Shown: in pieces, positions 1 through 38,630 of the stretch
How the letters are laid out: the number at the start of each line of letters is the position of its first letter
How positions within the stretch are numbered: position 1 is the first letter of the stretch
DNA from: Archangiaceae bacterium
GTDB lineage: Bacteria; Myxococcota; Myxococcia; Myxococcales; Myxococcaceae
Direction: 5' to 3'
NCBI GenBank assembly: GCA_043750125.1
Contig: JAYVCD010000363.1
Location: forward strand, 1 to 38,630
DNA: 38,630 bases
Program-made: the position numbers and the translations under genes
The notes under the pieces: generated by a model
The model's database searches: none
What the model was told of the DNA's origin: nothing
Seen by the model: the letters and a program-made list of their open reading frames with translations, nothing else

Positions 1-95
1 ACGAAAGCCGTGTGCGGGAAATCCGCACGCACGGTTTGAATGGAGGTGGGGGAAACCGGATCGCGTGAGCGAAACCGGCGCCCCCATCCACCTAT
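1..95 (+). mobile_element. 3' end of a group II intron (domain V, domain VI, 3' splice site); the rest lies upstream of the window
   Basis: Positions 5-37 (AAGCCGTGTGCGGGAAATCCGCACGCACGGTTT) fold as a canonical domain V: AGC catalytic triad at 6-8, AC bulge at 27-28, GAAA-type loop. A domain VI-like stem follows (GGTGGGGG 45-52 with CCCCCATC 81-88), with a candidate bulged branch A at 90 and a terminal AY (AT at 94-95). The exact 3' end is inferred. Confidence 0.9.
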
Positions 96-2094
96 GCGAA
101 AACCAACGGTCGTCGTCGCGCTCTTTGTCATCGGCTGCACTCAACCGACTGCCGTCGTCGAAAATCGCGCTCCCAAGGCGACCGTCGGAGCGGATCAAGC
201 GGTCTTCGGCGGCAACGCGGTGACCCTCAACGGCAGCCTCTCTTCAGACCCGGACGCAGACGCGCTCACCTTCGCCTGGAAGCAGACCGGTGGCGACGCG
301 GTATCGCTGTCGGATGCCGCCACCAACCAGGGGCACTTCACCGCTCCGGTCGTCACCGCTGCGACGACCCTCGTCTTCCAGCTCACCGTCTCGGACGGAA
401 AGCTCACCAACACCGTGTCCACCAGCGTCACCGTCAACGTGGTGGATCCGAACAACCACGCGCCGCTGGTGGTCATCACCGCGCCCACCACCGTCCAATC
501 GGGAGCGATGGTTCAGCTCGACGGCTCGGGCTCGACCGACCCCGACGGCGACTCGATGACCTACGTCTGGACCCAGAGCACAGGTCCTGCCGTCACCTTG
601 ACCAATGCGGATCAAGTCAAAGCGATCTTCGTCGCGCCCAACGTCACCGCCGACACGCTGTTCGCCTTCAAGCTGGTCGTCAGCGATGGGAAGGGCGGCC
701 AGGCCTTCGCCGAAACTTCGATCACCGTCCAGCCGATGACCGGCAACCGGCCTCCGGTCGCCAGCGCCGGCAGCAACCAGAACGTCTCGGGCTCGGCCCT
801 GGTCAAGCTGCTCGGCTCAGGCACCGACCCCGATGGAGACGCGATCGCCAGCTACAAGTGGACCCAGACCGCCGGAGCCGCCGTGGCCCTCTCGAGCAGC
901 ACCATCGCCGCCCCGACCTTCACCGCTTCGAACCCGGCTGCTCCCGTGACGCTCACCTTCTCGTTGATCGTCACCGACGCGAAGGGGCTGCCCTCGCTGC
1001 CTGCCGTCGTGAACGTGGTCGTCAGCAACGTCGCCGTTCCGACCGTCGTCATCACCAAGGTCGTCTCGCTGCACGCCGTCACCCGCACCAGCATCGTGGT
1101 GTTCTTTCTGACCGACGTAGCGGTGAAGGCCACGGTCGACTTCGGCAAGGCGTCCGCGAACGAGAGCAGCTTCACCGAGGCCACCGCGGCCACCCGTCAC
1201 GTCATCACCTTGCCCGCGCTGACCGCCGACACCAGGTACGTCTACTCGGTGCGCGCCGGCACCGCCTCGGCCAGCGGAAGCTTCACCACCGCGCTCGACT
1301 ATGCGGCGAGCCCCAAGCCGTTCACCTTTGCCGTCGTCGGCGACGCCCGCGCTCACACCATGTGGAAGACCGTCGCCACCGCAGTGCTGGCCAAGAATCC
1401 CCGGTTCATCGTTCAGACCGGCGACAACAATGACGCGGCGGGTTCGGCGGCCAACTGGGCCGAGTACTACTCCGTCGCCAAGGACATGTTCGCCAACATT
1501 CCGGTCTTCGCCGCGCAGGGGAACCACGACACCGGCAGCAACTACAGCGTCTACAACGTCGGCCCGCAGTCTTCGTCGAACTCCGATCTCTATTACGCGT
1601 TCGTTTACGGCAACGCGTCGTTCGTCGCGATCGACACCAACTCTTCGAGCGCCGCGATGACCGGGTGGATTTCCAATGCGCTGCCCAAGCTGACCGGCGG
1701 CCCGCTGTTCTCGTTTCATCATCACCCGCTCTACTCGTGCGGCAGCCACGGCAGCTCGACGACGCTCCAGGGCACCTACCAGGGAATGTTCGAGACCAAC
1801 CACGTGACGACCGACTTCACCGGCCATGACCATGACTTGATCGTGTGGAACGCAATCAACGGCGTTCGCTACGTCGTCTCGGGGGGCGGCGGCACCGGCC
1901 TGTATCCACTCAGCGGCTGCGTCGGCCCCTACGCGCAGTCGAAGTACGGGTTCATGATCGTCAACGTCGACGGGCAGAACATCACCCAGACGCTCTATGA
2001 CCAGAACGGCGTCCAGCTCTACTCCACCGGAGCCTTCCAGGCCTTCGGCGCCGCCCCCAACTTTGCCGGGCTGGGAAACCTCGTCACCTATTAG
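94..2094 (+). CDS. Lipoprotein with three PKD/REJ-like Ig domains, an FN3-like domain and a purple acid phosphatase-type metallophosphoesterase domain
   Basis: Lipoprotein signal MRKPTVVVALFVIG-C. Three N(R/H)(A/P)P...DPDxD...W.Q..G repeats. Metallophosphoesterase motifs GDAR, GDNND, GNHD, HHHP, GHDH. Start placed at ATG 94 because the ATG at 40 lies inside the intron. Confidence 0.85.
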   Translation: MRKPTVVVALFVIGCTQPTAVVENRAPKATVGADQAVFGGNAVTLNGSLSSDPDADALTFAWKQTGGDAVSLSDAATNQGHFTAPVVTAATTLVFQLTVSDGKLTNTVSTSVTVNVVDPNNHAPLVVITAPTTVQSGAMVQLDGSGSTDPDGDSMTYVWTQSTGPAVTLTNADQVKAIFVAPNVTADTLFAFKLVVSDGKGGQAFAETSITVQPMTGNRPPVASAGSNQNVSGSALVKLLGSGTDPDGDAIASYKWTQTAGAAVALSSSTIAAPTFTASNPAAPVTLTFSLIVTDAKGLPSLPAVVNVVVSNVAVPTVVITKVVSLHAVTRTSIVVFFLTDVAVKATVDFGKASANESSFTEATAATRHVITLPALTADTRYVYSVRAGTASASGSFTTALDYAASPKPFTFAVVGDARAHTMWKTVATAVLAKNPRFIVQTGDNNDAAGSAANWAEYYSVAKDMFANIPVFAAQGNHDTGSNYSVYNVGPQSSSNSDLYYAFVYGNASFVAIDTNSSSAAMTGWISNALPKLTGGPLFSFHHHPLYSCGSHGSSTTLQGTYQGMFETNHVTTDFTGHDHDLIVWNAINGVRYVVSGGGGTGLYPLSGCVGPYAQSKYGFMIVNVDGQNITQTLYDQNGVQLYSTGAFQAFGAAPNFAGLGNLVTY

Positions 2095-2106
2095 GTTTGC
2101 GGTGGT

Positions 2107-2862
2107 TTGACTGGCTCGCCCCCATTTCCGGTCGGACTCTCGCCGCTGGGGGCGAACCTTCAGGCAATGGGGTTGCTGGCCGTCTTCTACGGCTACCTCT
2201 ACGGAAACGCCTGGCTGGTCGGGGTCGACGCCAAACTGGGCAACCCGGTGCTCTCGGTCTTCGTCACCGGCGCCTTGATGCTCCTGGTGGTCAGCCTGTT
2301 GATTCACCGCGACACCGACTGGCGCGCCTCGCTGGGAATGCACCCCCGACCCCTGCGGGACACCCTCGCCTTTGGCGGCCTCGGGCTGCTGCTGGCGTAC
2401 GGTGCAAACCTGTTGTCCGTGCTGGTCTTCGCCGCGGTGCGCGGAAGCATGGTCCAGCAGGCGGCCGACAAAGCAAAGTGGGCTTCGAAGTTGGGCGAGC
2501 TGCCCCTGGCCTGGATTCTTCCGCTCGCCCTCTTCGTCGGGCTCTGGGAAGAGCTCGTCTTTCGCGGGTTCCTCCTCGGCCGGCTGCGGGTCGCCTTCGG
2601 CGCGGTCGACGGCAGCCCCCGAAGCCGCACCGTGTGGGCGATTGTCGTGACCGGAATCCTCTTCGGCGCAGGGCACGGGTACCAGGGAATGCTCGGGCTG
2701 ATTCAGACCTCTGCGGTCGGAATGGTGCTGGGGGCGCTCACCGTCTGGCGAAAGAGCCTCTGGCCCGCGGTCATCGCCCACCTCACCATCGACACCATCG
2801 GGTTATTCGCGCTCAAAGTGCTCAAGCCGCTGCTCGAAGAGCTCGCGAAGAAGGCGCACTGA
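2107..2862 (+). CDS. CPBP (Abi/CAAX protease-like) intramembrane glutamic endopeptidase
   Basis: Multiple TM helices; motifs WEELVFRG, FGAGH, AHLTID. Start uncertain (TTG 2107 or ATG 2167). Confidence 0.85.
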   Translation: MTGSPPFPVGLSPLGANLQAMGLLAVFYGYLYGNAWLVGVDAKLGNPVLSVFVTGALMLLVVSLLIHRDTDWRASLGMHPRPLRDTLAFGGLGLLLAYGANLLSVLVFAAVRGSMVQQAADKAKWASKLGELPLAWILPLALFVGLWEELVFRGFLLGRLRVAFGAVDGSPRSRTVWAIVVTGILFGAGHGYQGMLGLIQTSAVGMVLGALTVWRKSLWPAVIAHLTIDTIGLFALKVLKPLLEELAKKAH

Positions 2863-2882
2863 AGCTGCGGCCCGCTTCAGAC

Positions 2883-3590
2883 TCAAGACTCCCGCACCGC
2901 CCGCGCCAACGTCAGCACCTGCACCTCGAGCGCCCCCGCGTCGAGCAGAGCCCGCGCGGCCTCATTGGCCGTCGCACCGGTGGTGAGCACGTCGTCGACC
3001 AACAGCAGCCGCGCTCCCTTCACCTTCGCCGACGCCTGGAAAGCACCCGCGACATTTGCTTCCCGCTCTTCGTCCGACTGGTCCACCTGCCGCGAAGTGG
3101 CTCTCACCCGGGTCAACGCCTCGTCGTGCAGCGTCCGCTTTCCCAGTCGGGCCACTTCGACCGCCAACAGCGCCGTCTGGTCGTAGCCCCTCTCGCGGTA
3201 CCGCGCCGAGTGCAGTGGAATCGGCACCACCAGGTCGGGCGCCTTCTTCAGGAAAACGGTCGAGCCCAGAACGAGCATCGAGCCCAGCGGCCGGGCGAGC
3301 TCTGGGTGTCCCTCGTACTTGAAGCGATGAATCGCGCGCGCCACCGCGCCCGAATGCTCGAGCGGGGAAAACGCAAAGCTGAACTTTGGCCGCGACTGGG
3401 TGCACCGCCTGCAGAGACCTTCAGGGTGGACCCCCGGCTCGTTGCAGCACACGCACCCCGGGTGGGGAATCGCTTCCACTTCCTCCCCGCAGTCCCCGCA
3501 GAAGAACCCGCCCGGGACCGACAGCAGCACGTCGCACCCGACACACCGCTCAGGAAACAGCGCGTCGAGGACGTCGTCCCACAACGTCAC
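2883..3590 (-). CDS. comF: ComF family protein (Zn-ribbon + phosphoribosyltransferase domain)
   Basis: LFPERCVGC...CGDC...CVCC...CRRC, RGYDQ and PRPP-binding LLVDDVLTTGAT. GTG start overlaps the gpmI stop (GTGA, 3587-3590). Confidence 0.9.
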   Translation of the reverse strand: MTLWDDVLDALFPERCVGCDVLLSVPGGFFCGDCGEEVEAIPHPGCVCCNEPGVHPEGLCRRCTQSRPKFSFAFSPLEHSGAVARAIHRFKYEGHPELARPLGSMLVLGSTVFLKKAPDLVVPIPLHSARYRERGYDQTALLAVEVARLGKRTLHDEALTRVRATSRQVDQSDEEREANVAGAFQASAKVKGARLLLVDDVLTTGATANEAARALLDAGALEVQVLTLARAVRES

Positions 3591-5125
3591 AGCAAACCCG
3601 CCCGGTTCATCTCGGGAGGCTGGGTCAGGCCCATCACCTTGCACAGCGTCGGACCGATGTCGGCCAGCACGCCCGGCTTGAGCTTCAGGCCCTTGAAGTC
3701 GTCACCGCACAGCAGAAACGGAACCGGATTGAGGGTGTGCGCGGTGTGTGGCGCCCCGGTCACCGGGTCCACCATCAGCTCGATGTTTCCGTGGTCCGCC
3801 GTCACCACCATCGTCCACCCCACCTGCTGACAGGCGCGCCACAGCTGGCCGACGCAGTCATCGACCACGCGCACGGCCTTCAGCGCCGCTGACATCACTC
3901 CGGTGTGGCCCACCATGTCGGGGTTGGCGATGTTCACCAGGACGAAGTCGTGGGTGTCGGCGGAGATCTTCGAGCACAGGGTGTCGATCAACTCCTTCGC
4001 GCTCATCTCGGGCTTCAAGTCGTACGTCTTCACATCGCGCGGGCTGGCCACCAGGTGGCGCTCTTCCCCCGGAAACACCAGCTCGCGCCCCCCGTTGAAG
4101 AAGAAGGTCACGTGGGCGTACTTCTCGGTCTCGGCCGTGCGCAGCTGCCGCCAGCCTGCTTCCGAAATCAGCTGCGGAAAAATGTGGGTCGGCTGCTCAG
4201 GCTCGAAGGCGACCGGCAGACTGAACGTCTCGTCGTACTGGGTCATGCAGACGTAAGAGCCGAGCTTCAGCCTTCCCCGCTCGAACTCTTTGAAGTCGGG
4301 AAATGCCAACGCGCGGGTCATCTCGCGGGCCCGGTCTGCCCGGAAATTGAAGAACATCACCCCGTCGCCCTCTGAAATCGGGCCGACCGGCTCGCCCGCG
4401 GCGTTGGCCACCACCGTCGGTTCGACGAACTCGTCGGTCACCTTCGCGTCGTAGTTGGCCTGCACCGCCGCCAACGCGCTGGGGGCCTTCGGGCCGAGGC
4501 TGCGCACCAGGGCGTTGAACGACTTCTCCACCCGGTCCCAACGCTTGTCGCGGTCCATCGCGTAGAACCGGCCGTGCACCGTGGCGACCTTCCCCACGCC
4601 CTCTTGCCTCATCCGTTCTTCGAGCGCCTCGAGGTAGCCCTTCGCCGACTGGGGCGCAGTGTCGCGCCCATCGAGGAAAGCGTGCACGAACACCTGTCTC
4701 ACCCCGACCCTCTTCGCCGCTTGCAGCAGCGAGTACAGGTGCTCCATCGACGAATGCACCCCGCCGTCGGACACCAGCCCAAGCAGGTGGAAGGCCTTCC
4801 CGTCCCGCTTGCATTGCTCGAGCACGGCGCGAATGCCGGCAATGGCGTGCAGCCCCTCGTTCTCACACGCGCGATTGATTCGAACGAGGTCCTGGTAGAC
4901 CACCCGCCCGGCTCCCATGTTGGTGTGGCCGACTTCCGAGTTCCCCATCTGTCCGTCGGGCAGCCCGACCGCCAGCCCCGACGTCTGCAGTTGGGTCCCC
5001 GGGTAGGCCGAGCTCAGCGCGTCCATCTGCGGAGTCCCCGCCAGCGCAATCGCGTTCGCCTCGCGTTCCTTGCGCAGCCCCCAGCCGTCCAGCACCACCA
5101 ACAGCACTTTGTGTTTCGGTTTCAT
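3587..5125 (-). CDS. gpmI: 2,3-bisphosphoglycerate-independent phosphoglycerate mutase
   Basis: LDGWG, GQMGNSEVGH, SDGGVHS, GRFYAMDRD, ETEKYAHVTFFFNGG, NPDMVGHTG, TADHGN. Start MKPKHK at 5125. Confidence 0.97.
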   Translation of the reverse strand: MKPKHKVLLVVLDGWGLRKEREANAIALAGTPQMDALSSAYPGTQLQTSGLAVGLPDGQMGNSEVGHTNMGAGRVVYQDLVRINRACENEGLHAIAGIRAVLEQCKRDGKAFHLLGLVSDGGVHSSMEHLYSLLQAAKRVGVRQVFVHAFLDGRDTAPQSAKGYLEALEERMRQEGVGKVATVHGRFYAMDRDKRWDRVEKSFNALVRSLGPKAPSALAAVQANYDAKVTDEFVEPTVVANAAGEPVGPISEGDGVMFFNFRADRAREMTRALAFPDFKEFERGRLKLGSYVCMTQYDETFSLPVAFEPEQPTHIFPQLISEAGWRQLRTAETEKYAHVTFFFNGGRELVFPGEERHLVASPRDVKTYDLKPEMSAKELIDTLCSKISADTHDFVLVNIANPDMVGHTGVMSAALKAVRVVDDCVGQLWRACQQVGWTMVVTADHGNIELMVDPVTGAPHTAHTLNPVPFLLCGDDFKGLKLKPGVLADIGPTLCKVMGLTQPPEMNRAGLL

Positions 5126-5631
5126 GGCTCGACGAGCTCCACCTTGTTGAGGACTTTCCCGAAGTCGTACTTCGCCGCAATCTTCACAATCCGCTCGAGG
5201 TCGGCGGCCGCTTCGACCCAACCCCACAGCTCCACGTGACCGTTGCGCACGCAGGCGGTCGCCGACTTCCAGCTCTTGAGCTCACTTTGTAATTTCTCAC
5301 GAACCTTCTTTAGCTCTGGCCTGAGCTCCGCGCCTTCCGCACACGCCAGCATGTGAATCCGCGTTCCGTCTTTGAGCCACACCATCGAAGTCCGCACGCC
5401 TTCGCAGCTGGCGGTGATGATCAACGTCTGCGTCTCTTCGACATCCAGCGATTCTTCCAGACACAGCCCCGAAGACGCGGTCAGCCGCTCGACTTCGGGA
5501 ACCTTGAACTGCTTGCGCTCTTGATGCGCCAGCGTCACCGCCCGAAAGCGGATCCCCTTGAGCACCTCAGGAGCCCCCCACGCCCCCGTCGACGCCAGCA
5601 GCCACAGAGCCGCCGGCCACCGCCTCGTCAC
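5122..5631 (-). CDS. Secreted protein resembling a pilus-secretin N-terminal domain followed by a BON-like domain, without a secretin barrel
   Basis: Signal peptide (V)TRRWPAALWLLASTGAWG-A, a beta-rich segment (AVTLAHQERKQFKV...TLIITASCEGVRTSMVWLKDG) and a BON-like tail (VELWGWVEAAADLERIVKIAAKY..KVLNKVEL). 4-nt overlaps with both neighbours. Domain call by eye. Confidence 0.55.
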   Translation of the reverse strand: MTRRWPAALWLLASTGAWGAPEVLKGIRFRAVTLAHQERKQFKVPEVERLTASSGLCLEESLDVEETQTLIITASCEGVRTSMVWLKDGTRIHMLACAEGAELRPELKKVREKLQSELKSWKSATACVRNGHVELWGWVEAAADLERIVKIAAKYDFGKVLNKVELVEP

Positions 5632-8333
5632 GGCGGGACGCACGACCCCATGTTGCAGACGAGGTTGCTCGCGCAGACGGTGCCGCAGGTGCCGCAGTTG
5701 TTCCGGTCGAACTGAACGTTCAGACACTGGGTCCCGCACTTCGTCAGCCCCACGTTGCAGGTGCAGACGCCCTGGGCGCAGCCCTGGCTGGCCGGGGTTC
5801 CGGGGCACACGTTGCCGCAGGTGCCGCAGTTGTTCCGCTCGTTCATCAGGTCCCGGCACTGGCCGTTGCACTTGGTGAAGCCCACGCTGCACTGGCAGGC
5901 GCCCGCCACACAGAATTGGTTGAAGGCGCAGCTGATGTTGCACGCGCCACAGTTGTTGCGGTCGGCCTGCAGGTCCCGACACTGCCCCTGGCAGTACCCG
6001 CGGCCCGCGGTGCAGTAGCAGATTCCTCCCACGCATTGCTCCTGGGTGCTGCAGCTGTGGGTGCACGCCCCGCAGTGGCCGTAGTCGCTCTGGAGGTCGA
6101 AGCAGGTTCCGCTGCACGAGCTCTGGTTTCCCGGGCACATCGTCTGGCACGCCCCGCCGGTGCAGACCTGGCCTGCGCCACAGGCGATGTTACAGCCACC
6201 GCAATTCTTCGGGTCCGACGCGGTGGTCACACAGGTGTTGCCGCACTTGGTGAATCCCTGCGCCGCGTTGCACTGACACATTCCGTTGAAGCAGTTGTTC
6301 GTTCCGAAGCCGCCGTCGGTGCCGTTGCACGAGTTGCCGCAGCTGCCGCAGTTGTTCACGTCGAACGCGGTCACAACGCAGCTGCCGTTGCAGTTGGTCT
6401 GGAACGGCTGGCACATCGTCACGCAGTTGTTGAAGTTGCAGACCTGGCCTGCGGTGCAGACCCGGCCGCAGAGCCCACAGTTGTTCGGGTCTCCCTGCAA
6501 TCGAACGCACTGGCCGTTGCACTTGGTGAAGCCCGGCTGGCACTGGCACGAGCCGCTGATGCAGGTGCCGCTGCTGCACGCGCTGGCGCACGCTCCGCAG
6601 TTTTGCGAGTCGGCATTGAGGTTCACGCACAGGCCGTTGCAGCGGGTGAAGCCCATCGGACACGCCATCTGGCAGGCCCCTGCTGCGCACGTCAGCCCTG
6701 CGCCGCAGGCGTTCGAGCACACCCCGCAATTGGCCGGGTCGACCTGGGTGTCCACGCACACCCCGTTGCAGCTCGTCTTGCCCGGCCCGCACTGGCACGC
6801 CCCGGCGACGCAGCTCTTGCCTCCGCTGCAGGTGACGCCACAGGCTCCACAGTTGGCGTTGTCGATCGCAATGTCGACGCAGGTGATTCCGCAGGCCTTC
6901 TTCCCGGGGTTGCACACGCAGGCCCCGACGATGCACATCGCATCGGTGGGACAGACCGTGTTGCAGTTGCCACAGTTTTTGGGATCGCTGCTGAGGGTGA
7001 CGCACACCCCGTTGCACAGCTGGGTGTTCGGCGCGCAGGTGCATACCCCGTTCGAACAGCCCGACCCCGCGCCGCACTTCAGGCCGCAGGCTCCGCAATT
7101 GTTTGCGTCTGTCCGGGCATCGACGCACGTGACCCCGCACAACGTCTGTCCCAGCGGGCAACCGCAGACCCCGTTGGTGCACGACTCACCGGCAGAACAC
7201 TTCTTGCCGCAGGAGCCACAGTTGTTCACGTCCGACGGGACGCAGCCGCCCGTGCATTGCAGCGTTCCCACCGGGCACACGCAGCTCGACGCAACGCAGC
7301 TCTGGCCGGGCAGGCACGTCTTGGGGCACGCGCCGCAGTGGGAAGGATCTGCGCTCAAATCGACGCACGCCCCGCCGCAGTTGGTTCGGCCCGGCTGACA
7401 AACCAGACCGCAGCTGCCCGCGCTGCAGACTTCGGTCGCGCTGCACTGCTTGTTGCAGATCCCGCAGTTCTTCGGGTCGCTTTGCAGGTTGGTGCACAGG
7501 CCGTTGCAGGACGCCGACGGCGGAGGACACAGGCAGGTTCCGTTGAAGCACGGCTGCCCGGGGCCACACTTGTTGTTGCACGCCCCGCAGTGCTGAGGGT
7601 CCAGCCGGGTGTCGACGCAGACCCCGTTGCACGACGTCTGATTCGGGCCGCACTGGTTGATGCACTTGCCCGCCAGGCACGAGTCGCCCACGGCACACGA
7701 AAGACCACACCCTCCGCAATTGAGGCGATCCGTTCCGATGTCTACACACGCGTTGCCACATTTGATCAGCATCCCGCTGCACGCGCCCACGCACTTGCGG
7801 GCCTGGCACAGCTGGCCGACCGCGCATTGGGTTCCGCACGCCCCGCAGTTGGAAACGTCACTGTCGATGTTGGTGCAGGTTCCGTTGGCGCAGCGCTGAA
7901 GCGGTTCGCTGCAGGCACACGCTCCACCGCTGCAGCTCTCGAGGCTCGAGCAGACCTGGGCGCACTTCCCGCAGTTGCCGTGGTCCTTGGCCAGGTCGAC
8001 GCAGGCCCCGTTGCAGTTCGACAACCCGCTCGCGCACGTTGTGGCGCACAGGCCGCTGCTGCAGACCTTGTTCGCATCGCACGCCCGGCCGCAGCCCCCG
8101 CAGTTCTTCGGATCACTGTTGAGCTTCACGCAGCTGTTGCCGCAGCGGAGCTCTCCGGTCGGGCAGGTCGTCGGCCCCAGGTCGGGAATGCAGCGCTTGT
8201 TCGGGCCGCAGACGAAGCCTTCAGGGCAGGGGAGGTCTCCCGGGCTGCCGCAGAGCAAAATCTCGGTTCGCGAGCAGGCAGTCGAGCACAGAAGCGCACC
8301 GGCGCTGAGGATCAGAAGAGCTCGAAATTTCAT
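5628..8333 (-). CDS. 901-aa Cys-rich repeat lipoprotein (Stig1-like / myxobacterial Cys-rich repeat)
   Basis: Signal peptide ending in Cys (LLCSTAC); 20 counted copies of a ~42-aa unit with core D/Exx(N/H)CGxCxxxC. Confidence 0.9.
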   Translation of the reverse strand: MKFRALLILSAGALLCSTACSRTEILLCGSPGDLPCPEGFVCGPNKRCIPDLGPTTCPTGELRCGNSCVKLNSDPKNCGGCGRACDANKVCSSGLCATTCASGLSNCNGACVDLAKDHGNCGKCAQVCSSLESCSGGACACSEPLQRCANGTCTNIDSDVSNCGACGTQCAVGQLCQARKCVGACSGMLIKCGNACVDIGTDRLNCGGCGLSCAVGDSCLAGKCINQCGPNQTSCNGVCVDTRLDPQHCGACNNKCGPGQPCFNGTCLCPPPSASCNGLCTNLQSDPKNCGICNKQCSATEVCSAGSCGLVCQPGRTNCGGACVDLSADPSHCGACPKTCLPGQSCVASSCVCPVGTLQCTGGCVPSDVNNCGSCGKKCSAGESCTNGVCGCPLGQTLCGVTCVDARTDANNCGACGLKCGAGSGCSNGVCTCAPNTQLCNGVCVTLSSDPKNCGNCNTVCPTDAMCIVGACVCNPGKKACGITCVDIAIDNANCGACGVTCSGGKSCVAGACQCGPGKTSCNGVCVDTQVDPANCGVCSNACGAGLTCAAGACQMACPMGFTRCNGLCVNLNADSQNCGACASACSSGTCISGSCQCQPGFTKCNGQCVRLQGDPNNCGLCGRVCTAGQVCNFNNCVTMCQPFQTNCNGSCVVTAFDVNNCGSCGNSCNGTDGGFGTNNCFNGMCQCNAAQGFTKCGNTCVTTASDPKNCGGCNIACGAGQVCTGGACQTMCPGNQSSCSGTCFDLQSDYGHCGACTHSCSTQEQCVGGICYCTAGRGYCQGQCRDLQADRNNCGACNISCAFNQFCVAGACQCSVGFTKCNGQCRDLMNERNNCGTCGNVCPGTPASQGCAQGVCTCNVGLTKCGTQCLNVQFDRNNCGTCGTVCASNLVCNMGSCVPP

Positions 8334-8391
8334 AGGAGATTGGGGACGAGCGTGATGCCGGCCGTTTCGGTCGGCGAGTGTACCGCAAGCT

Positions 8392-8850
8392 TCAAGCCCG
8401 GTGGTACGCCTCTCCCTTGAGCAGGGTCAAGACCCGGTACAGCTGTTCGACCAGCACCAGCCGCGCGAGGCGGTGGGGCAGGGTGAAACGCGACAGCGAC
8501 AACACCAGCGCCGCCTTCGACCGGACCTCTTCGGACAGCCCTTCATCGCCGCCGATCACGAACGCCAGGTCCTTGCCCCCCTGCTGCTGCTTGCCCACCC
8601 AGCTGGCCAGCTCGGTCGTCGACAGCTGCTTGCCCCGCTCGTCCAGGGCCACCAACACGTCGCGGGGTGACAACTTCGCCAGCAGCGCCTGGCCTTCTTC
8701 CGTCCGCGCCGGGTCTCCCTTCGCGCGAGACTCGGCCAGCTCTTTGAGCTCGGTCTTCGCGTAGTGCTGCAGCCGCTGGGTGTACTCGGCGACTCCGGGA
8801 ACGAACAGGCCCGAGCGGTCTTTTCCCACCGATAGAACGGTGAGCTTCAG
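8392..8850 (-). CDS. rlmH: 23S rRNA (pseudouridine1915-N3)-methyltransferase
   Basis: KLTVLSVGK, LDERGK, FVIGGDEG, SLSRFTLPHRLARLVLVEQLYR, AYHR; follows rsfS. Start is either CTG 8850 (overlapping the rsfS stop) or GTG 8880. Confidence 0.93.
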   Translation of the reverse strand: MKLTVLSVGKDRSGLFVPGVAEYTQRLQHYAKTELKELAESRAKGDPARTEEGQALLAKLSPRDVLVALDERGKQLSTTELASWVGKQQQGGKDLAFVIGGDEGLSEEVRSKAALVLSLSRFTLPHRLARLVLVEQLYRVLTLLKGEAYHRA

Positions 8851-9413
8851 CCGACCTTCTCGCGCGGAGCGTCGGCCCACAGACCTTCGAGGTCATAAAA
8901 GCCGCGCGCGTCCGAAAGGAACAGGTGGGCGATCACCTCGCCGTAGTCGAGCAGCACCCAGTTTCCGGTCTGCTCACCCTCCCGGCCGATCGGCTTTTTT
9001 CCTTCCGGGCGCAGCTTGTCTTCCACGCCCTCGGCCAACGCATTCACCATTCGCTCGGTGTCGCCCGAAGCGACCACGATGTAGTCCGCGTAGGACGCCT
9101 TGCCGCGGACGTCGAGCACCAGCACGTCGGTGCCCTTGGTATCGACGATCGCGTGGGCGATCTTGTGCGCCAGCGCTTTGGCTTCCGGGTTGTCTTTGAT
9201 CGGCCCGAACGAGCGTTCTGGCGGCTTGCGCTTTTTCTTCGTCGCCGGGCGCTTCAGACCCGGGCGCTTGCCCTTCGTCTTGCCCTTGACCGGCTTCTTC
9301 GCCGTGGTTTTCTTCGCCGTCGTTCTTTTCCCCGCCGGCTTCTTCTTGCTCTTGTCCTTCGCGGCCGCCTTGGAAGACGGTTTGGAGGATTTCTTCTTTT
9401 TCGCAGGTGCCAT
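8847..9413 (-). CDS. rsfS: Ribosome silencing factor with a long Lys-rich N-terminal extension
   Basis: DTKGTDVLVLDV, ADYIVVASG, WVLLDYGEVIAHLF, RGFYDLEGLWADAP. The first ~65 aa are K/A/P/T-rich. Confidence 0.95.
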   Translation of the reverse strand: MAPAKKKKSSKPSSKAAAKDKSKKKPAGKRTTAKKTTAKKPVKGKTKGKRPGLKRPATKKKRKPPERSFGPIKDNPEAKALAHKIAHAIVDTKGTDVLVLDVRGKASYADYIVVASGDTERMVNALAEGVEDKLRPEGKKPIGREGEQTGNWVLLDYGEVIAHLFLSDARGFYDLEGLWADAPREKVG

Positions 9414-9426
9414 GGCCGCAGACCTC

Positions 9427-10674
9427 TTAGCGGACCTGCCCCTTACCCTCCACCACGTACTTCTGAGCCGTCAGTTCCTTCAGCCCCATCGGCCCGAAGG
9501 CGTGCAGCCGGGACGTGCTGATTCCGACCTCCGCGCCCAGCCCCAGCTGCCCCCCATCGTTGAACCGGGTCGAGGCATTGACCATCACCGCCGACGCGCA
9601 GACCTCGCGGGTGAAGCGGTTGGCCCGCTTGCGCGAGCGGGTGATGATCGCCTCGGTGTGCTCACTGCCGTAGCGGGCAATGTGGTCCAGCGCCCCGTCG
9701 AGTCCGTCGACCACCTTGACCGCCAGGATGAGAGAGAGGAACTCCTGCCCGAAATCGGCCTCCGTCGCCTTGCTCGCCGACACTTTCGCCTTCCGCAGCA
9801 GCGCCAGCGCCGCCGGGTCGGCCCGAAGCTCGACCCCCGCTTTCACCAGCGCCACGCCCGCCGTGGGCAGGAAGTCGGCCGCGATCTTCGCGTCCACCAG
9901 CAGACATTCGGCCGCGTTGCACACCCCCGGTCGAGAGGATTTTGCGTTCACGATGATCGCCAGCGCTTTCTTCAGGTTCGCCTTCCCGTCGACGTAGACG
10001 TGGCACACGCCCTTGTGGTGCTTCACCACCGGAATCCGCGCGTGCTCGCTGACGAAGCGGATCAGCCCGTCGCCCCCCCGGGGAATGCAGAGGTCGATTT
10101 GTCCTTCGAGCTGCAGCAGCTGCAGCAGCTGATCGCGGTCTGCGGTGGGCACGATTTGAATGCACTCGCCCGGCAGGCCCGCCCGGGTCAGGCCGCGCTG
10201 CAGACAGGCGGCGATCACCAGGTTGGTCCGCAGCGACTCGCTGCCCCCGCGCAGAATCACCGCGTTCCCGCTCTTGAGGCACAAGGCCGCCGCGTCGCTG
10301 GTGACGTTCGGGCGCGCCTCGTAGATCATCAACACCGTGCCCAGCGGCAGCCGCTGCTTGCGCACCCGCAGCCCATTGGGGCGCTGCCAGGAATCCGTCA
10401 CTTCGCCGACCGGGTCCGGCAACTTCGCCACCGCTTCGATCGCCTCGGCCATCGCTTCGAGCCGCTCTTCGTTCAGCTCGAGCCGGTCGAGGAATGCCTC
10501 GTCTTTTTTCGCCGCCTTCGCGTCGGTTACGTCCAGCGCGTTCTGCGCCAGCACCAGCTTGCCCTGCTTGCGCAAGACCGCCGCCATCGCCTTCAACGCC
10601 TGGTTCTTTTGCTTCGTGCTCGCCGCCGAGAGCACGCGCCGCGCCTTCTTTGCTGCCGCTGCAAGTTCCTGCAT
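9427..10674 (-). CDS. proA: Gamma-glutamyl phosphate reductase (glutamate-5-semialdehyde dehydrogenase)
   Basis: IYEARPNVT, CLKSGNAVILRGGSE, GVCHVYVD, RPGVCNAAECLL, VNASTRFNDG, EVGISTSRLHAFGPMGL. Confidence 0.97.
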   Translation of the reverse strand: MQELAAAAKKARRVLSAASTKQKNQALKAMAAVLRKQGKLVLAQNALDVTDAKAAKKDEAFLDRLELNEERLEAMAEAIEAVAKLPDPVGEVTDSWQRPNGLRVRKQRLPLGTVLMIYEARPNVTSDAAALCLKSGNAVILRGGSESLRTNLVIAACLQRGLTRAGLPGECIQIVPTADRDQLLQLLQLEGQIDLCIPRGGDGLIRFVSEHARIPVVKHHKGVCHVYVDGKANLKKALAIIVNAKSSRPGVCNAAECLLVDAKIAADFLPTAGVALVKAGVELRADPAALALLRKAKVSASKATEADFGQEFLSLILAVKVVDGLDGALDHIARYGSEHTEAIITRSRKRANRFTREVCASAVMVNASTRFNDGGQLGLGAEVGISTSRLHAFGPMGLKELTAQKYVVEGKGQVR

Positions 10675-10700
10675 GCCCGTCTGTATATTCGCTCGACGAG

Positions 10701-10740
10701 AAAAATCAGCCCCCGAGTTCCTTCGAGGGCAGGGCGCTGA
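10701..10740 (-). terminator. Candidate Rho-independent terminator 26 nt upstream of the proA start
   Basis: Minus strand reads TCAGC-GCCCTG-CCCTCGA-AGGAAC-TCGGGG-GCTGA-TTTTT: a GC-rich hairpin with an internal loop, followed by five T. Confidence 0.55.
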
Positions 10741-11015
10741 GACCCACAGCTCTCAAATCGCCACCGGCCGACAGGCTTGGCGCGCGCGCACAAGCATGGA
10801 AACACCGGGCAAGGACGCTGCTTCGCATGTCGCCTTCCGGGTCCGGTGCGCTGCGCAGCGGCTCTGGACGAGGCGCCCCCAGTGTTGCGTCGACGTCAGG
10901 CCAGAGCGACCGGGTTGACCGAACGGCCGGACGAACTTTGCACCGCCCACGCCCAGAGGAGTGCACTGGGTTGAACGATCTCGAGGGGTGGTCGGAAGGA
11001 CAGGCCCCTCTGCAA
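10701..11015 (-). ncRNA. Candidate structured ncRNA or cis-regulatory leader of unknown class
   Basis: No credible ORF. A tightly packed series of hairpins, a possible closing helix and a loop-distal complementarity (see findings). No family recognised. Strand inferred from the terminator; G-U evidence for strand is mixed. Confidence 0.4.
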
Positions 11016-11035
11016 CGGGTGAGCGGACCTACCGC

Positions 11036-11356
11036 TCAGAGCCGGAAATACACTTTCGCCACCCCGAACAGGCCCAACACCGCGCAGAACGCCCACGCGG
11101 GCGCGAACAGAATCTTGAATCTCAGATCGAACGCCGCCAGCGACAGATTCCACGGCACGCTGAGCAGCAGCCCCATCGCCAGACCCTGGTCCTCAGTGAA
11201 GGGCCTGCCGAGCACCGCACTCACCACCGGAGCGAGCGCCATCGACCCGACCGCAGGCAGCAACGAAATGCCGAAGAGCCCGAAGCTACCGAGCACCGGG
11301 ATCTTCGAGAGCTCGACAAATTGTTGGCGACTCGAAGCGACCTGAATCGGAATCAT
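11036..11356 (-). CDS. Small integral membrane protein (~3 TM), unknown function
   Basis: 106-aa hydrophobic ORF MIPIQVASS...VAKVYFRL filling the gap between neighbours. Confidence 0.65.
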   Translation of the reverse strand: MIPIQVASSRQQFVELSKIPVLGSFGLFGISLLPAVGSMALAPVVSAVLGRPFTEDQGLAMGLLLSVPWNLSLAAFDLRFKILFAPAWAFCAVLGLFGVAKVYFRL

Positions 11357-11399
11357 CTCGCGCGCGCGGCTGCCCGTCCTGTTCAGGCCCGCCCACGAC

Positions 11400-11615
11400 C
11401 TACTTCTTACAGCCGGCCGAACACGCCTTGTACGAGGCGGTACAAGCGTTGATGCAGGGGGACGAGTGGAAACAGCTGACCGCGCAGCCCTTGTTCGTGC
11501 CGCTGCACGCTTTCTCACACGTGTTGTCCACGCCGGCAGGCACCTTTTTCGCCGCCTGGGCAGGGACACTGAGCGCGCACATCGACAACATCAGGCACAG
11601 AGCAAAACGCTTCAT
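11400..11615 (-). CDS. Small secreted Cys-rich peptide (4x CX3C)
   Basis: AAGGAGA RBS; signal peptide ending AQA; mature part CEKAC-X6-CAVSC-X5-CINAC-X6-CSAGC. Confidence 0.8.
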   Translation of the reverse strand: MKRFALCLMLSMCALSVPAQAAKKVPAGVDNTCEKACSGTNKGCAVSCFHSSPCINACTASYKACSAGCKK

Positions 11616-11726
11616 CGGGTGGTCTCCTTGAAAAAGGCGCGCAGCCTCTGTGGCGTCGCAGCAGAAAGCAAGCCGCGCACGCCGGGACGCACCTGCCCCA
11701 GAACCTGGAGTAAAGCGCCGCGTTCG

Positions 11727-12035
11727 ATGACCGACCGCGAAACCCAATTCAAGCAACTGGTGGCCGAGTTTCCCGATTCGCCGATGGGACATTTTTCCCT
11801 GGGCAAGCTGTACCTCGAGCAACAGAAATGGCCGCAAGCCGTCACCTGCTTTCAGACCGCGGTGAAGCTTGATCCGAGCTACGCCGCCGGACTCGTCGCC
11901 CTGGGCGATGCCTGGGCCGGTGCCGGGGATGTTCAGCAGGCCCGCGCCGCGTGGGAACAGGCCCTGAAGACTCCTCACGGCCAGAAAGATCAAAGTCTGC
12001 AAGCCGATCTGCAGCAGAGAATCGCCGACCTTTAG
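11727..12035 (+). CDS. Small tetratricopeptide repeat protein
   Basis: PDSPMGHFSLGKLY...AVKLDPSYAAGLVALGDAW...ARAAWEQAL, i.e. two TPR motifs. Confidence 0.85.
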   Translation: MTDRETQFKQLVAEFPDSPMGHFSLGKLYLEQQKWPQAVTCFQTAVKLDPSYAAGLVALGDAWAGAGDVQQARAAWEQALKTPHGQKDQSLQADLQQRIADL

Positions 12036-12046
12036 GCTCGGGCCGA

Positions 12047-12437
12047 ATCGGTTTCGCCGGGCTGCGCGCCGCGCAATCGACAGAGCTCGCGCTCTACGAA
12101 GAGCTCTCCGCGCGCGCGAACCTCGAGCTCTTCGGCGCGCTCTACGGGCTGAAAGGACTTCCGCTCGCGCAAGCGATCTCCCCAGGCCGCCCGTGGGATG
12201 TCGATCTTCGCCGTCTTGCTGATGGTGATGCTCGGCGGCGCCTGGTTTCCTTCGTTCATGTTTCCTCCCGCCCTGCAGCAGCTCACCCTCGCCATTCCGA
12301 CCCGCTGGGCCATCGATGGAATGGACGCCATGACCTGGCGCGGTCTGGGGCTCGAGGCCGCTTTGCCTTCCGTCATCGCGTTGGTCGGCTTTGCCGCCGT
12401 CTTCGCCGTCTGGCGGTTTCGGTGGGACGCCGCCTGA
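12047..12437 (+). pseudogene. Collapsed ABC-2 exporter remnant (ATPase fragment next to a permease C-terminus)
   Basis: One frame gives an ATPase-type fragment (ELALYEELSARANLELFGALYGL) with no Walker motifs. Another frame gives only the last ~79 aa of an ABC-2 permease (MLGGAWFP...PTRWAIDG...FAVWRFRWD). Confidence 0.7.
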
Positions 12438-12790
12438 GCTCGAAGCGCCTGCTTCGTTCATCGGCGCGTCAGCCAGGTTGAGGTGGACGAGGCCCCGCTC
12501 AAGGCCACCTTGTCAGCTCGATGAGAGGCCTTGAGCCTCTTCCTGGGCTCGCTGCCCGGAAAAGAAGGCGAGTGCCCACGCCAGCGATCGTCCCCGCGCG
12601 CCGGGCAGTGCGGGCTTGAATCGCTCCACCGCGTTCAGACTTTTGACCCGGTGGAACGGGGCTCTTCCTGGCGTTTGTTGGCCAGGGCCTCGACCTTGGC
12701 CCTTTCACCACATCCCCATGTGGCGGTTGGGCCAGGCCCAGCGTTTCGGAATCAAAAATGCACCCTCCTGCCTGCTCAAGGAGAAAACCC

Positions 12791-13048
12791 ATGGCTCAAG
12801 TCACCCGCTCCCGCTCCCGCTCCATCGTCACTGGAGCGTCCAGCGGCATCGGTTTCGAACTCGCCCGTCTCGCCGCTCTCAGCGGCTTTGATCTCGTCGT
12901 TGCAGCAAACGATGAGCGCATCTCGCAGGTCGCCCAGACACGTCCAGCGACCCACCCAGCTCGACCGCAGGAGGCAGCTCCCAGCGGAACAACCGCGCGC
13001 CCAGTCCCCGCGACGTGGCCAGGCTCGAGCTCAGAGCCCGGGCCGTAA
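12791..13048 (+). pseudogene. 5' fragment of a short-chain dehydrogenase/reductase
   Basis: AAGGAG RBS; IVTGASSGIGFELARLAALSGFDLVVAA (Rossmann TGxxxGxG). Similarity is lost after ~50 codons and there is no YxxxK motif. Confidence 0.7.
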
Positions 13049-13148
13049 GTAAGGCCGGTAGGGCGCCGGACACGCGGGGAGCACCACCCACGCCATACCG
13101 AATGCCGCCCACCCCCCGCCTCGACGCATCGGGGGCTTTTAACCTCGT

Positions 13149-13608
13149 TCAGCCGCGCGTCACCCACTTCGTCGACAAATCCCCTTACCTGCTCGGCCAG
13201 CGCTTCGTCGCGTCCATCCGCGGTCGGATACTGGTGAGCAGGAAATGCCCGAGGTGGTTGGTGCCCATCTGCTGCTCGATGCCCAGCGAGGTCAGGCCCA
13301 ACGAAGTGGCCATGATCCCCGCGTTGTTGATCAACAGGTCCAGAGGAGTGCCTTGCTGGAGGTAGCCGGCGGCGAAAGCCCGAACGGAGGCCGGGTCCGC
13401 CAGGTCCAGCTTCGCCACCGAGGGCTTGCCTGCGTCTTTGGGAAGCGCCGCCCGCAGGTCTTCCGCCACCTTGTTTCCCGCCTCGACCGAGCGGCAAGCC
13501 AGCGTCACGTCTGCTCCTCCCAGCGCGAGAACCCGCGCGGTCTCTGTCCCCAGCCCCGCGCAGCGCCTGTTCCGCCGTGCTTCGCTTTCCCAGATTGGCT
13601 GAGGTCAT
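13149..13608 (-). pseudogene. Retinol-dehydrogenase-like SDR pseudogene with internal deletions and frameshifts
   Basis: Pieces in different frames: N-terminus MTSANLGKRSTAEQALRG; AGLGTETARVLALGGADVTLACR...LDLLINNAGIMA...TNHLGHFLLT; C-terminal DGRDEALAEQ and DLSTKWVTRG-stop. The catalytic middle is missing. Confidence 0.8.
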
Positions 13609-13774
13609 CCGCCTGTCTATTGGGCTGCGTCTCGCCCCGCAACCTCATCGAGCGCTGGCGACGCGGACGCCGCGCTGAAAGAGTGGCCGGATGCAACGCG
13701 CGTTCGTCCTGCTTTCCCCTCTGCACTCCAACTCACATCGTCCGTTCCTGCCCCAGCGGTAGTCACCCGAAGTC

Positions 13775-14812
13775 ATGTCCCCTCGCGCTCGATTGCGTCT
13801 TGGTTTGCTCTGCGTCGTTCTCGGCGCGTGCAGCCCTCCCGCGGGCTCGCCGCGGACTTTCATCGCCGGCCCTTCGTGTCCCTTGACCGGCGCGGTGTTC
13901 GGGGCGGTCCCCCTCGGCAGCGATGTGGTGCTGAGCCTCTTCGAGCTCGATGCGCTTCAGCAGTTGCAGTTGTCGGACTGCTCGCAGCAAAAGCGCTGGG
14001 ACACCGCTCCGGGCCCCCGCGCGCTGATCAGCCTGGGTCCGGGCTTCGCCAGTGCGTCGTCGAACGCGCTGAACTTCTCGCCTCTCAACGGGGGGGCCAC
14101 CTCGCTGTCGACGACGCCGGGCCCTTCATCCCTGCTCGCCACGGACCTCGACGCGGACGGGAACCCGGAACTCGTCGCCACCCTTGGCGCGACCGCGGCC
14201 GAAGCCAAAGTCGTCGTGCTGCGCCTCACCCAGGGAACGTTGGGCGTGATTCAAGAGCTTCCCCTCACCGCCTCCGCAGCGCTGGCGAGCGTGGATCTCG
14301 ACGGCGATTCGGATCTCGACGTGCTCGTCGCGCGCACCAATGAAAACCGGCTGACCGTGCTCGAAAACGTCGCTGGCTCGCTCGTGGCGGGCGCCGACAT
14401 TCCGGTCTGTGACGAGCCCTTTGCCTTGACCCCGGTGCAGACCCCCGGCGCCCTTCCGATGCTTGTCGTCACCTGTCGAACCGGGGGCCTGGAGCTGCTG
14501 CGGCAGGTGAATGGCGCCTGGACCCATCAGAAGCTTCCGCGGGCCGGCACTCTTTACGAGACAGTGGTGGCGGACTTCGATCGCGACGGCTGGCTCGACT
14601 TCGCCAGCGTGGATCCATTCGCCCACCGGCTGGTCCTCTGGTGGGGAAAATCTTCAGGGCAGTTCGACCCGCCCGCAGAGTTTCCAACCCCCCGGGGACC
14701 GATTTTGCTGCGGGCGTTCAATTTTGATAGGGATGCGCGGCCCGACTTATTGGTGCTCGCGTTTCAGGACCGGAGCGTCACCGTTTTTCGGCTCAAGGAA
14801 GAACTTCGATGA
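13775..14812 (+). CDS. FG-GAP/VCBS repeat (beta-propeller) lipoprotein
   Basis: Lipobox VLGA-C; repeats DLDADGNPELV, DLDGDSDLDVL, DFDRDGWLDF, NFDRDARPDLL. Confidence 0.85.
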   Translation: MSPRARLRLGLLCVVLGACSPPAGSPRTFIAGPSCPLTGAVFGAVPLGSDVVLSLFELDALQQLQLSDCSQQKRWDTAPGPRALISLGPGFASASSNALNFSPLNGGATSLSTTPGPSSLLATDLDADGNPELVATLGATAAEAKVVVLRLTQGTLGVIQELPLTASAALASVDLDGDSDLDVLVARTNENRLTVLENVAGSLVAGADIPVCDEPFALTPVQTPGALPMLVVTCRTGGLELLRQVNGAWTHQKLPRAGTLYETVVADFDRDGWLDFASVDPFAHRLVLWWGKSSGQFDPPAEFPTPRGPILLRAFNFDRDARPDLLVLAFQDRSVTVFRLKEELR

Positions 14813-16080
14813 CCCATCGCCCGCTCTCGTACGTCGCCGGGGTCCTCGGCCTCGCGCTCTTCGTCGTCCTCGCCACTGCCTCTTGCGGCGTCCCCAAGAC
14901 GGACTGCGCCACGACCTGCAAAGGGTGCTGCAGCGCCGCGGGGGTCTGCGATGCGTTCGGAGATTCTGCCCAGCGCTGTGGGACCCAGGGAGCCCTCTGC
15001 AAGACCTGTTCGACCGGCCAGGCCTGTTCGAGCGGAACGTGCTCGGGCACGGGCGGGGCGGGCGGCGCGGGCGGGGCGGGGGGCGGCACCGCAGGGTGTG
15101 ACCAGAACAACTGCAACGGCTGCTGTGATTCCGCCGGCGTTTGCCAGCTGGGCTTGAGCGCCACCGCCTGCGGGTACGGCGGGACCTGTGCGGTCTGCGT
15201 CGGCACCCAGGCCTGTGTCGGCCTCTCGGCGCCGACCTGCACCACCCCCGGCTGTGCCGGCTGCAGCGGCCCCACTGGCGCCTGCGTCACCGTTCTGTCC
15301 GACGCTCAATGCGGCAGCGGCGGAGCCGCCTGTTCCAGCTGTGCGTCCTCAGGCGCCACCTGCACCACGGCCACCGGCGTCTGCTCGGGCGGAGTGTGTG
15401 GAGGCTGCCGCAACGCCGCCGGAGTCTGTCAGTCCGGCTCGACCCGCGGCTATTGCGGCACCGGCGGGGTGGCCTGTCTTGCCTGCGGTCCCAGCCAGAT
15501 CTGCGTCAACGCGGTGTGCGTGACCGGAGGCACCGGCGGCGGCGCGGGTACCGGTGGGGGCGCGGGTACCGGTGGAGGCGCAGGCACCGGTGGAGGCACG
15601 GGCACCGGCGGCGGCGCCGGCGGGGCGGGCGGGGGGAACAGCGACATCGTTCCTGACCCGGGTACGGCCGTCGGAGCCGAATGGAAGGACATCGAGCCCA
15701 ACGATCGGCCTTCTCAAGCCGTCCCCGTCGGCATCCTCTCGACCGTCTGGGCCGGCTTCGTGATGCCCTACACCACCATCAACAGCGCCACCGACAAGGA
15801 CTTCTTCGTCTTTCGAACCGGGACAGCCGCTCAGCTGCAAACCTCCTCGCTGCTGCTGTGCTGGTCGGGGATGTTCAACCTGCTCGACCTGTACCTGTAC
15901 TCAGTCGACGCCCAGCAACACCAGGGTCCCCTGGTCAAGGCGTGGACTTCGACCGGCGCAGGGTGCGAGACGGCGTTTCAGGGCAACGGCGCTGCCGCTG
16001 GCCTCGCCCCGGACACGGTGTACCTGCTCGAGGTGCGGGCCGCCCCCGGCGCAGTCGTGCCAACCCGATACAACGCTTGA
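14809..16080 (+). CDS. Cys-rich lipoprotein with Gly-rich linkers and a C-terminal PPC-like (EPND) domain
   Basis: Lipobox ATAS-C; four CxGC..GxC...CG..G..C..C modules; GGAGTG linker; DIEPNDRP...DKDFFVF...YLLEV. ATGA overlap with the upstream gene. Confidence 0.85.
   Translation: MTHRPLSYVAGVLGLALFVVLATASCGVPKTDCATTCKGCCSAAGVCDAFGDSAQRCGTQGALCKTCSTGQACSSGTCSGTGGAGGAGGAGGGTAGCDQNNCNGCCDSAGVCQLGLSATACGYGGTCAVCVGTQACVGLSAPTCTTPGCAGCSGPTGACVTVLSDAQCGSGGAACSSCASSGATCTTATGVCSGGVCGGCRNAAGVCQSGSTRGYCGTGGVACLACGPSQICVNAVCVTGGTGGGAGTGGGAGTGGGAGTGGGTGTGGGAGGAGGGNSDIVPDPGTAVGAEWKDIEPNDRPSQAVPVGILSTVWAGFVMPYTTINSATDKDFFVFRTGTAAQLQTSSLLLCWSGMFNLLDLYLYSVDAQQHQGPLVKAWTSTGAGCETAFQGNGAAAGLAPDTVYLLEVRAAPGAVVPTRYNA
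15526..15636 (+). repeat. Imperfect 18-bp coding tandem repeat (GGAGTG linker)
   Basis: About five units like GGCGCGGGTACCGGTGGG. Confidence 0.75.
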
Positions 16081-16231
16081 TGAAGCAATAACTCGTCCCG
16101 GGCGGACGAGAAAAACACCGAAGAGTTGAGCGACAGCTTCGCCTCCGTCAGGACGAGGTCCTTTGAGCCCTCTAGAACGAGGGTAAGCTGCAGCCCTTTT
16201 CCGCTGCGAGGGGCACGTCCTGGTCGACACG

Positions 16232-17791
16232 TTGGAGCTGACGAAAACCGAAGCCTCTGCCCCGCATTCCGAGTCTGAGGCCGATGACCTCGTGGGCCGT
16301 GAAGTCGGCGGCTACATCGTCGAAGGGCGCCTGGGCGAGGGCGGCATGGGGCTCGTCTACCGGGCCCGTCACCCCATCCTCAATCGTCACTTCGCAGTCA
16401 AAGTCCTTCGTCCGGAAGCCGCCGCTGATCCGCGCATCTCGGTCAGCTTCGAGCGCGAGGCGCAAACCCTCTCGAGCCTGAAGCACCCCCACATCATCGA
16501 CATCGTCGGCTTCGGGACCCTCGCCGATGGACGCCAGTACATGGTGATGGAATTCGTCAAGGGCCAGACTCTTCAGCAGGAACTCGAGAGCAGCGGCCGC
16601 ATCGACCTCAATCGGGCCCTGAAGCTGGCGGACCAGATCCTCGACGGGCTCGAAGCCGCGCACTCGGTCGGGGTGATTCACCGCGACATGAAGCCCTCGA
16701 ACGTTTTGATCGCGCGCGTGTCCGGAGGCACCGAGGTGCTCAAGCTGCTCGACTTCGGCCTTGCCAAACAACAACCCGAGGCCCTGGTCGGTTCGATGGT
16801 CGGCACCGCCGCGGGCGCCTCGGTCATCGCGGGTACCCCCGAGTACATCGCCCCTGAACAAGCGCAGGGCAAACACGCCGGTAAGCACAGCGACATCTAT
16901 TCGTTCGGGGTCGTCTTTTTCGAGATGCTCACCGGTTTTCAGCCGTTCCTCGCCGAGCCCACCGAAGCCGACCGGATCCGTTCGTTGCTGACAATGCACC
17001 TGCATCACCCCGCGCCGCTGATCAGCACCCTGGTCCCCGAAGGCACCTTTCCTCCCGAGCTCGAAGAGCTCGTCGCCGACCTGCTGAAGAAAGACCCCAG
17101 CGAGCGTCCGTCGAGCGCCCAGACCGTCCGCGCCCGCCTTTCCCAGGTGCAGCGGGCTTTGCAGCACGAATCCACCGGCATTTCGTTCAACCCGTTGCTC
17201 GCCGTCTCGGCCCTGCCCCTGGGCCCGCGCTCCGACGCGGCCATTTTGCCGTTGTCGTCGAGGCTCGAACCGCTTCGACGATCGCGGGCGATTTTTCCAG
17301 TCGCCGCCGCGCTGCTGTTGTTCGTCGCGCTCGGGGGCGGGTGGCTCACGCGCTCTTCGGCCCCGGCCGTCATCATCGCCCCTCCGCCCCCGACCGCTTC
17401 CCCTGAGATCGCCCCAGCGCCCCCGCTCGAGCTCCCCCGAAAGCGCGAGCCGGAAGCGGTGGCCCTGACCCCGCCCCCGCCGCCGGGCCCGGTGGCAAAA
17501 AAAGTCCTACCCCGAACGCCGTCGAAGCTCACCGTCACCATCGCCAACCCCAGCCCCAAGCTGCAGATCAATTCCAGCGCGTGCGAGCCCAACGAGCGCT
17601 GGCGTGCCGCGGCCAAGGCCAACCTCCAGGAGATTCAGCAGACCGCCGCCGGAATGGACAAAGCGATGTGGGCCCAGTTCGAGAACCTCGAGCCCGCGAT
17701 CATCGCCGCGATCTCCAGCGCCTCGACCGGCCTAGAGTGCGACGCGGTCGAGACGAAGCTCGAACGGCTCGCTCGAAAGTTCAAACCGTGA
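16232..17791 (+). CDS. Membrane-anchored Hanks-type Ser/Thr protein kinase
   Basis: LGEGGMGLVY, AVKVL, HRDMKPSN, DFGLAK, GTPEYIAPEQ, DIYSFG; one TM helix, Pro-rich linker and a small C-terminal domain with two Cys. TTG start uncertain. Confidence 0.95.
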   Translation: MELTKTEASAPHSESEADDLVGREVGGYIVEGRLGEGGMGLVYRARHPILNRHFAVKVLRPEAAADPRISVSFEREAQTLSSLKHPHIIDIVGFGTLADGRQYMVMEFVKGQTLQQELESSGRIDLNRALKLADQILDGLEAAHSVGVIHRDMKPSNVLIARVSGGTEVLKLLDFGLAKQQPEALVGSMVGTAAGASVIAGTPEYIAPEQAQGKHAGKHSDIYSFGVVFFEMLTGFQPFLAEPTEADRIRSLLTMHLHHPAPLISTLVPEGTFPPELEELVADLLKKDPSERPSSAQTVRARLSQVQRALQHESTGISFNPLLAVSALPLGPRSDAAILPLSSRLEPLRRSRAIFPVAAALLLFVALGGGWLTRSSAPAVIIAPPPPTASPEIAPAPPLELPRKREPEAVALTPPPPPGPVAKKVLPRTPSKLTVTIANPSPKLQINSSACEPNERWRAAAKANLQEIQQTAAGMDKAMWAQFENLEPAIIAAISSASTGLECDAVETKLERLARKFKP

Positions 17792-17803
17792 AGGGGAAGT
17801 GAA

Positions 17804-18685
17804 ATGACCCAGCTGGCGCTCGTGCTGCTGTTCGTTGCCTCCACCGCTCTGGCGCAGGGCAAACCCACCCTGGTCGACTTTCCGCTCGACGTGAAGTCTG
17901 CCGTGAGCGAGCCCCAGTTGACCGAGCTGCAAGACGACTTTCGCCAGCTGCTGGCCAGAAACAATGGGCTGCTGGTCCCCACCCGTACCAACTGGAAGCT
18001 GGCCGTCGCCGCACACAAGCGCCAGGACTGCGAGGTCCGCAACGAGTGCCTTCAGCAGCTGGCCATCAGCGCCGCCACCCTCTACGCGATGTATTGCTCG
18101 GTCGAGAAAAATGCCTCCGGCGAAGTGACCGCCACCGGGCGGGTGGTCAATCAAGATGGAGTCCTCGTCCGCCCCCCCGAGCAGGTCAAACTTCCGAAAG
18201 GAGCGCGATTTACCGACACCGCCCGCGAAGCTCTGAAGCAGCTGCTGATCAAGCTCGCGCTCGAGAAGCTCTCCCCCGTTCTCGAAAAGCGGGTCGAAGA
18301 ACCCAAAGAGCCCAAAGAAGCCGTCCTCGTCCTGCCCATTGCCCCAGCGGCGCAACCCCCGACCTCTGGCCTGCGCCCCGTCGGGTTCGTCACCGGAGGC
18401 CTGGCCGTCGCCGCCGCCGCCGTGGCCGTGGGCCTGGGAGTCTCGGCCTCGACGGCCCGCGCCGCCCTCCCGTCGGACGGCCACTTCCTCGACGAGGGCC
18501 AGGCCCGATCGCAGGCCTCCGTGAACCAGGCCGCCACCCTCGCCTTCGTCAGCGGAACCCTCGCGGTCGCCCTCGCCTCGACTTCGGTGGTGATGTTCGT
18601 GCTCTCGGCTCCGAGCCGGCAGACGGTCCTCACCCTCGCCCCCGGCCCCGGTGGCGCAACCATGCTCTTCACCGGCAGGTTCTAA
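17804..18685 (+). CDS. Exported hypothetical protein with C-terminal hydrophobic hairpin (type often found next to myxobacterial kinases)
   Basis: Signal peptide ending ALA-Q; CEVRNEC Cys pair; two C-terminal hydrophobic helices; ends LAPGPGGATMLFTGRF. Confidence 0.8.
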   Translation: MTQLALVLLFVASTALAQGKPTLVDFPLDVKSAVSEPQLTELQDDFRQLLARNNGLLVPTRTNWKLAVAAHKRQDCEVRNECLQQLAISAATLYAMYCSVEKNASGEVTATGRVVNQDGVLVRPPEQVKLPKGARFTDTAREALKQLLIKLALEKLSPVLEKRVEEPKEPKEAVLVLPIAPAAQPPTSGLRPVGFVTGGLAVAAAAVAVGLGVSASTARAALPSDGHFLDEGQARSQASVNQAATLAFVSGTLAVALASTSVVMFVLSAPSRQTVLTLAPGPGGATMLFTGRF

Positions 18686-18691
18686 ACGAAC

Positions 18692-21499
18692 ATGAAGATT
18701 CTGAGTCTCCTCGCGGTGGCGTTCGTTCTCGCCGGCTGCCAATGCGGGCCCGGCGTCTCTTGCAAGTCAGACACCTCGTGCGAGCCGTGGGGCGTGTGCG
18801 GGGCCAGCGGTTTTTGTGTCAGCCGCGCGACCCAGGGCGATGGCGGAATCCCCCGGGCGGTCGTGCCGATTACCCAGGTCGATCTCGGGCGGGTTGGCTG
18901 CGGCGTTGCGCCGAAGACCCAGAAAATAACGGTCACCAACGCAGGCACCGGTACCCTTCGCTTCACCACCACTTTGATCAACGGTTCAATTTTCTCGATC
19001 GCCCCTGCGGCCGGCGAGCTGACCGCTGAACAAACCGTCGAGCTCACGGTGTCCGGACTCGTCCCCGGCTCGACCGTCGCCAACACCGAGCTGACCGGAG
19101 TGCTCACCCTCAATCTCAACGAGGACGGCCGGAGCAAGATCGACATCCCCCTGAAGCTCAAATCGTCGGGCGTGACTTTGACCCTGATGCCCACCGTGGT
19201 CGCCTTTGGGGCTTCGCCGATCGGCGATGCACCGCAAACCGAGTCGGTGGTTCTCACCAATCTGGGAAATCTCAGCGCGACGCTCAGCTTCACCCAACCC
19301 ACCGACGACCAGTTTGCACTCGCCTGGACTGGGTTGGACGGCGGCTCGAGCCTGACCCTCGCGCCGCTGGAAACCGTTCCAGGCCTCGAAGCCCGCTTCA
19401 CAGCCCGGCGCATTGCCCCCGCCACCACCTTCGCGCAAATCACGGTCGCCGAGCCGGTCTGCGGCAGCAGCGTCGGCGCGATTCCGATGAGTGGCCGCGG
19501 CCAGAATGGCGTCCTCGAGCTTTCCGAGACCGAGCTCTTCTTCGGCAACGCCGGCCGCGTCGACTGCAACAGCACCGCTTCCCCCAGGACCTTCACTCTG
19601 AGAAATGCGGGCAACGCCGTCTTTTCCTGGTCGGGGAGCCTGGCCCGGGGCGCCACGTCCCCCTTCGTCGTCTCACCCAACATGGGAACGGTGTTCGCCA
19701 GCGCCGATGCGGGGCTCACCCTCACCGTCACCCCTCAAGCCGTCCCGGCCGTCGCGTCCACCGCGGCCGAGGCGTTCGGCGACACCTTCGTCATCACCAC
19801 TTCCATCGCGGGTGACAGCCCCCACGCGATCACCCTTCACCAGACCGCCAACGGCGCCGTCTTGAGCTTCTCGTCTCCGACGGTCGATTTTGGTCTGGTT
19901 CCCATCGGAGACACCGCCAGTGCCCCCGTTGGCGTCATCAACGATGGCAATGCAGCCGTGGGCGTTTCGTTCTCTTCGAACAACTCCAGGTTTGCGCTCA
20001 ACCCCTTCGGCCCGCTGTCGGTCGACGCGGGCACCAGCAATTCCTACACCGCCACTTTCAAGCCCGACGCTTCAATGGGCAAAGAGACCGGCGACGTCCG
20101 GATGATGGTCGCCGACGGAGGCCTGTTGTGTTCCTTGCTTCCTGCGCCCCTGGCGATGAGCGGCGCCGGCAGCACCGGCTCGGTCAGCTACACCCCCATC
20201 GGTCTTGCCTTCGGTACCGTCAACTGCGGCAGCACTGCGCCTTCCCAGACGGTGACCTTCAAGAACGCGGGCAACCAGAATTACACCATCACCCCCGTGC
20301 TCGGAATTGCCGACGGCGGCGCGAGTTTTTCTCTGCTGATGAACCCGGCCAGCGGGGTGGTGGCCAGCGACGGTGGAACCGTGGTCATCACCGTTCAACC
20401 CCGGCTCATGCCGCAAGACTCTCCAGTGACCCTCAACCTGTTCGCAGACACTTTGACGGTGACGACCAGCGTCAGCGGTGATTCGCCGCACCTGATTGCA
20501 CTGTCGATGACCGCGCGCGGAGCCATCTTCGGAATCTCGACCTCGTCGATCAACTTCGGCGCGACCGCCGTCGGCGGAGCGCGCACCTCGCAGTTCACCA
20601 TCGACAACACCGGCAATGCCCCCGGAGACATCACCTTCGCCGTCGGCCAGCCCATGAGCTTCAGCATGCCGCGAGATGCCGGAGTTGCTGCCAACGCGTC
20701 GTTCACCGGCACCGGCACTTTTTCTCCCCAGATGGTGGGGCCCTATACAGACACGGCGACCATCACCGTGCCCGCCTCGACCGTTCTGTGCCGACCCCTT
20801 CCCTTCACCTCGGTGGGCCTGGGCGGCCAGGGCACCACCAGCAACGCGTTGACGCTCTCGAGCACGAGCCTCACCTTTGGCAGCGCGGGGTTGGTCCCCT
20901 GTGGCACCACCGCAGCGGCGAGGGCGATCAGCATCACCAACAACTCGGCCTACCTTCTCGCACTCACGTTGAGCCTCGGCATTGCCGATGGCGGCTCGCC
21001 GTACACCGTCGTGGGGCCCACCGCGCTCGGCGCTGCCGACGCAGGTGCGATCACCGTTTCCCCCGAACCCCGCCCCAACCCTTCGTCCACAGCCGCCGAC
21101 TTCTACGCCGACACCCTGTCGATTCGAGCCGTGGGAGGGCCGGTGGACGAAACCCAGGTCGTAGCGCTGCACCAGACCGCGCAGGGCGCAATCCTGGTCT
21201 TCAACCCCACCGCGCTGACCTTCGTCGGCGGTCTGGGCCAGACCCAGCAAAAAAACTTCACCGTCAGCAACGTGGGCAACCTCACCGCGCCTTACACCCT
21301 GAGCCTGGGCGGGGCGAACCCCGGCGCCTTCAGCGTCAACCCCACGTCCAGCAGCGTCAGTCCGGGCACTGGCGTTACCCAGACCGTCATCTTCACCGGC
21401 GAGCTGTTGTCGCCCAAGCGGCTGGCCAACATCGCCATCTCACCCAATGTTGCGTTGTGCGGGCCCCTGCCGGCGGCGGTTCAACTGACCGGCAACTGA
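18692..21499 (+). CDS. 935-aa lipoprotein with eight ASH/choice-of-anchor-D-like Ig domains
   Basis: Lipobox LAG-C; N-terminal Cys knot; eight (F/L)G...(V/L/F)xNxGN-type beta-sandwich repeats arranged as four A/B pairs, usually one Cys per domain. Confidence 0.85.
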   Translation: MKILSLLAVAFVLAGCQCGPGVSCKSDTSCEPWGVCGASGFCVSRATQGDGGIPRAVVPITQVDLGRVGCGVAPKTQKITVTNAGTGTLRFTTTLINGSIFSIAPAAGELTAEQTVELTVSGLVPGSTVANTELTGVLTLNLNEDGRSKIDIPLKLKSSGVTLTLMPTVVAFGASPIGDAPQTESVVLTNLGNLSATLSFTQPTDDQFALAWTGLDGGSSLTLAPLETVPGLEARFTARRIAPATTFAQITVAEPVCGSSVGAIPMSGRGQNGVLELSETELFFGNAGRVDCNSTASPRTFTLRNAGNAVFSWSGSLARGATSPFVVSPNMGTVFASADAGLTLTVTPQAVPAVASTAAEAFGDTFVITTSIAGDSPHAITLHQTANGAVLSFSSPTVDFGLVPIGDTASAPVGVINDGNAAVGVSFSSNNSRFALNPFGPLSVDAGTSNSYTATFKPDASMGKETGDVRMMVADGGLLCSLLPAPLAMSGAGSTGSVSYTPIGLAFGTVNCGSTAPSQTVTFKNAGNQNYTITPVLGIADGGASFSLLMNPASGVVASDGGTVVITVQPRLMPQDSPVTLNLFADTLTVTTSVSGDSPHLIALSMTARGAIFGISTSSINFGATAVGGARTSQFTIDNTGNAPGDITFAVGQPMSFSMPRDAGVAANASFTGTGTFSPQMVGPYTDTATITVPASTVLCRPLPFTSVGLGGQGTTSNALTLSSTSLTFGSAGLVPCGTTAAARAISITNNSAYLLALTLSLGIADGGSPYTVVGPTALGAADAGAITVSPEPRPNPSSTAADFYADTLSIRAVGGPVDETQVVALHQTAQGAILVFNPTALTFVGGLGQTQQKNFTVSNVGNLTAPYTLSLGGANPGAFSVNPTSSSVSPGTGVTQTVIFTGELLSPKRLANIAISPNVALCGPLPAAVQLTGN

Positions 21500-21506
21500 C
21501 ATCGGC

Positions 21507-22115
21507 TCACAAACAAAACCAGGTCGCCTTCCAGCAATCAGGCACCTCGGTCAAGACGCCCTGCATCGTCCACCCGCCGTCCGACGCGGCGAAGGTCAGA
21601 GAGGTGCGCCCATCGGCCGAAGGCATCGCTCCCGCCGTCAGGACGTCGGCGCGGGTCACCAGCGCGGATACGTCGATCGAGGCAACCTGCCCATTGAGCG
21701 TCAAGGTCGCCGCCCCCTTGTTGGGGCCCAGCGTCGGTGACCGGCCGTAGGGGAAATCGACCACCAGGGTCGCTGCGAGATCCGGCGCCGCGCTGACCGA
21801 GGCAAACACCGTCAGGTGCGGGCAGGAATGACTTCCAGGTCCTTCGGTGCCGACCCACACGTTCTTGAAGTCGATGTTCCCCAATGGGGTGGTGCCCCAG
21901 ACCCGCCCACTGTTCTCGGCAGGAACAGGACACCAGGGCGGGGGCGTTCCAGCGTCCTGGGGGTGGACCTCGACGAACCCCGCGTCGGTGACGAAACCCG
22001 CGTCGCCTGTCTCGTCGCGCAAAAGGGTCCGCCCGCACCCCAGCAGCGCACAGGCGGCGATCGCCCCCCACCGGAGCCCCTTGACTGCCTCAGCTCCACA
22101 GAAAAGCTGCGCCAT
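21507..22115 (-). CDS. Hypothetical lipoprotein
   Basis: Lipobox ALLG-C, DAG-rich linker, beta-rich domain with four Cys; begins 14 nt downstream of the GH25 gene. Confidence 0.75.
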   Translation of the reverse strand: MAQLFCGAEAVKGLRWGAIAACALLGCGRTLLRDETGDAGFVTDAGFVEVHPQDAGTPPPWCPVPAENSGRVWGTTPLGNIDFKNVWVGTEGPGSHSCPHLTVFASVSAAPDLAATLVVDFPYGRSPTLGPNKGAATLTLNGQVASIDVSALVTRADVLTAGAMPSADGRTSLTFAASDGGWTMQGVLTEVPDCWKATWFCL

Positions 22116-22129
22116 CGGGCGAACCTAGA

Positions 22130-23446
22130 TCAAATCCAACCCGCCCACTTGCGCAGCGCCAGCTCTGAGCCGGTGAAGACGTCCTTGTCGATCGGACTGC
22201 CGCTGACCTGCACGAAGGGGTTCTTGTAGTCGCTGCTGGTCGGGCTCCAGTGCGCGTCCCACATCGGCGAGTGCGGAGCCATCTTGTGCGCTACGGCGAT
22301 GTGGCTGGCCGAAGTGTAGATGAGGGGCCAGGTGCCCGTGACCTGATGAATCCGCGCCGCCGCCGCCTTCAACGTCTGCGGGGAATTCAGCGCGCTCGCT
22401 TCCCAATCGAGGGCCAACCGGGTGCCCGGCTTGAGCGGGCCGTGAATTCCCAGCGCCTTGAGGAAGTGGTCCGCCTGCGCCTTGCCGTTTCCCGGAGTGA
22501 GGAAGTGGTAGGCGAGGCGCATGTCGAACTTGCCCGGCGCGAGCTTGCGTCCCATCTGGGCCCAGCGGCTCTTGAACGTCGGGTCGGTGTAGCCGGTGCC
22601 CTCGGTCGCTTTAATCCCCATGAAGCGCGTGCTCTTCTGGTTGAGCACTTTGTTGAACGTCGCCTGGCTCTGGTAGTGCGAAGTGTCGTAGCCCTTCTGA
22701 AATTGCGCAGGCTTCACGTGCGGAAAACGACCCGCTCCTACGGTCGCCCGCGCCAGGGCGCTTCGGGTCTTCGCGTTCGCGACGCCCGTCGCCGGCAAGT
22801 GGTGCTTTCGCTGAAACGCGCGAACCGCCTTCTCTGTCGCTGCCGTGAACAGGGAGTCGACCTTTCCCGGCTTGCCACCCACCAGAGTCAGCTGACTCTC
22901 GAGCTTCTTGACCTGCGCTTGAAGCCCGCGCTGCAGCTTGACGCCGATCTTGTCGCCCTTGTCGGGGACGTGGGCGTCGGCCAGCCGGTACTTGTGGATC
23001 GCATTCATCGTCTTCGAGTCGAAGACTCCGTCCACTTTGCCGGTCGCGTAGCCCAGATGCGCAAGCTTCGATTCGATGGCGCGAATGTCTCGACCGCTTT
23101 GTCCCAGGCGCGCGGGGGTCTCGAAGCCGTTCTTCACGTACAGCTGCTGGGCCCGGATCGCAGCGAGTTCCTTGCCGTCGACCACGCCTGTGGCGGTCAG
23201 CTTCTTCGCCGTCTGCAGCTGCTTCACCGCCTCGAGGGTGGCTTGATCAAAGGTTCCACTGACCCTGCCCGAATAAGCGCCGATGCCGCGAAGCTCGCGC
23301 TGCAGGGCTTCGACCGCTGCGCCGGTATCGCCCAGGGCCAGAGTGTCTGCGCCTTTGATCGCCGCTGCCATTCGGCTCAGGTCAGCGCGGCTGGTTTTGA
23401 GATCGCTGGGGAGGACTCTGTGACGCAGCAGGACAGGCGGGGGCAT
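22130..23446 (-). CDS. Peptidoglycan hydrolase: three PG-binding domains plus a GH25 muramidase
   Basis: PG_binding_1-like repeats (GAAVEALQREL...FDQATLEAVKQLQ; KVDGVFDSKTMNAIHKY; KVDSLFTAATEKAVRAFQ) and GH25 motifs GYDTSHYQ, IKATEG, AYHFL, LALDWE, LIYTS. GAGGAG RBS before ATG 23446. No signal peptide. Confidence 0.9.
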   Translation of the reverse strand: MPPPVLLRHRVLPSDLKTSRADLSRMAAAIKGADTLALGDTGAAVEALQRELRGIGAYSGRVSGTFDQATLEAVKQLQTAKKLTATGVVDGKELAAIRAQQLYVKNGFETPARLGQSGRDIRAIESKLAHLGYATGKVDGVFDSKTMNAIHKYRLADAHVPDKGDKIGVKLQRGLQAQVKKLESQLTLVGGKPGKVDSLFTAATEKAVRAFQRKHHLPATGVANAKTRSALARATVGAGRFPHVKPAQFQKGYDTSHYQSQATFNKVLNQKSTRFMGIKATEGTGYTDPTFKSRWAQMGRKLAPGKFDMRLAYHFLTPGNGKAQADHFLKALGIHGPLKPGTRLALDWEASALNSPQTLKAAAARIHQVTGTWPLIYTSASHIAVAHKMAPHSPMWDAHWSPTSSDYKNPFVQVSGSPIDKDVFTGSELALRKWAGWI

Positions 23447-23673
23447 GAAAGGCTCCTCGAAGTGAAAAGAGGAGTTATCGGCCGACTCGAGACGCCCGTT
23501 CACTGACACCCTCGAGCGACGCCCCTAAGCCCGCACGACCACGCCACTTCGACCCGCGACGATTTTCAAGGTGTGAACCGCGGGTGGCAACTGCACCACG
23601 CGGCCCGACTTCCAAATCCACACTGTTCAGGAATTTTGCGCTGATTTCCGGATGCTTTTCTTCGACGTCTTTT

Positions 23674-24939
23674 TCAGCGCATCGGCGGCGGGAAGCCCGG
23701 CCCGGGAGTGCCAGGAACCGGTTGAGGTGAAGACGGCGGCGGCCGACGACTGTTGCTCGGAGTGGGCGGCACCTCGACCACATCGCGGGTCGGCAGGGGC
23801 CGAGTGGGGACGGGCGGAAGGTCGACGGTGTACGGCACCTCCCGCAGGGGAGGGCGCTCGGAGCCGCGCTGTGGCTCCGCGTGCGGCCGCAACTCTTCGG
23901 GCCTCGGCGCGGGTTGCCGCTGACCGTTGAAGTCGTTGCGCCCGCCATACGCGTTGCCTTCCGGCTGAGCCATCGGCCGCGGGGGTTGATTCGGCGGGTT
24001 GCGGGTCTGTCCCTCGAAGCCGTTGTGCCCTCCGTTCGGATTGCCCGCGGGCGGAGGCGGAGGCGGTTGCTGGGCCGTGGGCTGACCGAAGCCCCCTCGG
24101 CCGCCATAGGAGTTCCCCGGGGCAGGTTGGGTCTGAACTGGCGCCGGCTCGAAGAACCCCCCCCGGCTCGGGGGAGGCGGGGGTGGAACATACGCATTGC
24201 CGGACGGAGGTGCCGGCAGTGCGCGCTCGGCGGGCGGCACAGACACACTGCCCGAGGGTGGAGCAGAATTTCGGGGAGGTGAATCAAAGAATCCTCCTCC
24301 CCCGTTTCGCGCTGGGGGGACGCCGCCCCCTACGGCCGGGGGCCCATACGCCGAGCCCGAGGGAGGCGCGGAGCCGGCCGGAGGTCCGTACGCCGAGCCT
24401 GAAGGAGGCGCGCCCGACGGAGGCCCATACGCCGAGCCCGAAGGAGGAGCGGCCGCCGGAGGTCCATAAGCGTGGCCCGAAGGCGGCCGAGCGTTGCCGC
24501 CGTTTCCCCACGCATTGCCGGAAGGGGGTTGGGGCTCGGGGTTGCCTCTGGGCAGAGTCACCGCCGTCGCTTCATGCTGACGGGGATTTCCGTAGTCGCG
24601 TGAGCGATAGCCCGGAGGCGAGTGGTACCGGCCGTGCGGAGGACGGTAGTCGGACGGCGGCACGTAGCCGTACGGAGGCGCGTAGGAGAACAGCCCCGAA
24701 GGCGGCTCGGGATAGGTGCCCGGCAGCCCCGTCGCGTCCCAGTACCGGTAGCCGTCGTAGTAGACGTAAACCTCGCGCCACTCGTCCCAGTAATACGTGT
24801 TGCCGCACGGCGAGTTGGGGTCGCAGCTGAGCGTCGAAGTTTCATAAACGTCGGGACGGACGTAATCGTAGCTGCGGACTGCGCAGCCACTGATTGCAAA
24901 CACAGAAGCAACGGCGGTCATCAAAACAATCGGGCGCAT
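23674..24939 (-). CDS. Lipoprotein with a Tyr-rich N-terminal domain and a long Pro/Gly-rich low-complexity tail
   Basis: Lipobox AISG-C; YYWDEWREVYVYYDGYRYW; repeated PPSG(S/H/N)AYGPP. Confidence 0.8.
   Translation of the reverse strand: MRPIVLMTAVASVFAISGCAVRSYDYVRPDVYETSTLSCDPNSPCGNTYYWDEWREVYVYYDGYRYWDATGLPGTYPEPPSGLFSYAPPYGYVPPSDYRPPHGRYHSPPGYRSRDYGNPRQHEATAVTLPRGNPEPQPPSGNAWGNGGNARPPSGHAYGPPAAAPPSGSAYGPPSGAPPSGSAYGPPAGSAPPSGSAYGPPAVGGGVPPARNGGGGFFDSPPRNSAPPSGSVSVPPAERALPAPPSGNAYVPPPPPPSRGGFFEPAPVQTQPAPGNSYGGRGGFGQPTAQQPPPPPPAGNPNGGHNGFEGQTRNPPNQPPRPMAQPEGNAYGGRNDFNGQRQPAPRPEELRPHAEPQRGSERPPLREVPYTVDLPPVPTRPLPTRDVVEVPPTPSNSRRPPPSSPQPVPGTPGPGFPPPMR
24338..24487 (-). repeat. Coding tandem repeat, ~4 x 39-42 bp (PPSGxAYGPP units)
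   Basis: Recurring CC(A/G)TACGCCGAGCC(C/T)GA(A/G)GGAGG on the + strand. Confidence 0.75.
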
Positions 24940-24988
24940 GGGGTCGTCCTTTGCAACGGGCCTAAAAAGTTCAGACGCAAAAGCGGCT

Positions 24989-25939
24989 TCAAATGTTCAA
25001 TCGTCCTCTCGACACGTCCGAAAATTGCAGGGCGTGACGGACCATTGCTCCCGCGATGTCCTGCCCGGTCGCCTTTTCCAGCCCCTCGAATCCGGGACTC
25101 GAGTTGAGCTCCATCACCTTGGGCCCATTATTCGCCTCGAGCATGTCCACGCCGCAAATGCCAAGGCCCACGGTCTGAGCGGCCTTGACCGCGACGGCCG
25201 CGTATTCGGCGGGAAGCTTGATCGGCTTGCCCTCGCCCCCCCGATGAATGTTGCTGCGAAATTCACCTTTGCGGGCCTTGCGTCGCATCGCTCCCACCAC
25301 CGTATTGCCCACCACCAGCGCTCTGACATCGCGGCCCTTCGACTCGGCGATGAACTCCTGAATGAAGATTTCCTGGCCCAGTTCCCAGAAGGTCTCGAAG
25401 ATGGTCGCCACTTCTTTCATCGTCGTGGCGATCATCACCCCGACTCCCTGAGTCCCCTGCAGCAGCTTGATGATCGCGGGAAGCCCCCCGACTTCGTCCA
25501 CCAGTCGGTTGATGTTGCTGCCATCGCGGGCCATCACCGTGCGGGGAATGTCGATTCCGGCTCCCGAGAGCAACTGCAGACAGCGCAGCTTGTCGCGGCT
25601 GCGGGAAATCGAGGGTGCGTCATTGACGACCGGGATTCCCATTGTCGTGAGGTGTCCCACCACCGCGACTCCGTATTGGGTAATCGAGGCGCCGATTCGG
25701 GGCAGCACCACCCGCAATCCGGCGACCTCGACGTTCTGGTAGAGCATCCTCGGCTCAGGCCCCAGCACCATCGAACAGCGCAGGGTGTCCATCACCAGGG
25801 GGCGCTGTCCCTCGGCTTTGATGGCCGAGACCAGCCGGGAAGTCGAATACAGCTCCCTCTTTCGCGAAAGAATGCAAATCCGGCCAAGGGTCTGCGGAAG
25901 CGATTTCTTGCGGGAAGAGCCCGTCGACATGCGCGACAA
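24989..25939 (-). CDS. rimK: RimK family ATP-grasp alpha-L-glutamate ligase
   Basis: ILSRKRELYSTSRL, LPRIGASITQYG, SRDKLRCLQLL, GTQGVGV, QEFIAESKGRDVR, EFRSNIHRGG, ELNSSPGFEGLE. Start 25939 or 25930. Confidence 0.92.
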   Translation of the reverse strand: MSRMSTGSSRKKSLPQTLGRICILSRKRELYSTSRLVSAIKAEGQRPLVMDTLRCSMVLGPEPRMLYQNVEVAGLRVVLPRIGASITQYGVAVVGHLTTMGIPVVNDAPSISRSRDKLRCLQLLSGAGIDIPRTVMARDGSNINRLVDEVGGLPAIIKLLQGTQGVGVMIATTMKEVATIFETFWELGQEIFIQEFIAESKGRDVRALVVGNTVVGAMRRKARKGEFRSNIHRGGEGKPIKLPAEYAAVAVKAAQTVGLGICGVDMLEANNGPKVMELNSSPGFEGLEKATGQDIAGAMVRHALQFSDVSRGRLNI

Positions 25940-25980
25940 GACTTAAGGCGAATCGCTATGGTCTGTCGCCGACTTCGAAC

Positions 25981-27426
25981 ATGTCCAATCTCCCCAAGGA
26001 AAACCCACAAGACGAGATCATGACCAGCCCGGGCGAGGCGACCTATCTCGACCCGTTCGAGGAGGCGCACATCACCGCGACTCACACGCTGGTGGTGGAA
26101 AACCGCACCACGCTGAAAGTCCGAAAGTGTCGGCTGACGGTCAGTGCCGGGCCAGACCAGACCAAAGAGCTCATCAGCGACAAAGAGCGGATTCGCATCG
26201 GCGCCCACTCGAGCAACGACCTGGTGCTGGCCGAAGATCGCACAGCCAGCCGCCACCACTTCGAGATTCAGTACACCGAACGCGGTTACCTGTTGGTGGA
26301 CCTCAACTCGACCAACGGCACGTTCCTCGACGGTCGGCGAATCGAGCGGGCCTACCTCTCGCCCGGCTCACAGATGCGGGCGGGGAGCTCGACGCTGACG
26401 TTCTCTCCCATCGATGAAGAGGTCACGGTCGAGCCGGACCGCGATGGTCAGCTGGGGGGAATGGTCGGCCAGTCGGTGAAGATGCGGCAGATCTTCGGCC
26501 TCATCAAAAAGATCGCCCCGATGGACGTGTCGGTCGTCATTCAGGGTGAGACGGGCACGGGCAAAGAGCTGGTGGCCCGGGCGATTCACGAAAACTCCTC
26601 GCGCAAGAAGGGCCCGATGGTGGTCCTCGATTGCGGCGCGATTCCGCCCAACCTGATTGAGAGCGAGCTCTTCGGCCACGAGAAGGGAGCCTTCACCGGT
26701 GCGGTGAGCTCGCGGCCCGGTGCTTTCGAGCGCGCCAACGGCGGGACCATCTTCCTCGATGAGCTGGGCGAGCTGCGCCTGGACCTGCAGCCGAAGTTGT
26801 TGCGTGTCCTCGAGAACCGCGAAGTGCGGCGCGTGGGTGGCAACGAAGTGCTCGAGATTGACGTCCGGCTGATCGCCGCGACGAACCGGGACCTGGTCAA
26901 AGAGATTCAGGCCGGCAACTTCCGTGAAGACCTCTACTTCCGGTTGTCGGTCATCGGGATTCAGCTGCCTCCGCTGCGGCAGCGTCGCGACGACATTCCG
27001 CACATTCTTCGCAACGAGCTGGCCGACCCGGAAATCGTCGCCAAGCACGGACGAAAGCACTTCTCACCCGCGGCGCTCGCGGTGCTGATGGCCTACCCCT
27101 GGCCGGGCAACATTCGCGAGCTGATGAACGTGCTCAGCCACGTGCTGACCTTCACCGACGGCGACGAGATTGAAGTGTCGCATCTGCCCGCCCGTGTGCA
27201 GGGGCAGCAGAAAGAGCAGCCGCTTCCGTTCAATGAACACCTGAGCTTCAAGGACGCGAAGGAACAGTTGCTCGAGAGCTTCGAGCGCGAATACATCACC
27301 CAGGTCTTGCGCCGTTGCGACGGGAACATCAGCCGGGCAGCTCGAGAGAGTGGGCTGCACCGAAAGAGCATCGAGCGGCTGGTGAAGAAGTACACGCTCG
27401 ACACCCGCTCGATGAAGGTGAAGTAG
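25981..27426 (+). CDS. FHA-domain sigma54-dependent enhancer-binding protein
   Basis: FHA ([14 protein letters not shown]), AAA+ ([40 protein letters not shown]) and Fis-type HTH ([14 protein letters not shown]). Confidence 0.95.
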
Positions 27427-27429
27427 CAG

Positions 27430-27684
27430 TTACTTCTTCTGACCCTTCGTCTTGCAGTCGCTGATGCAGGGCTTTTGCGCTTCCGAACAGACTTTGACGC
27501 AGGCCATGGTCTTGGTCTTGTTTTCGGGCTTGGCGGCATCCTTCGGCTCCGAGCCCAGGCACGGCAACATGCAGGCGGACATCGCTTCGCCGCACTTGGT
27601 CAGACACTGTTGTTCCTCGGGCTGGGCCTGCGCGAAAGCGGCGAAACCAGACAACAGGGCAGTCAGGGCGAATAGGCGGATCAT
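27430..27684 (-). CDS. Small secreted Cys-rich peptide (4x CX3C)
   Basis: GGAGGT RBS; signal peptide ending AQA; CLTKC-X6-CMLPC-X19-CVKVC-X6-CISDC. Confidence 0.8.
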   Translation of the reverse strand: MIRLFALTALLSGFAAFAQAQPEEQQCLTKCGEAMSACMLPCLGSEPKDAAKPENKTKTMACVKVCSEAQKPCISDCKTKGQKK

Positions 27685-27809
27685 GCGGACCTCCGAGGGC
27701 GTGTTTCGGTCGACGGTTCACAGTCTACGACGATTCACCGGGCGCGCCTGGACTGCAGTCACCGCGCCGGGAAGCCATCGGGTATAGGAGCGTTAAAGGG
27801 AACCCCGTC

Positions 27810-30649
<2,840 letters not shown>

Positions 30650-30653
<4 letters not shown>

Positions 30654-30932
30654 TTGATCACCTGACGCTGACCGTTCGCAATCGAAAGAAGAGCCGAGAC
30701 TTCTATCTGAAGGTGCTCAAGCCGCTGGGGTACGGGGTGAAGATGGACTCCCTGAACTTCACCGGCTTCGGGGACAAGGTGAAGCCGTACTTCTCGGAAG
30801 GCGGGAGCGAAGGACGCCGGTGCTCCGGGAGTGCGCGCCGAGTACCACGCGAGCTACTACGGGGCGTTCGTCATTGACCCCGACGGGAATCCAATCGAAG
30901 CGGTGTGTCACAGGGGTGGGAAGAAGCGCTAA
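30650..30932 (+). pseudogene. VOC/glyoxalase family pseudogene (internal deletion with frameshift)
   Basis: (V)IDHLTLTVRN...FYLKVLKPLGY...KPYF in one frame, then AGAKDAGAPGVRAEYHASYYGAFVIDPDGNPIEAVCH-stop in another. The central segment is absent. Confidence 0.8.
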
Positions 30933-30979
30933 GCCCTTTTCTCTCGACGCTGCAGACCCGCGCCGCTACACACCCGGCG

Positions 30980-31567
30980 GTGCAACGTAAGTACGTCATC
31001 CTGATCGCGCTGACCCTGGGCGTGGTGGTGGCGGATCAGGTGACGAAGTACCTGACCTTGAGAGATTTGACGACGGCGTTCGAGGGCGCGGCCAGCCCGA
31101 TGGGCGTGTTCATCTCGAAGGCGCCGGACCCGGGGTTCGACGGGTACCATTTTCGCAGCAAGCAGGCCTACGTTCTGTCCGAGAACTTCTTCCGGCTGCG
31201 CTACGCCGAGAACCCGGGCGCAGCGTTTGGCCTTTTCCGCAGCCTTCCGGAAGCCGCGCGGGGACCGCTGTTCCACCTGGTGAGCATTGGAGCGGTGCTG
31301 CTGATCACCTTCTATTTTTCGAAGCTGTCCGGCTCGAAGCGCGAAGAACGGTGGGCGTTGGTCGGGTTGCCGTTGGTGCTGGGAGGTGCGGTGGGCAACT
31401 ACATCGACCGACTGTCGCGGGGGTTCGTGATCGACTTCCTCGAGGCGCACTGGTTCGACAAGGCGGCCTGGCCGAGCTTCAACGTGGCGGACATGGCGAT
31501 TTGCGTGGGCGTCGGGATGCTGGTGGTGGATTCGTTCGTTCGAAAGGAAAAGAAAAAGCCGGCCTGA
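30980..31567 (+). CDS. lspA: Signal peptidase II
   Basis: ADQVTK, ENPGAAFG, GAVGNYIDR, VIDFL, WPSFNVAD. GTG start inferred. Confidence 0.96.
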   Translation: MQRKYVILIALTLGVVVADQVTKYLTLRDLTTAFEGAASPMGVFISKAPDPGFDGYHFRSKQAYVLSENFFRLRYAENPGAAFGLFRSLPEAARGPLFHLVSIGAVLLITFYFSKLSGSKREERWALVGLPLVLGGAVGNYIDRLSRGFVIDFLEAHWFDKAAWPSFNVADMAICVGVGMLVVDSFVRKEKKKPA

Positions 31568-31577
31568 AGGAGCCTCC

Positions 31578-32852
31578 ATGCTGCCCGTCATCTACAAGTT
31601 TCTGCTCAACACCGATTTCTCGAGGACGATGATCTACCTCGTCGCGCTCGGGCTGGTGGTCTACGCGGCCGTCAGTGGGTGGAGGGGGGCGGCGGGGCCG
31701 GTGGATCCGAAGACGGGAAAGCTGAGCGAGCCCTCGGTCGATGATCGACGGCGCCGGGCGGTGACTTTCGGGTTGCTCGGAGTGGGCCTGGCGGGGTTGG
31801 GCCTGTACTACGCGCTGCCCGAGGTGCCCTTTCTGGGGAGGGGGAAGGGCGAAGGAATTCCGATTCACACCTACGGGGTGTTGGTGGGCAGCGGCTTCAT
31901 CTTCGCGGTGACCGCGGCGGGGTGGCTGGCGATGCGCGAGTGGCCGGGCGCAGAAGGCCTGAAGAAACGGGACCAGATTTTCGACCTCGCCTTCTACGTG
32001 TTCATCGGAGCGATGGTCGGCTCGCGGGTCTTGTTCATCATCGTCAACTGGAAGGACTACGCGTCGGACCCTTCGAAAATATTTTCGTTGAGCGGAGGGC
32101 TGGTCTTCTACGGCGGGCTGATCGGCGCCGCGCTGACTGCGTATTGGTACGCGCGGAAAAACGAGATCGACTTCCTGCGGCTGTCGGACGTTGCGATGCC
32201 CACGGTGTCGCTGGGGCATGCGCTGGGTCGTCAGGGCTGCTTCTCGGCGGGCTGCTGCTGGGGCGATGTGGCGAAGGAGACTTCGAAGGTCGCGGTCCAC
32301 TTTCCGGGGCCGTTGGCGAAGAACCTGTTTGGGACCATTGGCGGGACTCCGTCGCTGGCGTGGCAATCGCAATCGACGGACACCCGATGGGTGGTCGAAG
32401 CGACGGGCCAGATTACCCACCAGGCGGTGCCGGGTGCGGTGCAGATTTCCGACTGGGTGACCCAGCACGGGCACACGCTGCCGCTGCACCCGACCCAGCT
32501 GTACGAGTCGATCGGTGAGCTGACGCTGTTCGTGTTCCTGCTCACGATGCGCAGGTACCGCCGGTTTCACGGCCAGATTCTGGGGATGTGGCTGATGGGC
32601 TACGCGTTGCTGCGGACCTCGGTCGAGCTGTTCCGCGGCGACGTAGAGCGAGGGACGCTCAACGGGTTGCTCAACTACCTGGGCCTCAACAGCGTGGCGG
32701 CCGGAATTCCACTCGAGGCCTGGTACAACATTTCGGTTTCCCAGTTCATCTCGTTCTGCATGTTCTCGTTGGGCGTATCGATTTTGATGACCAAGGGGCG
32801 GGCGCTGCGGGCTCAGCCGACGGTCGATCTGAACGCGCTCGCGCTCAGCTAA
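31578..32852 (+). CDS. lgt: Prolipoprotein diacylglyceryl transferase, extended form
   Basis: IHTYGVL, GSRVLF, GGLVFYGGL, GRQGCFSAGCCWG, HPTQLYES, LRTSVELFRGD, SVSQFIS. Confidence 0.93.
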   Translation: MLPVIYKFLLNTDFSRTMIYLVALGLVVYAAVSGWRGAAGPVDPKTGKLSEPSVDDRRRRAVTFGLLGVGLAGLGLYYALPEVPFLGRGKGEGIPIHTYGVLVGSGFIFAVTAAGWLAMREWPGAEGLKKRDQIFDLAFYVFIGAMVGSRVLFIIVNWKDYASDPSKIFSLSGGLVFYGGLIGAALTAYWYARKNEIDFLRLSDVAMPTVSLGHALGRQGCFSAGCCWGDVAKETSKVAVHFPGPLAKNLFGTIGGTPSLAWQSQSTDTRWVVEATGQITHQAVPGAVQISDWVTQHGHTLPLHPTQLYESIGELTLFVFLLTMRRYRRFHGQILGMWLMGYALLRTSVELFRGDVERGTLNGLLNYLGLNSVAAGIPLEAWYNISVSQFISFCMFSLGVSILMTKGRALRAQPTVDLNALALS

Positions 32853-32866
32853 GCTCTCGGCCTCCC

Positions 32867-33610
32867 ATGGCTGACCCGGACCAAAGAAAGAAGCTGGGCG
32901 ACGCCTCTGAAGTCGAGGCCGCGTGCTCGGAAGTCGAAGCAGAGATTGCGGCACTGCGCGCGAAGTACGAGCAGTACTTCATGGGGGTCGAGCGAAAGCC
33001 GCCCAATGTCGAGCACACGGCGCTGAAGAAGAAGGTCGCCGGTCTTCGCAATACGTTCGTCCGTCAATTCTCGGCGAAGTTCCGGGTCGAAGCGGTCACG
33101 TCGAAGATGCTGACCTACGAGCGGCTGTGGACCCGGACGCTGCAGGAGATTGAAGCGGGCACGTATCGGCGGGATCTCTTCAAGCTCAAGCTGCGGACCA
33201 AGGATCGCGCGCCACCGCCACCGCCTGCGGTGAAGGTCGAGAAAAAGGCCGAGCCAGAAAAAGTTCTGAAGAACGACAAGGCGCCGTTGGAAAAGGTCGA
33301 GAAGAAGCCGGCGTTGCCGGGGGTGGCTCCGGCGGTGGCGGCCGCGTCGAAGGGTGGACCTCAGGCCCCTCCCGCGGCGGTCGCAGGGCACCTGTCGGAC
33401 CAGAAGGTCAAGGCGATCTTCGATGCCTACGTGATGGCGAAGCGGCGCTGCAACGAAGATGTCTCGAAGCTGTCGTTGGACGGGTTGTCGCAAAGCCTGC
33501 GCAGGCAGGTCCCCGAGCTGATGAAGGCGCACAACGCGAAGAGCGTCGAGTTCAAGATTGTGATCAAAGACGGAAAGGCGATTCTTCGGGCGCTGCCTAA
33601 GGACACCTGA
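32867..33610 (+). CDS. Myxobacterial conserved protein (MXAN_5187 C-terminal-domain-like)
   Basis: LRAKYEQYFMGVERKPP...YERLWTRTLQEIEAGTYRRD; C-terminal AYVMAKRRCNE...VEFKIVIKDGKAILRA. Family recalled, not searched. Confidence 0.7.
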   Translation: MADPDQRKKLGDASEVEAACSEVEAEIAALRAKYEQYFMGVERKPPNVEHTALKKKVAGLRNTFVRQFSAKFRVEAVTSKMLTYERLWTRTLQEIEAGTYRRDLFKLKLRTKDRAPPPPPAVKVEKKAEPEKVLKNDKAPLEKVEKKPALPGVAPAVAAASKGGPQAPPAAVAGHLSDQKVKAIFDAYVMAKRRCNEDVSKLSLDGLSQSLRRQVPELMKAHNAKSVEFKIVIKDGKAILRALPKDT

Positions 33611-33616
33611 GCTGCG

Positions 33617-34798
33617 ATGTCTCGGCCGCGGTGGGTCCTGGTGGGGACTTTCCTCGCGCTGATCGCGGTGGTGCTGGCGCCGCGTTCGAAGGCCGAAGGG
33701 CCATTTGTCCCGGCCTCGCCCGATGAAGTGGTCGAGAAGGTCCCGGCGTTGGGCGAGGGGCGAAAAGTGCGCGCGGCGGCTCGGGCAGCGCTTGCAGACA
33801 AGCCGGGCGATGTGGACTCGGCGGTGAAGTTGGCGCGCGGGTACCTGGAAGCCGCGACGGCCGAAGGGAACGACGTGCGGCTGATTGGCAGAGCGCAGGC
33901 TGTGCTTGCTCCGTGGTGGAGCGAGCCCCAAGCGCCGGCCGCGGTGCGCTTGCTGCGCGCGACCATCAAGCAGAGCCTTCACGATTTTCCCGGGGCGCGG
34001 GTCGATCTCGATGCGCTGGTGGCGGCCGACCCCGAAGACATTCAGGCATGGCTGACCCGCGCGACGGTGGCCCAGGTGGTGGGCGACTATCCCGAGGCGC
34101 AGAAGAGCTGCGCGGCCCTTCGCGGTCGGGCGCCGATGCTGGTGGAAGCCGTGTGCAGCGCGCCCCTGCAGGGGCTGCAAGGGGACGCAGCCGCGGCGGC
34201 GTCGTCGATTGAGGCAGCGCTCGTTGCGCCCGCCGAGCCTGCGATGAAGGGCTGGGCGTTGTCGGTCGAAGGAGAGCTTTGGTGGTGGGCTGGGGAGCTG
34301 CCGGCGGCCGAGGCGAAGTTTGCTGCCGCGCTGCAGCTCAACCCCCGGGACGATTACACCCGAGGGGCGTGGGCGGATCTGCTGCTGGATCAAGACCGTG
34401 CGGCAGAAGCAGCGAAGCTGTTGGTGGGGCACGAGAGCAACGACGGGTTGGTGTTGCGGCTTTGCCTCGCGCAAAAGGCAGGGAAGCTCGAGGAAGCCGC
34501 GTGCGCGCTGTTGCGGGAGCGGGTCGCGGCGAGCCGGCAGCGGGGCGACACCGTGCACCGGCGAGAAGAGTCGCGGTACGCGCTGCAGGTCGAAGGGGAC
34601 GCGACGAAAGCGCTCGAGCTCGCCGAGGCAAACTTCACCGTGCAGCGCGAGCCGGCCGACGTGCGGGTGTTGCTCGAGGCTGCGCTTGCGGCGGGACGCC
34701 CGGCGGCGGCACAACCGGCGCTCGATTGGATGAAGCACACCGGGTTTCAATGGCCGCCGGCGCGCGCGCTGGTGAAGAAGCTCGAGGCGCTGCGGTGA
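33617..34798 (+). CDS. Exported TPR-repeat protein
   Basis: N-terminal signal/TM helix, Ala-rich helical repeats, PFVPASPDEVVEKVP, RGDTVHRREESR, NFTVQREPAD. Confidence 0.8.
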   Translation: MSRPRWVLVGTFLALIAVVLAPRSKAEGPFVPASPDEVVEKVPALGEGRKVRAAARAALADKPGDVDSAVKLARGYLEAATAEGNDVRLIGRAQAVLAPWWSEPQAPAAVRLLRATIKQSLHDFPGARVDLDALVAADPEDIQAWLTRATVAQVVGDYPEAQKSCAALRGRAPMLVEAVCSAPLQGLQGDAAAAASSIEAALVAPAEPAMKGWALSVEGELWWWAGELPAAEAKFAAALQLNPRDDYTRGAWADLLLDQDRAAEAAKLLVGHESNDGLVLRLCLAQKAGKLEEAACALLRERVAASRQRGDTVHRREESRYALQVEGDATKALELAEANFTVQREPADVRVLLEAALAAGRPAAAQPALDWMKHTGFQWPPARALVKKLEALR

Positions 34799-35892
34799 GC
34801 GCGCCAGGGTGGGCGGTGTTCGGGATCTTGCTGGCGAGCCAGGCGTGGGCGCACAAGGCCAGCGACAGCTACCTGACGTTGACCCCGCGCGGTTCCGAGG
34901 TGTCGGCGCGGTGGGACATCGCGCTCAAGGATCTCGATGGCGAGCTGGATCTCGACGCCGACGGCGATGGACAGATTCGTTGGCGCGAGGTGCTGGAGCG
35001 ACAGTCGGGGCTGGTGGAGTACGCGCTGAGTCACTTGCAGCTGAGCCAGGCGGGAGCCCCGTGCACGCCCCGCTCGCCGTCGTTGCGTTTGACCCGCCAC
35101 TCGGACGGGGTCTACGCGGTGCTCGATTTTTTGATTGCCTGTGCCTTCGAAGTCAAAGAGGTGACCCTCGACTACGGGCTGCTGTTCGAGGTCGACGCTC
35201 AGCACCGGGGGTTGGTGAGGCTGGCGGGGGCGGGGGATAGCTGGGTGGCTTTTTCGGCGGCGGAGCGAAGTCGACGGCTGACGTTCGCAGAAGTCTCGCG
35301 CGCGCAGCAGCTGTGGGAGTCCTTCACGTCCGGGGTTCACCACATTGCGATCGGTTCGGATCACCTCGCGTTCTTGTTCGCGCTGCTGCTTCCTTCGGTG
35401 CTGCGTCGGCGCAGCGGACAGTGGGAATCGGTCGAGCGGTTGCGGCCGGCGCTGCTCGAGGTGCTGAAGGTCGTCTCGAGCTTCACAGTCGCGCACTCGA
35501 TTACCCTCGGGTTGGGGGCGTTCGATGTGGTCCGGCCCGAGCCGAAGTGGGTGGAGGTGGCGATTGCTGCCTCGGTCGGGCTGGCGGCGCTCAACAACTT
35601 GTGGGTGCTGCTGCCTGAAGGCCGCTGGAGCCTGGCTTTCGGGCTGGGCTTGCTGCACGGGTTTGGGTTCGTCAATGCGATGCAGGATCTGGGAGCGGGA
35701 GCCGGGGGAATCTGGGCCTCGGTCCTGGGCTTCAACCTCGGGGTGGAAGCGGGGCAGGCGGTGATCGTGATGCTGTTCGTGCCTCTCGCGTTCGCGCTGC
35801 GAAACACCCGGGTCTACCGACTGGGCCTGTTCCAGTCGGGGTCGGTGGGAATTTTATGCGTCGCGGTCTGGTGGTTGGGCCAGAGGATTTAG
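34795..35892 (+). CDS. HupE/UreJ family membrane protein
   Basis: AWAHKASDSYL, GVHHIAIGSDHLAFL, FTVAHSITL, FGLGLLHGFGF, GFNLGVEAGQ. GTGA overlap with the TPR gene. Confidence 0.88.
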   Translation: MSAPGWAVFGILLASQAWAHKASDSYLTLTPRGSEVSARWDIALKDLDGELDLDADGDGQIRWREVLERQSGLVEYALSHLQLSQAGAPCTPRSPSLRLTRHSDGVYAVLDFLIACAFEVKEVTLDYGLLFEVDAQHRGLVRLAGAGDSWVAFSAAERSRRLTFAEVSRAQQLWESFTSGVHHIAIGSDHLAFLFALLLPSVLRRRSGQWESVERLRPALLEVLKVVSSFTVAHSITLGLGAFDVVRPEPKWVEVAIAASVGLAALNNLWVLLPEGRWSLAFGLGLLHGFGFVNAMQDLGAGAGGIWASVLGFNLGVEAGQAVIVMLFVPLAFALRNTRVYRLGLFQSGSVGILCVAVWWLGQRI

Positions 35893-36266
35893 CGGGTGAC
35901 TTTGCAGCGCAGGGCGCTCCAGACGGCGTCGATGGCGACGATGGACACCCCTTCGAGCCCGACGGTGGCGGCGGTCACCCGGACGATGTCCCGGTTCAAG
36001 TCTGTGCCGAGCGCCTTGGCCTTCGGGTAACAAAGCCAGAGGATTCCCTTGTCGGTCAGCGACGCCTTGAACCGTCGCAGGTCCTTTTCCAGATGCACCT
36101 TCAGGGTGAAGAACGCCTGGATGAGGTCGAGGTCCTTCTCGAGGCGATGGGCGCGGCTGATCTGGGTGTTCTTCTTCAGCTCGACCTCGAACGCGGTGGG
36201 CGCTCCCAGCACGGCTACCCGCATTCCCGATTGGTAGCGCAACTTCTTCAGGGTCGCGGAAATCAC
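35889..36266 (-). CDS. Conserved hypothetical protein (DUF3052-like)
   Basis: LKKLRY, ILWLCYPK...TDLNRD, VAIDAVWSALR. GTG start inferred. Confidence 0.7.
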   Translation of the reverse strand: MISATLKKLRYQSGMRVAVLGAPTAFEVELKKNTQISRAHRLEKDLDLIQAFFTLKVHLEKDLRRFKASLTDKGILWLCYPKAKALGTDLNRDIVRVTAATVGLEGVSIVAIDAVWSALRCKVTR

Positions 36267-36350
36267 GACTTGGACCTCGGGAAGGAATTGCCGTTCGGGT
36301 CCTTGAAGATGGCCGAGGTGCCCCACTCTTCTTTCTTCGGCGGCGCCTGG
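36263..36350 (-). pseudogene. C-terminal remnant of a VOC/glyoxalase gene
   Basis: APPKKEEWGTSAIFKDPNGNSF...stop, overlapping the next start (GTGA). No recognisable N-terminal half upstream. Confidence 0.55.
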
Positions 36351-36522
36351 TCCGGGGCTGAGGGCAGTCGTTCAGCGCAGCAGCTGCAGCCTCCCCGAGG
36401 GCGTGCAGGATGAGCTCGGCGGTGACGCGGTCAGGATCTGATGAGCGCCGAGCTGATACCCGGCCGGCCGCTGCGAGCACGCCATCGGCAACTACCGGAC
36501 GATGATGACGATGGGTGCCGGG

Positions 36523-37137
36523 TCACGGAACAGTGAAGACGAGATCGTCGAAGCCGACTCCGTAGGGGTCAGTGACCGAGACGATCTCGAGGCGCGTCAC
36601 CCCGACCTTGTTCGAGAGATCGACCGGCAATGGTTGAGTGAAGGAGCCAGCGCCGGTGATCGGCTGGGTGGTCATGAGGCCTCTTGCGGTCACCTTGAGC
36701 GTCGCTGCGGAGCCCGAAGTATCAACTCCGATCATTCGGAAGTGGACCCCGTTGACCGGTTGCCCGAAGTCGATCGTGAGATCACCGACGCAGTTCGCGA
36801 CACAAACAAAATTCGGGGTGGAGTGTTGGGTGTCAGTCCGCCACTGCTTGGCGAGGACCTGCCCGCTGCCAGAGAATGTGACCCGCGGCGCATACTGAGT
36901 GCCGACAACGGTAGCCTGAGGCAGCTCGTCGAAGTTGATCGTCACGACGGTTCCGGCATCGGTCGCTCCTCCACCGACGCCTGAGCCGCCGACGGTCCCG
37001 GAGCTACACGCAACGAAAAAGACGATCATCGTGAGCCAGGCTGCGCGAACGGTGATGCCCGCATGACACTCCGAGTGGACGAACTGTGCACGGTATCCTT
37101 CGGTGGTCTGAGTCGCTGCTTCGGCGATGCCCGACAT
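36523..37137 (-). CDS. Hypothetical lipoprotein (start uncertain, probably internal)
   Basis: Lipobox-like FFVA-C, Gly linker, beta-rich domain TVVTINFDEL...GVGFDDLVF. Confidence 0.65.
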   Translation of the reverse strand: MSGIAEAATQTTEGYRAQFVHSECHAGITVRAAWLTMIVFFVACSSGTVGGSGVGGGATDAGTVVTINFDELPQATVVGTQYAPRVTFSGSGQVLAKQWRTDTQHSTPNFVCVANCVGDLTIDFGQPVNGVHFRMIGVDTSGSAATLKVTARGLMTTQPITGAGSFTQPLPVDLSNKVGVTRLEIVSVTDPYGVGFDDLVFTVP

Positions 37138-37170
37138 GAAGAGGCAGCGGAATTACCGCGAGGGCCAGGC

Positions 37171-38630
37171 TCAGCGCAGCAGCTGCCGCAGCTCGAGGGC
37201 CTGGGGCGAATCGGCGAACGCATTGGCAGCCAGCTCGAGCACGCGCTGTCTTTCCGGCCCGCGCTTTTCTTCATCGAGGGCGCGGGCGAGGTCCAGCACT
37301 CCGGCGAGCCCGTTGCTGTCGCTGGTGAGAAAGGTGAACCGGTACGCGCTGCCGGGGGCGGTGCCATCGGCGGCTTGAATTCGGACCAACCGCCTTCCAG
37401 CCGAGGCCGAGAGCACGACCAGCTCGGGAACTTTTTCGACGGTGAGAGCTCTGGGCGGCGCGATTGCCCTCGCCACGGGGGTCGTGGCCGAGCCCTTCCT
37501 CGCAATCCACGTCTCGAGCGCGATGCCGTCGATCACCCACAGCTTGCCCTGCGGCGGAGGCACGACCAACACGGCGACTTTCTCGTTTTCACTGGCGACG
37601 CCGACCCTGAAATAGTCGACGGCCGACAACGGAACAGTCGCGCGGTCCGGGTAGTCGACGGATGCGCCGGTGAAGCCCGTCAGGCTGCGGGTCAAGGGGC
37701 AATCCTGGGGGGTGGCCAGCGAGTCGTTGGGTTCTTCTTCGAACGGCCCGCCGGTCATCGGTTCGACCCGCAGCGTGTAGGGGACCAACGACTTCTCGCG
37801 CGGCGGACGATTCGGCTCATCGAAGAATGGGCCTTCTTCCACCCGCAGATACAAAGGGCCCGGGCGCAGCTTGACTGCGTCGACCCGCTCTCCGCCTCCC
37901 GCGCCTACGTCGTCGATCATCACCACCGGGTCCAGATGGTTGGCGGCGTTGGGCTGAAGCAGCTCGATGATCAGGTTCAGGTCGGGCACTCCGCTCAAGG
38001 TGACTCGGGTGGGGCCGCCAGGAACGTCGACCACGTAGAGATCGCGATCGTTCTTCTGACCTTCTGCGACGGCGTTGATCGCCCCTTTCACGTCGGTGCC
38101 CAGCGCGATGTGAGTGGCGACGTTGGGCTCGTTGTTCGGCTCAATCTCGACGCCGCCATCGCCGGCCGGTCTCTGGGTCGACTGGAACCAGGTCCAGGCG
38201 CCAAACGCGAACGCCACCATCAACAGGCTCGCTGCGAGCGGGGCCAGCCAGCGCTGGGCCTTGAGGTTGCGCTCGAAGTGGTCGAAGTCGGAGCGGTTGG
38301 CCATCTTCAGCGCCATCTCTTCGGGCAACGGGGTGAAGTCGTTGGGAAGCGAGCCCATCTCGCGACGAACTTTCTCGAGCGCGACTCGCATCTGCTCGGC
38401 ATTGGCGAAGCGCTGGTCTGGATCTTTGCAGAGCGACTTGCGCAACACCGCCTCGAAGCCACTGCTCACCGGCTTGTCCGGAGTGATGTCGGTCACCCGG
38501 GGAGCGACGGTGGTCATGTGCATCGTCACCACTTCCATCGGCGAGCGCCCGACGAAGACGCAGCGGCCGGTGACCAACTCGAACAGCACCGCGCCCAGCG
38601 AGTACAGGTCGGTGCGGGCGTCGAGGGCCT
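37171..38630 (-). CDS. Membrane Ser/Thr kinase, 5' part outside the window, with extracytoplasmic PPC-like (EPNN/EPND) domains
   Basis: ALDARTDLYSLGAVLFELVTG...KDPDQRF (kinase C-lobe), TM helix, EIEPNNEP...DRDLYVV and EEEPNDSL...VDYFRV. Confidence 0.9.
   Translation of the reverse strand, partial: ALDARTDLYSLGAVLFELVTGRCVFVGRSPMEVVTMHMTTVAPRVTDITPDKPVSSGFEAVLRKSLCKDPDQRFANAEQMRVALEKVRREMGSLPNDFTPLPEEMALKMANRSDFDHFERNLKAQRWLAPLAASLLMVAFAFGAWTWFQSTQRPAGDGGVEIEPNNEPNVATHIALGTDVKGAINAVAEGQKNDRDLYVVDVPGGPTRVTLSGVPDLNLIIELLQPNAANHLDPVVMIDDVGAGGGERVDAVKLRPGPLYLRVEEGPFFDEPNRPPREKSLVPYTLRVEPMTGGPFEEEPNDSLATPQDCPLTRSLTGFTGASVDYPDRATVPLSAVDYFRVGVASENEKVAVLVVPPPQGKLWVIDGIALETWIARKGSATTPVARAIAPPRALTVEKVPELVVLSASAGRRLVRIQAADGTAPGSAYRFTFLTSDSNGLAGVLDLARALDEEKRGPERQRVLELAANAFADSPQALELRQLLR

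Follow-up and report, generated by a model that had tools for sequence, protein, structure and literature searches.

A group II intron lineage that appears to insert directly behind leaderless start codons and to carry a spare start codon at its own 3' end

The 38,630-nt stretch analysed here (Archangiaceae bacterium, assembly GCA_043750125.1, contig JAYVCD010000363.1), called the window below, begins with the 3' end of a group II intron, for which about 100 relatives showing the same start-codon pattern were found in Myxococcota, Actinomycetota and metagenomes. The best explanation, and taken as a whole a very probable one on the sequence comparisons, is an endonuclease-less group II lineage that inserts directly behind leaderless ATG or GTG codons and ends in a spare start codon of its own, including the splicing, translation and promoter steps proposed below. 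Such a targeting habit is apparently undescribed in the literature searched, since the searches, with the original 2007 IIB1 and 2008 accounts outside their scope, returned no description of an intron family targeting leaderless start codons. The introns would recognise about five bases and yet occur almost only at leaderless start codons, which would be a new route to a harmless and well-expressed site, and one that may involve the transcription machinery.

Group II domains V and VI had been read at the start of the window in a first-pass annotation made from the letters alone, and both the Rfam search and the fold agree with it. RF00029 (group II domains V-VI), the sole Rfam family above threshold in the window, exceeds its gathering score of 40 there (E 1.2e-5; Table 1) and has 11 matches over the cut-off across the genome, and the fold of the intron tail has a z of -4.06, with 0/200 shuffles equally stable. 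The likely branch adenosine, A90, is the seventh base counting back from the 3' end at G96 and was picked by inspection and by comparison with the Rfam consensus, in which six bases follow the bulged A. The GGAGG at 42-46, assigned by the same annotation to the domain VI stem, indeed lies in the 5' strand of that stem in the fold, and it is unsuitable as a Shine-Dalgarno site because, at 47 nt from the ATG, it is too distant. The contig break falls inside the repeat, and the remaining intron is unassembled beside the window gene. In public runs X1 and X2, the contig depth is about 103 over positions 11-96 versus 9.5 over the gene, and the public-run contigs branch after position 96 and also after 98. 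The gene itself, an ORF of 666 aa (94-2094, stop included) with the N-terminus MRKPTVVVALFVIGC and with PKD and metallophosphatase domains in Pfam, bears out the earlier reading of ATG 94-96 as the opening of a lipoprotein gene.

Table 1. Features at the start of the window, in window positions
Feature	Position	Strand	Evidence or remark
Group II intron 3' end, domains V and VI	1-96	+	RF00029 at 3-97, 44.3 bits; genome copies 95-100% identical
Reverse transcriptase (RT)/maturase ORF tail, last 21 codons and TGA stop (66-68)	3-68	+	Overlaps domains V and VI; same stop in the ORF of copy C167
Domain V hairpin	5-37	+	Rfam alignment and minimum-free-energy fold
Domain VI	40-95	+	Fold; likely bulged branch adenosine A90
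Predicted intron-borne spare start codon, final three intron bases	94-96	+	EBS3 covariation in relatives
Host gene on unspliced DNA: lipoprotein with PKD repeats and calcineurin-like phosphoesterase domain	94-2094	+	ORF, Pfam
First 3' exon base, IBS3 = C	97	+	Genome copies; in relative L020, EBS3 is G with C at +1

The own genome holds eight near-identical copies (95-100% identity) with a common end through the ATG, after which the sequences diverge, and in seven of the eight this ATG opens an ORF of 81-812 aa, six of these ORFs having Pfam families. At position +1, C stands in 5/5 copies of the main subfamily and A in 2/2 of the second. The 5' end is seen at four contig ends as flank, ATG and GTGCG; a 5' end with GUGYG behind an exon ending in RBS...AT had been expected, and its first part was found in this form while the exon end was not. 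This 5' junction recurs in two diverged relics, C90 and C3, and the 3' junction in C90 and C46. Assemblies break at such introns, as 7/8 genome copies lie at contig ends, and the start codons called at such genes would be intron sequence, a point of some weight for annotation.

Among the relatives, all 62 of the 3' junctions with sufficient flank end in ATG or GTG by the motif rule that we set. ORFs of at least 100 aa are opened at 47/62 of them, against 33/124 in the two other frames, and ORFs shorter than 31 aa at 5/62. The 67 unique 5' flanks all have G at -1 and T at -2 (67/67 each), A (43) or G (24) at -3, and C at -4 in 52 cases. In the multi-copy families compared, the 3' triplet is constant within a family, whereas several families have both ATG and GTG as 5' triplets; further variants of the 5' end occur among the metagenome loci. 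The genes hit are varied (lipoproteins, a nuclease, a peptidase, antitoxin-like small genes) and not mainly housekeeping. The start-codon pattern of the genome copies is far beyond chance, and the flanks tabulated for the eight of them and for the relatives uphold the proposal that this intron lineage is specialised on start codons. The intron invariably closes with ATG or GTG, so that at the DNA level the gene keeps a visible start codon, and, with ATG or GTG at both junctions of the copies, the related claim that the gene has an ATG before and after splicing probably also stands.

The exact boundaries follow from covariation in 51 complete copies of the relatives, from which EBS1 and EBS3 of the own-genome intron, of which only 99 bases at the 5' end and 1245 at the 3' end are assembled, were deduced. 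One domain I column, read as EBS3, matches the base after the 3' triplet in 48/51 copies by Watson-Crick and in 3 by G-U pairs, i.e. in 51/51; the next best column reaches 28, none of 1000 shuffles reaches 48, and all 30 families fit. The CAYN loop in domain I was read as EBS1: its Y column pairs with -3 in 51/51 copies, the column after it with -4 in 47/51. Copies with CAC stand behind GTG in 15/15 cases, and those with CAT (n=36) behind ATG in 29 and GTG in 7. By this covariation, the partners of the predicted EBS1 are the start codon and the preceding base, and that of the predicted EBS3 is the first base of codon 2. These two pairings put the insertion point directly after the host's ATG or GTG and make the terminal triplet of the intron a second, spare ATG or GTG; in the window, the covariation sets the 3' splice site after G96, and therefore the whole ATG 94-96 is intron sequence. 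An anticodon-like CAY loop with a single EBS3 base should be easy to reprogram, so that the idea is directly testable. No convincing covariation of domain I with -5 to -13 was found for an EBS2-IBS2 pairing, the best case being one isolated column with 36/51, and without a sign of EBS2 the base pairing spans only about five bases.

The intron had instead been taken in the first-pass annotation to end in AU at T95, with the start codon split between AT and G, a 5' exon of the form RBS...AT, and G as the first exon base. ATG occurs at both junctions, so the DNA alone permits such a shift of the boundary, and the shift would give the 3' end AY in which canonical group II introns end and an invariant G as the first intron base. 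The boundaries adopted here leave an intron ending in AUG or GUG, with UG as the last two bases, and starting with G in 31/51 and T in 20/51 relatives; the UG end and a first base U are both unusual and run against the expectation for a working ribozyme. However, a G as IBS3 would demand C throughout the EBS3 column, whereas that column pairs the base after the triplet in every copy and uses all four bases, and there is no RBS, a -10 box lying 6-7 nt upstream. The split codon is extremely improbable for these reasons, and the earlier cut is one base off, the site being ATG before any base N. A covariation of the first intron base (G/U) with a domain IV column (22/15 vs 9/5) was rejected, as the column lies beside the RT start and the pattern was put down to descent.

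With the intron placed behind the whole codon, the sequence before it becomes informative. A TANNNT -10 box lies 5-9 nt, mostly 6-7 nt, before the start codon in 65 of the 67 upstream flanks, including those of the four 5' junction contigs of the own genome, as against 21 of 3291 control C[AG]TG sites in the same flanks (0.6%). The copies with very short downstream ORFs (L021, L030, L096) still have it. The promoter reading of TANNNT is taken from motif and spacing. Because a -10 box at 6-7 nt leaves the start codon as the first thing transcribed, i.e. a leaderless gene, the targets are leaderless genes by prediction, with no RBS involved. An uninterrupted ortholog (63% identity) of the window gene and a paralog in the own genome likewise show TANNNT, 6-7 nt and then ATG-CGA. 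Thus, the view that the insertion cut the gene off from its native RBS does not hold, there being none to lose; splicing-dependent expression stays plausible in a changed form, in which splicing would restore a 5'-terminal AUG. The start codon of the window gene would then be, after splicing, the host's own ATG out of the 5' exon. For the 5' flank of this gene, tblastx with the region upstream of the ortholog found no match in the four contigs holding 5' junctions, and no single contig stood out in short alignments (C317 = 9, C318 = 7). The contigs of public runs X1-X4, which cannot prove absence, included none in which position 97 is joined to a different flank, as an intron-less allele or spliced RNA would show.

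The near-fixed distance of TANNNT to the insertion point in nearly all flanks could also mean that it is a part of the target and not a promoter, being read by the intron RNA through an EBS2-like pairing or by the intron protein. We regard this as a poor prospect: the domain I columns show nothing better than the isolated 36/51 match already given for -5 to -13, the middle three bases are unconstrained and the distance ranges over 6-9 nt, as in -10 boxes, and the same box precedes the start codon of the uninterrupted homologs. Since five paired bases are too few to account for where the intron goes, insertion itself is probably dependent on the promoter context, and one possible target would be the single-stranded non-template strand of the transcription bubble. 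As a tentative proposal, in its entirety rather doubtful, the intron particle may find its site via the promoter, e.g. by reverse-splicing into the single-stranded non-template strand of an open complex or of one that is just starting transcription, the pairing checking only the start codon and one base; the host promoter and the 5'-terminal AUG would be used for its own RT, and the spare start codon would be handed to the host.

Insertion may, on the other hand, not be aimed at promoters at all, any C-R-T-G site before N being hit and only the copies at leaderless starts persisting, where they are transcribed, spliceable and harmless. The pairing of only about 5 nt is in keeping with this, as is one ectopic copy in the own genome (C427), which lies away from a start codon, within the 3'-terminal part of a P-type ATPase ORF and antisense to it, and untranscribed copies cannot produce new ones. 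However, neutral intergenic copies or sense copies within genes should survive as well, the box marks 65/67 flanks and not the 0.6% of candidate sites in the same flanks, and it is kept even before the very short ORFs, so that persistence without aiming appears unlikely.

For the preferred reading, insertion behind a leaderless start codon in a promoter context, splicing would rebuild the original leaderless mRNA from a 5' exon of only three bases, a natural case that tests the minimum exon for a group II ribozyme. The intron protein is known best from copy C167, which has 404 aa of the RT ORF with Pfam RVT_1 (E 3.4e-36) and GIIM (E 7.5e-14), and from the relative L020 (89% identical), which scores 405 bits with TIGR04416 at a cut-off of 300. 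No endonuclease domain was found in the intron-encoded protein.

In the clade of the window intron, no stop interrupts the frame that begins at the host start codon, crosses the ribozyme and reaches the RT, and ribosomes starting at the host 5'-terminal AUG could read through the ribozyme into the RT ORF. Because of this continuous frame, the intron appears to borrow the host translation start, a retroelement for whose own protein leaderless translation may serve. The RT ORF ends 25 nt before the spare ATG, and re-initiation on unspliced RNA could occur there. Over 600 nt in five relatives, the host-start frame has 0 stops versus 4-11 in the other frames, and the lengths of the indels are divisible by three or balanced by a second indel, as in one +2/+1 pair separated by 20 nt. 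Six more open-frame copies occur among the metagenome loci. In a quick tree, from which 11 loci are absent, one clade (SH-aLRT 96) with end branches of 0.07-0.3 changes per site has 10/13 members fused; L098, with a very long branch (2.87) and deviant composition, was not counted as a fused copy.

The open frame may be no more than a by-product of G+C-rich sequence and common descent, with the protein made solely from an internal GGAGG and ATG. Its codon periodicity in domains I-III is not significant (variable sites 75, 75 and 91 of 182 each), and protein-level constraint on the frame in these domains was rejected on that account. A conserved internal ATG behind a purine-rich stretch is kept in all clades, and a large actinobacterial clade manages without fusion, its frame stopping after about 127 codons and its RT having its own GGAGG and ATG. 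A programmed frameshift linking the 127-codon frame to the RT of the actinobacterial copies was rejected, the RT being mostly in frame 2 and in some copies in frame 1. Against the by-product stand the absence of stops in each of the five diverged copies, the frame-keeping indels with the +2/+1 pair, and the retention of the fusion in most of the clade across such end branches. We lean away from it and towards the use of the host start, and allow it a substantial share of doubt.

Among the known systems, the target specificities of bacterial group II introns given in the relevant part of a 2015 review are homing sites, terminators and attC sites (PMC4424553). The IIB1 start/stop-codon lineage of Michel et al. 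2007, as the relevant part of a later citing paper describes it (PMC12584367), is monophyletic, carries 300-700 nt of inserted sequence close to the 5' end of domain I and resides in housekeeping genes, its studied members cutting within the codon (UA/A); in groEL, UAA becomes UAG. To the extent of that description, the window family resembles it in the tie to translation codons and in leaving a working codon in place, and differs in cutting behind the codon, in its varied hosts and in the leaderless promoter flank. The introns are 1939-2035 nt long, with 488-573 nt before the RT ATG, which leaves no room for an insertion of 300-700 nt, and none of the 51 complete copies has a large 5'-subterminal insertion in domain I. 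The family may overlap with one of the 2007 IIB1 lineages, from which it is set apart here via the citing paper's description.

In the yeast mitochondrial cox1 introns aI1 and aI2, translation of the intron protein continues in frame from the upstream exon. The window family is like them in an intron protein frame continuous with the host upstream coding sequence, by which the host translation start would be used; unlike in aI1 and aI2, the upstream coding part is the start codon alone, the frame crosses domains I-III, and its translation is a prediction.

A further likeness is to class C (IIC), e.g. GsI-IIC and the Eubacterium rectale introns, with which the family shares the endonuclease-less RT, the nearest solved protein structures being IIC enzymes (6ar1, E 1.1e-58; 7uim, E 5.1e-57), the very short IBS1, the one-base IBS3 and no detectable EBS2, i.e. 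about 4 + 1 paired bases. This likeness is drawn from the protein and the short target pairing. Domain I of L020 matches RF02003 (91.4 bits, gathering score 49), in line with a group II ribozyme core of domains I to IV. With a pairing as short as in class C, a further, non-sequence-specific determinant of the site is needed. However, the insertion points of class C introns lie downstream of terminator hairpins or in attC, whereas the window family stands behind start codons beside -10 boxes, both being present in 65/67 flanks. A more distant relative, L162, follows a hairpin with a T-run in the manner of class C introns, and is the only such case.

Positions 3-97 of the window match the Rfam model of group II intron domains V-VI with 44.3 bits against a gathering score of 40, no second Rfam family being found above threshold anywhere in the 38.6 kb window; the remainder of the intron is missing beside the window gene because the window is the start of its contig (C363) in a 460-contig assembly. 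The first 98 bases were found seven more times in the same genome with 95-100% identity, six times at contig ends and once internally (contig C167, which holds 404 aa of the reverse transcriptase). All eight copies are identical up to ...CCACCTATG, with divergence starting at the following base. In the public contigs, possibly of the source sample, the depth was ~103 for the intron piece 11-96 vs 9.5 for the gene, and branching occurred after position 96, or after 98. The copy of contig C427 lies in the first 100 bases, with the P-type ATPase ORF on the minus strand from base 93, and looks like an ectopic insertion, by which the ATPase gene appears truncated, since the stop codon of the ORF is formed across the junction; the contig with the 5' flank of this copy was not found.

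Intron end in the window contig (C363), genes behind the other copies and decayed relatives in the same genome
Contig	Position	Feature	Remarks
C363	5-37	Domain V	Fold, z = -4.06 for V + VI
C363	40-95	Domain VI	Fold, z = -4.06 for V + VI
C363	TGA 66-68	End of reverse transcriptase ORF	ORF traverses domains V and VI
C363	ATG 94-96	ATG opens 666-aa lipoprotein ORF	Lipoprotein-like N-terminus, PKD repeats, metallophosphatase domain
C134		ATG opens 2-hydroxyacid dehydrogenase	Pfam domain from residue 3
C2		ATG opens cytochrome c	
C298		ATG opens disintegrin-repeat lipoprotein	
C439		ATG opens SNase-like nuclease	
C362		ATG opens M13 peptidase	
C167		ATG opens 81-aa ORF	Without Pfam family
C427		No gene opened	Copy antisense in 3' end of P-type ATPase ORF
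C90	688-1533	Decayed relative at methyltransferase gene	Both junctions kept; domain I largely lost, reverse transcriptase partly lost
C19	12354-12583	230-base reverse transcriptase fragment	91% identity
C46	about 1700-2078 and 593-668	Decayed/deleted relative	Plus second, unrelated domain V-VI match
C3	21738-end	Decayed or deleted intron relative	

The 5' end of the intron was sought by clustering all contig ends of the genome, and the ends of C317, C318, C319 and C79 have 96 bases in common, starting with GTGCG and preceded in each contig by an unrelated flank and ATG. The same 5' junction is found in the diverged relics C90 and C3, and the 3' junction of C90 and C46 is also the same, but with C or A replacing T before ATG. 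Both intron ends are joined in C90, which is 89% identical to the shared 5' sequence and 91% identical to domain V. As ATG stands at both junctions, the position of the cut within the triplet is undecidable from DNA alone.

With a partial reverse transcriptase as the query, the species-representative genomes gave 95 confirmed stretches; 80 were retained, those of Myxococcota with 62-89% identity and those of a large Acidimicrobiia/Actinomycetota group with 50-60%. The 3' end was matched at 72 loci; with three lacking a junction by the motif rule and seven with too little flank left out, all 62 remaining 3' junctions end, under this rule, with ATG or GTG. An ORF of at least 100 aa is opened at 47 of the 62, one of 48-97 aa at 10 and one of less than 31 aa at five, the 100-aa mark being reached in the two other frames 33 times out of 124. 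Some of the 10 ORFs of 48-97 aa may be antitoxin-like, judged by their first residues. The target genes of the relatives L046, L060 and L074 are small ORFs of 64-75 aa, the first residues of which resemble, in a reading by eye, the antitoxins of toxin-antitoxin pairs. The 67 unique 5' flanks (six from the own genome) contain G at -1 and T at -2 in all cases, A (43) or G (24) at -3, and C at -4 in 52. A second scan, of metagenome contigs, gave 599 confirmed stretches, with 80 kept and the 5' boundary resolved in 39; the start triplet ATG, GTG or TTG was found at 38 of these, with a boundary shift of up to 2 nt allowed, which inflates chance matches, and with locus L162 doubtful. The metagenome copy L171 stands behind TTG, 6 bases past a TACGAT box, so that TTG may serve as a third target start codon.

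The cut may be placed by comparison of the copies. In several multi-copy families the 5' triplet differs among copies (GTG in L045 vs ATG in L046, L074 and L095; L033 vs L034; L071 vs L070), while the 3' triplet is constant; thus, the 5' triplet is host sequence in its first base at least, and the first base of the 3' triplet belongs to the intron. The first 620 nt of 51 copies with both junctions were aligned, and each column was tested for complementarity to the flank positions. One column, in CGGGGUA-N-GGGGAGC, in which all four bases occur, pairs in every copy with the nucleotide immediately downstream of the 3' triplet, by Watson-Crick pairing in 48 of 51 and by G-U in three, the runner-up column reaching only 28; none of 1000 shuffles exceeded 31, and the fit held in 30/30 families (97% identity). 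This column is read as the putative EBS3. The Y of the hairpin loop CUCAYNUCA pairs with -3 in 51/51 copies, all 15 CAC copies lying behind GTG and the 36 CAU copies behind ATG (29) or, by wobble, GTG (7), and the loop position that follows does so with -4 in 47/51. The loop is read as a candidate EBS1, with a sequence close to an anticodon of the start codon. From both pairings, the insertion site is C-R-T-G | N, with the 5' triplet as exon and the 3' triplet as the last three bases of the intron, which places a non-canonical UG, vs AY, at the intron 3' end. The 3' triplet GTG is limited to the CAC families (9/15 CAC vs 0/36 CAU copies), which hints that the choice of the 3' triplet may be linked to EBS1, besides or in place of a start-codon role; the loci concerned are L024, L030/L032/L041/L096, L061, L064/L065 and L068. 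The 5' start is also non-canonical in 20 of the 51 complete copies, which begin with U (UUGCG); the families concerned reach five copies per genome, and some of them have 4-5. U at position 1 is unusual in apparently proliferating families. Departures from GUGYG were seen in L028, L035, L042-L043, L045-L050, L055-L056 and other relatives, and in the metagenome loci L120, L142, L148, L152, L156 and L164; the variants UCGCG, GUACG, GCGCG and GCGUG are those of metagenome copies.

A TANNNT motif ends 5-9 nt upstream of the start codon in 65/67 flanks, compared with 21 of 3291 other C[AG]TG sites of the same upstream flanks. The distance is 6 nt in 43 flanks and 7 nt in 19, and all four 5' junction contigs of the own genome have the motif; the box is present in 30 of 35 assessable metagenome flanks. 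No domain I column of the 51-copy alignment covaries with the TANNNT positions. The motif has unconstrained middle bases and a variable distance to the start codon, and it is therefore read as the -10 box of promoters starting transcripts at the start codon. Actinobacterial -10 boxes have the consensus TANNNT, and A/GTG at the transcription start site is a mark of leaderless genes. The host flank is thus read as a probable leaderless promoter. An ortholog of the window gene without the intron (63% identity, same genus) has TACGGT, 7 nt and ATG-CGA, and a paralog in the own genome has TACCTT, 6 nt and ATG-CGA; both being uninterrupted, the window gene has its native N-terminus, and there is an empty site as expected. 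Five paired bases cannot explain these sites. A requirement of insertion for the promoter context is preferred, and the alternative, that selection removes every copy at other sites, is considered less probable.

In the relative L020, with a reverse transcriptase 89% identical, the host-ATG frame is open for 665 codons, spanning domains I-III and the reverse transcriptase, and stops 28 nt short of the intron 3' end. The frame is likewise open in L021, L024, L025 and L027; over 600 nt each of these five copies has no stop in the host frame vs 4-11 in the other frames, and the indels among them are -9, +3, +12, -6, or a compensated +2/+1 pair. Six metagenome copies also have an open host frame, and the open-frame copies make up 10/13 of one clade (SH-aLRT 96, quick tree) plus the outlier L147. 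The first 99 nt of the own intron of the genome are, by inspection, open in the host-start frame. Third positions were not significantly richer in variable sites in the domains I-III stretch (75, 75, 91 of 182 each) and were richer in the reverse transcriptase (207, 159, 315 of 442 each). The feature conserved upstream of the reverse transcriptase is apparently the open frame, not the protein sequence. In the actinobacterial clade a stop occurs in the host frame after 121-128 codons, and the reverse transcriptase lies in a different frame, with its own GGAGG and ATG.

The site anatomy, the pairings and the copy pattern are established at the level of sequence, and the following course is proposed. 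The transcript of the host promoter would consist of pppRUG, then the intron and then the gene, and splicing, in which the CAY loop would hold a 5' exon of three bases, would restore the leaderless mRNA. In the clade of L020 and the window, the 5'-terminal AUG would load ribosomes, with translation continuing into the reverse transcriptase, and as the window has 25 nt between the stop of this ORF and the spare ATG, re-initiation on the unspliced RNA is conceivable.

The class C introns are the nearest kind to this family by protein and recognition logic; however, they are defined by a hairpin target, and none is found at the sites of the family, where the -10 box and the start codon stand instead. 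The reverse transcriptase of L162 is a more distant relative, 42-46% identical to the query, and its branch in the quick tree is very long (3.41). It is located directly 3' of a G+C-rich hairpin and T-run, which is the class C habit, so that the start-codon lineage may have branched off from class C or be its sister group. The IIB1 group of Michel et al. 2007, as described in PMC12584367, was the only start-codon lineage in print that was traced; it is defined by a 300-700 nt insertion, which the family of the window lacks. The 2015 review of bacterial group II introns distinguishes three target specificities, and the term 'start codon' is absent from the passages covered (PMC4424553). A full-text literature search, with relevance judged by the title and the start of the abstract, did not yield any publication describing group II introns at leaderless genes, and these are unmentioned in the passages covered of PMC3552965 and PMC8919778.

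Several other repeat families also break the assembly, with contig ends such as those of C3, C119, C255, C424, C44 and C358-C360, and of C19, C311, C335, C345, C346 and C411. Two such families (12 and 6 contig ends) terminate in repeated TGATCCACC-like motifs, and insertion sequences with multiple terminal repeats end in repeated motifs; further repeat families of the genome start with CTAG.
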